Source of the DNA: Candidatus Latescibacterota bacterium
GTDB lineage: Bacteria > Latescibacterota > UBA2968 > SICM01
Direction of reading: 5' to 3'
Assembly (NCBI GenBank): GCA_965217865.1
Contig: CBDCJO010000002.1
Coordinates: 480,001 to 544,000 of the forward strand
DNA: 64,000 nucleotides
Shown here: positions 1 through 64,000 of the stretch, one piece after another
Layout of the letters: each line of letters begins with the position of its first letter
How positions within the stretch are numbered: position 1 is the stretch's first letter
Notes under the pieces: model-generated
Seen by the model: the letters and a program-made list of their open reading frames with translations, nothing else
Databases searched by the model: none
Told to the model about the DNA's origin: nothing
Translations under genes and position numbers: made by a program

Positions 1-416
1 TACGCGATCTCCGTCGCTTGACCCAAGTTTTCAAAGGCATAAGGGACCTCTCCTTCTCCCGGTCTCCCCGTGGGATGGACGATCGCCGTCCGGCAGCCCA
101 CTTCCGCGCCGAATCTCATCGCATCCGCGATCCTTTCGATTCCCTCTTGTCGAATCTCCGGGTCCGTGCTTGCCAGGTTGACCCCCCTGAATGGCGTGTG
201 TATCGTGTGCGCAAATATTCCAAATTTCTCCAGGGCTTCTCGGAACCCGCGCACATCGTGAAGGCCGGGACGCTTCCAGGCCTCTCCCTCGGCCATCAAC
301 TCGGTCTCCCGAAAACCCGCCGCGGCGATCGATTCCAGGGCAAGGATCGGATCCCCCGTCGCCTTCCCTTCCTTGTCCAAAACGAAAAGCCCAGAGCCCA
401 AACTGTAAGTGGTCAT
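1..416 (-). CDS. Sugar phosphate isomerase/epimerase (TIM barrel), 5' part; runs off the window
   Basis: Own translation from ATG 416: MTTYSLGSG...AAGFRETELM...HTIHTPFRGVNLASTDPEIRQEGIERIADAMRFGAEVGCRTAIVHPTG, a typical AP-endonuclease-2/xylose-isomerase-like pattern. Not listed in the ORF track because it has no stop in the window. Confidence 0.75.
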   Translation of the reverse strand, partial: MTTYSLGSGLFVLDKEGKATGDPILALESIAAAGFRETELMAEGEAWKRPGLHDVRGFREALEKFGIFAHTIHTPFRGVNLASTDPEIRQEGIERIADAMRFGAEVGCRTAIVHPTGRPGEGEVPYAFENLGQATEIA

Positions 417-449
417 AGAGGAACACCCGCGCCATTCATTTCGCTTTTT

Positions 450-1805
450 TTAATTTTCAATTTCCTTCTTCGCCTCCTCCACCGCCCTTCCCACGGCCTC
501 GACCAATCCATCCACCTGACCATCATCCATTGGCAGGGACAACGCACACATCGAAAGCGAGTAATTGAGGAAATATCCCTGTGCGATCAGCCCGTGAAAA
601 ACCAGATGGGTCATCTCATTGTCGATCCTGCTCAGGCTGCGATAGTTGACAAGATCCTCATCTGTGAAGTGTATGCTGAAAACAGAACCCGAAACAACAC
701 ATCGTGCTGGAATCTCATCACGATCGAACAGATCGTTCAAACCCGATCGCAATCGATCCCCCAATCCATTAAGATGCTCAAAGGCATCCGGAGTCAATTC
801 CCTGAGCATCGCGCTTCCCGCTGCCATCGTCATGGGATTCGCGCTGAATGTCCCGCTCTGGGAAAATCCCTTGCTCCCGCGGGTATTGTCCAGAAGATCC
901 ATGATGTCCGCCCGACCCCCGAAAGCCCCCACAGGAAACCCGCCCCCCACGATCTTGCCGTAAGTCGTCAGATCCGGAGAAATCTCGCAATACTCCTGAA
1001 ATCCGCCCGTCCCAACCCGGAAACCAACGATCTCATCGAGAATGAGCAACACATCGTTCTTTCGAGTGGTTTTCCGAACAGCTTGAATGAACTCCTTACG
1101 AACCTGAAGGATGCCGGCCTTGGGATCCAGTATCACACAGGCCAGATCATCTCGATGCTCAGAGACAAGACGCTCGGCCGCGGCCTCGTCGTTATAAGGC
1201 AGGACCACAACCTCGTTAACGGCGTTCGGGGAGATCCCCCCTGCGTTGGGGACGGCGTGTGGGGCGGACTCGGGACCCGCTTTTTCAAGAGGAGGCCCCG
1301 TACTGATCTCGACCACATCGTGGCTGCCGTGATACCCCCCTTCGAACTTGGCAATCTTGGGCCGGCCACTGAACCCGCGCGCAAGGCGAATCGCGTGCAA
1401 CGTGGCCTCCGTGCCGGAGTTGCAGAATCGTATACGGTCCAGGGAGGCAACCCGCCTACACATCTCCTCCGACAGCTCGGCCTCAACACCCACCGGGGCG
1501 CCCAGTGCGATGCCAGCTCGGATCCGTTCCTGCACAGCCTTTATGACGGCTGGATGATGATGTCCCAGAATCTGAGCGGTATGATGGTTTACAAAGTCGA
1601 CGAATCGGCGTCCATCGACATCGTAGAGATAGGGGCCTTCTCCCCTTTCCATCGTAAGGGGATACGGTTTGTAAAAGTAAGCGCCCTTTGCCCCACCGGG
1701 CATCACCCGCAAGCCGCGCTCGAACAGCTCTCGTGACCGGGGACTTCCCGCAATATATCTTTCCTCGATCGAAGCCGCAGTCTCGATCGTCGCCTTGTCT
1801 TCCAT
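450..1805 (-). CDS. Class III PLP aminotransferase (glutamate-1-semialdehyde aminomutase-like)
   Basis: FCNSGTEAT, KFEGGYHG, LILDEIVGFR, YGKIVGGGFPVGAFGG motifs; GGAGGAG RBS before ATG 1805. Confidence 0.9.
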   Translation of the reverse strand: MEDKATIETAASIEERYIAGSPRSRELFERGLRVMPGGAKGAYFYKPYPLTMERGEGPYLYDVDGRRFVDFVNHHTAQILGHHHPAVIKAVQERIRAGIALGAPVGVEAELSEEMCRRVASLDRIRFCNSGTEATLHAIRLARGFSGRPKIAKFEGGYHGSHDVVEISTGPPLEKAGPESAPHAVPNAGGISPNAVNEVVVLPYNDEAAAERLVSEHRDDLACVILDPKAGILQVRKEFIQAVRKTTRKNDVLLILDEIVGFRVGTGGFQEYCEISPDLTTYGKIVGGGFPVGAFGGRADIMDLLDNTRGSKGFSQSGTFSANPMTMAAGSAMLRELTPDAFEHLNGLGDRLRSGLNDLFDRDEIPARCVVSGSVFSIHFTDEDLVNYRSLSRIDNEMTHLVFHGLIAQGYFLNYSLSMCALSLPMDDGQVDGLVEAVGRAVEEAKKEIEN

Positions 1806-1830
1806 ACAATCTCCTCCCGAGTTCAAGAGA

Positions 1831-4077
1831 TCAACCCGCCCGTGTCACATAAACAGGAGAGCTCCATGCCCTTTCCAGATCCACCTGAACCACCCGGACC
1901 CAGTAGGGGGTGCACCCTTCAACCGGTTCAGAATCCTTATAAGACAACTCGACGTGCCTCGGACCGTCTTCCCGCGGCGCGGGTCCAACGCTCACGTGCC
2001 GACCGACCCCACCCGCTTCCACGACCATCGTGCCCATCGTAATCTCTTCCATGCTGAATGGAAAGCTGCACGGACCCGTTGAAAACCGGCACACCGACTT
2101 GGCATCCCCTTGAATCCTGACCACGATTCCGGCCTCATTGCCCGCTGTAACGGATCTCCACGAAATGAGGTCAGGCCTATCCATTTTGACCACATCGTCT
2201 GCGTAGGGAAAACCTGTTGCCCTCACGTTCAGAAAGTTGCCCCCTGCTACCCCCAACGACCCGTCCCACGTGACGCGCTGGTCCCGGGCGGTTCCCCGGG
2301 CTTCGGTTCCCCCCCATACAATCCGAACCAAACCCTCGCTTTCCCCCCCCGGCGGCGCGATCTGCCATCGGCATAACAGGTCCAATCCCCAGACGAGATC
2401 GACCCGCTCGATGGCAGCCGTTCCCTCCGCCGTGATTCGAATCAGCGGCTTTCCGTCTGTTTGGAATTCATCCCCCATCGGATGTCCATCAACACTTACC
2501 CACAAGAGGATCCGTTCACCGCTCGTGGCATAACACCGCCTCGCCTTCAGCCCGGTCCATAGATCGTCCTTATTCAGACCCCTGGCATAGATCGCCGTTA
2601 AGCCTGAACGTACGTTACGACACACCCGAGAACCTGGCTGGCAGGTTCCCGGACGAGTCATCACCCCGTCCGTCCCGGCTGTGAGTCCCACCCGGTACCC
2701 CCGGGCAAGCGCCTCCTGCACCAACCACTCCGAAGTCCCGTGCGTGGAGTGTACCTCCACAAGGGGCTCGATCTCGGGTTCGTGGAACTTCAGATTTGTG
2801 GTCCGCCCGCCCGCATGAAGGTTGATCAGCACCTCCTCCCATTTCATCCTTTCCAGGAAAACTTGAGCATCGGGTAGATCGGGTTCCGGATCCGGTTCCG
2901 ACTCTGTAAAGAAGCGCCCGGACCGTCTCAACCTGGGCTCGTCTTGCCTGTAAATGACATTGCGGTCTCCGCCTTTCTCTCTTGGTGGGCTCCACTCACA
3001 ACCCAAAAAGGCGACGAACCGTTCGGGGTCGTTGAAGGCCTCGGTCTGATCCCGGATCAGCTTCCAGTCTTCAAGCGTCACGTAGTGATCGTTTGATTGT
3101 TGAGAAGCGAATTGGAGTCCCGCCACATCCCGCGCAAAAGTGAAGTGCTCCTTCAGAGATCCCACACCGCACCCCACTTCGGTCTGTCCTGAGTGGAGAT
3201 CTCCCCAGAAGATCCTGAGATGCGGTGCCTTGTCGTGCACCTGGATCGGATTGGATTCCGTCATCGGATCTGTGTTGGGAACCCTTGCGGACAACCGATA
3301 AATCCCCACCTTGTCAAACCGCCTGGTGAATCGATAGGAAGCGGGATCCCGGGAAAAAAGGGGGTTTTCTCCGGCTCGGACTTTTCCCTCCCCGTTCTGT
3401 TCCTCAAGGCACGGATCACCCTCCGGGATGAGGGTCGGATTTCCCCAGCGGTCCTCCGCCCGAACGATCACGTCGAAAGGTTCGCCCACGATGCAGTCCG
3501 AAGGGCACACGGCGTGTAGACTCACCGGAGCCCCTGGAACGATAGGAAACCCTGGGGCGTCCGGCAAGCGGATCCATTGATCATTATTATCCGGATTGAG
3601 GAGCATAAGAAAGCTCGCGGAATTTGCGATAAAGGTCGGCGTCCTCCATCCCTTCCCACCCCCGGCTCGATCACCACACACCACGGTCACCCGATCCCCT
3701 CTAGCCAGGGATCCTTCCTGCACGGTCAGTTCAACATCGTGAGGCCAGGGGTCCAGATCCCCTCGACCATGAAACGTGGAGCCGATCGAGACACCGGCTT
3801 TGGTGCACACAGTCAGATATCCATCTCCCGAGGGATTCTCAGTCTGCAGCTCAGACCAGTCAAACGGCCAGCGCCAGGCGATTCTCATGCGCCCCCCCCT
3901 GGGGATTTCCTTCTGACCGATCTCAAACTGAAACGTAAGCGTCACGTAGTCGCCCGCCACCGTCGGCTCCAGCCGATCACAGGACCCTCGACCGTGCAGG
4001 CTGAGCCGCTCCTCGAAGGAGAGGTGCAGCACGTGACAGACTTGAGGATGGCCCGGCTTACCGCTTGTTACCAGCAT
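1831..4077 (-). CDS. DUF3604-like PHP/metallo-hydrolase domain protein
   Basis: FWGDLHSGQT, NDH, GCEWS..GGDRNV, VEVHSTHG, AGTDG, RRCYATSG, AWSSPV motifs; start placed at the ATG after GAAGGG. Confidence 0.75.
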   Translation of the reverse strand: MLVTSGKPGHPQVCHVLHLSFEERLSLHGRGSCDRLEPTVAGDYVTLTFQFEIGQKEIPRGGRMRIAWRWPFDWSELQTENPSGDGYLTVCTKAGVSIGSTFHGRGDLDPWPHDVELTVQEGSLARGDRVTVVCGDRAGGGKGWRTPTFIANSASFLMLLNPDNNDQWIRLPDAPGFPIVPGAPVSLHAVCPSDCIVGEPFDVIVRAEDRWGNPTLIPEGDPCLEEQNGEGKVRAGENPLFSRDPASYRFTRRFDKVGIYRLSARVPNTDPMTESNPIQVHDKAPHLRIFWGDLHSGQTEVGCGVGSLKEHFTFARDVAGLQFASQQSNDHYVTLEDWKLIRDQTEAFNDPERFVAFLGCEWSPPREKGGDRNVIYRQDEPRLRRSGRFFTESEPDPEPDLPDAQVFLERMKWEEVLINLHAGGRTTNLKFHEPEIEPLVEVHSTHGTSEWLVQEALARGYRVGLTAGTDGVMTRPGTCQPGSRVCRNVRSGLTAIYARGLNKDDLWTGLKARRCYATSGERILLWVSVDGHPMGDEFQTDGKPLIRITAEGTAAIERVDLVWGLDLLCRWQIAPPGGESEGLVRIVWGGTEARGTARDQRVTWDGSLGVAGGNFLNVRATGFPYADDVVKMDRPDLISWRSVTAGNEAGIVVRIQGDAKSVCRFSTGPCSFPFSMEEITMGTMVVEAGGVGRHVSVGPAPREDGPRHVELSYKDSEPVEGCTPYWVRVVQVDLERAWSSPVYVTRAG

Positions 4078-4180
4078 AGAGCGCCCTTCTACTTCATTGA
4101 ATATTGAATATAGGATAATTGAATATTTGAAAACCTCAGGATCTACTTGGCTATATGGATTTCTCTTCGACATTCAATCT

Positions 4181-5656
4181 TTAATCTTCAATTTCCTCAA
4201 ACGGATACAGCTTTCTGCCAAGCCTGTGAAACTTAAGTTCGCCGGTGGACGGTTCATGGACCCCAGGCTCCGATACCGGGTAGATGGCCCCGGCCCAAGA
4301 CTCGAAACCCGCGCGAAAATGAACGGAAGACTTGACTCCGATATAACGCATCCTCCGGGGGTCTAACCCCATGCTCATGGAAAAAGCGATGCCGAACGGC
4401 TGCTCCCGTGCGGTCACCAGCAATACGTGGATCCCGCCCTGCCTGATGTACGCCGAGGAACCCATGCTGCCTTCCAGACCTTTGTTTCTGGGGCCTTCAT
4501 ATTGAAAATCGCCATCCGAAAGCGCGACAACCTCGACCTCCATGGGCACCGGTTCCCCCTGGAGTGGGGATGATTTCCCGCCGACCCCCAGGGTCAGCGT
4601 CGCTCCCCGGCCCGCCTGCTTGCAGAGGGAAACCGCCTCGGGGTCCACGATATAGAGCAGACAGGCATCCTCCAATCCCGCTTCGACAAAAGTCTTGAGC
4701 ATCCCTGTGCTGTCCCCCGGCGAACCCCCGCCCGTGTTATCGTTCCGATCGGCGAAAATCACCGGGAATTTTCCATCCGCTTCGGCCTGTTTCAAGGCCT
4801 CCTCGGTCGACGGCATGGGCAGATGCCATTCGGCTCGGCGCTCGAAAAGCCATCCGCCCAGCTCATCCGCACAAGCCTGGGCTTGTGCTTGATCGTTATC
4901 CGTGACGATGTAAACCGATGCGCCCATATTCGGGACATCGGCAAGCGGGAAGCAGGTGGCGATCGAGCCGCAAACCACACCTGGCTTGGCTTCGATCCGG
5001 TGTAATTCGGCGATGGCCTCGCGCATCGGAGAGTGCGCTGTGACCTGGTTCAATCCCCACACCATGGGGATCTGGTGCAGCGCCATGGTGGGCTGAAGAC
5101 CCTCTCTGTGAATCCGAACCAGAACATCCACACACTCGCGGCTCCTTTCGGCCATATCGATCTCCGGATAGGTCTCCCTCCCGATCAGGACGTCTGCCAT
5201 TTCCACCATCCGGGGGGAGACATTGCTATGGATATCGAGCTGGGCGAGGATCGGGACCTTGTCTCCGACCTGCGCTCGCACGGCCTCCAGAATATGGCCG
5301 TCCGCGTCGTCGATTCCTTCGGCGATCATTGAACCGTGGAGCTCCAGGAGCACCCCGTCGATCGATCCCGCGGCTGAAATCCCCTCAAGCAATTCTCCCA
5401 GGATGGCGTCAAAGATCGTCCGGGGCGTCGGCCCGCTGGGTTGGGCTTCAGCGAAAATCGTGGGAACGAGTTCAAGACCGTGGGCTTCTGCGCCACCTAC
5501 AAACCCACCGATCCCTGAGCTCGTCCCCTTGAACTTGCTCAGGATCTCTTCCCCGCGCAGATACCCGAAGCGTTCTTTGGTGTAACTTTCCCACGTCGTG
5601 GCCACGTTGGTGAAAGTGCTGGTTTCGTGAGCTATGGCACCTATAACGACTCTCAT
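4181..5656 (-). CDS. M81 family metallopeptidase (MlrC-like)
   Basis: AHETSTF, ELHGSM, LDIHSN, TYPEID, DNTGGGSPGD, VKSSVHFRA. Confidence 0.9.
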   Translation of the reverse strand: MRVVIGAIAHETSTFTNVATTWESYTKERFGYLRGEEILSKFKGTSSGIGGFVGGAEAHGLELVPTIFAEAQPSGPTPRTIFDAILGELLEGISAAGSIDGVLLELHGSMIAEGIDDADGHILEAVRAQVGDKVPILAQLDIHSNVSPRMVEMADVLIGRETYPEIDMAERSRECVDVLVRIHREGLQPTMALHQIPMVWGLNQVTAHSPMREAIAELHRIEAKPGVVCGSIATCFPLADVPNMGASVYIVTDNDQAQAQACADELGGWLFERRAEWHLPMPSTEEALKQAEADGKFPVIFADRNDNTGGGSPGDSTGMLKTFVEAGLEDACLLYIVDPEAVSLCKQAGRGATLTLGVGGKSSPLQGEPVPMEVEVVALSDGDFQYEGPRNKGLEGSMGSSAYIRQGGIHVLLVTAREQPFGIAFSMSMGLDPRRMRYIGVKSSVHFRAGFESWAGAIYPVSEPGVHEPSTGELKFHRLGRKLYPFEEIED

Positions 5657-5883
5657 TTCACCTCCACAGGAAGCGGAATAATAACTTTGAAAATAATTGG
5701 AGGAATCGTGTTCATGATCACGCTATTATACCATGCTGTCTATTAGTATAATAAGGTTTGCTGGTATGATCTCGACGCATATCAAGGATTATAATTATGT
5801 TTTTAAAGGATATATAAATATTTTCCCATTTTCTCAGAATATTGGATTGTTCGTTTACACATCCTTGGGAGAAAAATCTAACC

Positions 5884-5963
5884 TTGACATCCGGATCGAT
5901 TTATTATACTATTTACCATAAAAGTATAATAACGATCGACTCTATTATCACAGGGTATAATAA
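5884..5963 (+). promoter_or_regulatory. Putative fic promoter with TATTATAC/GTATAATA inverted operator boxes
   Basis: TTGACA 5884-5889; TTATTATACT-N12-AGTATAATAA inverted repeat 5901-5932; a further pair at 5942-5963. Confidence 0.55.
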
Positions 5964-5964
5964 A

Positions 5965-7119
5965 GTGCATCCCTCTGATTTCAAGCAACATAGTTGTGGT
6001 GAAATACTTCAAACACTCCAAGGCTACTGGGCTTACTTGCCTGGTCCCCTCGAGCCAACGATCGGTTTGGACCTGAGATTGGTTCAAAATCTATCAGGCG
6101 CAGACCGTGCCTTAAGCGAACTTGCAGGTATTGCACGCACCCTCCCCAACCCACACCTGCTGATTGGGCCATTTGTAAGACGGGAGGCCGTTCTCTCAAG
6201 CAGGATCGAAGGCACACAGGCCTCTTTTTCAGATCTCCTTTTTTTCGAAGCGGCGAATTTACGCGAGGAGGAAGTCCCGGACGTCCGGGAGGTGTCTAAT
6301 TATGTCAAGGCATTGGAATACGGCCTGTCACGCATTCAAAGCCTGCCATTATCACTGAGGCTCATAAGGGAAATGCACGAGCGCCTTCTTGGCGGGGTTC
6401 GCGGAGGGGACCAGGCGCCTGGAGAATTCCGGCGAAGGCAAAACTGGATCGGTCCTCCCGGATCCAAACTGATGGACGCAACCTACGTCCCACCACCCGT
6501 TCAAGAAATGAACCATGCGCTTGACAGCTTTGAGAAATACCTTCATTCGAAATCGAATCTGCCCCCGCTCATTCGACTGGCCGCGATCCACTACCAGTTT
6601 GAGGCCATTCATCCGTTCCTCGATGGGAATGGACGCATCGGAAGGCTCCTTATAACCCTCTTGCTCTACACAGATGGGCTCCTGCCTCAACCGCTGCTTT
6701 ATCTCAGCGCCTTCTTTGAAAGACATCGCGAGGAATATTATCGTCTTCTACTTGAAGTAAGTCAGAAAGGCGACTGGGGAAAGTGGATCAGGTTCTTCCT
6801 TCGGGCCGTCGAAACGCAAGCCATGGATGCCATAGAACGATCCGACAAACTGCTTGGACTCTGGCAGAGTTACCGTACCGGAATGCAAGCGGCGCGTGCC
6901 TCAGCGCTGCTGCTTCAACTGGTGGACGAACTCTTCAAGGTTCCAGCCCTCACCAATTCCGCAGCTGCAAATCGGCTTGGCGTAACCCCGCGATCCGCGC
7001 AGCTCAACATCGATAAATTAATAGCTGCCGGGATACTCAAGGAAGCGACGGGCAAACGCCGGAATCGCGTCTACATTGCACCAGAGATCATCGATATCAT
7101 CGAGCAACCTGAAGGCTAA
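5965..7119 (+). CDS. Fic family protein (DUF4172-type N-terminus, Fic domain, C-terminal HTH)
   Basis: Canonical HPFLDGNGRIGR motif, SSRIEGT inhibitory motif, C-terminal wHTH ending TGKRRNRVY; GTG start at 5965 inferred. Confidence 0.92.
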   Translation: MHPSDFKQHSCGEILQTLQGYWAYLPGPLEPTIGLDLRLVQNLSGADRALSELAGIARTLPNPHLLIGPFVRREAVLSSRIEGTQASFSDLLFFEAANLREEEVPDVREVSNYVKALEYGLSRIQSLPLSLRLIREMHERLLGGVRGGDQAPGEFRRRQNWIGPPGSKLMDATYVPPPVQEMNHALDSFEKYLHSKSNLPPLIRLAAIHYQFEAIHPFLDGNGRIGRLLITLLLYTDGLLPQPLLYLSAFFERHREEYYRLLLEVSQKGDWGKWIRFFLRAVETQAMDAIERSDKLLGLWQSYRTGMQAARASALLLQLVDELFKVPALTNSAAANRLGVTPRSAQLNIDKLIAAGILKEATGKRRNRVYIAPEIIDIIEQPEG

Positions 7120-7148
7120 AACCCTAAGCCGTCACACGAGGGAACATT

Positions 7149-8264
7149 ATGGTTGACGATTTACTATTCGCGGACCTGTGCAAGCCCGAAGTCTTGAAAC
7201 TTGGATGGCATCTTGCTCACCTGGACAGCCGTGATGACTTCGTTTCTGATTCCATTGCATATGAAGATTTTGCGTCCCAACTCACAGAAAGGTTAATACA
7301 CCTCGTTGAGGAAGTACGGAACAGGAGATACCGTCCCCGATATTTACTCGAGGTGGACATTCCAAAGAGTGGTTTGAGTGTTAGGCCTGGTAACGTCCTT
7401 CCCATTGAGGAGTCCACGATTCTTCATGCAATAATATACCTTTTGGCTCCAACACTGGATCGAAGATTGTCTGAAAACGTCTTTTCTCACCGTCTTCACC
7501 AAAACTGGAAAATCCGGATAAAAAAGGGAAGATATCTTTTCAGAGACGACAGAATAGAGCTCCCATTTCTGAAGGGAAAGACAATACGCGCGTTGAACCC
7601 TCTTGAGCCCTGGTACTTGGCGTGGCCAGAATTTGATAATGCTCGAGTCAAAGCCGCCCGGGAAAAAGGATACGTGTGCCTAACACGTACTGACATAGCT
7701 GCATATTTCGAGAATATCGACCTAAGTCTTTTAGAAACACAGTTGAGATCTTTAGTGCCTCGCCAAAACCGAATCATGGAGCTTCTGATGCGGATTCTAC
7801 AATCATGGACTAGAATTACAAGCACAGGAATTTCAGTGGGGCGAGGAATTCCACAAGGCAACGACGTCAGTTCGTTCCTTGGAAACATATACCTTCTACC
7901 ACTTGACAAGGCGCTGATACCATTCTGTAAAAAACGTGACGCCGTATGGTATCGATATGTCGATGATGTAGAAGTTTATAGTAAAGACTATGCCACGGCA
8001 AGAGACGTTGTCTTCGTTATCAATGAAACACTTCGCAGTTTGCACTTGAATTTACAGGGAAGCAAGACAGAAATTCTCACTGGGTCAAAACTTGATGCTA
8101 TACTTTCTAAATCAGAGTTGGACAAAATAGACGTAGCGATGAATGGATTCCGTGGGATGCATCTAAGAGCTCGAAAGAACCAAGAAATTTGCAACTACAA
8201 TCTTAAACAACTTGCGTCCTATTGCTACTCGGTTCCGTCGTGGATTGCCAGATTCTATCCGTAA
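7149..8264 (+). CDS. Reverse transcriptase, Abi/UG (DRT-like) type, N-terminal RT domain
   Basis: IPKSGLSVRP, TDIAAYFENI, RGIPQGNDVSSFLGNIYL, YRYVDD, LNLQGSKTEI; no group II intron domain X and no retron VTG motif recognised. Confidence 0.9.
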   Translation: MVDDLLFADLCKPEVLKLGWHLAHLDSRDDFVSDSIAYEDFASQLTERLIHLVEEVRNRRYRPRYLLEVDIPKSGLSVRPGNVLPIEESTILHAIIYLLAPTLDRRLSENVFSHRLHQNWKIRIKKGRYLFRDDRIELPFLKGKTIRALNPLEPWYLAWPEFDNARVKAAREKGYVCLTRTDIAAYFENIDLSLLETQLRSLVPRQNRIMELLMRILQSWTRITSTGISVGRGIPQGNDVSSFLGNIYLLPLDKALIPFCKKRDAVWYRYVDDVEVYSKDYATARDVVFVINETLRSLHLNLQGSKTEILTGSKLDAILSKSELDKIDVAMNGFRGMHLRARKNQEICNYNLKQLASYCYSVPSWIARFYP

Positions 8265-9072
8265 TCTCTCAACGTATGATAACCGTGTCCTGAGAAGGTT
8301 GATGACTGCATATGGTATGTGTAGCCGGCCTTATTTGAAGGAAATCGCTTTTTCGGTCCTTGTTGAACTTCCCGAGGTTCGTTTGTTACAGAAAGCTCTT
8401 AGATATCTAGGGCAACTGCCATATTCATATCATCATGAGATCTGTAGACGTTTGATGTGTTTGCTTCAGAAGGAGCAGTTCGGGTTACCATATCATGCTT
8501 CCCTTGTTCTCGATACTTTCAGATGGTTACACCCCCATGATGGAGGATATGGCATCGGTGGAAAAATTTCCAATCTCGTACTCCGAAGGAAGACACCTTG
8601 GACTATGCGCCAAAAGGCGTGTGATGCCTTGATGACATTACCTTACCGGGAGGATGACATTATGGCCCATGCTGAGAAAATGTTAAAGGACGATCATCCC
8701 TTCGTGCGGCGAGCTGGATGTGTTCTTATGACCCGATGTCCTGTGCAGTGGGTCCGAGAGAAAGTAGGAAGCCTACTTTACCATCCTGATCATTCACTGG
8801 GACGTCTAGCTCTTATGTGGAACAGGCATCTAACCGACAGACAAGCGGCTTTGTCTCAATTAGAAATCCTCAAAAAGAGAAAGTTACATGACGACTCGGT
8901 TGTCCGGCAGCTGCCGTGGCTATGGATTCTTCGTTGTAGTGCTGAAAAGGAGGTCGTCAGTAGTCTCCGAGATCACTTAAAAAGGTTGAACCAAAGTAAA
9001 AGCGGAAAGGTAAAGTGGCATAAAAGTCAACTTCTTATAGCTACAAAGTGGGCCTGCGCGAAAGAAGTATGA
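8212..9072 (+). CDS. Alpha-helical/HEAT-like repeat protein; probable frameshifted C-terminal half of the RT
   Basis: Overlaps the RT end in the +1 frame (open from about 8168); HEAT-like units such as LKDDHPFVRRAGC; TTG start without a clear RBS. Confidence 0.65.
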   Translation: MRPIATRFRRGLPDSIRNLSTYDNRVLRRLMTAYGMCSRPYLKEIAFSVLVELPEVRLLQKALRYLGQLPYSYHHEICRRLMCLLQKEQFGLPYHASLVLDTFRWLHPHDGGYGIGGKISNLVLRRKTPWTMRQKACDALMTLPYREDDIMAHAEKMLKDDHPFVRRAGCVLMTRCPVQWVREKVGSLLYHPDHSLGRLALMWNRHLTDRQAALSQLEILKKRKLHDDSVVRQLPWLWILRCSAEKEVVSSLRDHLKRLNQSKSGKVKWHKSQLLIATKWACAKEV

Positions 9073-9164
9073 TCTATCGACTGAATCATCGCCAGCCTTC
9101 CATTGTCGCCAGGAGACACCTTCTTCCAAAGTAATTGGCGACCTTAACCAACTCTTTCAATTCT

Positions 9165-9497
9165 TCACCCCAAATCCTCATCTTCTTCAATCCTCTCCAG
9201 CAGATAGAATACTGGCCTGAAGCCATCCGTACAACACGTCACGAACTTTCCCGGTTTCACGCCAATCATGTTTCCGCCCCGCGCCAGCACCACCACATAT
9301 TTATGGATGTCCGTCCAGGCCCAATCGCTGAACCCCTCCGGCATATGGCCGTCTGAAAAAAACGCCTGCCCCACCTCGAAGTCGTGGCAGCATCCTTTCG
9401 GTTGCCAATCGGCATCCTCTGTGGTGTAGGCATCCACGAATTCCTGATTGAAAGTCTTCTTCAACACCGTAATCCGTACGGTTTTTCCCCCGGGCAT
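9165..9497 (-). CDS. TIGR04076 family protein
   Basis: VRITVLKK, PEGFSDWAWTDI, CCTDGFRPVFYLLERI. Confidence 0.8.
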   Translation of the reverse strand: MPGGKTVRITVLKKTFNQEFVDAYTTEDADWQPKGCCHDFEVGQAFFSDGHMPEGFSDWAWTDIHKYVVVLARGGNMIGVKPGKFVTCCTDGFRPVFYLLERIEEDEDLG

Positions 9498-9597
9498 ATC
9501 AAACTCCTTTTAAAGCTGGTCTGTGAGGCGACACATCAGTGGACCAACGGCCCGTAATTGCTTTCCCCAGTCCAACGGGCTGGGTTTGAAGAGAATC

Positions 9598-9682
9598 GCG
9601 GCCCTTCAGGCCGCACGACTCTATTGTTTCGCAGGACCCAGGGCGATGCCCTGGGTTGAGGGACGACGCGCCGTTGGCGCTG
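9598..9682. repeat. REP-like multi-hairpin element
   Basis: GCGGCCCTTCAGGCCGC, CCCAGGGCGATGCCCTGGG and GCGCCGTTGGCGC palindromes in tandem. Confidence 0.55.
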
Positions 9683-9766
9683 AAAGCTGGCTCTGACTTT
9701 GGTCCCGGCCTCTGGATTAGCTCTTGGTCATTTTACAATTTCCATTTTACATTTTTCACCTTGCAT

Positions 9767-10873
9767 TTACTCCGCGGGAAGCCACCTGACGAAAAACCGT
9801 TCCCAGTTGCGGAACATCACATTGGCAACATCATCCTGTTTATAACCGCGCTTTTCAAGAACCCCCCCTATTTTCTGATAATCCACCACGGTATCGATCC
9901 CGAACGGCGCACCCTCTTGCCCCCCCTGCCCATCGGTGTCCCCGCCGATGGCCGCGTGTTTTGAATTGCCGGCCAACTGACAAACATGATCGATATGGTC
10001 GACGACGGTCTCAACTGTTACGGCCTCTCTCGGGAAACAGCTGCGACGGTCTGGATGACCCCCACCCCAATCCAGGTTCCATTCCGGATACAGCATCCAC
10101 GTATCCATCGAAGTCCCGATAACCGCCCCACGGTCCAGGATCGCCCTGAGCTGTTCGTCGGAAAACTGTCGCTCGCCCGGAACCAGAGCCCGGCAGTTCT
10201 GGTGGCTTGCGATGACCGGCCCGGAGAAGATATCCAGCGCTTGCCAGAAGGCTTTATCGGAAGTGTGGGTCAGGTCGAGGATCATCCCGATCCCATCCAT
10301 TTCACGAAGGAGAGGATCCGCCTGGGACAGCAGCCCCCCGGGCGTCCCCGTCCCGTGAGCATAGGAGCTGACACCATAGTGGGAAAGGCTGATCACACGT
10401 ACTCCGCACTCCCACCATTCGTGAACCTGTTCGGGGAATAGAATGGGGTCCGCCCCTTCCATACCAAGGACAAAACCGATCGGCAGAGATTGGGGGTCAG
10501 TCGATTTCAACCAGGTCTGTATATGCCCGGTGACATCTTCTCGACCCTTCAGGATGCGCCCCTCGCCTCTCTGCTCCAAAATCCGGTAATAGGCCAATTG
10601 GGCATGAGCCGCCGCATATGCGATATCACCACTCCTGTATCCCGGTAGGGGATTTCCCTCCCGTTGAATACGCGCAACGACTTTGACCAGGGCTGCGGCC
10701 ACCATCCCACGGCGCATCTCCGGAACCGTGGCCATGATCCCCGAACTGGGCCGCCTCTCCGGTTCGGGTGATCCCGCCTGGACTGCTCGGACCTCTGCGA
10801 TCGTCAGAGTCAAGTCCCGGTTCAGATCCAGGGCGCCATGCGCCATGGGATAATCTCCGTCAAATACCAGCAT
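9767..10873 (-). CDS. Membrane dipeptidase (peptidase M19)
   Basis: GMEGAD, ILDLTH, IASHQNCRAL, DHIDHV, AIGGDTDG. Confidence 0.88.
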   Translation of the reverse strand: MLVFDGDYPMAHGALDLNRDLTLTIAEVRAVQAGSPEPERRPSSGIMATVPEMRRGMVAAALVKVVARIQREGNPLPGYRSGDIAYAAAHAQLAYYRILEQRGEGRILKGREDVTGHIQTWLKSTDPQSLPIGFVLGMEGADPILFPEQVHEWWECGVRVISLSHYGVSSYAHGTGTPGGLLSQADPLLREMDGIGMILDLTHTSDKAFWQALDIFSGPVIASHQNCRALVPGERQFSDEQLRAILDRGAVIGTSMDTWMLYPEWNLDWGGGHPDRRSCFPREAVTVETVVDHIDHVCQLAGNSKHAAIGGDTDGQGGQEGAPFGIDTVVDYQKIGGVLEKRGYKQDDVANVMFRNWERFFVRWLPAE

Positions 10874-11009
10874 AGGGTTCCCTCCATAGGATTTTGTCAG
10901 TACCCTTGGCCGATCCCGGAAATTTCCATATATTTATCGGGTGCAAAAACGTTATCGGACCCGACGGGATCGAACCTCCAACTTGCCATAGATCGAAAGG
11001 AGTCTGCTG

Positions 11010-11348
11010 ATGACCGTTCAACAACTTGTCTCCCGTTTTCCGGAGATCCCTGAGGATCTTCACGGGGAGGCTTTGCTCGCCCAATTCGCGGAAACGCTCG
11101 GAGATCTCCTCCAGGTGGCCCAAAACCCCGGTGCCTGTTCGCGCGAGCACGACGCCGGAAATCACTTTTATCTCAAACTGATGCGCCCCATCAATTTTTA
11201 CCGCTACACCTTTATCACAAAGGAGAAGGCACTGGCGGAGATCAAAGACTTTGTGGACCGCCGGGTTGCGGATCCGGATGATTTTGTGAAGAGCCTCCTC
11301 CCGGAGGATCTTGCGGAGCAGGAGGTCAAAGGTCCGGGATGCGAATAA
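11010..11348 (+). CDS. Hypothetical protein
   Basis: AAGGAG RBS, 112 aa, protein-like composition; fills the gap between oppositely oriented genes. Confidence 0.7.
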   Translation: MTVQQLVSRFPEIPEDLHGEALLAQFAETLGDLLQVAQNPGACSREHDAGNHFYLKLMRPINFYRYTFITKEKALAEIKDFVDRRVADPDDFVKSLLPEDLAEQEVKGPGCE

Positions 11349-11376
11349 CGAAATTTGTCTAAAAGTCCCGGAAAGG

Positions 11377-12093
11377 TCATTCAAAAAAAGCCTCGCTGTG
11401 CGGTCGCAGGTCCAGTTCAAGCGTCCAGGCGCTTTTGTCCTGTTCAACCAGGCCCCAGTAGGATGCTGCCATCGCGTCGGGGTCCAGAAGAGGCTCATCC
11501 GGACCCGGTGCATAGGCTTTCCGCACTTCCGGCGTATCGATCACCCCATCAACCACAACGTGGGCGACGTGAATCCCCTTCGGCCAGAATTCACGGGCCA
11601 TAGACTCTGCCAGACCCCGGAACCCGAATTTGGCGCTGCTGAAGGCCAGGGCTCCTTTCCTTCCACGCACGGATGACGTTGCCCCGGTAAACAGAATGAC
11701 CCCGCCTCCCGATTTCAGCATATCCGGAACAGCTTCCCTCGAACAGAGGAACCCCCCGTAAACCGTCACCCGCCAGGCCTGTTCGAACTCCTCCAACGTC
11801 AGATCCAAAAGCCCCTTCCAGGCGGCCGTGCTCGCGTGGTTGACAAGGATGTCAACAGACCCGAACGCCTCCCGGACCCGATTAAAACCTCGGGACACCT
11901 GGCCCGGGTCCGTAATGTCGGTGGGGACGCCCAGCACAGAATATTTTTCTTTCTCCACCTCAGAAGTAAGGTCCTTGAGATAGGCCTCGGAACGTGCGAG
12001 CATGCCGACACGACAGCCTTCACTGCAAAACTTTCTAACGAGCGATGCGCCAAGTCCGGGTCCCACACCTGCGATCACGGCGGTTCGGGCCAT
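11377..12093 (-). CDS. SDR family oxidoreductase
   Basis: GVGPGLG, FTGATSS, AKFGFRGLAESMARE, IHVAHVVVDG. Confidence 0.9.
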   Translation of the reverse strand: MARTAVIAGVGPGLGASLVRKFCSEGCRVGMLARSEAYLKDLTSEVEKEKYSVLGVPTDITDPGQVSRGFNRVREAFGSVDILVNHASTAAWKGLLDLTLEEFEQAWRVTVYGGFLCSREAVPDMLKSGGGVILFTGATSSVRGRKGALAFSSAKFGFRGLAESMAREFWPKGIHVAHVVVDGVIDTPEVRKAYAPGPDEPLLDPDAMAASYWGLVEQDKSAWTLELDLRPHSEAFFE

Positions 12094-12118
12094 TTTCAGT
12101 CTCCTCTGTGTTTATAGT

Positions 12119-12565
12119 TCATAAATCTGCGGTAATATACTTTAATATTTCCACAACCTGCTCGGGGGTTTCAGCAACGGCGAGGGCCGCCGCATCCACC
12201 TCTTTTAGGGGATGCGTCAAATCCGGTGGGTGAATCGTGATCAGGCGCTTCCCCTTTGCCGCAGCATACCCCGCCTCGAAAGCCGCGTTCCACTGCCGGA
12301 ATTTATCTCCGAATTTTACCACGACAATATCGGATTTATCGATCAGAGTTCCGGTCCTGATCCGGTTTATCTTCGCAGATTTATGGTCTTTCCAAAACGG
12401 GGAATCCTCATCCCCCAGCACTTTCGAACCCACCCCGTCACTTGCACCATGGTCGGTCACAGGACCGAATAGGTCTAAGGGTAGTTCATTATCCCGGGTT
12501 TCTTGAACGATCTTCTCTCTCCAGTCGGAGTGAATTTCCCCTGATAGATAGACAGACATCCTCAT
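12119..12565 (-). CDS. YtoQ family protein
   Basis: VYLSGEIHSDWRE, FGDKFRQWNAAFEAGYA, HPLKEVDAAA; GGAGG RBS before ATG 12565. Confidence 0.85.
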   Translation of the reverse strand: MRMSVYLSGEIHSDWREKIVQETRDNELPLDLFGPVTDHGASDGVGSKVLGDEDSPFWKDHKSAKINRIRTGTLIDKSDIVVVKFGDKFRQWNAAFEAGYAAAKGKRLITIHPPDLTHPLKEVDAAALAVAETPEQVVEILKYITADL

Positions 12566-12663
12566 AAACGCGCCTCCCATACTTTTTGAAATTCCATCCT
12601 GAAATACAGGCCTCGAATAATCAAATAACTTAATCCAATTTATGAAAAAAACTGTAAAAACCC

Positions 12664-12712
12664 TTGACAAATCATTTCCAAATAAATATATTTAACCATA
12701 TGGTTAAATATA
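12664..12712 (+). promoter_or_regulatory. Sigma70-type promoter with 26-bp perfect palindromic ArsR operator
   Basis: TTGACA 12664-12669; TATATTTAACCAT|ATGGTTAAATATA 12687-12712, overlapping the ATG. Confidence 0.75.
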
Positions 12713-13044
12713 ACAATTCCTCTCTCAACGGTGTATTCGGGGCCCTTTCGGGTCCAACCCGACGGCGAATTGTCGAACTGCTGGCACAGGGTCCTGTCAA
12801 TGTCTCTGAAATCGCTTCCAATTTTCAAATATCCCTCCCCGCTGTCTCCAAACACCTTCGCATCCTCGAACACGCCGGGATCATCACAAGGGAAATCCGG
12901 GGAAGGGAACACCGGTTGAGTCTTCACGCAAATCCGATGGAAGATGCCTCCCAATGGCTGGATCAATACCGTAGATTTTGGGAGGACAGCCTCCAATCCC
13001 TCTCCGAGTATCTCGGAGAAAACCCAAAACCCAAGGAGGGTTGA
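12700..13044 (+). CDS. ArsR/SmtB family transcriptional regulator
   Basis: FGALSGPTRRRIV, SLPAVSKHLRILEHAGII, YRRFWEDSL. Confidence 0.9.
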   Translation: MVKYNNSSLNGVFGALSGPTRRRIVELLAQGPVNVSEIASNFQISLPAVSKHLRILEHAGIITREIRGREHRLSLHANPMEDASQWLDQYRRFWEDSLQSLSEYLGENPKPKEG

Positions 13045-13046
13045 TT

Positions 13047-13499
13047 ATGGCAACGGCAGCCAGCACCGCAGTGAGCCTCGAATTGACTCGCGTATTCAAC
13101 GTCCCTCGAGACAGAGTCTACGCGGCCTGGTCGAGCTCGGAAGCCATGAAACAATGGTTTGGCCCCAGTACATGTAATGTGGTCGAAGCCGACTTCGAGC
13201 CCAAAGTGGGAGAACAATACCGGGTCAAGGTGAACAGTTCGGAGATGGGGGAGATCGACCTTACGGGGAGTTTTCGAGAGGTATCTCCTCCGGAAAAGCT
13301 GGTCTTTACCTGGCAGTGGCTCACAGAGCCTATGAGCCATGAGGGCGAGTCGCTCGTCACGGTGGAGTTCGTCGATCTTGGAACCTCTACCGAAATCCGC
13401 CTGACCCACGAAGGATTCCCCTCGGACGAGGCGAAGGACAATCACCAGGAAGGTTGGACCAGTACCCTGGACAGTCTGCAAACTTACCTGTTAAAATAG
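13047..13499 (+). CDS. SRPBCC/AHSA1 domain protein
   Basis: RVFNVPRDRVYAAW, QWFGP, PPEKLVFTW, HQEGWTSTLDSL; AGGAGG RBS. Confidence 0.9.
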   Translation: MATAASTAVSLELTRVFNVPRDRVYAAWSSSEAMKQWFGPSTCNVVEADFEPKVGEQYRVKVNSSEMGEIDLTGSFREVSPPEKLVFTWQWLTEPMSHEGESLVTVEFVDLGTSTEIRLTHEGFPSDEAKDNHQEGWTSTLDSLQTYLLK

Positions 13500-13551
13500 C
13501 GGGATCGAAGATATCGCAGAGGTCTTGCGAAGTCAAAGACAGGCGCACGAG

Positions 13552-13586
13552 AAATGGCCCCGAGGATTTCCTTCGGGGCCATTTTG
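13552..13586 (+). terminator. Rho-independent terminator
   Basis: AAATGGCCCCGAGG-loop-CCTTCGGGGCCATTTT after the SRPBCC gene. Confidence 0.75.
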
Positions 13587-13695
13587 TTCTGAGCTTTACG
13601 AATCCGGAAATGACCTTTAAGTTGACATTCCTCCGAAATCATTCCATACTTAAAGTTCGTTTTTCAAATCCCTCGACCCTATTCCCAATCGATCA

Positions 13696-14721
13696 ATGGA
13701 AGAACTGATCGGACTTCTGGTTCAAGGACTCTCCCTACCCCTGCTCTTCGCGATCATCGCCGTAACGATCTACACCCTCGCGAAGGGAGCAGATATACTC
13801 GTCGATCAGGCGGTAATCATCTCCACCCATTGGGGAGTACCCAAAGTTCTGATCGGTGCGACAATCGTCAGCCTGGGAACGACCCTGCCGGAAGCGGCTG
13901 TTTCTGTTCTGGCCTCCCTCCAGGGGAAGCCGGGTCTTGCCCTCGGAAATGCAGTGGGATCCATTATTTGCGATACCGGGCTCGTTCTTGGAACAGCGAC
14001 CCTGATATCTCCCCTCCCGCTGGACAAGGCCATCGTAAATCGCCAGGGGTGGCTCCAGCTGGCTGCCGGATTCCTGCTGGTTGTATCCTGTACTCCCTTC
14101 TCATCCCTCGGAAAGGCCTTCACGGAAGGCGGGAATCTGCCTCAAATCGTTGGGTTTGTATTCCTTCTGCTTCTCGTTGTATACATCTGGAAGTCGATCC
14201 GCTGGGTCAAAATCCAGGATTCCGAATCCGAACTAGAAACGAAAGAAAATCATCTCGATCCATCGGGGACCTTTCCCACGGCGTTCAAGTTGATCTTCGG
14301 GATCGTTCTGGTTGTGGCCTCATCCTGGGTGTTGATTCCGACGGTCCACGAAACTGCTCTACGGTTGAGGATACCCGAAAGCATCATCGCAGCCACCCTT
14401 GTGGCTTTTGGAACCTCACTTCCCGAACTGATTACCGCTGTGACCGCCGCGAGGAAAGGGCACGGAGAAATCGCGGTGGGAAATGTGATCGGTGCGGATA
14501 TCCTGAACGTCCTCTTTGTGGCCGGAACTTCGGCTGCGGTCACGAAAGGCGGTCTGGACGCACCCGTTCAATTCTTTCAGCTCCTCTTCCCCGCAATGTT
14601 GTTTATCCTGATCGCCTTCAGGATCGGAATATTCTGTTCAGGCGACCAGCTAAAACGTCCCTTCGGCATCATCCTCCTTGGGATATACCTGTTGGTGACC
14701 GTCCTGGGATATACCCGATAA
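13696..14721 (+). CDS. Calcium/sodium antiporter (YrbG-like)
   Basis: Two GT(T/S)LPE alpha repeats, GNAVGS and GNVIG, multiple TM segments. Confidence 0.9.
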   Translation: MEELIGLLVQGLSLPLLFAIIAVTIYTLAKGADILVDQAVIISTHWGVPKVLIGATIVSLGTTLPEAAVSVLASLQGKPGLALGNAVGSIICDTGLVLGTATLISPLPLDKAIVNRQGWLQLAAGFLLVVSCTPFSSLGKAFTEGGNLPQIVGFVFLLLLVVYIWKSIRWVKIQDSESELETKENHLDPSGTFPTAFKLIFGIVLVVASSWVLIPTVHETALRLRIPESIIAATLVAFGTSLPELITAVTAARKGHGEIAVGNVIGADILNVLFVAGTSAAVTKGGLDAPVQFFQLLFPAMLFILIAFRIGIFCSGDQLKRPFGIILLGIYLLVTVLGYTR

Positions 14722-14750
14722 GAAAGCACGCACACACCCTCGAAATTTCC

Positions 14751-15401
14751 TTATTTCTTTATCTGTCCTCGATCCTTCCTGGATGATCTGGCTTCAATCA
14801 CGTTAAATATTCCGAAAAAGAGGCGTCGGACCGCGACTGGCCTCAAACCCGCCTGCCGGACCAGATCGAGGGGCTCCCGGTTCCAATGGCATCCCAGAAA
14901 TTCAGCGTGACCATCCGCTTTCCGATCCTGCCATCGACTCAATCGCTCCCGATCACTTCGCCCGTGTTCCATTAAAAAAATAGTGCCTTCCGACCGGCAT
15001 ACCCGGTCCATCTCGCGGAGGGTTAAACACGGATCTGGAAACGTACACAGGGACAGGCACGAGACGACCGAATCGAAGCTCTGGTCCGGAAACGGGAGGG
15101 CCTTCGCGTCTGCAACTCCGAATCCGATCCCAACCCCGTGACGATCTGCCCGCCGACGTGCGATCCGGAGCATGGCCGGACTCAAGTCGACCGCAATTAC
15201 CCGGCAGCTCTTGGAGTAGGAGGGAAATCCTTTCCCGGTTCCCGCGGCGACCTCCAGGACCCTCCCTGAAGTCCGCCTGAGCAGCCTGTGTCGGAGCCCC
15301 CCCACCCCCAGGGACTCTAATGCTCCTTCGAAAAGATCGTATCGATTCGCGAATCCCTCATACTTTTGCTGAATCTCCGCTGTCGAGAATGAAACGGCCA
15401 C
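14751..15401 (-). CDS. Class I SAM-dependent methyltransferase
   Basis: VLEVAAGTG, VDLSPAML, LPFPDQSFDSV. Confidence 0.88.
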   Translation of the reverse strand: MAVSFSTAEIQQKYEGFANRYDLFEGALESLGVGGLRHRLLRRTSGRVLEVAAGTGKGFPSYSKSCRVIAVDLSPAMLRIARRRADRHGVGIGFGVADAKALPFPDQSFDSVVSCLSLCTFPDPCLTLREMDRVCRSEGTIFLMEHGRSDRERLSRWQDRKADGHAEFLGCHWNREPLDLVRQAGLRPVAVRRLFFGIFNVIEARSSRKDRGQIKK

Positions 15402-15823
15402 CGTATATACCCCTATCTCGGGCGTATCTTGCGTAAGAAGCCATACTCTAAGGCTCTAATCGTCTTGTTTACCGTGTTTCCAATTTGCAATTTTCGTTTT
15501 GGGTTCCTTCTTGACACCCTCCTCCGACCCCTGACCTCCAGCTTCTCCTGCCTTTTCTGCCACTGCTACTGCTACTGTTTTCCCCTGACATCCGGCCCCT
15601 CGAACTTCATTGAATATTGAATATCGGAGAATTGAATATTTGAAAACCTAGGATTTGCTTGGCTATATGGCTCTCTTCGATATTCAATCTTCAATTCCCA
15701 CTGCCCCTGCATTTCTTGCTACTGCCACTGCTACTATTTTTCCCGTTTCACGTCTCACGTTGACGTTTGACCGGCTTTTCTGACCCCTGCATTTTCCATT
15801 TTCCATTTCCATTTCCATGACCA

Positions 15824-16957
15824 CTACCAGTTCGTGAAAGAACCATCCTCTCGATGCAATCTGGGTCCGTGGTCCCATTGAAAGGACATACCTTCCGCCG
15901 CCTGCTCATCGAACGTCACCCCCAACCCAGGAAGTTCCGGCGCCAGCAGGAAACCCGATTCATAGGGAACCTGCACGGGAAACAGGTCAGTCATCGCCGG
16001 TTTACCAACCAGTCCCCCCTCCTGCACCCCAAAATTGTCAGTCGCGATATCCAGATGGAGGCAGGCCGCAGCCGATACGGGTCCAAGGGGATTGTGCGGA
16101 ACGATCTTGATGTAGTGGGTCTCGCACCAGTTTGCGATCTTCCTCGCCTCGGTCAACCCACCTACGATACAGAGGTCGATTCGGGCGTAATCTGCCAACT
16201 CCTCCTCGATCAGTTGACGAAATTCCCATTTCGTCGCATACTGTTCTCCAACGGCCAGGGGGCAGCTGACGTGCTGCCGCACATGCCGGTAGCTCTGGGG
16301 ATTTTCGCACCTGAGCGGATCTTCGATGAAGAACGGATCATAGGCCTCGAGTTTTCTCCCGAGTCGGATGGTATCGGGTGGGTCAAGCCGGGTATGGACG
16401 TCGATACAGAGTTCCACCTCCGGCCCCACGGCCTCCCGGACAGCTGAAAAATGGTCCACCGAATCCCGAACCGCCGTCGAGGGGTCCAGGAGGCCATCCC
16501 GGTCCATCACCGACAGTCGAAGATATCTCCATCCCTCCGCCGTGCAGGCCCGAGCCGCCCGCGCGGTATCTTCCGGACGCTTCCCCCCGATGCCTGTGTA
16601 ACAGACCGCACGGTCCCGCATCTTCCCGCCCAGAAGCATATATACGGGTTGCTCCAAAGCCTTCCCCTTAATGTCCCACAACGCGATGTCGATCGCGCTC
16701 TGTGCCGCCATGTTGATCCTTCCGCCGGGGAAGAAATCCCCCCGAAAAAGCGTCTGCCAAATCCTCTCGATATTCAGAGGATCCTGGTCGATCAGGTCAG
16801 AAGCCATATGCCGGATCGCTCCCAACCCGGCCTGTTCCCTCCAGGTCAGGCCGAATTCTCCCATCCCATATATTCCCTCATCCGTTTCGATCTTCACGAA
16901 CATGTAGTTCCTGGTCTCGTAGAAGACGGGGAACGTCTTAACCTCTGTAATCTTCAT
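15824..16957 (-). CDS. Mandelate racemase/muconate-lactonizing family dehydratase (galactonate dehydratase-like)
   Basis: SAIDIALWDIKGK, DVHTRL, FIEDP, AVGE, PHNPLGP. Confidence 0.9.
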   Translation of the reverse strand: MKITEVKTFPVFYETRNYMFVKIETDEGIYGMGEFGLTWREQAGLGAIRHMASDLIDQDPLNIERIWQTLFRGDFFPGGRINMAAQSAIDIALWDIKGKALEQPVYMLLGGKMRDRAVCYTGIGGKRPEDTARAARACTAEGWRYLRLSVMDRDGLLDPSTAVRDSVDHFSAVREAVGPEVELCIDVHTRLDPPDTIRLGRKLEAYDPFFIEDPLRCENPQSYRHVRQHVSCPLAVGEQYATKWEFRQLIEEELADYARIDLCIVGGLTEARKIANWCETHYIKIVPHNPLGPVSAAACLHLDIATDNFGVQEGGLVGKPAMTDLFPVQVPYESGFLLAPELPGLGVTFDEQAAEGMSFQWDHGPRLHREDGSFTNW

Positions 16958-17128
16958 CTCATCTCCATCGTTTCTCGTTCCACCCGGTCTCTTTCCAAAG
17001 CCCTCCGGCCTGGAACCTGAAACCTGGAACCTGGAACTTTGATTGACACCGCCCGATATCCGGCGTATCATGTCCGACGAATTTGCGACCCATGGCCCCC
17101 ACCATAACAGCCACGAAAGGAGCCTGCC

Positions 17129-17509
17129 ATGGCCGTATTCCTTCATACCCGCGTCCGGGTGGGTGACCTGGACAGGGCGATCACATATTATTGCGATAAC
17201 TTCGGGTTCGTTCTGAAGCGGCGCAGCGACCGGTCACCCCAGGGAAATCAGATCGCCCATCTGGAGCTTCCGGGAAATGAACACCTTTGGGAGCTCACCT
17301 ATTCACCCGACTACGAACTCAACGTCCCGGAGGATCTGATGCACATCGCCATCGGAGTTCCGGATCTGATCGCCTTCTGCGATCAACTGGAGAAGAAAGG
17401 GATCGAAATATGGCCCGACGGATGGCGTGAAAAGTTCGTCACAGGAAACAAAATGGCCTTTGTGACCGATCCCGACGGATATGAGATCGAGCTCTTAGAA
17501 CAAGGGTGA
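17129..17509 (+). CDS. VOC/glyoxalase family protein
   Basis: HTRVRVGDLD, ELTY, HIAIGV, AFVTDPDGYEIEL. Confidence 0.9.
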   Translation: MAVFLHTRVRVGDLDRAITYYCDNFGFVLKRRSDRSPQGNQIAHLELPGNEHLWELTYSPDYELNVPEDLMHIAIGVPDLIAFCDQLEKKGIEIWPDGWREKFVTGNKMAFVTDPDGYEIELLEQG

Positions 17510-17533
17510 CGCGACCGGCAACCCTTTTTGAGA

Positions 17534-19120
17534 TCACAGCATGACCTGCCGCGCACTGACCACCCCTTCCAGAGTACGGATCTCGTCCAGCATCTCCGGC
17601 GTAACCGGAGAATCCAGGTTGATGGAGGAAAGGGCACGGCCCCCCGGCTCTGTTCGGCCAAGCCTCCACTCCGCGATGTTGATCCCGTTTTCTCCGAGAA
17701 AGGTGGCCGTTCGCCCGATGACGCCCGGAAGGTCGTTATTGTTCATAAACAACAGCGTTCCCACAGGTTGTGCATCGATCAGGATTCCGTCAACCATGAC
17801 GATCCGCGGATCGTCGCGACCGAAAAGCGTGGCCGAGACCACCCGCTCCCCACCCTCCCAGCCGACCCTGCATGAGATGAGATTGGCGTAATTGGGCGCC
17901 TTGATGCCCTGGGTCTTACTGACGGCTATCCCTCGCTGATGGGCAAGGTGAGGCGCGTTGATGTAATTTATATTTCCCTCCAGAATGGAAGATAAAAGCC
18001 CCTTCAGAAGGGCCACGGTCAGGGCCTGAACGTGGGTCTCGATTTCTTCTCCCTCCAGTTCGACTTCAACCCGCTTGACAGGACCGTCTGCCAGTTGCAT
18101 TTGAAGGTTCCCCACCCGTTCGGCCAGATCGAGGTAGGGCCTTATGCGTCTGAACTCTTCTGGGTCCATCGGGGGCATATTGACGGCATTCCGAAACTCG
18201 ACCTCCCGGAGTGCGTCAAGCACCTGATCCACGATCTGCGTCCCCACATCACGCAGAGCCTCGGTCGTGTTTGCGGCCAGATGGGGCGTCGTTAGGACAT
18301 TAGGGAGCGTACGGAGCGAACTTTCTCTGGGGAGCGGCTCATATTCATAAACGTCCAGGGCGGCCCCACCGATCTGACCCGATCTGATTCCGTCGACCAG
18401 GGCGGCCTCATCGATCAGCTTCCCTCGCGCACAATTGATCAACCGTACCCCCTTCTTCATCATTCCGATCTGATCTGCTCCGATCATTCCCGTGGTCTCG
18501 GGCGTAAGAGGCACGTGCAGGCTGACGAAGTCGGAGGAACTCAACAGCGTTTCCAGATCCACCAGGTCCACATTCAGTTCACGGGCGACGTCATCACTCA
18601 GGTAGGGATCGTAAGTGAGAATATGCATTCCGAAAGCCTGGCATCGCCGAACCACCTGAGCCCCGATTTGGCCCAATCCGATAACGCCGAGGGTCTTTCC
18701 GTATAGTTCCACGCCCAAAAAATCTTCCCGCCTCCAATCCCCTTTTTGCATCGAACCGTGTGCCCCGGTAATGTGACGACAGAGTGCAAGGAGCACGGCG
18801 ATCGTAAATTCCGCAGCCGCCACCGTGTTTGCCCCAGGCGTATTCATAACCATGATCCCGCCAACGCTTGCTGCCTGAATATCGACGTTGTCCAGGCCCA
18901 CACCTGCCCTTCCAACGACCTTCAACCGATCAGCCTGCTTGATAAGATCGGCGGTGATCTTCGTCCGGCTCCGGATTATCCACGCATCATATTCTTTCAC
19001 GATTCGGGAAAGTTCCTCCGGGCTCTCGCCCTTCACCACATCGAATTGGACATCCGGATCTGTCCGCAGCTTGTCAAGGGCCTGAGGGGAGAGCTCGTCG
19101 GTAATCAGAATCCTGAACAT
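17534..19120 (-). CDS. serA: D-3-phosphoglycerate dehydrogenase
   Basis: GRAGVGLDNVD, GLGQIG, INCARG, TPHLAANT, C-terminal ASB and ACT domains. Confidence 0.95.
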   Translation of the reverse strand: MFRILITDELSPQALDKLRTDPDVQFDVVKGESPEELSRIVKEYDAWIIRSRTKITADLIKQADRLKVVGRAGVGLDNVDIQAASVGGIMVMNTPGANTVAAAEFTIAVLLALCRHITGAHGSMQKGDWRREDFLGVELYGKTLGVIGLGQIGAQVVRRCQAFGMHILTYDPYLSDDVARELNVDLVDLETLLSSSDFVSLHVPLTPETTGMIGADQIGMMKKGVRLINCARGKLIDEAALVDGIRSGQIGGAALDVYEYEPLPRESSLRTLPNVLTTPHLAANTTEALRDVGTQIVDQVLDALREVEFRNAVNMPPMDPEEFRRIRPYLDLAERVGNLQMQLADGPVKRVEVELEGEEIETHVQALTVALLKGLLSSILEGNINYINAPHLAHQRGIAVSKTQGIKAPNYANLISCRVGWEGGERVVSATLFGRDDPRIVMVDGILIDAQPVGTLLFMNNNDLPGVIGRTATFLGENGINIAEWRLGRTEPGGRALSSINLDSPVTPEMLDEIRTLEGVVSARQVML

Positions 19121-19398
19121 CTTGGTGCCCCCATCGGGTCAACGATCGCGCATTCCATACAGATTACATTTCAATCCGGATTAATTGCAGAATTCAAAAA
19201 TCATCCACCGAGGGAACATGGGTCAAACCGGGAAGGACTCGGGAGGGCGGTGAATCGACTATAAAGATAGGGGCACGATGGCCGTGCCCCTTTTATCCCT
19301 TCGAAACGTCAGGGAGATCCAAAACCTCTTCAACTCAAACATGGCAACCGGAAAGTCACTTGAACCGCGGATCCCTCACGATCATTTGGTTGAGATAT

Positions 19399-19471
19399 AG
19401 CCACCCGCCGGACTCGAACCGGCGACCTGCTGATTACGAATCAGCTGCTCTACCAACTGAGCTAGGGTGGC
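19399..19471 (-). tRNA. tRNA-Thr(CGT)
   Basis: GCCACCCTAGCTCAGTTGGTAGAGCAGCTGATTCGTAATCAGCAGGTCGCCGGTTCGAGTCCGGCGGGTGGCT; cloverleaf, CGT anticodon, CCA not encoded. Confidence 0.96.
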
Positions 19472-19529
19472 CAAAACGCCTAAAGGTTAACGATTGGGTT
19501 CGGGGTTGTCAAGCCCATATTCATCCTCC

Positions 19530-19934
19530 CTACCTGCCGCGATCCCGATGGATCATCCCTTTGATCGTCATAGCCAGGGCCTTCGTCGCCCGGTGGCTCA
19601 ACTTGACATTTCCCTTTCGCACGCGCAGGAGGCCTGGCTTTGTTTCGGCTTTGACCTGCTCCATCAGGGCCTTCGCCTCCTCAACCTGACGGGCGGTCTC
19701 CTCCACCTTCTTCGACTGCGGCCACAGGCGAACGAAGACGTAAAGGGTAAGTGTAACCGCGAGGATACCCGAGCATAGCGTGGCGACCATATTCAGCTGA
19801 AACCTGAGGCCAAAGGCAAGCCCGAGGATTAAGATGCCCCCTGTAATCAGGAGGATTTTTGGCAACTGAGACCCAACCCAGGCCACCGTCTCCATAAATG
19901 ATCGTCGTTCTTCTTTCGTTTGTGATTCGTTCAT
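19530..19934 (-). CDS. Hypothetical membrane protein (2 TM plus coiled coil)
   Basis: Two hydrophobic helices followed by a charged helix. Confidence 0.65.
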   Translation of the reverse strand: MNESQTKEERRSFMETVAWVGSQLPKILLITGGILILGLAFGLRFQLNMVATLCSGILAVTLTLYVFVRLWPQSKKVEETARQVEEAKALMEQVKAETKPGLLRVRKGNVKLSHRATKALAMTIKGMIHRDRGR

Positions 19935-20009
19935 GGGCGTGATTCGTTAAGAATCGATGTGAATAATTTTTTGAACGGTCACGGATTTTAATCGATAGGA
20001 TTCGGGATT

Positions 20010-20156
20010 TTCCGAGTCACGATCCACGGACCCCGGCTTTTCCGATCCCCGAATCACGATCCACGGGTTTTCCGATCCCCGAATCACGATCCACGATCCA
20101 CGGGTTTTCCGATCCCCGAGCCACGGACCACGATCCACGGTCTTTTCGATCCACGG
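20010..20156. repeat. Heptamer-based tandem repeat tract (CACGATC/CGATCCA/CGATCCC)
   Basis: Repeated TTTTCCGATCCCCGAATCACGATCCACG units; related tracts at 20460-20545 and 21530-21570. Confidence 0.85.
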
Positions 20157-20382
20157 TACGCTTCGCGCTTCATTCGGAGCCAGGAGGCGGCTCCTGTAAA
20201 TCAAAAGAGATTGTCAGAATTATTAACCCTGGCCTTATTTGGCCAAAAGTTGTGGGACCGGTCTCCAGACCGGGAACTAGCTCTGAAGGGCCATGATCAC
20301 TCATAAAAGAACATTTTCTTTTCGATGACGACCTTGTTCCCCGACTGGAGTCGGGTCCCACAGAATCTAAGGGATTGTCCCG

Positions 20383-21303
20383 TCACCTATGACCCGCCTT
20401 TTGCATTTTCCATTTTACATCTTCCCGCTGCCACCTGCCACTGCTACTGCCGTTCCATGACCTCTGACATCCGATCCCCGCCTTATCGATTCCCGAGTCA
20501 CGATCCACGGACCCCGGCTTTTCCGATCCACGATCCCCGGCCTTTCCCTTGAGCAGATTATTCAGGTACTTCAGACTGTGCCTTGCCGCACCATCCGGAT
20601 CGTCTGTCGGCTCAGTCTCCAGAATGAAATATCCCCTGTATCCGACCTCCTTCAACGATTCCACACAACCCTTCAGATCGACATCCCCTGTTCCAAGCAA
20701 TTTATCGCCGGTGTCCTTGAGGTGAACCTGGGCAATCCGACCTTTGAGCAGGCGAATGTCCTGAATCGGATCTCCCCCAAGGGACTTGCTGTTGGTGGGG
20801 TCGAAGTAAGACCAAAGACTGGACGATCCGACCGTCTCGATCAGATTGAGGATCTCCTTGTAGCTCGTCACGTGACTGTTTCCGACAAGCTCCAGGGCGA
20901 GTATGGATTCATATTTTTGTGCGTGGTACGCCACGGCTTTCAGCTCTTCGACCCAAAAGGAATCGGCCTCTTTCTTATCCAATCCGTTGGGATTCGTTAC
21001 CGGGATCAAAATCGTTCTCGACCCCAGCTCCGAGGCGGCCTTCAAGGAATTCAGGACGATGTCTTTAGCGGTTGTCCGATGGGCAACGTCCCTGTCCGCG
21101 AAACTGAATCTCCAGAACGAATGAAGACAGATCGAAGGCACTTCGACTTCGGTCCGCTGAGACCTCTCCCTGAGGGCCTCGAGCCCGCCTGATTTCCAAA
21201 GCTCCGTGTTTAGATAATCATCCCCATGCAACCCCAGTTCCACCCCGTCAAACCCGAGTGTCTTCGCCGCGTCGAAAACCTCCGTCCAATCCCGCTTGAT
21301 CAC
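20383..21303 (-). CDS. Sugar phosphate isomerase/epimerase (hexulose-6-P isomerase-like)
   Basis: GFDGVEL, LALE, YFDPTN, VHLKD, LGTGDVD, GYRGYFILE; the last about 55 codons read through repeat DNA. Confidence 0.85.
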   Translation of the reverse strand: MIKRDWTEVFDAAKTLGFDGVELGLHGDDYLNTELWKSGGLEALRERSQRTEVEVPSICLHSFWRFSFADRDVAHRTTAKDIVLNSLKAASELGSRTILIPVTNPNGLDKKEADSFWVEELKAVAYHAQKYESILALELVGNSHVTSYKEILNLIETVGSSSLWSYFDPTNSKSLGGDPIQDIRLLKGRIAQVHLKDTGDKLLGTGDVDLKGCVESLKEVGYRGYFILETEPTDDPDGAARHSLKYLNNLLKGKAGDRGSEKPGSVDRDSGIDKAGIGCQRSWNGSSSGRWQREDVKWKMQKAGHR

Positions 21304-21577
21304 CGCTTCCGTAGTTCCGATCTTGTAATTCAGATCTCCAATGGGATCCTCCCATACGCCTCTCCCGAAAAAATGATTTAACCAATCTCTACTAGATCGA
21401 TTCTAATTCAAACTGTATTCTCAGATCTTGAATTAATGCTTTCGGACGCGACCTTTATGATTCCTCTAACAATCTCTGGCTTCGCTACCGCCACACCGCT
21501 ACTGCTTTTCCCTGACCTCTAACCACCGACTTCCGATCCACGAGTCACGAACCACGATCCCCGGCCTTTTAAACAAT

Positions 21578-21610
21578 AGAGGCCGGAGGACATTCGCCCC
21601 ACGGCCTCTT
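21578..21610 (-). terminator. Hairpin, probable terminator after frr
   Basis: AGAGGCCG...CGGCCTCT inverted repeat. Confidence 0.5.
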
Positions 21611-21633
21611 GCCGATCCTTCTTCCCGAAACGT

Positions 21634-22191
21634 CTATACCTCCATGATCTCGGCCTCTTTTTTCTTCAGGATTTCTTCCACCTTTTTGACGTGTTCATCG
21701 GTTAGATCCTGCACTTGCTTAAGGGCCCTTTTGCTGTCGTCTTCGGGAATCTCACCCGACTTCTCGCCATCTTTGAGCATCTCATTGGCTGCTCGCCTGG
21801 CGTTCCGAATCGAGATGCGGCCCTCTTCGGTCAGCTTTTGTACGACCCGGACAAGATCCTTACGCCGTTCCTCCGTAAGCGATGGAATCGGAAGACGGAT
21901 AATTGTCCCGTCATTCGAGGGGGTAAGCCCCAGGCCGGAGGCCAGAATGGCCTTTTCCACGACCGATATGACGCTTTTATCCCAGGGCTCGATCGTCAGC
22001 ATACGGGGTTCCGGAATGCTGATCGTGGCAACTTGGTTGACAGGCACCTGCGAACCGTAATATTCCACCCGCACGACATCCAGAAGGTTTGTCGTCGCGC
22101 GTCCCGTTCGGATCAGTGCCATCTCGTGACGGACCGACTCGATGGCCTTTTCCATATCCGATCGGGTTGCTGATAGGATATCCTTGATCAT
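21634..22191 (-). CDS. frr: Ribosome recycling factor
   Basis: [35 protein letters not shown]. Confidence 0.97.
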
Positions 22192-22910
22192 GGCGGACTC
22201 TCCCCGACGAATGTACCGATCGATTCCCCAAGCGCGGCTTTGACGAGATTCCCCTTATTCAGTACGTTGAAGACCATGATCGGCATCTGGTTATCCATAC
22301 AGAGCGAAATCGCCGTCGCGTCCATCACCTGTAGCCTTTTTTCCAGGACGTCGATATAGGTCAGGGTATCGAAGCGGACAGCTGAAGAATTCTTTCTGGG
22401 GTCCGAATCATAGACCCCGTCGACGTTTGTTCCTTTTAGAATGACTTCCGCCTCGATCTCCATAGCCCGGAGCGCAGCGGCGGTATCGGTCGTGAAGTAG
22501 GGATTACCCGTTCCAGCCCCAAAAATGACGACCCGTCCCTTTTCAAGGTGCCTCGTCGCCTTGCGTCGGATAAAAGGCTCCGCAACCGCTTCCATTCGAA
22601 TAGCGGTCTGAACCCGGGTGAATACACCCATCTTTTCTAGCGCGTCTTGGAGTGCAAGGGCATTGATGACCGTGCCAAGCATCCCCATATAGTCCGCCGA
22701 GACCTTTTCCATACCCTGTTCGGCTGCCTCGTCGCCACGGCAGATATTCCCGGCACCAATAACGATCCCAACATCAACCCCGGCCTCCCGGATCTCCTTG
22801 ATCTCGGTGGCGATTTCCTGCACAACCCTTGAGTCGATGATCCTGCCATCGGACCCTCCGAGGATCTCGCCGCTCATCTTGAGGAGAACCCGTCGGTATT
22901 TGGGCTTCAC
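22188..22910 (-). CDS. pyrH: UMP kinase
   Basis: [34 protein letters not shown]. Confidence 0.97.
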
Positions 22911-23018
22911 GAAGACTCCAGGAAACCTTGTGGACGATTAAAAGGGATTGGGAATTCGACAGGGAATCAAAAAAGAAAACGGAAGGGACGTCCTCCTTTG
23001 GGAGGCCTTAAACGAGGG

Positions 23019-23882
23019 TTACTCTTCTCCAAGCATAAACCGCGCAAACCGACCCACTGAGATACCCTCGCCCAATTTTTCCCCTTTCACAGAGAGAAGG
23101 TCTCCAACCGTTTGATCAGGATCTTTGATGAAGGACTGCTCAACGAGGCAGGCCTCCTGATAGTATTTTTCCAGGCGGCCCGCTACGATCCGGTCCAGAA
23201 CCTTTTCCGGTTTGCCTTCCGTCGCAGCCTGCTCCCTGTATATCGATTTCTCCCGCTCGATGCGATCGGTCGGGATATCCTCTCGAGATACCGCAATTGG
23301 GCTGGACGCAGCGACCTGCATGGCCAAATCCCTCGCCAGGGTTTGTAATTCCGGTCCGTCGGCAACCCCCTCAGTCTCGCATCGCACTTCAACAAGGGAT
23401 CCGAGTTTGCTCCCCGCGTGGATATACGAAGTTAATACCCCCTCGCTATTCAAAGACACGCGAGTGAAACGTCTTATGGAAATATTCTCTCCGGTTTTGG
23501 AAATCAACTCCAGGAGCTTATCTTTGATCGGTTTATCCGGCTCTTTAACAAAGGATTCTTCTGAAGACTCCGACTCCCCAAGATATTCGGCAACCTGTTC
23601 GGAAAACGTCCGAAACTCCTCGGTGCGGGCAACAAAGTCCGTCTCACTGTTGATCTCGACAAGAACCCCGAGGTGTCGGTCAGGCTTGATGTACGATGCA
23701 ACCAGCCCTTCGTTGGCGGAGCGTCCTGCACGACTCTCTGCCTTGGCGATGCCACGCTTCCGCAGGATATCCACCGCCCTCTCCATATCCCCTTCGGCCT
23801 CTTCTAAGGCCCTTTTACAGTCCATCATCCCCGCGTTGGTCTTCATGCGAAGGGTCTTGACCATTTCAGATGTGATCGTCAT
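23019..23882 (-). CDS. tsf: Elongation factor Ts
   Basis: AGMMDCKRAL, EINSETDFVAR. Confidence 0.97.
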   Translation of the reverse strand: MTITSEMVKTLRMKTNAGMMDCKRALEEAEGDMERAVDILRKRGIAKAESRAGRSANEGLVASYIKPDRHLGVLVEINSETDFVARTEEFRTFSEQVAEYLGESESSEESFVKEPDKPIKDKLLELISKTGENISIRRFTRVSLNSEGVLTSYIHAGSKLGSLVEVRCETEGVADGPELQTLARDLAMQVAASSPIAVSREDIPTDRIEREKSIYREQAATEGKPEKVLDRIVAGRLEKYYQEACLVEQSFIKDPDQTVGDLLSVKGEKLGEGISVGRFARFMLGEE

Positions 23883-23971
23883 CGATGAAACACTCCCTGA
23901 ACCGATATAAGTCCAACCACGCCTGGAATTGATACTTGGTTCAATTATTCTCCCACGCTGAAATACCCAGC

Positions 23972-24946
23972 CTACCCCCTTCTACCTCCCCTGGGTCCAC
24001 CGCCCCTTCCTCCACCACCTCTTCCTCCACCGCCTCTTCCGCCTCCTCCTCTTCCGCCTCCTCCTCTTCCGCCTCCTCCTCTTCCCCCACCACCCCGTCC
24101 GCCGCCCCCAAATCCAGGCCGGCTTCCTTTATCATCCCGACGGCCTTCCACCTTGTGGTCACTTGCTGAGAGTTCATCCTGGATAATCCGAATGTCCTCG
24201 GCCTCCTCGGACATAACCTTCTCATCCTCCCCTTCCTTTAAGACCTCCTCCGATTGAACCTTCGCCTGAGCCTCCATCACGGCATCAGCGATCTCTTTGG
24301 TGATCAGGCCGATCGAGCGAATTGCATCGTCGTTTCCCGGGATCGGATAATCGATCACGTCGGGATTGCAGTTCGTATCGACGATCGCTACGACCGGAAT
24401 ATCCAGTTTATTCGCCTCTGCGACAGAAATATTCTCCTTCTTCGTGTCCACGACGAATATCAGGCCCGGAAGCCCTTTCATGTTTCGAATCCCCCCCAGG
24501 GCCTTGTCAAGCCTTGCCCGCTCTTTCTGAAGCTGGATGATCTCCTTCTTCTTCAATTTCATCTTTTCGAACGAGCCTTCGGCTCTCATCTTGTCCAGTG
24601 CGTCCAAACGCCGAATGCTCTGCCGGACCGTTTGATAATTTGTCAGCATGCCCCCAAGCCACCTCTCGGTAACGTGGTACATGCCGCATCGTTCCGCTTC
24701 CCGCTCGATCACATCTTTGGACTGCTTCTTTGTGCCCACGAAAAGGACCGATTCTCCGTTCTCGACGGCTTCCCTTACGATGTTTGTCGCTTCCTCGATG
24801 CTCCGCAGCGTCTTCTGCAGGTCGATGATATAGATCCCGTGTCGTTCCGTAAAGATGAATTTTTTCATCTTCGGATTCCAACGGCGGGTCTGATGCCCGA
24901 AGTGAACACCAGCTTCCAGAAGGTCCTTCATGGGAACTACGCTCAT
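23972..24946 (-). CDS. rpsB: 30S ribosomal protein S2 with (GGGGR)n C-terminal tail
   Basis: [38 protein letters not shown]. Confidence 0.97.
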
Positions 24947-25066
24947 TAAAATCCTCCTGACGGGTTTATCCTATGCACCCCTCGCTTCGCCCCTTAGTCC
25001 GTTCGGACACCCGCGGTGGCGATCAGGATGCAAGTGAAATGGGGGGAGAGAACTCCCCGCAATCGA

Positions 25067-25456
25067 TCATCTCTTTGAAAACTGAAATCGTTTCCGCGCG
25101 CCTGGCTGACCTGGCTTTTTTCTTTCGACCATCCGGGAATCTCGAGTTAGCAGCCCGGCCACACGGAGTTGCTTCCGGAGCGACTCATCGTTCTTCAAGA
25201 GTGCCCTGGCGATGCCAAGGCGCACTGCCCCCGCCTGACCGGCCAATCCCCCTCCGTTGGACTTGATCTTGAGGTCGAACTGGTCAGTCCCCTCAATCAG
25301 CACCAATGGTTGCTCCATCAGCATGACAAGCGTCTCTCGGGCGAAGTATTCGGCCGGGGTGCGACCATTGATCGTAATTTTTCCCGATCCGGGTGTAAGC
25401 CGGACGGTGGCGGCCGCCTCTTTCCGACGCCCCGTAGCGATCACGACATCACTCAA
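25067..25456 (-). CDS. rpsI: 30S ribosomal protein S9
   Basis: [23 protein letters not shown]...QFSKR. Confidence 0.97.
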
Positions 25457-25810
25457 ACCTCTTCCTCCTTAAAGTTTTTTTCGGTTTGTGGATTGTTTCA
25501 AAAGCCAAACTGTATTCTCAGATCTTGAATTATTGTTTCTTGGGCGCAACTTTGCACCTTGCATTTTCCCACTGACCCCCGTCCTTCGACTGCGTTCCGC
25601 AAAAAACGCGGAACTCCGCTCAGGATGTGTTCAATAAGACTTTATGATTGTTAGCCTATCGCGGCCATTGCTTCGCTCAGGTCCTTAAATTTCCATTTTA
25701 CACCCTGCAATTTCCTCCCCTTATCTCGACCCCAGCTTTGCCTCTTCCTGCCACTGCCTTTCCCGTCTCACGTCTCATTTGACGTTTTGACGGCTTTCAA
25801 TCTTCATTCT

Positions 25811-26245
25811 TCAATCGTCAATTTTCAGGGTTTCCGGTTTCTGCGCTTGTTGCTTATGATCGGGTCCTTTATATACCTTGAGCTTCTTACCCATCTTGCG
25901 CCCCAGCCGATTATGGGGAAGCATTCCGCGAATCGCAAATTCGAGAATCCTTGCGGGTTTCTCGCTCAAAAGCCTTTTATAGCTTGTCCTCTTCAACCCC
26001 CCTGGATAACCGGAATGCCGAAAGTACTCTTTTTGATCCGCCTTTCGGCCGGTGACAACGACCTTTTCCGCGTTCACCACGACAACATAATCCCCTGTGT
26101 CTACGTGGGGTGTATATATCACCTTGTGCTTCCCCCGCAGGATCTTCGCGATCTCGGATGCAAAGCGTCCGAGAACCATTCCATCCGCATCTACGACATA
26201 CCACTTTGGGGTAAAGGCACCTCGTTTGGCGTTGTAAGTCCTCAT
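25811..26245 (-). CDS. rplM: 50S ribosomal protein L13
   Basis: [28 protein letters not shown]. Confidence 0.97.
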
Positions 26246-26409
26246 AAATGACCCTTCATACAATCAAGAACGAAAGTTGTGGACCTATTTTCAGGATTAG
26301 CAAAGCTTTATATACTAATCTCAAATGGTATTTTTGTCAAGGACAAATTCGAATTTCGTGATGAGTGTAACCGGCCCGGTCCCGGCCTTCGGAGGAAACC
26401 CATTCTCAG

Positions 26410-27027
26410 TCAATCTTCCTTCCCCACCCTCTCCTTCAGCATCAACAGAGCGATAATCGTCTTCCCGTCAACGATCCCCCCCTCATCGATCATCTTCAGC
26501 GCTTTCTCGAACGGGACAACGTGTGTGCGAATGTTCTCCGCCTCGGACGAAATTCCCGCCTCCTTGAGAATCCCTTCAGCCTTTTTTACCCTGGCCAGAT
26601 ACAGCTCGATCCGTTCGGATGTCCCTCCGGGACTGACATAGAATGTGGAAAGATGATCCAGGGGACCCTTCAGAGAGTATCCCGTCTCTTCGAAAAGCTC
26701 CCGCCTTGCGACCGCCTGGCCGTCCGCATCTTTTATGCCCGAGACGATCTCCAGGATCCAGCCCTTCCCGTCCCGCTTATTTTCGGGAAAACCGGCGTGC
26801 ACGGGGTAACGGAACTGCTCCACGAGAACGACCTCCTCGTCCTCTTCCGAATAGAGAATCACCCCGACACCATCTCCACGGTTAAAATTGGTCCGCGAAA
26901 TGTCAGGGCTCATGCTCCCGTCGAACCTTTCGTGCGAGAGCGTTGCTTTCTCGACTCGAAAGAAGACCCGGCCATCCGGAAACCTGTACTCATACGGAAC
27001 TTCCGTCTTCTTGATCTCGACTTTCAT
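26410..27027 (-). CDS. NUDIX hydrolase (ADP-ribose/GDP-mannose pyrophosphatase-like)
   Basis: VEQFRYP, ARRELFEETG Nudix box, YVSPGGTSE. Confidence 0.9.
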   Translation of the reverse strand: MKVEIKKTEVPYEYRFPDGRVFFRVEKATLSHERFDGSMSPDISRTNFNRGDGVGVILYSEEDEEVVLVEQFRYPVHAGFPENKRDGKGWILEIVSGIKDADGQAVARRELFEETGYSLKGPLDHLSTFYVSPGGTSERIELYLARVKKAEGILKEAGISSEAENIRTHVVPFEKALKMIDEGGIVDGKTIIALLMLKERVGKED

Positions 27028-27750
27028 CGGCTTTTCCTGGTAAGGGTTTGATAAGTGCATATGCTTAGTGGATTGTTACGGAATTAGCCTTTCATTTACA
27101 CCGCTAGCCTGCGAAGGATGTCCGTTGAATTGGTGATATGTAAAGTTACGGTTGGTTTAACGCCCTCATCCCCTGTATCCCCTTCTCCCGCTTAGCAGGA
27201 GAAGGGGACGATGACATTCATTTTCTATATATTAAGGATCTTGCCATTCCCTCTTTAAACGGTTCCGAGAGGGATCGTGGCTTAACCGGGCCCTGGTGGA
27301 ACGTTAATAAGGAGGGACAGAGTCGCGCCCAAAAACCGATATTATGATTCAGGTACTGAGAGTGCAGGTAGACTTCCGTAATTGGAGAGTCTTTTTGTTT
27401 GCTTTCACCCCCTCCCCAAGGTCGCCCTTTTTCTTACTACCACCCACCGGTTGCTCTCTTGCTCGCTACCCCCAGCCCTTAAGAAAAAGGGCGGAAAAAG
27501 AAGGATCCTTCGACTCCGCGGCAAAACCGCCGCTCCGCTCAGGACATGCTCTGCTCAAACGCCGCGGAGGCTGGGCGCAGCCGAAGCCGGGCGCTAGATG
27601 ACAAACAAAATTTAGTGCCCCTTCGAGAGGTCTCGTGGCTTCAACGGGCTTGGGTGGAACGATCAAAAGAAGAGGCCGCGTTGCGCCCAAAAGCAAAAAT
27701 ATGATTCAGATGCCAATAATACAGTATGAATTTCAAAACAATCTACTAGT

Positions 27751-29583
27751 CCCTATACAAGCGTGAATTTTTCTTGGTTTTAGTAGAAAAAAGTTGAAAA
27801 TGCCCCAGTTTTCAGGCCTATAGTTGTAGTGTGAAAGACAAAAAGAGGCCATCAAAAGGGGCATTTCAGATGAGAGAATATAGGAAGATTCTTCGGAACA
27901 GGGAAGCACGAATTGTCCGTCGTTTGCGTCGGAAGCAGTGGTGCAGTCAGGTCAAGCCTATGATGTCTGGGGGAAACATCCACTACGAGATAAGTGGGAA
28001 GGCCGAGGCGATCACGTGTGGGGGGATCGGCGCGTTTCACCACATGGTCCGCAGGGTTGGGCTGGTGAAAGAGATTGACCGTCATCTTCATCTTTTGAAA
28101 GTGCATTTGCCCTGTCACGAATCAGACCACGTTCTGAACATCGCCTACAATGCGCTGGTTGGTGGTCAACGCCTTGAAGACATTGAGCTGCGCCGGCAGG
28201 ATGCCACGTTCCTGAACGCTTTGGGCGCTCAGCGTCTCCCGGATCCGGCCACAGCAGGCGACTTTACACGTCGTTTCCGGCCATCGGATATCGAGACGTT
28301 GATGGATTGCATCAACCGGGTGCGCACCCGGATCTGGAAAAAGCGCGCCAGGGGCGAACTCAAAGAAGCCCTCATCGACATCGACGGCACCCTGGCCACC
28401 ACCCTCGGAGAACGCAAGCAGGGCATGGCCCTGTCATACAACGGTATCTGGGGATACCATCCTCTCGTGGTCTCTCTGGCGAACACCAGGGAGGTGTTGT
28501 TTCTTGTGAATCGACCCGGCAATGTGCCCAGCCACGACGGTGCCGTAAAGTGGATCGATCGCGCCATCGCGCTGGTCGCCCCTTTCGCCAAACGCATCTG
28601 CCTGCGCGGAGACACCGGCTTCTCACTCACCCGGCACTTCGATCGTTGGTCGGAAAAGGTCGACTTCGTCTTCGGCATGGATGCTTACCGGGGATTGGTC
28701 AAGATCGCCAAATCCCTGTCACAGAGCGATTGGGAGCCCTTTGAACGACAACCCAAATACCAGGTCAAAACCTCCCAGAGACAGAAACGCGAGAACGTGA
28801 AAGCCCGGATCATCCGGGAGCGCGGCTTCAAAAACATCCGACTTGCCAGTGAACGTGTTGCCGGGGTTTCGTATCGTCCTGCTCGATGCAGGAAGACCTG
28901 TCGACTCGTGATCCTCGAAAAGAACCTGAGCGTCGAACGCGGCGAAAACGCCCTGTTCGATGACAAGCGCTGTTTCTTCTACATTACCACCCGAAAAGAT
29001 CTTACGGCCGCGGAAATCGTGAGGCTGGCCAATCGACGGTGCGATCAGGAAAACGTGATTGAACAACTCAAGAACGGGGTCAACGCCATGCGGATGCCCG
29101 TCGACAACCTGATGAGCAACTGGGCTTACATGGTCATGACCGCCCTGGCGTGGAACCTCAAAGCCTGGTTCGCGTTGATGATCCGAAAGCGTGAGCGTCG
29201 CGATCAACTTCTGAGAATGGAGTTTCGCGCCTTCCTCCAGAATCTGATCTGGATCCCTTGCCAGATCGTGACCCGGGGAAGACAGATCATCTATCGTGTC
29301 TTGGGCTACAACCGGTGGATGACTGACTTCTTCCCGGCCTGGAACAGAATCAGATGGCTCAAACCGGCCTGACTGCCATGTCAGCACCTGTCGTCGTAAC
29401 ATCACAGGGACAAGTCCGTCCACCCCGGCTAAAACACGTCCGCAAACTCAGTTAATTAGACAATCGCATGCCGAAACAATCACAAAAACAGCCCAGACAT
29501 CATCTCCACCAAGTCACAAGTCTGAAATGCTCCGAAATCTTGTATAACACACCGCTCAACAAGCCTATTCGCTTATTTTAGGG
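27751..29583 (+). mobile_element. IS1380-family insertion sequence
   Basis: Imperfect TIRs CCCTATACAAGCG / CGCTTATTTTAGGG flank the transposase; the right end recurs at 51072. Confidence 0.85.
27831..29372 (+). CDS. IS1380-family DDE transposase
   Basis: IDIDGT, YNGIWGYHPL, LRGDTGF, RCDQENVIEQLK. Confidence 0.9.
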   Translation: MKDKKRPSKGAFQMREYRKILRNREARIVRRLRRKQWCSQVKPMMSGGNIHYEISGKAEAITCGGIGAFHHMVRRVGLVKEIDRHLHLLKVHLPCHESDHVLNIAYNALVGGQRLEDIELRRQDATFLNALGAQRLPDPATAGDFTRRFRPSDIETLMDCINRVRTRIWKKRARGELKEALIDIDGTLATTLGERKQGMALSYNGIWGYHPLVVSLANTREVLFLVNRPGNVPSHDGAVKWIDRAIALVAPFAKRICLRGDTGFSLTRHFDRWSEKVDFVFGMDAYRGLVKIAKSLSQSDWEPFERQPKYQVKTSQRQKRENVKARIIRERGFKNIRLASERVAGVSYRPARCRKTCRLVILEKNLSVERGENALFDDKRCFFYITTRKDLTAAEIVRLANRRCDQENVIEQLKNGVNAMRMPVDNLMSNWAYMVMTALAWNLKAWFALMIRKRERRDQLLRMEFRAFLQNLIWIPCQIVTRGRQIIYRVLGYNRWMTDFFPAWNRIRWLKPA

Positions 29584-29924
29584 CTGGTACCGTAGCCTTG
29601 CACTGCAGCCTCCTTCTTGCCTGCCGGATTCCAACCGAATTCCACAGGCTGGTACTGACGAACCGGACTTCCTCTACGAGCGACCGCAGATAGATGGAAA
29701 CGATAGGAACTGCTGCAGAGTGCACGAATCAGAAGGTCGAGCCGCGCTTCCTGTGCCACCGAATACGTCTCACGCTGCCACTGGTACCAGCGGGAGACCA
29801 CGGCTCGCACCAGACGCCATGGACTCGGCGGCCACTCTCCAAGCGCGTCTGCAAACGGGTTCGCGCGCCATGGCGTGGCATGGAATCGACCAAGCGGGAA
29901 TAACTGGCAAAGCACGATGCTCAT
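29584..29924 (-). pseudogene. csb2: Type I-G Csb2 (Cas5/6 fusion), 3'-truncated by IS1380
   Basis: FPLGRFHATPW...EWPPSPWRLVRAVV signature; the ORF runs into the IS end. Confidence 0.85.
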
Positions 29925-29927
29925 TAT

Positions 29928-31187
29928 TCACTCGTCTGCAGCTCGATCGTCCTCGTCGGCCCCCTCCGCGTCGTCGCCGGGACCGTTGGTCACCGGCTCG
30001 GCATCACTCGCCTCGCGGTACAGATCTTCGCTGGACCAATAGATGTCGGTGACAGGCTTATCGGCGAAGCCGGCGCCTCCGATGGCTTCCGGAATGTTGG
30101 CCTCGATTTCCACATCCTCTTCGCCGTTCCTAAGGCTATCGAGCTGAAGATGGCAACCAGACCGAAAGCGAAACGGCACGCTCAACAGTCGTTCAATCTT
30201 CCACAGCGCCATAGCGACCAGACACTCCTTCTGTTTCTCACTCAGGCCGAGCTGCTTCTTCCCATCCATGCGGCCAAATGAGCGAATGAGCGCAACATCG
30301 AGGATGAACGTCGCGCGAATCTCCCTGGCGGTCGCATCATCAACCGCAAAGATGGGCTGGCCCGAGGTCGTCTTACCAAGCCGATCGAACTTGACCCCCG
30401 ATCGATCGACGCGACCCGCCCCAAGAGCTTCCATGTGGGCAGCTCTCGAAATCTTGACCTGCCACTTCGGAAACATCACGCCATGGACCAGTGCATTCGG
30501 GTCGTACTTGAAGATGGTCTTGAAGACGTCCCACCACTTGGCGAATGGCGGATGCGCCTTCTTACTATCTGCGAGCACAAGGCCGAACTCTTTGGCGAGC
30601 GTGCTCTGAAAGGTTGCTTCTGCCTCGGTCTTCTTTGCCTTCGCCGCCTTGGCCTTAGCTTGCTTTTCTAGTTCCTTCTTTTTGCCCTCGTCGGCTTCCC
30701 CTTTTGCGTCGTCCTTGAGCCTTCTCTCCTCCTGCTTGAGGCGGTCCACTTGTAGCTTCCTGAGGCCGTCACCTTTCATGTGCTCGCCATCAAGGAAGTA
30801 CGACGAAGCAATGCGATGACCCTCAGTCAGGCTCGTCACGACGACTTGGCGCTCAGACAACCTTCCATCGGCTACTGGACCTGTAACGCACCGCAGGAAT
30901 GGCATCCCCGATAGATCGTCGACGAGATCGGGGTCGTGGGGGCCGCGCATGCACACCGACTCGAGATGGTTTGCCATACTTGCTGCGCTGTCGACGATGC
31001 ACACGTGCTCCGTTGTTCCGTCCGCGCACGGCGCTTTGTAGATCACGTGCCCGACCTCGGGAAAGCCAGCGGGTTGAAATCGGTCAAGACCTGCAACGGG
31101 TAAAAGGATTGCGGTAAACACGAGGGGAGATTCTCCCGACAGCACGGCGGCCGGGGTAAGTTTCTTCTTGGGTTTGGCTTCAGACAT
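29928..31187 (-). CDS. csb1: Type I-G Cas7 (Csb1)
   Basis: RFQPAGFP, VDSAASMANHLE, HRIASSY, YDPNALVHG, SGVKFD, RFRSGCHL; lies between csx17 and csb2. Confidence 0.88.
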   Translation of the reverse strand: MSEAKPKKKLTPAAVLSGESPLVFTAILLPVAGLDRFQPAGFPEVGHVIYKAPCADGTTEHVCIVDSAASMANHLESVCMRGPHDPDLVDDLSGMPFLRCVTGPVADGRLSERQVVVTSLTEGHRIASSYFLDGEHMKGDGLRKLQVDRLKQEERRLKDDAKGEADEGKKKELEKQAKAKAAKAKKTEAEATFQSTLAKEFGLVLADSKKAHPPFAKWWDVFKTIFKYDPNALVHGVMFPKWQVKISRAAHMEALGAGRVDRSGVKFDRLGKTTSGQPIFAVDDATAREIRATFILDVALIRSFGRMDGKKQLGLSEKQKECLVAMALWKIERLLSVPFRFRSGCHLQLDSLRNGEEDVEIEANIPEAIGGAGFADKPVTDIYWSSEDLYREASDAEPVTNGPGDDAEGADEDDRAADE

Positions 31188-32633
31188 GGGAGTGGCCTCC
31201 TTGGCGTTGAGGGCGGAGCCAATGCCCCACCAGTGTTGTGCGCTCTGCGGGTCGCACTGAGAACAGAAGCGATGCGAGCAATCTCTCAGGGTCGGAGGTG
31301 GCCCAAGGCACGCTGGTCTCGATCAAGGGCAACCGGGCCATGGCATACCGGCTCTTCGCGAGTCGGATAGCACCCTCGACCTGCCCCGTGCGCAGGAGTG
31401 CGGCGAGTGCTCGCGCCACTGCGGGTGTGCGTGCACCACTCTCCGCAGAAAGGAGATCCTCGGAAGAGGTCGTACGCTGCGACGGTATGATCCGCTCGCC
31501 GAAGAACGGCTGCAAGATCCCATACAGGCACAACGCGCCGCTTGGGCTCAGAGGGGCAACTCCGCCTTTGGCGAAGGTCTTCACGGCGGGCGTGACGAAG
31601 CTCCAGTCGAAGAGTGCAAGTCTGGAAACCCAGTTCGCAAGCAACGCGTCATCGATTCGCGAGGACAGCCACATCTCAATCTGATGATGCGTGGCGGGGA
31701 GCAGGAACGTCGTTCGCCGGTCCACGGTATCCGTCTCCCGGTCGAGCGTGGCTCGGCACAACACGTCGCACAGCAGGCTCGGTAACGGCCCCGCCCGCCA
31801 GCCCCAGCGGGCAGGTACTCGGTCGGGGTGCACGAAACGCCCGTCCCGTTCCTTGGTGACGCCGAAACGATAGAGCGCAAATGGTCGATCGCTGCTGAAT
31901 CCAGAGACTAGCGAAAGAGCGAGGCGCGCCTCGCCGGACGGTAAAATGTCTCCGAAGAGATTCGGAAGCCATGCATTTGGCAGCGGCCGCCAAGTGATCT
32001 TTCGCTCTCGAAAGGAACGGTTTCGGTCCAAGCGATCGATGGCTGCGACCGCTGCATCCAGCACCGCGCATGCCCTCTCCGCATCGTTTGGCGCCGAAGC
32101 GGCAGCCAGCATCGCAGCTTCGAGTGGCCCGACATACAGCGGCAACCAGGATGCCGGCGCGTTGCGCGATCTGGATACCCGCTGAAGTTGGTCCACAAGT
32201 GACAGCAGTTGCCGAAACGCGGCCGCCCTCGCACGCGTTCGATCTGCTGGCACCGACTTCGCGATGCCAAACGTGCCCTCGAAGCGCGGCTCGAATGTGT
32301 TGGCGCTCGTTGTTCGTCCGAGGACGAAGCGACGAAACTCGCTGATTCCCGCGTCAACGCCGCGGTCAACGATCGCGACCGCGAACCCACTCGGTGTGAG
32401 CACTCCGCACCCTTGGATCTCGGCACGCCCGCGTGCAAAGAGCGCACGGACCTCGGGCGCTGTCATCGGACGAGTCCACAGAGGGGCCCAAACTTCAGCC
32501 GAGTCCCGCCCTGCTTCGTCGCTCTTCTCGGGAGCTGCTTCACGCGTGACGAACGGAAATGCGCCTCTGGATCGCGCACGAGCCCCGAGTCGTCGGGAAG
32601 CGCCGCCCGCGAAGAAGACGAGTCCCTCGCACG
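31180..32633 (-). pseudogene. csx17: Type I-G Cas8 (Csx17), 5'-truncated by IS3-like element
   Basis: GAFPF, EVWAPLWTRP, LFARGRA, RGVDAGISEFRRF; the ORF start listed in the track lies inside the IS end. Confidence 0.8.
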
Positions 32634-34192
32634 TGTATCTATTCTGAGATAACAAGAGAAAAGCAGATAAAGGTCCAAGCAAGATTCAGGCAGCCTTGTG
32701 GATGGTCTGGGATGTTCTTTGCCGATTGATTTCTATGCGGCGCTGCCGAGCCTCCTCCTTTCGACCTTGTCGGTGGTGAAGAATCTTTTGATGCTGGCCT
32801 TTATGCCTCTGAAGAGGCGTGACATACTGTATTGCCCCGTGATAGCGTTCGGCGTTGTAGCTGTGAATGAAGGAATCAATCAGGCCTTCCAGTTGATGGA
32901 ATGTGAAGATGTCCTGGAAGCGCAGCCAGTCGTATTTGAATGTCCGGAAAAAGGCTTCGATCCAGGCGTTGTCCGTGGGTGTTTGATATCGGGCAAACAG
33001 CTGCGAGATGCCCAGGTCCTTGAAGAATTGGGCCATCGATTTGGCCTTCATCTGAGATCCGTGATCTGAGAGGGCTGTCAAGCTTATGGGCCCAGTGTCC
33101 AGCAGTCCTTCGTTGGCAAGGGCTTGATCCCAGGCCTGTTTGACCTGCTCCACGGTCGCGTTGAAGGAGAGCTTCCATCCTACGATCTTCCTGGAATACA
33201 CGTCGAGAATGGCGGTAAAATACAGGAACAAACCGAAAAATGGGATGTAGGTCAGGTCCCAGCTCCAGACCTGATTAGGACCTTCAGGTTTGACCTGGGG
33301 CTTGCTCTGCTTGACCGGCGTCCTCACCTGTTTCCTGCGTGCCAGACGTTCTTTCCTGGCCTGTCGGTAGAAGCTGGAGGCCGAGGCCTGCACTACCCCC
33401 TTCTCTGAGGCTACCACCGCCAGCTGATGGGGAGGCAGATCGGCATAGGTCTCATCCCTTAAGAGGGCCGGGATTTGCTCTTTCTCCTCCCTCAGCAATC
33501 CGTGTGGGGCCTCATCAGGGGCGGGCCCGGGCTTCCCATCCAAAAGCGGGTCCGACACCCCATCCAGCTTCTCTTCTCGATCTCGCCGGCTCCAGGCACA
33601 ATACCGCTGGAGGGGAAGCTGTAGGATCTCGCAAGAACGGGTGAGTTTCACCCCTTTCTCCTTGGCCCGATGGACCATTAAGAGGATCTCGCGTTTGACC
33701 TCAGCTTGCACCCGGTGGCCCTTGATCGGGCCTGTCAGATCCCATTCACACTTTTTTTTAGCAGGGAAAGTTCCACAGATTGCTCAATGATCGTTTGCTC
33801 CAGGCGTGCCCGCTCTTTGCGCAGCTGCTCCACCTCCTCAGCCGATACCATCGGCTTGCGGCTCCGGCGACCCTTGAACTCCTTGAGGGCCCCGGACTTG
33901 ACCGACTCACGAATACGCTTTAGATCCGAGGAATGAATGCCCCATTTCCGCAGCACCTGTGCAATGGGAACATCTCCCCGGCTGGCTTCAAGGAAAATCT
34001 CATACTTCTGTTCCGGGGACAAGCTCCTGCGCTTCTTGACCGGGTCACTGTTTGAGGACAGTTGCTCCATCTTTACTCCTCCTGTGAGGTCAGGGATATC
34101 CCAAAATATGTATCCCTTCTCAACCCTACAGGCAACCAGGATCTTGCTTCGACCTTGCCCCCGTTTTTTCGGGCGATCTCAGACAAAAGATA
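32634..34192 (-). mobile_element. IS3-like element copy 1 (orfA 33735-34070, orfB 32686-33711)
   Basis: rve core WSWDLTY...SDHGSQ...DNAWIEAFFRTFK; near-identical to 55141-56705; flanks GTTC/CGTG do not match, so no TSD. Confidence 0.9.
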
Positions 34193-34193
34193 G

Positions 34194-34500
34194 AACCCCT
34201 TCCACCGGTAGCCCTTTCCCCTTGCCGGTCCATCCCTTAAAGTCTCCGTTTGGATCCCGTATTTCTTCAAGAGCTTTCCCCGAGCCTGTTTCGCTTCTTC
34301 ATTGAAGGGGCCGCCTGACGCGCCCGCCAGCTCCAGTCGCCGCCCACCTGGTCTGCCACCTTCACCAGCTCGCGCCCAGTTGTCTTCCTCCTGGTCGTTG
34401 AGGAAGCGTAATTCTTCCGGATTGGCTTGCCGAAGCCGGGACAGATTCTCCCGGGCGAATCGTTCGGCTCGCTCCTTCCAGTCCTCCCCAACCGGATCGT
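34194..34500 (-). pseudogene. DUF3631-like (satellite/phage primase-associated) gene remnant
   Basis: Frameshifted pieces FLNDQEEDNW / ELVKVADQVGGDWSWRARQAA / [20 protein letters not shown]; a homologous shard lies at about 54600-54790. Confidence 0.5.
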
Positions 34501-34777
34501 TGGATGCCCGCCATCGTTCGGCCTTGACCGTCCTGGGTACGCTGCCCCCCCCGTTTGGTTTTCATAATTCTTTTATAAATAAAATGTTATATTAAATAAA
34601 TTCATCCCCCCCATTTTTACCTCCGCTTTTGCGTGGGTGGAGGCCTCATGGGTGATCAAGGTGGTACAGTTTTGTGCGAAATTTGCGACCGCCTCCGACC
34701 TTTCAGCGTCTTCTCCGGGAAACAGATCGCCGGATTTTGAGGGCGGAAGGTGCATAATGCCTTTTGGAGGCCGGACC

Positions 34778-34984
34778 TCACTCGTGATCGTGGTCGAGCA
34801 TCTCGCGAGCCCGAGCTTCGGCTTCCTCGCGAGTCATTCCACCCTCATGCTCCAGGATCCCCGCGCGTTCATCGAACGCCTCGCACGCCTCGATGTCATC
34901 CTCCAACACTTTACCCTTTTCCTTAAGGGGGGGTATCGTATCCGCCACAACGCAATCCTCTGTGGCGGATTGAAAAGCCTCCAA
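34778..34984 (-). pseudogene. C-terminal shard of a phage/satellite replication-type protein
   Basis: FDERAGILEHEGGMTREEAE motif. Confidence 0.4.
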
Positions 34985-35204
34985 ATTACTGTTTTTGTTG
35001 ATTTGTGACGTTGTGACGGATACGATACCCCCCCAGGAAGAATAGGACTTCCAAACCCGTTCCAGGTCCTTTCGCTTGTATCCCTTCCGAAGTCCCTTCG
35101 TCGGTGCGGATCGTGCCCGGGCCGCATCTTGAACGGATTGAGCAAACCGGCCAGGCCGCGCGGCGCGTCGGTGCGTTCCGCCGCCCAGTCGCGGAAGCTC
35201 GACC

Positions 35205-35270
35205 GGAACCCGCCGGAATGCCGAGTTCCCGCAGCAGCTTGGAAAGTGTTGCGTCTGACAGCGGTTTGCT
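35205..35270 (-). pseudogene. Tyrosine integrase shard
   Basis: KPLSDATLSKLLRELGIPA, the segment that precedes HGFR in P4-like integrases. Confidence 0.4.
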
Positions 35271-35509
35271 ATATTTTATACTTGAAAATATCAGACCGGT
35301 CTCCGGTGGTACCTGGAGCATCTTCGGCTATGCTTCCCAGACTGGACACCGTCACGCAGCAGGCCGGCGGGCGGTAACCACGCAGACTGGAGCAGGCGTG
35401 CGGCGCAGCCGACGGTGGCCTGCCGACGCAGGTAATGATGATACGGGTGGATTCGACACGGTGGCCGGCGTGAACCGCGGGGCTGCCGCGGATTGCACGG
35501 AGAGACACG

Positions 35510-37519
35510 ATGAAGACGAGAACGAGCGCCTTAATGCCCGTGTTGGCTGCCCTCGCGTTGACAGCCGGTTGTCCGGACCTGCAAGACGATGCGATATTGG
35601 CGCAAGCCGCCGCAACCGAGACGGCGTACGTGAACGGTCGAATCTATACCCAGGATGAAGATCGGCCCTGGGCGGAGTCGCTGGTCACGAAGGGTGACAG
35701 AATCGTCTTCGTGGGGTCTGACGAGGAAGCTCTGGAGCACGCCGCCGAGGACGCCAGGCTCGTGGACCTGCAGAACCGGTTCGTGATGCCGGGAATGGTC
35801 GACGCACACACGCATCCCGGCCTGATTGCCACCGGGGCCAACTTGTCCGTGCTGGACGAGACCGATGAAGCGGACGAAGGGCCCGCCAACGCGGACAGGA
35901 TGCCGTCCCGGCCGAGAGAGGCGACGCTGGCCTGGCTGCAGCGGTACGCGGACGACCACCCGTTCACCCTCGTGATCCGACAGGGGGTGTGGGACGTCGC
36001 CACCTACCTGCCCCACGGGCCGCACAAGAGAGACCTGGATGATATTTCCAGACTCAGACCCATCATGCTGAACGACAATTCGGGGCACAGCGTCTGGGTG
36101 AATTCCGCATTCCTGCGGCTGTTCGGCATCGACGCCGACACGCCGGATCTCAGCCGTAACCTGTCTCACTTCGTGCGTGACGAGAATGGCGAGCCCACCG
36201 GCTGGGTCAAGGAGTTCTCCCTGCTGCCGTACTTCGGTGACAGGTTCGTGCCGGATGCCGACGATCTGAAGGAACGGCTGCTGAAATACCTGAACTACAT
36301 GTCAAGCAGGGGCATTACGACACTATGGGACGCCGGCAACTTCAACATGGACGATGCAGTGTACCAGGCCGCGCACGATATCGCGAGAGAAGGCAATTTG
36401 CCGTTGCGTTGGGAGGGGTCGCACCACATCTGGGCGCCGGAGCAGATCGAGACCGCGGTGGAATCGCTGGTCCGGCTGAGGGAGAAGTACGCCCACGGGA
36501 AGCTGCAGTTCAACAGTATCAAGATTCACTACGACGGCATGCAGGACATCCTTACCGCCGCCATGCTGGAGCCCTACGTCACCGACCCCGACAACTACGG
36601 CGGCGTGTTGTTCACCACTGAGCGATTGAGCGGTTTCATGCAGGAGTTGGACGCCCACCGCATCGACCTGCACATGCACGCGTCAGGCGATCGAGCGACC
36701 AGGAACATTCTCGACGCGGTCAAGGAGGCTCGGGACGCGCTGGGGCGGCCCTTGGGGATCGAGGTCACGATAAGTCATCTGTTCTCGGTGGCCGACAGCG
36801 ATGTCGCACGCTTTCAGGAGCTGGGCGTGCACGCCAACTTCACGCCGCACTGGTTCGGCGGCACCGCATATGGGGACGCCAGGGAGATCAACGTGGGGCC
36901 GGAGCGGGCCGGCCGGTCTCAGCTCGTCGGGCAGTTCATGCGGCAAGGGGTCAACGTGACGCTGTCCAGCGATGTCGTTTACAACGCGCTGCGGGTGAGC
37001 CCCTTCATCGGCGTCGAAATGAGCATGACCCGACGGGCACTGGGCAGGGCCGATGCGCCCACCATGCCGCCGCGGGACGCCAGGATTTCGCTGGAGCAGG
37101 CGCTGGCGGGCTATACGGTGAACGGCGCTGCGCAGCTCGGGCGGCAAGGACAGATCGGCGTCATCAGGGCGGGGTTGCTGGCGGACTTCATCGTCCTTCC
37201 GCAGGACCCGTTCGAAATGGACGTGGAGAGAATCCACACGATCGCGCCCAGCGCCACGGTCGTGGCCGGTGAGCTGCGAAGCGGTAGCCTGCTGTGGGAT
37301 ATGTCGCCGTGCAGCACACCTCAAGCCCCTAATTCCGACTTTGATGGCGATGGTACTGTTGACCTTGCCGACTTTTTCCGGTTTGCCGAACAGTTTGGAT
37401 CAAGTCAAGGCGATAAGGGATATGAAGCGCGGTATGATCTGGATGGGGATGACATAATTGGGCTTGGTGATTTTTTTATCTTTGCCAACGACTTCGGCAA
37501 GGAAGCGTCATCAAATTGA
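35510..37519 (+). CDS. Lipoprotein amidohydrolase (YtcJ-like) with appended EF-hand/dockerin-like tail
   Basis: LTAGC lipobox, PGMVDAHTH, HMHASGDRA, GLLADFIVL; tail DFDGDGTVDLADFF...YDLDGDDIIGLGDF. Confidence 0.85.
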   Translation: MKTRTSALMPVLAALALTAGCPDLQDDAILAQAAATETAYVNGRIYTQDEDRPWAESLVTKGDRIVFVGSDEEALEHAAEDARLVDLQNRFVMPGMVDAHTHPGLIATGANLSVLDETDEADEGPANADRMPSRPREATLAWLQRYADDHPFTLVIRQGVWDVATYLPHGPHKRDLDDISRLRPIMLNDNSGHSVWVNSAFLRLFGIDADTPDLSRNLSHFVRDENGEPTGWVKEFSLLPYFGDRFVPDADDLKERLLKYLNYMSSRGITTLWDAGNFNMDDAVYQAAHDIAREGNLPLRWEGSHHIWAPEQIETAVESLVRLREKYAHGKLQFNSIKIHYDGMQDILTAAMLEPYVTDPDNYGGVLFTTERLSGFMQELDAHRIDLHMHASGDRATRNILDAVKEARDALGRPLGIEVTISHLFSVADSDVARFQELGVHANFTPHWFGGTAYGDAREINVGPERAGRSQLVGQFMRQGVNVTLSSDVVYNALRVSPFIGVEMSMTRRALGRADAPTMPPRDARISLEQALAGYTVNGAAQLGRQGQIGVIRAGLLADFIVLPQDPFEMDVERIHTIAPSATVVAGELRSGSLLWDMSPCSTPQAPNSDFDGDGTVDLADFFRFAEQFGSSQGDKGYEARYDLDGDDIIGLGDFFIFANDFGKEASSN

Positions 37520-37892
37520 CCTGTCTGTCCGTGCAGGCGGATGTCTTTCACTTGAGAAGAGCATAACCCGATGCAAAAAACCGTTCTTCGTCTCACCTCA
37601 CCAATCAGATTGAGTGCTTGCCTTTTCGCGTTGATCGGTCGTTGCGGCAAGAGAACATATCGCCACCCTGGGGCATGCGGGTGGGGTCCAGTTTGTATCG
37701 TTTTCAACCGATGGGCGATCCTCGCTTCGGGGTCACAGGATAACACACGGTCAATGCTCCGGCACGTCCCCCAGCCACTGATGGAAGGCGCGGTTGCGAG
37801 CCTCCAGCGTCGAACCTTCCGGGCGAGGCAGCCTGCGGAAGGCATCGTCCAACGCGACGGCGGGAAGGTCGGGGTTGAGCCGGGCTAGCGCA

Positions 37893-38150
37893 TCACGCAA
37901 ACGTCGCGGCAGTGACCCCGACTTCGGTTTCGGAACTCGGAAACAGGAAGTCTGGGCGTTGATTATTCTCAGTTATGGCACCGCGGACATAGGCAATGTC
38001 ATGGGCACGAAACACCGCCTCCAGATGATGCTCCAGAGACTGCCCCATTCGTGACTTCCTTCGGTTCTGCACACTCAACGAGAAACGAATAAATCCGTCA
38101 ACATCGGTCGCCCCATTCTCATCGCGAAATCCGTCGTCCAAGCGTGTCGC
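37893..38150 (-). pseudogene. EcoRII-like type II restriction endonuclease, internal fragment
   Basis: SVQNRRKSRMGQSLEHHLE...[12 protein letters not shown]. Confidence 0.8.
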
Positions 38151-38153
38151 GAC

Positions 38154-38372
38154 AAAGCCCGGATCATCCGGGAGCGCGGCTTCAAAAACATCCGACTTGC
38201 CAGTGAACGTGTTGCCGGGGTTTCGTATCGTCCTGCTCGATGCAGGAAGACCTGTCGACTCGTGATCCTCGAAAAGAACCTGAGCGTCGAACGCGGCGAA
38301 AACGCCCTGTTCGATGACAAGCGCTATTTCTTCTACATTACCACCCGAAAAGATCTTACGGCCGCGGAAATC
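38154..38372 (+). mobile_element. Internal fragment of the IS1380 transposase
   Basis: Near-identical to about 28800-29018; no IS ends. Confidence 0.9.
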
Positions 38373-38569
38373 TGACGAACGGCCGGTCGGTGCGCTACGG
38401 TTTATGGGTGAAGTCTTCTTTCTACCTTCTGACTTACTATAAGCCTTTATCCATCACATGTACGGAGGAATTCCCTTATTTTTTTCGCTAAGAACCGCTC
38501 GCCTTAGGTACTAATTGACCGCTCCTCATTGAAGAGGAACGACGTTCAACCGTCTCAGCAAAGGAGTCA

Positions 38570-41179
38570 ATGATGTCGCATTTCCTGCACTCCATCGGTC
38601 GGCACGCTATCGCCACCTTGCTGCTGTCGCTGCTTACTGCGGGGTCGGCGACCGGCCAAACAGCGGGCGGGATCGAGGGCACGGTCACGAACGAGATCGG
38701 TGATCTGTTGCCCGGCGTCTCGGTGACGGTGACCGGATCCGGCGTGCGCGAGGGAAGCGTCACGGATGCCGACGGTGCCTACGAATTCACCGATCTGCCC
38801 GTCGGCGACTACCTGGTCACAGCCATTCTGGTGTTTTTCGCGCCCGGGGAGTTGCCGGTCTCTGTCACGGCAGGTGCGGTCGCAACAGTCCCGATCGTTC
38901 TACAGTTCTGGCGGCTCGATGCGCTCACCGTCGTTGCAGAGGAGCCCCGGGTCTTCTCGCGCAATTTCGTCACGGAGCCGATGATGAGGCAGCAGTCGAG
39001 CATCACCGGCGTGACGTCGGTGGTGGACAATCTCCCCGGAGTGTCCGTCCAGGAGGGGGACGCGTACTCCTTTGACGACTGGTCGAGCAACGTGACCATG
39101 CGCGGGTTCCAGGCGACGATCAACGATGTGCAAATCGGTACCACCATCGACGGCATTCCGAACGGCACGTCGGACTACTGGAGCGGCGCCAAGGCGAACC
39201 GGTTCATCGACCCGATGAATCTCGGCGGGGTGGAGGTGTCGCAGGGGACGGCCGACATAGCCTCGCGGTCGGTCGAGGCGCTGGGCGGCACGTTCAATTT
39301 CCTGACGGCCGCCCCGGCGGCGGAACAGAGCTACATGGCGTCCGCCACCATTGGCGAGAACGAGGGCCAACGGTTTGCCGCACGGGTCGAGACCGGATCG
39401 TTGTTCGGAGGTACGACGCGGGCCTGGGTCGCCGCGGTCCGGCAGGAGGCGACCGACTGGGTGCAGGGTTCCGCCAGGAACGAGCGGGAGCACATCGCCG
39501 CCAAGCTCGTGTCGTCACACGGGCGCCTCGATCTCACCAGCTACATCTCGGTCGACGAGATCCACGAGGATACCTACCAACGGCTCTACAGCGAGGCCGA
39601 CTTCAGGCAGAACCCGCGCTGGGACCGCCTGGTCGGCGAATGGCCCGGCGTGCCGTACCTGAACCAGTTCTACCGGCCCGGGTGGCAGACCCGGCGCACC
39701 AACACGCTCGCCTATGTCAGGGGCGACTGGTCGTTCAGCGAGCTCAGCTTCCTGAGCGCCGGCGCATACTACCATCGCAACCGGGGCCGTGGCGACTGGT
39801 TGCCCCCCTACATCGTCGACGTGGTCGACGATGGGGACGGACCGGAGTCGGAGCTGGCGGGCCTCCCGCCGGTGCGGGGCGGCGCCCAGCTCGGACTCAT
39901 CCGTTTCGTGGACCGCAATGGCGTTGCCGTCGGGCCGACGCCCGGGTGCACGTCTTCGTACATCTTCAACTACTATGGTGCGGGCGGCCCGGAGGTCGAC
40001 CCGGCGTGCCACCCGGGAGCCACGGCGGTGCAGTCCTACCGTCACAGCCACTACGGGAAGGACCGCGTCGGCCTAATGCTCGACGGGGAGTGGTCCGTTT
40101 TTTTCGGCAGGGGTGGCAGCGCGCTGCGCGCCGGCATCTGGTACGAGGCTTCGCGGCGCGACCTTGGCCGGGACTGGCACCGGATGCTGGATCCGAAGCT
40201 CAGCTTCAAGTGGGACGAGCGGGCCTACTGGCACCAGTATGAGTGGGACTTCCCGCAGCATGTGTTCAAGTGGTACGTGGAAGAGACGCTCTACGTCGGC
40301 CCGTTCGCCCTGACCGGTGGCGTCAAGCAGTTCCTGGTCGACGTGTCGCGCGAGGACAAGTTCAACGTCAATCCGGACCTTGGAGTCGATTCCGACTCGG
40401 ATCTGCTCTTCTCCGGCGGTGTCACGTACGAGACGCCGGTCGCGGGCCTCTCCCTGTTCGCCGGCTACGCCGAGAACTTCAGGGCAATCGGCAGCACGCT
40501 GCTCGAGGTGCCGGGCCGGAGTCTGGACCTCCTCGCGCCCGAGAGCGCCTCGAACATCGATGTAGGGCTGCAGTACGCTGGAGAGCGGGTTGCGCTGAGC
40601 GCCACCTGGTACACCATCAATTTCGACAACCGAATCTTTTACATCGGCCCGCAAACGCCCACCGGTCCCGACTACCTCGTCCCCGGAGGCGGTGCCTACT
40701 TCAACGCGGGCGGCATCGAGACGAGTGGCGTCGAGTTGTCCGCCACGCTGCGGATGCCGGGTCAGACATCGTTCTACACCGCCTTCACGTCCAACGCCTC
40801 GAAGTACATCGGGAGCGGTGAACCGCTCGTCGACGCGAGCCAGGACATCGTGCCGGGAACCGATGTTGCCGGCGCATCGCCCCGTCTGTGGGTCCTCTCG
40901 CTCGACCGCACCGGACCCTTCGGCGGTGGGCTGTCCACCAAGTACACGTCTTCGCGCCGCGTCAGTCTGGCCGCGGACTGGTACACCGACGCCTACTGGC
41001 TGGTGGACGCCTACATCAGTCTGAGGGGCGAATCGTTGAGCGACCGGCTCCGGTCGCTGGAGTTCTCGATCGTGGCGAACAACCTGTTCGACAAGCCTTA
41101 TCTGTCAGCGATCACCGAGAATGCAGCCTGGCTGGGCGCACCCCGGACGATTTCGACGACCGTGACCGTCTCGTTCTGA
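38570..41179 (+). CDS. TonB-dependent receptor
   Basis: Signal peptide, carboxypeptidase-regulatory-like N-domain, plug (LPGVSV, MRGF, IDGIP), NNLFDKPY...GAPRT...SF C-terminus. Confidence 0.9.
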   Translation: MMSHFLHSIGRHAIATLLLSLLTAGSATGQTAGGIEGTVTNEIGDLLPGVSVTVTGSGVREGSVTDADGAYEFTDLPVGDYLVTAILVFFAPGELPVSVTAGAVATVPIVLQFWRLDALTVVAEEPRVFSRNFVTEPMMRQQSSITGVTSVVDNLPGVSVQEGDAYSFDDWSSNVTMRGFQATINDVQIGTTIDGIPNGTSDYWSGAKANRFIDPMNLGGVEVSQGTADIASRSVEALGGTFNFLTAAPAAEQSYMASATIGENEGQRFAARVETGSLFGGTTRAWVAAVRQEATDWVQGSARNEREHIAAKLVSSHGRLDLTSYISVDEIHEDTYQRLYSEADFRQNPRWDRLVGEWPGVPYLNQFYRPGWQTRRTNTLAYVRGDWSFSELSFLSAGAYYHRNRGRGDWLPPYIVDVVDDGDGPESELAGLPPVRGGAQLGLIRFVDRNGVAVGPTPGCTSSYIFNYYGAGGPEVDPACHPGATAVQSYRHSHYGKDRVGLMLDGEWSVFFGRGGSALRAGIWYEASRRDLGRDWHRMLDPKLSFKWDERAYWHQYEWDFPQHVFKWYVEETLYVGPFALTGGVKQFLVDVSREDKFNVNPDLGVDSDSDLLFSGGVTYETPVAGLSLFAGYAENFRAIGSTLLEVPGRSLDLLAPESASNIDVGLQYAGERVALSATWYTINFDNRIFYIGPQTPTGPDYLVPGGGAYFNAGGIETSGVELSATLRMPGQTSFYTAFTSNASKYIGSGEPLVDASQDIVPGTDVAGASPRLWVLSLDRTGPFGGGLSTKYTSSRRVSLAADWYTDAYWLVDAYISLRGESLSDRLRSLEFSIVANNLFDKPYLSAITENAAWLGAPRTISTTVTVSF

Positions 41180-41354
41180 CGGGACCGTCTGACGTACGAC
41201 TCGGTGTCTTGCCGTCCTGCTTCGTGGTCGTATCGGTCGCGGGTGATGATGGCTGTCCTGGAGGCGGGCGTGCGGCGAAGTGCTCGCGCTGCTCGTAGAG
41301 GCCCGGTGACGCGGGCGGGAATCCAGGCCTGGATGGCCTCGGGGGTGGAGGCGG

Positions 41355-41555
41355 CGTCCTGCATCACGGTCGGCCTGCTTGATCCAGTTTTGGATCGTCC
41401 AGGCCACCGGTTCAAACTCCCACGACAACTCCTGCGGCGTGCACCAGTTCAAACGTCTGTTTCCGGAACGCCGACACATATGATGGTCTTGTTCTTGGCA
41501 TTTGTAAACGCCTCCTCTCCTGAAATTCAGTGTCCACTAAAGCTGGTGAACTCCA
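41355..41555 (-). mobile_element. IS3-family left end with degenerate orfA
   Basis: TGGAGTTCACCAGCTTTAGTGGACAC end; MPRTRPSY...WEFEPVAWTIQNWIKQADRD with a frameshift. Confidence 0.65.
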
Positions 41556-41889
41556 GTTTCATAAGGAACCGCAACCCCAAGGCACATGCTACATGGTTAG
41601 TAGGTTCGGCTGGAAGGACGTGAAAGGTCGCCTTAGCTTCCGACACACTATTAGCGACAGGTCGGACCGCTTCCGGGTGGATGCCGGTGCCAACCAGATA
41701 TTAGCCTCAATTCGCATTATTTTTCCCTTCGAATGGCCTGCAAACTCACGGCAGCAGACGATCTCCAACAGGTTCCGGGCCTGGAGGTTTTCGTTGGAGC
41801 CGAAAATGCGCATCAAGCTTTTGGGAGTTCGAAGAATGGATCAGTCAAGACGATACGCTCCCTGAACAACACTCATGCCATGCTATGGG

Positions 41890-42131
41890 TCACTTACTCT
41901 TTTTGTTTTGAGGAGATTGGCTTCTTTTGATTATTCTTGCCTCGGACTTTTCAGCCTCCGCTATGGTCGACTTTTGTTGAATTCGGACCTTCACACCGCC
42001 CCTCACGGGATCAGCGCTACCTGGCAGGCTCCTTCATCCGGGCCTCAACTCTCCCTCTCTGTGCGACACCGGTATACAAATTCTTCCCCTTGTCGTCCTC
42101 AATCTTATACACGACAGGCTTGTCCTTCGCG
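41890..42131 (-). pseudogene. Small GIY-YIG-like protein remnant
   Basis: Own translation KPVVYKIEDDKGKNLYTGVAQRGRV...AEKSEARIIKR with an internal frameshift. Confidence 0.45.
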
Positions 42132-42134
42132 AGG

Positions 42135-42567
42135 CCTTCGGGCGAGAATGGGGCTGGCATCGCCTCAAGGTGGTATCCGGAAACACTCGCGAGACGAATT
42201 AGGGATATCTCCCGACACCGAGACCGACTGACTTTCTGTTCTGGTGATGCTTTCGATCTGATTCCAAAGCATCTGCGGCAAAAACGAACGGCGTTCTTTG
42301 TCGATCCTCCCTCATACAGCCAGCACTAAACGAGCAGGGAAGCGGCTGTATGGTCACAACGACGTTGACCATGATAGATTGTTTGACTTGATGGCAAAGG
42401 CCCACGGCCGGGCGATGCTCACCTACGACGACGCACCAGAAGTCAGGGTGCTGGCTGACGGTCACGGATTCCATATTGACGAAGTGCCGATGAAGAACAC
42501 CCGCAACAGAAATATGTTCGAGTTGGCGATTACCAATTATGTGATGATCAGGGCTTACTTTGGATAG
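42135..42567 (+). pseudogene. Dam-like (D12 class) DNA adenine methyltransferase, 3' fragment
   Basis: GIASRWYPETL...AFFVDPP(Y) broken by a frameshift, continues AGKRLYGHNDVDH...MLTYDD. Confidence 0.75.
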
Positions 42568-42956
42568 GTGATAGGATCAGAGGAACGGTTTTCAATTCGT
42601 CACCCAATGCAGTGTTTAAGGAGAAGGACCTCTATACAAAGTTTTCCCTAGATCATGTGCCGGACGACTACAAATATGAAGAATTCCTCAGGTCGTTCGA
42701 CAAAAACTTCGCGTACGAAACCGAAACGCTCGGCGGGATCGATGCTGCGGCCGCTCCTGTTATTATGAAAATCATTGAGCGGTCCCGACGCAATCAAGTG
42801 CCTCAGCTTACCATGCCGCGCTTAAGCCAGCGATAAAACGTCGTCTCGTTGATTCTCGCCACCCGGCAGGCGGCCTTCTCAACGACCGAAATATCATGTT
42901 CTCCGTTTCATATGATGGCCGAACCGGCTACAAAAACAAATGGCGAACCACGTGAA

Positions 42957-44513
42957 TCAGTGAGATTCACACGTTTCGCTTCGAAGTCCCATCCAGACGC
43001 AGACTGCCATTCCCAATATGACAATGGCGAATGGAAAGCCGGTTGCGAGCGAGGCAGCCTGCAACGAATTCAGCCCTCCGCCAAGTAGGAGTGCTATAGC
43101 GACTATCCCCTCAATAGTACACCAGAAAATACGGTGCGCTACTGGTGAGTCAACCTTGCCGCCGGTTGCGATGGTGTCAATAATCAGCGAGCCGGAGTCT
43201 GACGAGGTAACGAAAAATACGATTGTCAGAAGCATCGCAGCGGATGAAAGTAGTGTTGTCATCGGCAGTTTGTCAAACATTTTGAACAATGCAATTTCAA
43301 GATTCCAAGCCTCAACATTCTCGGTTACACCGGTATAGCCCTCAGCGATGTGCTGTTGGAGGGCAGTGCCGCCAAAGGTACCAAACCACAGTAAACAGAC
43401 AAGCGTCGGCAGAAAGAGCACGAAGATTATGAATTCGCGAATCGTGCGCCCCTTTGAAATGCGGGCGATGAACGTGCCGACGAACGGCGCCCAGGCAAAC
43501 CACCATGCCCAGTAGAACATGGTCCAGTTGTGCAAGAATTCGGTGTCCTCCCGCCCGATCCAGTTGCTGAGTGATACAATCTTCGCGAGATAGCTACCAA
43601 GCCCAGAGAACATACTGTGGAAAATGTAGAGCGTCGGACCGAGTATGATAACAGCCAACAGCAACAAAAACGCGAGAATTATGTTAAACTGGCTAAGACG
43701 CTTGATACCGACATTAATACCCGTCAGCACCGATGTCAGCGCGATGGACGTAATCCCCACAATTAGCACTACCATGGTGGTGTGAGTCTTGGGAACATCA
43801 AACAGATAGTTCAAACCGGAGGTTACCTGCTGAACCCCCAAGCCAAGCGAGGTCGCGAGCCCAAACAGCCCTGCGAATATGGCGAACGTATCAATGATAT
43901 GGCCAGGCCATCCCCAGACGCGATCCCCGAAAAGGGGATAGAACGCCGAACGGATGGTAAGGGGAAGTCCCTGGTTGTAGGCGAAGTACCCGAGAGCGAG
44001 TCCAACGACTCCGTAGATGGCCCAACCGTGCAGCCCCCAGTGGAAGACCGTTGCTGCGATGCCGATGGTAGCGGCCTCCGCCGTTCCGGGGGTAATGCCG
44101 AGCGGCGGCTTCTGAAAGTAGTAGACCGGCTCCGCCACTCCGAAAAACAGGAGACCGATGCCAATGCCTGCCGCAAAGAGCATGGCAAGCCAAGTTAAAT
44201 TGGAATACTCGGGTTTCGCATCTGTGCCCCCGAGACGCACTTTGCCGAGAGGCGAGAACGCCACATACAGACAAAAGAGCAAGGCAAGGTTAGCAGTAAG
44301 CATAAAAACCCAATCAAGATTTGTCGTGAGCCAGGCGCGGGTATTTTTGAAAACCTCCGTCGCGGCTTCCTGAAAAACGAGCGCCCCAATGACAAAGGCG
44401 ACGATGGTGATACTGGAAATCACGAACGTTGGAGTCAGGTGAATATCTAAACCGAATAACTTCCTGAACTCCTTGTCATCCGGAAGTTGTGGTTGCTTTC
44501 TTTCTCCACACAT
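42957..44513 (-). CDS. BCCT family (betaine/choline/carnitine) transporter
   Basis: WLAMLFAAGIGIG, FHWGLHGWAIY, YWAWWFAWAPFVGTFIARISKGRTIREF, FFVTSSDSGS. Confidence 0.95.
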   Translation of the reverse strand: MCGERKQPQLPDDKEFRKLFGLDIHLTPTFVISSITIVAFVIGALVFQEAATEVFKNTRAWLTTNLDWVFMLTANLALLFCLYVAFSPLGKVRLGGTDAKPEYSNLTWLAMLFAAGIGIGLLFFGVAEPVYYFQKPPLGITPGTAEAATIGIAATVFHWGLHGWAIYGVVGLALGYFAYNQGLPLTIRSAFYPLFGDRVWGWPGHIIDTFAIFAGLFGLATSLGLGVQQVTSGLNYLFDVPKTHTTMVVLIVGITSIALTSVLTGINVGIKRLSQFNIILAFLLLLAVIILGPTLYIFHSMFSGLGSYLAKIVSLSNWIGREDTEFLHNWTMFYWAWWFAWAPFVGTFIARISKGRTIREFIIFVLFLPTLVCLLWFGTFGGTALQQHIAEGYTGVTENVEAWNLEIALFKMFDKLPMTTLLSSAAMLLTIVFFVTSSDSGSLIIDTIATGGKVDSPVAHRIFWCTIEGIVAIALLLGGGLNSLQAASLATGFPFAIVILGMAVCVWMGLRSETCESH

Positions 44514-44611
44514 TCAAAATTCTCCTTTTCTTTGGAATTAGGGGGTTCCAGTCCGGCTTCCGCCGCATTAAAACCGGCAAATACAAGCGTTGTCAGCGAT
44601 GTGACGTAAAG

Positions 44612-44811
44612 CTAGTGTCGTGTCCCGGAAATTCCTTCAATAATTTCTCGGATAGCGGTCTGTAAACCCTGAACGGAGCGAAGGATCTCTATGTCCCGAA
44701 CTATCAGACAGTTGGTGCGTTCTTCGCTCGCTCGCTCTCGATCAAAATGACAGCCACCGCTACGTTTTTGGAGGCTTTCTTTTGTAAGGAACTTCTGGGA
44801 CACGACACTAG
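44612..44811. mobile_element. 200-bp MITE with IS630-type ends
   Basis: CTAGTGTCGTGTCCCGGAAATTCCTT ... AAGGAACTTCTGGGACACGACACTAG; same terminus as the IS630 at 52462. Confidence 0.8.
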
Positions 44812-45820
44812 ACATCTCTTCATGATTGATTTCTCCTTCAATCGGGCATTGTGTGTGATGCACGGAGATCTCGAGCTACGGTATAGGCTTGCATCACCCC
44901 ATCTGATGGTCGCTGACGGCAATATAGGGCATCTGGTCGGCTACAGATCAGGTCTGGCCACACACCTGCCAGCAGCCCAAAGCCCGTGCGCTACTCCTCA
45001 AAATACCCCATGCCAATACCTTCAAGGAAGCAGACAAGGGCTCCGCAGAAAGTTCGTCGCGCAGTATTGAAACGAGTTCCCCAAGGCCGCGGGTAACCTG
45101 CTACGTCCCGGACGGTCATGGGCCTGGGATCGATACGTCTGCCATGATGGATTCCTCTTTGCAGTCGACAAATATATCAAGGAATGACCGTTTAAACCAG
45201 TTCAAATTCAGGCAGGCCGGATACATGGCCCGTCGGGAGAGTCCTTGGGCTCCGGGCGCACGGCTGTTTCCGCTGTCCGGTGGGCTGCCGTAAGCTGGTG
45301 ACCGGACCCATTGGATCCGGCTTCCGGTGAATACTTGCCGGAGGACCTTCCGAAACGTCGAACCAGGCTGTCAAACAAGGCCGACGGGAAAAACAGAGAA
45401 TCGGAGAATCCGGAAGAGATATCTCTGCTCAAGCGGACGCAACCCCACGGTTGCGCTCGAACACCTGAGGGAGCGCTTCGAAACAGAGAACCGGCAGAGA
45501 GGGGAGAGGTGGCCCAAGTGTTTGTGAATACGGCAGAAACGACAAGACCCCGGAGGGTTTCCCCACGGGGTCTTGCGTTAACGGACGACCGCCGAAGTTG
45601 GCGGATGGGAATATGGCTCCCCATATGATCCTTTCCCCGGAACCATTCTCTGTTTGTCAGACGTAACATCCTGTATTGAATGGATATATCGTAATTTCGC
45701 CCGCACCGTCGAGGCGGAAACCATGTCAAGACGTCAAGATCGATTCCCGTTTTTCCAGTCATATCAGTCGTTTCTTCCACATTGAGACCGGCTCCCCAAC
45801 TGCACCCTTTTCCTGACCGC

Positions 45821-46087
45821 TCAGTTCCTTATGAAGTAGTGGCTGCCGCAGCCGGAATTGGCCCACACGGACCCACCCCTAGGACCGTCCAGAGAGACCG
45901 ACTTGCCATCGAAATGAACGTGCCAGCGGCTTGGGTGGAGAGACAGCACTGTCAGATCGCCGCAACCGCAGGGGCAGCGCAGGTTGACAGTCCGGTACTT
46001 GTGGCTAATCCAGAGCTCATCGGCTTTGATTGCGTCAAAATCGGGCAATACGTCTACGAAGGCGGGGCGGAGTTTCACGGGCGTCAT
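45821..46087 (-). CDS. DUF6527-like small Cys/His protein
   Basis: LWIS..Y....LRCPCGCG...L...W...SL...SVW...CGSHYFIRN. Confidence 0.6.
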   Translation of the reverse strand: MTPVKLRPAFVDVLPDFDAIKADELWISHKYRTVNLRCPCGCGDLTVLSLHPSRWHVHFDGKSVSLDGPRGGSVWANSGCGSHYFIRN

Positions 46088-46210
46088 TCCTGCGAGTCAA
46101 TCTGCTGTGACAATGCGCGGCGTCTCGAGCCGGAACTTGTGGAGGAACGAAGCCGACGTCTCTCAAACAAGGTGACTAAGTATGTTACGCGATTAGTTTC
46201 ATGGCATTGC

Positions 46211-46290
46211 ACATAACGTTTTACATCTCTGACGCCGCGAAGCGGTGTAGGGGAATGGGGATAGGGGTGCTCAGGGATGTGTTGTTATCG
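46211..46290 (-). other. Integron attC site
   Basis: Minus strand CGATAAC aacacatccctga ... tcagagatgtaaaac GTTATGT, downstream of the HAD gene. Confidence 0.75.
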
Positions 46291-46373
46291 GCTGTCGCTT
46301 CGGGGCATCGCCATTTTCAGCCCTTGAGATCGGGGCGGCAATTCAGCGTGCGCCATAGATTTGTTGAATTTTT

Positions 46374-47093
46374 TTACTTCAATAGATGAGGCTTCAGATC
46401 AGACAACGATGGGATTTCTACATCAGGTTCGGGATCATGCTCTTCTCGTACTGACCCATATCGATTCAGCCATACCGAGGTAAGGCCAGCCGCGTTAGCT
46501 CCTGCAACATCAGCCGCTAAGCTATCGCCTACGTGCCAGACACTCTTACCGGATACACCAAGAGCTTCGAGCGCAGAGGTGAACGCAGCTTCGTCCGGTT
46601 TCGCAACGCCGGTCTCACCAGAGATAGCGAAGGCACTAAACCAGTTGGTGATGCCCATAGCATCTATTTTCTCACGTTGTGTGTCGGAAGCACCATTTGT
46701 CACCAAAGCGACAGGAACGCCTGATTGCCGCACTATACTTATGAGTTCTTCTACATCGGCGAAAGGCCGATAGGTATCCCGCGCGAGTTGAATTTGTGTG
46801 TCAGCGGCGACCTGAGCGAGTGACTTGTCTTCGCAGCCACAAGCCAGAAGCGCCCTTCGCCAGACTTCAAGACTGAGTTCGGCGCCGTTAAGTCTGCCAA
46901 GCGTCCAATCGTCCATGCTCTCTGGCCAGTAGCTCCTGAACACTTCGGAATCGGCCTCCCGAAGCTGCTTCGCATCTAGCTCAGGCCGAATCAAGGATAG
47001 CTTCTTGCAGGTTCGTTCGATCGACCGATGGAAGGTTTTCCCGTCGAGCAGGGTACTATCCAGATCCAGAAAGAGAGCGCGAATTCGGGCCAT
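46374..47093 (-). CDS. HAD family hydrolase (cassette gene)
   Basis: FLDLDSTL, LVTNG, AKPD, HVGDSLAADVAGA. Confidence 0.9.
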   Translation of the reverse strand: MARIRALFLDLDSTLLDGKTFHRSIERTCKKLSLIRPELDAKQLREADSEVFRSYWPESMDDWTLGRLNGAELSLEVWRRALLACGCEDKSLAQVAADTQIQLARDTYRPFADVEELISIVRQSGVPVALVTNGASDTQREKIDAMGITNWFSAFAISGETGVAKPDEAAFTSALEALGVSGKSVWHVGDSLAADVAGANAAGLTSVWLNRYGSVREEHDPEPDVEIPSLSDLKPHLLK

Positions 47094-47260
47094 CTACAGC
47101 CTCCACTGTTGGAGAAAACAACCGCGTACTCGAGGTTCGGGGCAATCAACGAGGACACGGCTGGATGGCGTGCACGGACCATCCTTCCACCTGAGGGTCT
47201 CGCAGGTCCGGATTGCTCTGGATGAAGGCCCGTGTCTCGTTAAAGAGCCTTGCTGTCTCG

Positions 47261-47605
47261 TCATTCGTTATTGCCCGGACTCTTTACTCTCGATCTCTCG
47301 ACGCGAATCCGCTCACCAAGGCCGAGATCATCCAATCCGTCGTCTTCAGTCTTGCGCACCACCACCTCTTCAGGGTAAGGCGACAACTTCGGGTGAATGA
47401 ACCAGCCGGGCGTCTGAGGTTCGTCAAGAGAACCAAGAGCGCCGTCGTGCTGTAAATGGACGACAAGGGCTCCAGCGGCTCTAGCAGCGGTCAACAGCTC
47501 AACCAGTCGATCTGTGATGGCAGCAGCCGCTGGAACTGCCTTTTCGCCTTCGAGTATCCCCTGCTGTGCGTCAACAATCATCAATGCTGTCGCTGGCTGC
47601 TGCAT
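47261..47605 (-). pseudogene. Isochorismatase/cysteine hydrolase, 3'-truncated cassette gene
   Basis: ALMIVDAQQG, VVHLQHDG, VVRKTEDDG, then loss of recognisable homology. Confidence 0.7.
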
Positions 47606-47687
47606 TCGGTGTCTTCAGGGCTCAGAAAATTGTCATGAGCGAACATCAACAATGGGTAACTACGGCGGTTTTGGTTCTGCCGCTGTC

Positions 47688-47766
47688 GGGTAACGTTCAG
47701 TGGCTCACGAACCCGCGATAGCGGGTTGGAGCGGAGCGAAGCGAAGCCGTGAGCCACATGTTAGCC
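47688..47766 (-). other. Integron attC site
   Basis: Minus strand GGCTAAC atgtggctcacg ... cgtgagccactgaac GTTACCC, with an internal hairpin. Confidence 0.85.
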
Positions 47767-47821
47767 GCCGAATCTCTGTTTTCTGGCCTTGACGACAGGG
47801 AACAGATCCTACTACCATCGC

Positions 47822-48424
47822 TCAGAGATGGTCTGGCTTGTTAATCCGGAACCCAAGTTGTGTGATCTTGCCATCCCCGAAGACGCTGTCTTCAATTTCA
47901 TCGAGTTCAGGTGATCGAAAGAAGCCGACTTTCGTAAAAAGATTAATGCTTGCCTGATTGTGTTCATATATCCCAGCGACAATGTAATTAAGGTCGAGTT
48001 CTCGGAAGATGAAGTCCACTGATAGTTGAACAGCTTCTGTTCCGTATCCCTTGAACCTAAAAAGTTCGTTGATCCAGATTCCCAGATCCGGTTCAAGATG
48101 GGCTGGAGCCAGACTGCTGCAACCAATTCGTGCTTGATCCTGCAATCGGACAATGGTGGCGTTGAACAGTTGCGGCGGTCTATCTGGGTTGGTGAACATC
48201 CCAAGGAAATCCTCGTAGGATTTCCAATCATGCTTGGCATTAAAGTTCCTCTGCGTATCGGGATCCTTCCAGGTTTGGTAGAACAGTCTATAGTCCTCTA
48301 GAAGAAACTCGGTAAGGCCAACAACCTTTCCTTTTGTGTAGAAGATTCGGCTCGAATCGTCTGAGGTCATGGATCCGTCCATTCCCAAGTTGGTCATAGT
48401 CAGCGCAGGATGATTCGGAGTCAT
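47822..48424 (-). CDS. GNAT (RimJ/RimL-like) acetyltransferase, integron cassette gene
   Basis: LGIWI...FRFKGYGTEA, HNQASINLFTKVGF; bounded by complementary core sites. Confidence 0.88.
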   Translation of the reverse strand: MTPNHPALTMTNLGMDGSMTSDDSSRIFYTKGKVVGLTEFLLEDYRLFYQTWKDPDTQRNFNAKHDWKSYEDFLGMFTNPDRPPQLFNATIVRLQDQARIGCSSLAPAHLEPDLGIWINELFRFKGYGTEAVQLSVDFIFRELDLNYIVAGIYEHNQASINLFTKVGFFRSPELDEIEDSVFGDGKITQLGFRINKPDHL

Positions 48425-48449
48425 CCTGTCATTGCAGTTTTGATTTGGC

Positions 48450-48537
48450 GGCTAACGTCCCACGGTTTGCGAACCCCCGAGGGGGTTGCCCGTAGGGCCA
48501 AGGCGCGCACGCGCCGCGGCGCAAGACGCTGTGATAT
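48450..48537 (-). other. attC site, distal part (remainder at 50161-50173, split by IS110)
   Basis: R' GTTAGCC at 48450-48456 on minus; R'' ATCTAAC at 50167-50173. Confidence 0.75.
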
Positions 48538-48620
48538 TAATCTAAAGGCCCTCGTTGTCAGGAAAAGTTATTATTTGAGGTCCGGATATCTCAATAACCT
48601 TTCCACCACAGGAGGGCCTT

Positions 48621-49664
48621 ATGCGATACGCGAAGATCGACTCCGACTATTTCTGTGGCATCGATCTCCACGCCAGAACCATGTATGTTTGTGTAATGAG
48701 TAAGATGGGGGAGATTGTGTTCCAGCGCAATCTGAAAAACGACTTCAAACTCTTACTGCAGGTGCTGGAAGCTCACCTCGGTAGCATCGCCGTCGGGGTG
48801 GAGTCAACCTTCAACTGGTACTGGCTGGCTGACGGATGTCACAAGGCCGGAATTCCATTCTACCTGGGACACGCCCTGTATATGAAGGCGATCCACGGGG
48901 GCAAAAAGAAGAACGACCGTCTCGATTCCAGAATGCTGGCAGAGCTGATGCGCTGCAACCTGTTCCCGATGGCCTATGCCTATCCGCAAGAGATGCGGGC
49001 AACCCGGGACCTGCTCCGGCGAAGGCACCGGTTTGTGGCCTTACGGGCTGAGTGCTACACCCACATCCAGAACACCTTCTCTCAGCAGGCTATCCTGGAT
49101 CCTCTCAGCGACCAGGTCAAAAAGAAGACCAGCAGGAGAAAGCTGTGCGAACGTCTGGCCGACCCAGATCTGGGTATGTCTGTGGGCTGCGATCTGGACC
49201 TGGTTGACTCCCTGGACAAAATGATCTACAAAGTCGAGAAGCAAGTCCTTGCACAGGCCAAACATCACGATCGCAATGCCCTGTCTATCCTGATGACGGT
49301 TCCCGGACTTGGGGAGATGCTGGCCATGACCATCCTGTATGAAATCCACACGGTTGAACGGTTCAAATCCGCTTCAGCCTTCTCCTCCTACAGCCGGCTG
49401 ATCAAAGTCGAGAGAGAGTCCGCTGGGAAGAAGACAAAGGACGGGAATAACAAAATCGGAAACCCACACCTAAAGTGGGCCTTCTCGGAAATCATCCTCG
49501 TGGCTCAGAGATGGTCAGAACCGATCAATAGAAACTACGAGAAACTCAAGAGCAAACACGGTCCGGGAAAAGCCAAGAGCGTCATCGCTCATAAATTCGG
49601 CGTGGCCGCCTACCAAATGCTCAAAAGTGGCCAGGCATTCGACGAGAAACGGTTTGTAGCATAA
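48621..49664 (+). CDS. IS110-family DEDD recombinase
   Basis: CGIDLH, VEST, KKNDRLDS, TVPGLG, RESAGK, KIGNPHLKWA. Confidence 0.93.
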   Translation: MRYAKIDSDYFCGIDLHARTMYVCVMSKMGEIVFQRNLKNDFKLLLQVLEAHLGSIAVGVESTFNWYWLADGCHKAGIPFYLGHALYMKAIHGGKKKNDRLDSRMLAELMRCNLFPMAYAYPQEMRATRDLLRRRHRFVALRAECYTHIQNTFSQQAILDPLSDQVKKKTSRRKLCERLADPDLGMSVGCDLDLVDSLDKMIYKVEKQVLAQAKHHDRNALSILMTVPGLGEMLAMTILYEIHTVERFKSASAFSSYSRLIKVERESAGKKTKDGNNKIGNPHLKWAFSEIILVAQRWSEPINRNYEKLKSKHGPGKAKSVIAHKFGVAAYQMLKSGQAFDEKRFVA

Positions 49665-50150
49665 TGGGTGGGGCGGTTAACCCGGCAGCTAACTGGCAGG
49701 GCAACGTCCGGACAATAGCCCAGCTCTCCCGCTGTGATTGGGAAGCCGCCTTCACCCCTTATATAGAACATAGATGAGCGGATCTGAGACAGTCAGTCCG
49801 TCTGCCCCCGCGATGAACCCGAACCTAACTGGCGTTCCCCCTCACAAAAAGGGGAGAACAGCCATCCTTCTTGATTGGGTCGCAAGGGGTACCGATTATT
49901 TTCTGGAGGGAGAGGAAAAGCCTCTCCCAGGGCGCTCCACAGAATACCGTGAGAGACGCTTGATTTCCAATACGTGTTTGGTGCAGATGGCTCACATCTA
50001 GCCCGGTATGTGAAAATCGAGCCAGACTGGCGACTGACAAAGATCCGAACATCGCTAAACCTCTTCGGATCGGCTCATTGCAAGTCCCGACCGTTAGGGT
50101 CGCAAAAAAACGGTGAAAATCGTGATGAAGGGGTCTTTTTTTCTTGACCC
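49665..50150 (+). ncRNA. Candidate seekRNA/bridge RNA region
   Basis: About 490-nt non-coding 3' end with hairpins; CGCTGTGAT (49730-49738) is identical to the left target flank 48527-48535. Confidence 0.6.
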
Positions 50151-50192
50151 GGGGCCTTTAATATGTGTTAGATGAAGTTGTCTACTACTCCT

Positions 50193-50974
50193 TCATTGTT
50201 TCGAATTGTAGGTCAGTTCCCAGTGCTTCTCCTCAGGCCGCTCTATGTACTCAATATTCTCAGCCAGACCTAATAAGGAAGGAATAAGCTCTTGTTTTAC
50301 CGGGAAATTCTTGACCATGTTGTAACTTCGCCCATCTGCGAGAACCCGCTGCTCAATAGTGTTCCCCTCCGAATTTTCTTGCCTTTGCACGGCCAATCCG
50401 GTCAAGCCGGAAACCTCGTATCTAAGTTGATCGACAAATAGCACCAAGGATCCAGGGACTAGTACTTAGTTGCGCAAGTTTATGCGTGCAAATCCGCCCT
50501 TAACATCCTGTTTTTGCTAGGAAATCATATTACGCGAATTTCCGCAGGTTGGTACTAGCTTGCGGTGAAGTGCCTTTAGAAACTCCGCCACCCGTGATTT
50601 GGGGATATGGGACCACCACCAGACCGCAAAAGCTGCTGTGAAGGTGCCGGTCAGCTGATCTAGAGAATACGCATCAGCGTGATGGAAGGTCACGTGTTGA
50701 AGTCGAGCACACCTTGCCGTAGCGCGGGAGATCATTTCGGGGTTAACGTCAGTTGCAACAACCGACCTCGCAGTTTCTGCTACTACCTCTGTCCAGTATC
50801 CAGTTCCACACGCAATCTCGAGTACGTCATGGCCCTGAAACAGTTGCTGATATCTTCTCTTCTTTGGAACGCGGAGCTGATCTGCCTGTTGATTCAGATA
50901 CCCGGCGCTAAGATCGTATTCGGAAGCGCGCGCAGCATAGTAACGGGTTGTCTCTTCGGAAATCGCATCACTAG
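50193..50974 (-). pseudogene. Class I SAM methyltransferase cassette gene disrupted by two MITEs
   Basis: [10 protein letters not shown]...[12 protein letters not shown]...ALHRKL|VPGSLVLFVD reads through once the MITE plus one CTAG is removed. Confidence 0.85.
50459..50558 (+). mobile_element. 100-bp CTAG-flanked MITE, copy 1
   Basis: CTAGTACTTAGTTGCGCAAG...TTCCGCAGGTTGGTACTAG; interrupts a reading frame with a CTAG duplication. Confidence 0.9.
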
Positions 50975-51070
50975 TACTTAGTTGCGCAAGTTTATGCGTG
51001 CAAATCCGCCCTTAACATCCTGTTTTTGCTAGGAAATCATATTGCGCGAATTTCCGCAGGTTGGTACTAG
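50971..51070 (+). mobile_element. 100-bp CTAG-flanked MITE, copy 2
   Basis: Near-identical to copy 1. Confidence 0.9.
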
Positions 51071-51071
51071 T

Positions 51072-51712
51072 CCTAAAATAAGCGAATAGGCTTGTTGAGC
51101 GGTGTGTTATACAAGATTTCGGAGCATTTCAGACTTGTGACTTGGTCGAGATGATGTCTGGGCTGTTTTTGTGATTGTTTCGGCATGCGATTGTCTAATT
51201 AACTGAGTTTGCGGACGTGTTTTAGCCGGGGTGGACGGACTTGTCCCTGTGATGTTACGACGACAGGTGCTGACATGGCAGTCAGGCCGGTTTGAGCCAT
51301 CTAATTCTGTTCCAGGCCGGGAAGAAGTCAGTCATCCACCGGTTGTAGCCCAAGACACGATAGATGATCTGTCTTCCCCGGGTCACGATCTGGCAGGGGA
51401 TCCAGATCAGATTCTGGAGGAAGGCGCGAAACTCCATTCTCAGAAGTTGATCGCGACGCTCACGCTTTCGGATCATCAACGCGAACCAGGCTTTGAGGTT
51501 CCACGCCAGGGTGGTCATGACCATGTAAGCCCAGTTGCTCATCAGGTTGTCGACGGGCATCCGCATGGCGTTGACCCCGTTCTTGAGTTGTTCAATCACG
51601 TTTTCCTGATCGCACCGTCGATTGGCCAGCCTCACGATTTCCGCGGCCGTAAGATCTTTTCGGGTGGTAATGTAGAAGAAACAGCGCTTGTCATCGAACA
51701 GGGCGTTTTCGC
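51072..51712 (-). mobile_element. IS1380 partial copy (right end plus transposase 3' part)
   Basis: Reverse complement of about 28941-29582. Confidence 0.9.
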
Positions 51713-52274
51713 GTCTCTCGCCACTGGCCCCATTGTGTCAACCGAGGTAGATTTGTGGGAGAAGATTGATGAAGCCCTTTCAAAAAATGAAGTCCCGGAC
51801 GCTGCGTTCAGACTCAGGAGGGGATCCGAACACTTCTTTGAACAGGTATGCAACAACCTGAGCGCACTTATTCGTTACAGGAGCGACTACAGATGGGATT
51901 TTTCACAATATATTGTGGCCGGGGTTGGAAGACTTAATGAATTGCTGAAGGTTGCGAAGAATGCCGCGCATTCCTGGGGGAACAACGAGTTGTTTCTGCA
52001 GATTCAGGAAAACCAAACCATCATAAGCCAGATTTGCCGCAGGGCGTCTGTAGAACAATGGATAATCAACCCAAATGTTCATTACTCTCCCAATTGGGAA
52101 GACTCCACAGTCGCCGATTTCCGACCCGTTGTGGATGCTTTCCGAGACCTTTATGAAGTATTTATGTGCCAGGATTGCGGACGGATCATACGGCTGGCTT
52201 ACATAGGTCCAGCACCTGCTACGCTAGGATGCGGTTGTGGAAAAGTGAATTATACCCTTGAGAAGAAAAAATAA
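51713..52274 (+). pseudogene. C-terminal fragment of an SMC-like/AAA ATPase-type protein with a Cys cluster
   Basis: AAFRLRRGSEHFF, INPNVHY, MCQDCG...CGCG; 5' end replaced by IS1380. Confidence 0.45.
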
Positions 52275-52365
52275 TTAACGCGGAGGATCACCAATTTGAA
52301 AAACAGGCGCTTTATTTCTATTCTAAATTTGGGTTCTTCACGTTTAAGAGTGGATCAATAATAAT

Positions 52366-52465
52366 CTAGTACTTAGTTGCGCAAGTTTATGCGTGCAAAT
52401 CCGCCCTTAACATCCTGTTTTTGCTAGGAAATCATATTACGCGAATTTCCGCAGGTTGGTACTAG
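52366..52465 (+). mobile_element. 100-bp CTAG-flanked MITE, copy 3
   Basis: Near-identical to copy 1. Confidence 0.9.
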
Positions 52466-53266
52466 TGTCGTGTCCCGCCAATAACTTCAAATAGTCGGTT
52501 AATCTTTTCGAGGATGGATTCTGCGGTGGCCGTCCACACAAAGGGCTTTGAATTTGAGTTGTAGTGATCGACGAATTTCTTGATGTTATTGATCAAATCT
52601 TTCACGCTACGAAAGGAACCCCGGCGGATTGCCTTTTGTGTAATGATGTTGAACCATATCTCGACTTGGTTTAGCCAGGACGCGTAAGTGGGTGTATAGT
52701 GGACCTGATATCTTGACCGGGCTGCAAGCCATTGTTTGACTTTAGGGTGCTTGTGCGTGCCATAGTTGTCCAAGACCAGGTGAGGATCGAGATCCTCCGG
52801 GACGTTTGCCTCGATGTGTTTTAGGAATTGAAGGAATTCCTGATGACGGTGTCTCGGTTTGCATTGTGTTAACACTTTTCCCGAGGCGATCTCTATAGCA
52901 GCAAACAGCGTCGTGGTCCCGTGCCTGATGTAGTTGTGAGTTATGCCTTCGACGTAACCCAAACCCAGTGGCAGAATCGGTTGCGTTCTATCTAATGCCT
53001 GGACCTGGCTTTTCTCGTCCACACAGAGCACCATAGCGTTGTCTGGTGGGTTGAGGTAGAGTCCGACAACGTCCCTGACCTTCTCTACAAAGAAGGGATC
53101 GTTTGAGAGTTTGAAATGTTTCTGTCGATGAGGTTGAAGTCCAAAGGCTCGTGAGTCCGATATCACTCATCAGCATGATCTTCGCACGGCGCACCAAAGA
53201 ATGGGGTAAGATCCGCGAACCAGATATCGCCTTCAATTCACTTCGGACTTCATCACTAAGGTTCAA
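52462..53266 (-). mobile_element. IS630-family transposase with internal deletion
   Basis: FKLSNDPFFVEKVRDVVGLYLNPP, VDEKSQ, YIRHGTTTLFAA, LDNYGTHK, TPTYASWLNQVE; N-terminal shard LVRRAKIML joined out of register. Confidence 0.9.
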
Positions 53267-54093
53267 TGCAGCAGAACCGGCACGGTGGCGTTGCCCTCAC
53301 GCAAGATCGCCTGCTTGCTTTCCCACCCCTCGTCCAGCCAGGAAGAATGGAACTTGATGTCGTCAACCACTTCCGGCATTTCGTCGAGAGTATTCTTGAG
53401 ATCGCGTTGGGAGAGAGTTCGACGTTTTTCGGCGAGTTTTTTGACGGAATCGTGGGCTGCTTTGAGGTCCGCGCGGCGGTACGGGCGTCCGTCCATGCCG
53501 TCGTAGTCATAGACCAAGCAATGGGAACCATCTCGATTTTCCAAACGGCGGTTCAACCGTCCCATCCGTTGCATCAGGGCCGGAAACGGCGGGAGGGCGG
53601 TCACCAGCAAGTCCGCGCTGATGTCCAGGGACATTTCGCATACCTGCGTCGTCACCGCCAAACATGGCGATTCGTCCTTTCCAAAGGCCGTCCGTATCTC
53701 GTTTTGACGGTCCACGCGGTGGTGATAGCAAAATCGGCTGTGAAACAGAGTACGTTTCACGTCGTCGCCTAACTTCTCCGCCTCGTCATAAATGCGGACG
53801 GCATCGGCAACGGTGTTGCACACCCACAACACCTTGTCGCCGTTGTCCAGCGCGCTCTTGACAGCTCTCCAGTATTCATCCGGAATCGAAGCGCTCTCTT
53901 TGTTTGTCGTTGCGGACTCCCGCTTATCAATCCATTCCAGGCGATACCGGCCTGCCTTTTCCGCTGCGTCATCGCCAGAAATCAGTTCGTAGTCCACGCC
54001 CGCCGACTTCAACGCTTCGCGACGAGACGGTTGCAACGATGCTGTCATCAGCAGTACGGGGACTTGTGGGAAAGTTCTCAGGAACCGCACCAA
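53267..54093 (-). pseudogene. cas3: Cas3 helicase, C-terminal fragment
   Basis: LLMTASL, VLWVCNTVADA, LFHSRF, VTTQVCEMSLDISADLL, QRMGRLNR. Confidence 0.85.
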
Positions 54094-54094
54094 A

Positions 54095-54565
54095 GAGCTC
54101 GGTGCTGAAGCCGTTGATCATCTTCCTGAGCCGGATCGTCTTGAGCTTCTGCGTCCCGAGGTTCTTGATCACAGGCAGCAGGAACTCGATACGGTCATCA
54201 TTGGTGGGCAGCCCCTCCTCGTCGAGGAAGTCGCGGAACTGCGCCATGTAGTTGGCATGGATGCCGAAGATGCCGAGTGTCTCGAGGACGCCGATGTGTT
54301 TGGGCCGGTCGACACTAGTTGGAAGATCCGTCTTGCCGCTGCGTTTGAGACTCAGATCGAAGCCTTTGAGCCGGACCCCTTGCCCGAAGAGCTGGATGAT
54401 CTGCGCTCCTTCCTCCTTGCCCACGTTCATCAGGCCCATCGTCGAGACGCGCCAACTGCTCCAGCCCTCGGTGAACTTCTTCGAGCCGATCAGCAGATGC
54501 ACCGTCGAATGCGGCTGGTTGATCTCGTGGAAGAGCGACCCCGAAAACTCGCGCTCGCCCGTGGC
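54095..54565 (-). pseudogene. Type III restriction (Res) subunit, internal fragment
   Basis: [26 protein letters not shown]....[14 protein letters not shown]...[14 protein letters not shown]. Confidence 0.75.
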
Positions 54566-54911
54566 AAGGCCGTGCTCCCTGCACAAAGCGTGACATCGTA
54601 CCATCCATGTCACGCTTTGAAGGGGGAGATATGTGCGCGTTCGGCTTGGAAACATCGTCCGAGTCGTCCTCCAGGTAGCTATCCCATGCAGAGAAGAACG
54701 CTTCCCACAGGTAGCCCTTTCCCCTTGCCGGCCCATCCAGACCACGCAGATATTGATATGACCCAGGGAGTCCGAGAGCAATCCGCCGATGGCGGGACCG
54801 CAACGACGTTCCAGCCGAGATCCTCAAGACAGACTCCGTGCGTGCAGGATATGCGACCTTGCCTGGTCCGTGGCATCAACCCGGCTACCCGGAGGTCTCG
54901 TCATCATCATA

Positions 54912-57807
54912 TTTCTTGAAGGTCTTGCGCGAGATCTGGGAGGAGCGTGGTTTCGAAGGCGTGAGCATTTTACTCCAGAAAAGTGAGATGATGGCAAGCC
55001 TCGTCGGCGGACTCATGACAGGAATTTTGACGGGGCGGTGCGAAGCGTCCGAGTTCGTTAAATCGTGCCTTCACGCAACGGATGCCGATAACGAATCCGC
55101 GTACAAGCCCTGCCTCACCGGATTTTTATGGAAGGCCGACTATCTTTTGTCTGAGATCGCCCGAAAAAACGGGGGCAAGGTCGAAGCAAGATCCTGGTTG
55201 CCTGTAGGGTTGAGAAGGGATACATATTTTGGGATATCCCTGACCTCACAGGAGGAGTAAAGATGGAGCAACTGTCCTCAAACAGTGACCCGGTCAAGAA
55301 GCGCAGGAGCTTGTCCCCGGAACAGAAGTATGAGATTTTCCTTGAAGCCAGCTGGGGAGATGTTCCCATTGCACAGGTGCTGCGGAAATGGGGCATTCAT
55401 TCCTCGGATCTAAAGCGTATTCGTGAGTCGGTCAAGTCCGGGGCCCTCAAGGAGTTCAAGGGTCGCCGGAGCCGCAAGCCGATGGTATCGGCTGAGGAGG
55501 TGGAGCAGCTGCGCAAAGAGCGGGCACGCCTGGAGCAAACGATCATTGAGCAATCTGTGGAACTTTCCCTGCTAAAAAAAAGTGTGAATGGGATCTGACA
55601 GGCCCGATCAAGGGCCACCGGGTGCAAGCTGAGGTCAAACGCGAGATCCTCTTAATGGTCCATCGGGCCAAGGAGAAAGGGGTGAAACTCACCCGTTCTT
55701 GCGAGATCCTACAGCTTCCCCTCCAGCGGTATTGTGCCTGGAGCCGGCGAGATCGAGAAGAGAAGCTGGATGGGGTGTCGGACCCGCTTTTGGATGGGAA
55801 GCCCGGGCCCGCCCCTGATGAGGCCCCACACGGATTGCTGAGGGAGGAGAAAGAGCAAATCCCGGCCCTCTTAAGGGATGAGACCTATGCCGATCTGCCT
55901 CCCCATCAGCTGGCGGTGGTAGCCTCAGAGAAGGGGGTAGTGCAGGCCTCGGCCTCCAGCTTCTACCGACAGGCCAGGAAAGAACGTCTGGCACGCAGGA
56001 AACAGGTGAGGACGCCGGTCAAGCAGAGCAAGCCCCAGGTCAAACCTGAAGGTCCTAATCAGGTCTGGAGCTGGGACCTGACCTACATCCCATTTTTCGG
56101 TTTGTTCCTGTATTTTACCGCCATTCTCGACGTGTATTCCAGGAAGATCGTAGGATGGAAGCTCTCCTTCAACGCGACCGTGGAGCAGGTCAAACAGGCC
56201 TGGGATCAAGCCCTTGCCAACGAAGGACTGCTGGACCTGGACACTGGGCCCATAAGCTTGACAGCCCTCTCAGATCACGGATCTCAGATGAAGGCCAAAT
56301 CGATGGCCCAATTCTTCAAGGACCTGGGCATCTCGCAGCTGTTTGCCCGATATCAAACACCCACGGACAACGCCTGGATCGAAGCCTTTTTCCGGACATT
56401 CAAATACGACTGGCTGCGCTTCCAGGACATCTTCACATTCCATCAACTGGAAGGCCTGATTGATTCCTTCATTCACAGCTACAACGCCGAACGCTATCAC
56501 GGGGCAATACAGTATGTCACGCCTCTTCAGAGGCATAAAGGCCAGCATCAAAAGATTCTTCACCACCGACAAGGTCGAAAGGAGGAGGCTCGGCAGCGCC
56601 GCATAGAAATCAATCGGCAAAGAACATCCCAGACCATCCACAAGGCTGCCTGAATCTTGCTTGGACCTTTATCTGCTTTTCTCTTGTTATCTCAGAATAG
56701 ATACACGACCCCGACCTTGTCGCCGCGCTTATCGCTGACACCGAGCGCTCTTGCGAGCCCATCGCCTTGACCACGCTGTTTCTGTGCATGCCGTTCAGGG
56801 CTACGACCTGGCGCCGGCTCGACAACAAACCATCCGACTTTCGGGACACGTACTGGGAAAGGGTGGAACCTCGAACTTGGAGAGGCGAACATGGAAAAGA
56901 AGAAATCAACGAATCCATCCGGAGATTGCTTGCTGTGGACCGTGCCCCGGCCGCTTTTCGTGCGGCCCTCGTAGCGTGGGATCAGGTCGAGACATCGCTG
57001 CTGACACGGCTGCTCCATGCCTTGCCTGCCGCCGATTCGGATGATTTTTTGAATGATCCCATGATCGACGACTATAACATCTCGATGGCGTTCGATGCAC
57101 TCGACAAGCGGCCCGGCGTTACAGTCGAGGAAAAAGCCCGACTCGAGTACGCCCATTTTACGCTACTCGACCGAAGTGAACATGGCATTCCCAATATCGA
57201 GAAACACATCGCCGCGTCGCCCGAACTCTACTCGCTGGCGGTCGCATATGTATTCAAACGCGAGGATCGTGGAAAGGACCTGCCTGAATTAAGGTTTGGC
57301 GATCCCGAGCGGCATTTTGCCATCGCCAGTGCAGTTCATAGGCTTCTCGACCGAATTTGCCGCATCCCTGGCACCGACAGGAAGGGAAACATTAATGCCG
57401 AGGAATTGAAGGCTTGGCTCGGCCAAGTTCGCTCATGGTGTGCACGGCACGACCGCGCCAAAATCGGCGATGTAATGATTGGCCAGTTTTTGGCTCGCGC
57501 CACGGCAGGCGATGACGGTGTCTGGCCGTGCCGGCCAGTTTGCGAAGCACTGGAATGGATGGCCTCCGAGGAAGCCGCCCGCGGCTTCGTGGTCGGCGCG
57601 GGGAATCGTCGAGGCGTCCATTATAGAGACGAAGACGGCGATCAGGAACGCGATCTGGCGGCGCGCTACCGCAGCTGGGCCCATAAGCTTGCCTACGACT
57701 ACCCCTATGTCGCTGCCGTGCTGGAGCGTATCGCCGCCGTGTACGACCAAGAAGCAGGATGGCAAGACACCGAATCGGACGTCAGACAGCGATTGTCATT
57801 TCTGTAG
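54912..57807 (+). pseudogene. 3' portion of a large hypothetical (probably defence/TA-associated) gene interrupted by IS3-like copy 2
   Basis: Removing 55141-56709 restores LTGFLWKAD|PDLVAALIADTERSCEPIALTTLF...; C-terminus NRRGVH...GDQERDLAARYRSWA. Confidence 0.7.
55141..56705 (+). mobile_element. IS3-like element copy 2 (orfA 55263-55598, orfB 55622-56653)
   Basis: 4-bp TSD CGAC (55137-55140 / 56706-56709); A8G slippery site 55574-55582 links orfA to orfB in the -1 frame; long imperfect IRs. Confidence 0.92.
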
Positions 57808-58252
57808 GGCAGCAGACTTGGGGCTGCCGGTCGCCGGATTATCCGCTTGCTTCGGATGGGTGTCGCCCACCACCCCTCACGGGTGCTCCGCCCTTGATCG
57901 CCCGACGCGCTCAACTGAAAGACGGGAGCGGATTCGAGACAATCCTATTGACCGACTGGCTAGACCTTATGTATTGACGGGTATATGAAGGAACCTCCTC
58001 CGATCTCGGTTCTCGGGGGTTATCTTTGGAAAAACGCAGTTCAACCAAAGACCTATCCCCAGCGAGAAGGACGAACTGGAAAGCGCCGAGGCTGTATGGA
58101 ACGATGCCCTCCACGGGCGAAGCGTTGGCCAAGCTGGCCGACCCGTCGGCGTCGTTGCGGTTTTGCTACGAGGCCGGCGGGGGAACAGCATGTCAAACCT
58201 ATTGATTCTTGTGAAGATGTCTCTATTAGAGGTGTTGAGTTACTTTATATAA

Positions 58253-58492
58253 GTGATGGTCCGCTTTCGTCACAAGGGTCTCCAGCTTCTCTATGAGAAG
58301 GGGGAGCCGCAACTGGCGCGTCGTATTCCGTTTCGAGGGCGTGCGTGTCTGCGACGTGGATTTGAATCGATTACCACCAGGAGGACCCTGATATGGCGAT
58401 GAAGAATCTACCCCATCCGGGCCTGTCCGTCCGTCACGACTGCCTGGAGCCGCTGGGACTCAGCGTGCACGGACGCCGCAAAGAAGCTCGGG
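58253..58492 (+). pseudogene. higB-higA toxin-antitoxin remnant
   Basis: RFRHKGLQLLYEKG / NWRVVFRFEG / DYH, then MAMKNLPHPGLSVRHDCLEPLGLSV; deleted and frameshifted. Confidence 0.75.
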
Positions 58493-58496
58493 AGGA

Positions 58497-59552
58497 ATGA
58501 GAATGAGAAAGTCTGTCTACGTGATACTGTCGGTTCTGATCGCCGGGATAGCATCGGCGAGGCCCAAGCCGATCGAGATACCGGAAGGTTACGAGCACGA
58601 CAAGTGGAACACCGCACCTGACGATGCTATTCGTAAATTCGGGGCATTCACGAGTTCGTTCGACACTGACGACGACGACACGGGCGATGGCGTAAAGGAT
58701 CTCTGGGGTATTCCCCAGTGGGTCGCCTACCACATGAAAGCGTTTCGAGGCTCGCCGGATACTGAGAACCGGCCGGCTTGGTTCACCGACAACGGACTAA
58801 AGAACCAGGGTTTCGCCCCAACGGACGATACCTATAAATACTCGAAGGCTTTTCGAAAAGCCCATCCCAACTGGTACGTCCGCGGCCACCTCTGCATGAA
58901 GCTGCACGCTGCAAGGATCAGCCCCGAGGCCGAATGGAACACCTATACGATGCTGAACGCTGTGCCCCAGCGCCAGGAGTTCAATGCCGGTATCTGGCTG
59001 GATCTCGAGCACAAGACGGCAGATTGGGCTGATCTGTACGGCGAAGTTTGGATCATCGCAGGGCCGGTCGTCGGCCTGGATGAGCCGCCTGCTCTTCTGG
59101 GGGAACCGGACAAAGACGAGATGCTCATCGCCATCCCTGACGCGCTGTTCAAGATTGTCGTGCGCAGTTCTTCAGATGATCACCGTCCGGACGTTCTGGC
59201 CTTCATCTACCCACAGCAGGACGATGGTTATGATGACGGCCCTTACGATCACACCAAATACCTGGTCGGCGTTGACGACATCGAGGCTGCGACGGGCCTC
59301 GATTTCTTCACCAGCCTGTCTGGGGCTGACCAGATAGCAATCGAACGAAAGTTGGCCACGGGTCTTTGGGAGAAGATCAACATCAACACGGCAACCGCCA
59401 ACCAGATCGAAACCATCGACGGAATCGGGGGAATCCTGGCCATGAGGATTATCGAAGGCAGGCCATACAAAACTATCGAAGAGTTTCTAAATGTGAGAGG
59501 CATCGGACCGGCAAAACTGAATGCCATCCGGCCGCACGTAACCACAGACTAG
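58497..59552 (+). CDS. Secreted DNA/RNA non-specific endonuclease with C-terminal ComEA-like HhH domain
   Basis: Signal peptide; RGHL, NAVPQRQEFNAGIWLDLE, IPDALFKIV, IEAATGLDFF; ININTAT...IDGIG...VRGIGP. Confidence 0.88.
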   Translation: MRMRKSVYVILSVLIAGIASARPKPIEIPEGYEHDKWNTAPDDAIRKFGAFTSSFDTDDDDTGDGVKDLWGIPQWVAYHMKAFRGSPDTENRPAWFTDNGLKNQGFAPTDDTYKYSKAFRKAHPNWYVRGHLCMKLHAARISPEAEWNTYTMLNAVPQRQEFNAGIWLDLEHKTADWADLYGEVWIIAGPVVGLDEPPALLGEPDKDEMLIAIPDALFKIVVRSSSDDHRPDVLAFIYPQQDDGYDDGPYDHTKYLVGVDDIEAATGLDFFTSLSGADQIAIERKLATGLWEKININTATANQIETIDGIGGILAMRIIEGRPYKTIEEFLNVRGIGPAKLNAIRPHVTTD

Positions 59553-59648
59553 TACCAACCTGCGGAAATTCGCGTAATCTGATTTCCTAGCAAAAACAGG
59601 ATGTTAAGGGCGGATTTGCACGCATAAACTTGCGCAGCTAAGTACTAG
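59549..59648 (-). mobile_element. 100-bp CTAG-flanked MITE, copy 4 (inverted)
   Basis: Reverse complement of copy 1; its CTAG includes the nuclease TAG stop. Confidence 0.9.
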
Positions 59649-59718
59649 CACTTACTCTCTAAAGAGGGTGCGATCCATGGAGAGCTAATATCGAGTTGGT
59701 GGGCCGGGTGAGTTTCTT

Positions 59719-60010
59719 TCAGAGCACCTCTTTGCGGCCATCACGCATCGCGCCGATGACCACCAACAGGGCTGCTTTCTCCTTCTCCAGCCCCGCTTTG
59801 ACATAGATGCCATCGGCCCAGGCGTAGACAGGCTCCCGATCATCCAGCCTGCGGCTGCGCCAAGTCTGGTGTTCGATTTCCCACCTGGCTGTCAGACGGG
59901 AAATCGACGATGGTGAAAGGGGCGCCTCTTCTCCGAGCAGACCGCGCAAAGCCAACTCAAAGTCTCCCAGGGACAGACCGTGAAGATACAGCTCGGGAAG
60001 CAAGTCCCCG
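59719..60010 (-). mobile_element. IS256-family transposase, internal fragment
   Basis: LYLHGLSLGDF, YAWADGIY, LVVIGAMRDGRKEVL. Confidence 0.85.
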
Positions 60011-60049
60011 ACCTGCTTGGTACGCCGGGCAAACAGCGGCAGTACCCGG

Positions 60050-60300
60050 CTTTCAAACGGCGCGGCACCACTTCACCCAGGCCGACCAAGTGAACCAGCT
60101 TGGCGGAAGCCGATCTCGGCTTCATGGCGCGGTTGCTGGCGCTGTACAGCCTGCCCCGCACCAACCCCGGCAACCGGCACCAGTACAAGCGGCAGAACGG
60201 CCCGTACAAGCTGGCCATGGTTGCGGGCACTGATAACAAACTCCCCTTTGGGAACATCTCCCGATTGCTGATGACTTGGCTCTCGACCGAAGCGGTGTAT
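60050..60300 (+). pseudogene. Plasmid RepA (RepA_C-type) N-terminal fragment
   Basis: LGFMARLLALYSLPRTNPG...RQNGPYKL...KLPFGNISRLLMTWLSTEAV. Confidence 0.7.
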
Positions 60301-60309
60301 CGAGCACCG

Positions 60310-60680
60310 AGCCGTAAACACGCCCTGACGACCTGTGATCGATTCTGCGAACTCTACCAGGTCAGATATCCGAAGGCCTGCGAGTGCCTGACCAAGGGCA
60401 GGGAAGTGCTTTTCATCTGCGCAGCACCAATCCGATTGAATCAACCTTCGCTACGGTGAGACACAGGACCCGTCAAACCAAAGGATGCAGATCGGTTAAT
60501 GCCACGATGGCAATGGTCTATAAGCTGGCTCTCGAAGCTGAGAAATCGTGGCTCGGATTGCGAGGATCAAACCTGATACAGCTGGTCTTGGATGGCGCCC
60601 TGTTCGAAGATGGCGACCTGAAAAGGGCTGCCTGATCCATCGGATACGCTCGCCCTCATCACAACATTTGACAATATCTC
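60310..60680 (+). mobile_element. IS256-family 3' fragment with right end
   Basis: HLRSTNPIESTFATVRHRT; ends ACAACATTTGACAATATCTC. Confidence 0.85.
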
Positions 60681-60753
60681 GCGGGACGGCAGCCGCCGGC
60701 AACGTTGACCGTTATACGGCATATGCAGCACCAACACAGTGGGAATGTGGAAA

Positions 60754-62090
60754 TGCCATCCGAAGACAGAACAGGCAAGGTCATTCAAGAAACGATGCAG
60801 CGTTACAGCCTCGCTGAGAACCAAGCTTTGGAAAAGGACTTCGCAGGGCGTGACTTACTACCGACCAGAACCACTAAGAAATTGGCCTTTCTCGTTGCCG
60901 CTTACAAGCGCGAAGCCACTATAGATCAGCTGAAGGTAATTAGCGACCAACCTGCCGGCATAGTCCGAGCCCTTAGGCGAGATGGTTTCGAATTTCAAGA
61001 TGATGGTAGGCCGAATCCCAACTACCAGTACACGAATCCAAACGGAGAAACCTGCCGGAAGATTATCGGCTATAGCCCACCATCGCTGCCGCTCCAAAGA
61101 TGGACAAAGGAGCTTGTAGCAAAATCTATCGCTGCCGCGGTCTCTTCAATTGAGATATACAACAAGCCTGACTTCCACTATCGGGAAGAGACATTCTCCC
61201 TTCTTCTTGTCAACGCGTGGGAACTCTTGGCCAAGGCTCGGATATTGCAGAAGAGCGGTGGGAAGCTGAGATCTATTTGCGTCGAGGACGCCAAAGGACA
61301 ACTGAAGAAAGGCCGATCCGGAAATCCGCTAACCCTTGAACTCCTATCTGCTTCGAGAAAACTCGTCGCAGATGAAGACATGGATTTCAAGTGCAAAGCA
61401 AACCTGGACCTGCTGACTGAGATTCGAGACAACGCAGTCCACTTCATTAACAAGGGTCTTGACTTTGCTAAGAGGATCCAAGAGATAGGTGCAGCAGGCC
61501 TTAGAAACTACGTCTCTGCATCCTCAGAATGGTTCGGTATTGATCTTTCCAGGTACAATTTTTATCTAATGCCTATGACCTTCCATCCTCCTGCTGAACT
61601 GGTAAGCTCGGCTCCAAAGCTTAACCACCGTATGCAGAATCTAGTAAACCATCTTCTCGAGGTCGAGGCCAAGTGTCCTCCAGATGAGAACGCGCTGTAT
61701 TCCGTTGCTCTCTCGATCGAAACGAAGTTCACAAGGTCTTCGTCAGTCGCCGCCGTTGACGTTCGGTGGACTAACAAGGAAGACGCTCCCGCTGTTAGGA
61801 TGACAGAGGAAAACAGGATTCAACGGCTGTTTCCTCTGACCCATCGTGATGTTGTCAGCCGTTGCCGCTCGAAATACGGAAACTTTAAACAGAATCAGAG
61901 GTTCAACGACATAATGAAGTCTGTGGAAGATTCAGAGCAGCATGGCGAGAGGTACTGCACGCTCCGGTATCTTGATCCGTTCAACAAGAAGAGCGGTGTG
62001 AAAAAGTACTATAGTCCTGAGATATTCAAAGTATTGAACACGAAATACACGCCGCGCAGACAAGAACCACAGGAGGGGAGAAAGCGCTGA
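60754..62090 (+). CDS. DUF3644 domain protein (HEPN-like RxxxxH) with N-terminal extension
   Basis: IEIYNKPDFHYREETFSLLLVNAWELLAKA, EIRDNAVHF, RYLDP...KKYYS; start uncertain. Confidence 0.8.
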
Positions 62091-62258
62091 TCCTTTTGGC
62101 GCCATTGCAAGCAAACCGCAGCCGCGTTGAATCTCATTATTTGAGATGGGTGGCGGGTCAAGTGCCGAAGTCCACCCGCCTTGACGACTTGATGAGCCTT
62201 TCGAAAGGACTATGTACATCCAAACGAAGGCTTCGCATAAACGAGACTCTGCTTTGAC

Positions 62259-63236
62259 ATGATTCACATCCACCGAAGATTCGTTCTACAGCTTGAAGGA
62301 TTTGTCATGGTTGCGGTAGGCCTGTCCGCCGCAGTGATGGCACCGCTTGAATTCTCTCTCTTCAAGGATATCACGAAGGACCTTGTCGGATTCGGCTACC
62401 TTGGCTTTGCGGCGCATTCAGGCCAGATTTTTGGCTTTTATCTGGTTGCCCTTGTGCTTATTCCACTTGGGTACGGTCATCTTCTTCTAAGATCCTGGAC
62501 ACACAAACTCAGCTTAACGGCCCTGTGGTCGTGGCTCATATTAGGTATTCCATGTATGGCATTGGTGATGTACATCTTTGTCGCCTACAAGGATCCCACA
62601 GATTTTGCCACGCTAGTTTTTGGTGCATTTACTCTATTCATTTATCCGGTTCTGCCTTTTGCACTCGTTCTGTTCTATCGTAGTTCAGAGACGCAAGCAC
62701 AGTTTCATAAGCCCACAAACCATCTCACTTGGATTGAGACAGCGCCACAGCCGGTGCTAATCCTTGGCTCAGTCGTGACCTTTTATGTCTTTGCCTTTCA
62801 CTCACCCCTTTTTCTGAACGGGGTTGTTCCGTTTGGATGTGGCTTTCTATCGGGCCTCGGAGGCTACGCCCTCGCAGCTACAGCGATTCTGGGATTGTCA
62901 TTCGTTGCGTTGGGATTGTTCAATCAACGCCGTTGGGCATGGTTCGGTGGGGTTGCATGTTTTACTACGATGGCAGTGGACTTCCCCCTCGCGTTCTTGT
63001 GTTCTAGTTCGACAGGGTTCCTCCGACAGCTTGGCGTGTCGGATTTGGACGAGTCCTTGGTCGAGCTACAATTTCCAAGTGAACAGATCGCACTACTTCT
63101 AGCACTTCCAACAGTGAGCGCTCTGTTTACATTGTTGTTTAACCGTCGATATTTTGATCGGGTTGCGACAAAGGCGGAGCTTTGGATGGGTCTGCTGACC
63201 TTGGTGATTCTTGTTCGCCTTTGGTCTAAAGTCTGA
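62259..63236 (+). CDS. Multi-pass membrane protein, hypothetical
   Basis: About 9 hydrophobic segments in a 325-aa ORF. Confidence 0.7.
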   Translation: MIHIHRRFVLQLEGFVMVAVGLSAAVMAPLEFSLFKDITKDLVGFGYLGFAAHSGQIFGFYLVALVLIPLGYGHLLLRSWTHKLSLTALWSWLILGIPCMALVMYIFVAYKDPTDFATLVFGAFTLFIYPVLPFALVLFYRSSETQAQFHKPTNHLTWIETAPQPVLILGSVVTFYVFAFHSPLFLNGVVPFGCGFLSGLGGYALAATAILGLSFVALGLFNQRRWAWFGGVACFTTMAVDFPLAFLCSSSTGFLRQLGVSDLDESLVELQFPSEQIALLLALPTVSALFTLLFNRRYFDRVATKAELWMGLLTLVILVRLWSKV

Positions 63237-63658
63237 CTTTAGGGACACTGTATATGCACCAGCGCATAACACCGAGTGCCCGCCTCCGCTTCGCTCCGAA
63301 AAGGACCAATCCGCAAGGCATCATCTATCACGCTTTAGAGGTCCTATGAAAATCGATCAACAACCGAATAAAACCCTGAATTATCCCGAAACCCCTCGCA
63401 AAGATGATGGAGACACTTTGCACGAGGTATACGTTGGAGTTACCCCGTTTTGGTGGACGGTTTAGGATTTGGGGTTCAAAGCCCTTCTTTCGTAGTGATC
63501 GGTGAGAGATAATCTATCGCAGAGTGTCGACGATGGGGGTTATAACACCCCTCGATATACGTGAAGATCTCCAGTTTGGCTTCTTTGTGTGTGCCGAAGG
63601 AACGTCTGTCGAGGAGCTCACATTCGAGATTGGCAAAATAGATTCACATATTGCGTTG

Positions 63659-63741
63659 TCATAACAGGCTCCAGCAGACCCGACCACCCGACCGAAGGGC
63701 CGGCCCCATCGGCCTGCCGCTGACCCGCCGCCGGGTTGGCG
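63659..63741 (+). other. Integron attC site (plus strand)
   Basis: TCATAAC aggctccagcagac ... gccgctgacccgccgccgg GTTGGCG. Confidence 0.6.
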
Positions 63742-63893
63742 AGATCAGTGACAGCGTGATGAAGGCGCGAGCAGAGGAGGTTGCAGGCAGCGCTGATGCA
63801 GCCAGGGATCGATGAAGGGGCGCTCTCGCGGTTTGCCGAGATGGTTTTGGGCCGGGCGGAACGGTGCGCGCTGACGGTTCGGAGGTGATTCGC

Positions 63894-64000
63894 ATGGAAC
63901 CGGACATCGATGATCGTGTCATCTTCCTTAGCGACGGGCTGCCGGCGATTCCCGAGCGCTTGTTGCTGGCGCATGCGCGTGGCGAAGTGCTGTTCATCTG
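63894..64000 (+). CDS. SIR2-family (Dsr1-like) protein, N-terminus; runs off the window
   Basis: GGAGGTG RBS; MEPDIDDRVIFLSDGLPAIPERLLLAHARGEVLFI, the segment that precedes the GAG motif in defence sirtuins. Confidence 0.55.
   Translation, partial: MEPDIDDRVIFLSDGLPAIPERLLLAHARGEVLFI

Follow-up and report, generated by a model that had tools for sequence, protein, structure and literature searches.

Introduction

The RNA-guided mechanism of bridge and seek RNA elements is itself already known. In IS621 and ISCro4 (Durrant et al. 2024, PMC11208160; Hiraizumi et al. 2026, PMC13626964), the RNA carries a target loop and a donor loop, a dinucleotide core is included in the guides, and the handshake bases match the exchanged strands. 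Handshake pairing is reported to set the direction of the reaction in IS621, and pairing before exchange to hinder excision, which is ~2,000-fold weaker than insertion (PMC13626964).

The IS1111 family is characterized by subterminal repeats of 11-13 bp, lying 7 bp inside the left end and 3 bp inside the right one, and by the transposase motif GL-P----S(T)G (PMC11187229). The seekRNAs of ISEc11, ISKpn4, ISPst6 and ISPa11 (Siddiquee et al. 2024, PMC11187229) are encoded in a non-coding region downstream of tnp, with the guide that pairs with the top strand located 5' of the bottom-strand guide, and attC is the target of ISKpn4 and ISPst6. The target flanks of ISEc11 are needed for circle formation, and the IS1111 elements described in that report can leave only from their own target, so that retargeting requires the guide and the donor flank to be changed together (PMC11187229). 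In CazIS110-1 (10.1101/2025.10.25.684509), a free target-loop RNA and the full bridge RNA serve different steps.

Here we analyse an element at positions 48534-50165 of the window, a 64,000-nt stretch of a Candidatus Latescibacterota genome (contig CBDCJO010000002.1). It is an IS110-family member with an IS1111-like layout, and by its sequence it would work like a bridge or seek RNA element. The non-coding region downstream of the transposase gene, the subterminal repeats, the order of the guides and an attC-like target are shared with the IS1111 seekRNA elements (PMC11187229). However, its predicted RNA is ~315 nt long and has two target-type loops, whereas the IS1111 seekRNAs are reported with one target loop and lengths of 82-96 nt (short) or 151-172 nt (long), and the ISEc11 tail, inspected by eye, holds one pair of target matches. 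The target and donor loops, the core within the guides, the handshakes matching the exchanged strands and, once the loops are read in flipped orientation, their layout are those of IS621 and ISCro4 (PMC11208160, PMC13626964), although three loops are found here instead of two, the RNA is located at the 3' end, the core is TG, and the predicted donor guides lie in a multiloop, as has been noted for IS1111 members (PMC11208160). The two RNAs of CazIS110-1 come from a single target loop, whereas the two loops of the present element are encoded separately.

Elements labelled ISGsu4 (plasmid record AP028203, locus L182) have the same 9 and 5 nt outside the repeats, the same TG core and a three-loop tail. 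They differ in protein sequence (35% identity), in their right flanks, and in that the left guide of the second target-type loop tracks the target. No paper linking ISGsu4 with IS110 was found in the literature searched. The ISGsu4-labelled transposase at L182:1495-2505 also gives a weak match to the TIGR-Tas model (32 bits against a cut-off of 100).

The reading that we favour, with moderate confidence, is that of an IS110-family element inserted at the TG core of an attC-like R-box, in which one target loop (M1) likely picks the site, the donor loop would read the element ends, and the second target-type loop (M2) likely serves a different step by looser pairing with the same target flanks; excision or circle formation is the most likely such step.

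Element ends, core and transposase

A contig of run X6 spans the empty site: position 48529 is joined in it to 50164, so that 1634 nt are skipped, and 4 letters are ambiguous. Because of this skip and of free twin sites in the genome, the element is delimited as 48534-50165 plus one TG core, which stands at 48532-48533 (plus strand) at the left junction. All 14 left junctions in the genome were found by the left-end pattern flank-TG-ATATTAAT, and all right junctions by the pattern TTTAATATG-TG-flank; TTA follows the core at 10 of the 12 right junctions, one of the others having an extra TG and one being different. The fixed site and orientation, the short core and the lack of a true target duplication are those of the IS110 family. 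ATAT, considered as an alternative core, is ruled out by the junction patterns, the free twin sites and the empty-site contig. The same three lines of evidence place the ends 7 nt away from those proposed in the first-pass annotation, whose restored attC carried 7 extra bases; the correct minus strand reads ATCTAAC ACAGCG and onwards.

The left end (48534-48620, plus strand) consists of 9 nt followed by a subterminal repeat at 48543-48551, and the right end (50152-50165, plus strand) of the partner repeat at 50152-50160 and 5 nt. The repeats are perfect over 9 bp, in agreement with the subterminal repeats originally noted, and their 9/5 spacing equals the 7/3 spacing of IS1111 only when the repeat is taken as 11 bp long with mismatches in its two outermost pairs. 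Extra bases at right junctions were seen as well: the copy at G000:C2:370698-372333 has an extra TG relative to its empty twin at C2:4225771, a slip at the core, and further cases are a loose end in run X11 behind 50168 and locus L186.

The reading frame at 48621-49664 (plus strand) encodes a complete IS110 transposase of 347 aa with PF01548 and PF02371, scoring 185.4 bits against NF033542 (cut-off 140). D15, E61, D99, D102 and S267 are present as read from the alignment to ISEc11, composing a DEDD RuvC-like domain and a C-terminal Tnp domain with its catalytic serine, as expected of the IS110 family. An intact RNA-guided recombinase had been proposed for this locus, and this is borne out insofar as the frame looks intact and complete and the guide counterpart covaries in relatives. 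The assignment as IS1111-type survives in part: the IS110 family and the IS1111-like tail layout hold, with a long non-coding region downstream of tnp and the top-strand guide first (PMC11187229), but RLIKVERESAG stands where IS1111 has the GL-P motif, and the protein is only 23% identical to ISEc11 rather than alike over its full length.

Insertion site and genomic copies

The restored 90-nt site folds as a hairpin closed by TAAC/GTTA. Its distal part, with the GTTAGCC box at 48450-48456, extends over 48450-48531 (minus strand) up to the left target flank, and the right-junction TG core with the rest of the ATCTAAC box (50167-50173) occupies 50166-50173 (minus strand). The insertion lies at the TG core within the R-box of the hairpin, and the core takes in the G of GTTAG. 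The attC boxes of integrons have the consensus RYYYAAC...GTTRRRY with spacers of 5 or 6 nt. A hairpin with such boxes is found here between co-oriented single genes, although its spacers are shorter than the rule. No integron integrase passing the TIGR02249 cut-off is encoded in the genome (96% complete), the best candidate being a frameshifted gene beside an array whose two parts score 118 and 108 bits against the cut-off of 265. We therefore call the site attC-like rather than a proven attC, so that of the original description of an insertion inside an attC, the hairpin, the boxes and the orientation are retained and the integrase is what falls short.

The frameshifted gene, at G000:C2:1657172-1658351 (L246:4673-5852), encodes a tyrosine recombinase with a long N-terminal extension and adjoins co-oriented cassette-like genes and an attC-like site; its best match is the integron integrase model, below the cut-off and with model positions 181-234 unmatched. 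The minus strand of window positions 45800-51000 carries a cassette-like array of DUF6527, HAD hydrolase, isochorismatase, GNAT, unknown and methyltransferase genes. A free attC-like site lies in it at 47760, and the beginning of its hairpin is repeated at three other places in the genome. A CTAG-bounded repeat of 101 nt, which looks like a miniature mobile element or a shared element end, is found at window positions 50458-50558, 50970-51070, 52365-52465 and 59548-59648, with 19 full copies in the genome.

The element is antisense to the flanking genes and lies near the attC 5' end, as in the IS1111-attC group (ISPa21, ISPst6, ISKpn4 and ISPa25; PMC3001079). However, ISKpn4 is tabulated as inserting 6 nt before GTTAG (PMC13604230), whereas the present core includes the G of GTTAG. 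Owing to this difference in the insertion point, membership in that group, which the first-pass annotation had suggested, is not upheld. No record labelled ISPa21, ISPst6 or ISKpn4 was present among the plasmid matches listed.

BLAST recovers 16 pieces of the element in the genome, falling into two variants: variant A, which is the copy at 48534-50165, and variant B, 94.6% identical, with seven full copies. The end patterns locate 14 left junctions and 12 right ones, of which ten are paired, set against 35 free attC-like sites found in the genome. The last 13 bases of four occupied sites (198254, 369600, 1655208 and 3798141) recur in free attC-like hairpins, and C2:4225771 is the empty twin of the copy at 370698. 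The automatic fold closed the hairpin in only 5 of 10 restored sites. It gave none at the copy at 2534053, a variant-B copy (G000:C2:2534053) that nevertheless has the core TG and the right flank TTAAG.

Defective copies were also observed. At G000:C2:1604234-1604719, a 486-bp internally deleted copy retains both ends and a cut transposase, lacks the guide region and sits in an attC-like site. At G000:C2:104465 and 3773903, 51-bp left-end stubs are followed by identical foreign sequence in a duplicated region.

The 3' tail and its predicted loops

The non-coding 3' tail measures 501 nt from the stop codon to the core, close to the ~490 nt estimated previously. Its fold is better than 100 of 100 shuffles (z -3.8) and begins with two stems that carry two-sided internal loops, after which hairpins come, so modelled that the tail likely encodes a three-loop bridge RNA with M1, M2 and a donor loop. 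Both target-type modules have TAAC-TGG on the 5' side and TG-AT-TGGG on the 3' side. Read in the flipped, IS621-like orientation, the 5' side of a module would pair with the core G and the right flank and the 3' side with the left flank and the core, and the next two bases correspond to the handshake.

M1 is a predicted target-binding loop on its own stem (49666-49757, plus strand), as judged by folds, compensatory stem changes and covariation. Its predicted 5' guide CTAAC (49689-49693) would pair with the core G and the right flank; the predicted 3' guide CCCGCTG-TG (49728-49736) is followed by the putative handshake AT (49737-49738), which would read the first two bases of the element. M2 is a second predicted target-type loop (49802-49890, plus strand), recognized by the same kinds of evidence, with the predicted 5' guide CCTAAC (49824-49829), 3' guide TCCTTCT-TG (49865-49873) and dinucleotide AT (49874-49875). 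The predicted donor guides, also on the plus strand, lie at 49894-49903 for the left end (agreeing at 8 of 10 positions with the complement of left end and core G) and at 49969-49978 for the right end, core and handshake TT (9 of 10 identical to the right junction). GAATACC near 49940 had been considered as a donor guide and was dropped for 49894 after homologue comparison.

It had been claimed that a 9-mer at 49730-49738 copies the left target flank at 48527-48535. The identity is exact, CGCTGTGAT standing at 48527 and at 49730, and the 9-mer or its complement appears in 68 of 20,000 base shuffles of the tail. Because the loop reads in the flipped manner of IS621, however, the 9-mer is composed of five flank bases CGCTG, the TG core and AT, the left end of the element itself; only CGCTG and TG belong to the target. 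TGATTGGG occurs at 49735 and, as reported before, at 49872, where it ends the second target-type loop. AGACGCTTGAT is indeed present at 49954, where a partial flank match had been noted. It is part of a hairpin predicted in the donor arm and is scaffold rather than a third guide; since relatives whose targets are unrelated also keep its CTTGAT part, the resemblance to the flank is a matter of chance. Overlooked before were the donor loop and the partner guides CTAAC (49689 and 49825), which are complementary to the right flank. The earlier suggestion of more than one target loop is thus right as to the second loop at 49872, which is not an equal address as described below.

Rfam gave one chance match and none inside the element, and a promoter and terminator scan of the linear element stayed at chance level. 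The computed circle junction would give -35/-10-like boxes: TTGACC (50145-50150, plus strand), the predicted -35 box, would face TG-n-TATTAA at 18-nt spacing only on that junction. No circle joint was found in the contigs of 8 runs, and assembled contigs drop rare forms. Contigs from RNA libraries of sponge metagenomes cover parts of the tail, showing neither strand nor ends.

Relatives and scoring of guides

Relatives were collected as 160 loci by scan, 6 of 351 plasmid matches and extra copies from 17 genomes; two scans of viral contigs yielded none, and 1 of 60 genomes of relatives has a match at E 1e-60. Element ends were set by repeat geometry and not by guides, a filter that 61 of the 160 passed, the rest, lacking an end or a repeat, being dropped. 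With the additions, a quick LG+G4 tree of 87 rows was obtained, with long-branch warnings. Two broken loci with one module partly lost (L069 and L179) were excluded, giving 85 loci, 68 distinct elements and 106 sites, with one known site each for most relatives.

Conserved scaffold letters served to anchor the guides, with some of the anchors placed manually, and inspection led to the correction of five. For the 5' guide, the register giving the better score of two was used, equally in own and in swapped pairs, and own and swapped matches were compared in pairs on branch-disjoint paths of the tree. Four more distant relatives (L250-L253, ~30% identity) were folded only and stand outside the pair analysis. 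L250 and L251 have shorter tails and different ends; they may possess just one target loop, and the duplication could then be dated.

Covariation of M1 and the donor loop

Among the independent pairs, the M1 5' guide matches its own target better in 14, worse in none and equally in 9, and the 3' guide, i.e. the counterpart of 49728-49738, better in 21, worse in 1 and equally in 6. The covariation across homologues that the first-pass annotation proposed as a check is thus found for the left flank. The mean matches are 3.68 and 3.37 of 4, compared with 2.03 and 1.63 on shuffling. The second handshake base equals the second base of the left end in 64 of 68 elements (29.7 expected), the first being A by construction, and the handshake covaries in 8 pairs with none against.

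The donor loop behaves similarly. The right-junction 9-mer is exact in the own tail of 60 of 68 relatives and present with at most one mismatch in all 68, compared with 0.00 exact for foreign 9-mers (600 foreign pairings), and the pair test gives 17 for and 1 against. The left-end donor guide covaries weakly (9 for, 2 against). Target guides covarying with the target, and donor guides and handshake dinucleotides covarying with the ends, are as expected of a bridge or seek RNA, and on these sequence comparisons M1 likely chooses the insertion site.

Within the genome, the M1 of variant B is matched better by the eight left flanks of that variant than by the 35 free sites (p 0.010). The corresponding comparison for the M1 of variant A was not significant (p 0.27, n 5). 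CGCTG fits the copy at 48534-50165 in 5 of 5 positions, and the other four distinct variant-A left flanks fit in 2-3 of 5.

Discussion

Two target-type modules were located in all 68 scored elements, which departs from the scheme of one target and one donor loop. In the ISGsu4-like clade, the closing stems of M1 and M2 show compensatory changes with the guides left unpaired (22 of 23 pairs, 31 sequences). The M2 guides also track the target, at 10 pairs for, 0 against and 13 tied (5') and 14 for, 4 against and 10 tied (3'), a weaker signal than that of M1. This comparison indicates that M2 follows the same target flanks as M1, more loosely. In L065, both M2 guides have changed with the target at a distance of 0.12 from L079, and their letters differ from those of M1. 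M1 and M2 of the same element resemble each other in their guides (0.72 v 0.52; 0.61 v 0.34) and show no likeness in scaffold or handshake (0.21 v 0.24; 0.14 v 0.14; 0.25 v 0.23). Gene conversion between the modules is unlikely on this ground, since guide letters are shared but not scaffold or handshake.

We tentatively assign to M2 a role in excision or in holding the flanks. The assignment is drawn by analogy, because circle formation in ISEc11 depends on the target flanks, a handshake formed before exchange hinders excision, the RNAs of CazIS110-1 split the steps, and M2 lags behind target changes like a reader of the old site. In the proposed cycle, a circle would form and create the junction promoter, and the tail RNA would bind the recombinase, as in IS621, ISEc11 and ISKpn4. 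By the same analogy, M1 would contact the core G and the right flank through its 5' guide, and the left flank and the core through its 3' guide, while insertion would be favoured because the M1 AT and the donor-loop TT pair with the exchanged strands; recognition of the element's own ends would fall to the donor loop. M2 may then hold the target flanks during excision or direct transfer, which is the least certain step. The hairpin of the target likely adds specificity, because only about 4+2+4 bases are read.

The handshake of M2 is not ideal for such a role. Its second base equals that of the left end in 14 of 68 elements (11.1 expected) and is thus uncoupled from it; the whole handshake matches the left end in 10 of 68, including the element at 48534-50165, where the M2 and M1 handshakes are the same; and in none of the 68 is the dinucleotide the same as the right flank, by which M2 as an ideal excision handshake was rejected. 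Moreover, M2 has decayed in the attC-like group, 35 elements mostly with TT right flanks and including the present one, where its left guide does not track the target (4 for, 4 against) and is reduced to a pyrimidine tract in the element at 48534-50165. Both facts weaken the flank-holding role. Since the left guide has decayed and the handshakes are equal in this element, any division of labour between M1 and M2 is clearer in the relatives.

A more far-reaching formulation, which we regard as speculative, is that the lineage splits the transposition cycle: M1, whose handshake locks insertion, would take the new site, and M2, on the donor arm and free of this lock, would hold the old flanks for copy-out or direct transfer.

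It is unlikely, though worth weighing, that M2 is a second, weaker address, such that insertion can start from either loop and more sites become usable through M2. In the ISGsu4-like clade (33 elements), M2 tracks the target on both sides (5 for and 10 for, none against), the 10 without exception belonging to the left guide, and single sites fit the M2 left guide better than that of M1 in L153, L133, L182 and L178; the match of the M2 handshake to the left end in the element at 48534-50165 points the same way. Where M1 and M2 differ, however, the sites side with M1: on the left they follow M1 at 85 of 109 positions and M2 at 10, and on the right they follow M1 at 32 of 43 and M2 at 9. As a predictor where the site departs from M1, M2 is not significant (10/24, p 0.32; 9/11, p 0.10), and M2 as an independent predictor given M1 was dropped, as it made no significant addition. 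In G061, an element with changed M1 and target keeps the M2 of its sister, and 0 of 4 complete L041-type sites spell the right flank of this M2, which is that of the 91% identical sister L195. No enrichment for M2 was detected in the present genome (p 0.85 and 0.25).

We give slightly less credence still to the idea that M2 has only a structural place, as an arm in the donor multiloop left over from a duplication, that it is never productive on DNA and that its guide-like letters are under weak or indirect selection, e.g. for pairing inside the RNA. Its closing stem lies directly before the donor guide, the left guide is degenerate in the attC-like group, including the element at 48534-50165, M2 lags behind target changes, and the first two bases of the 5' guide are complementary to the donor-loop handshake. 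However, pairing with the donor handshake does not explain the tracking, which holds at +3 and +4 alone (9 for, 1 against) and on the left flank (10 for and 0 against at -1 alone; 13 for and 5 against at -2 to -4), and there is no homogenisation of the scaffold. That the 9-mer and the repeated motifs arose by chance, with the site chosen by protein and hairpin alone, is very improbable given that M1 and the donor loop covary with their DNA partners in independent pairs, even though the genome has many unoccupied sites that match M1 perfectly over 4 bases and a target stem-loop is reported as a specificity determinant of ISPpu10 (10.64898/2026.03.19.712850).

No second target loop in a bridge or seek RNA was found in the text of the literature searched; published figures and supplements, among them Durrant Extended Data Fig. 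10, the ISCARN28 and ISAzs32 structures and the bioRxiv supplements, may bear on novelty.

For this organism, occupancy of many cassette recombination sites by the element may freeze the cassettes of the genome. For the family, if M1 and M2 are split as proposed, the new target and the old flank would be programmable independently of each other, which no described bridge or seek RNA allows. The second target loop could uncouple the site of departure from the site of landing, and could explain how targets changed in the lineage without stranding copies. With a natural RNA of this kind, both the own-target requirement and the weakness of excision become directly testable.
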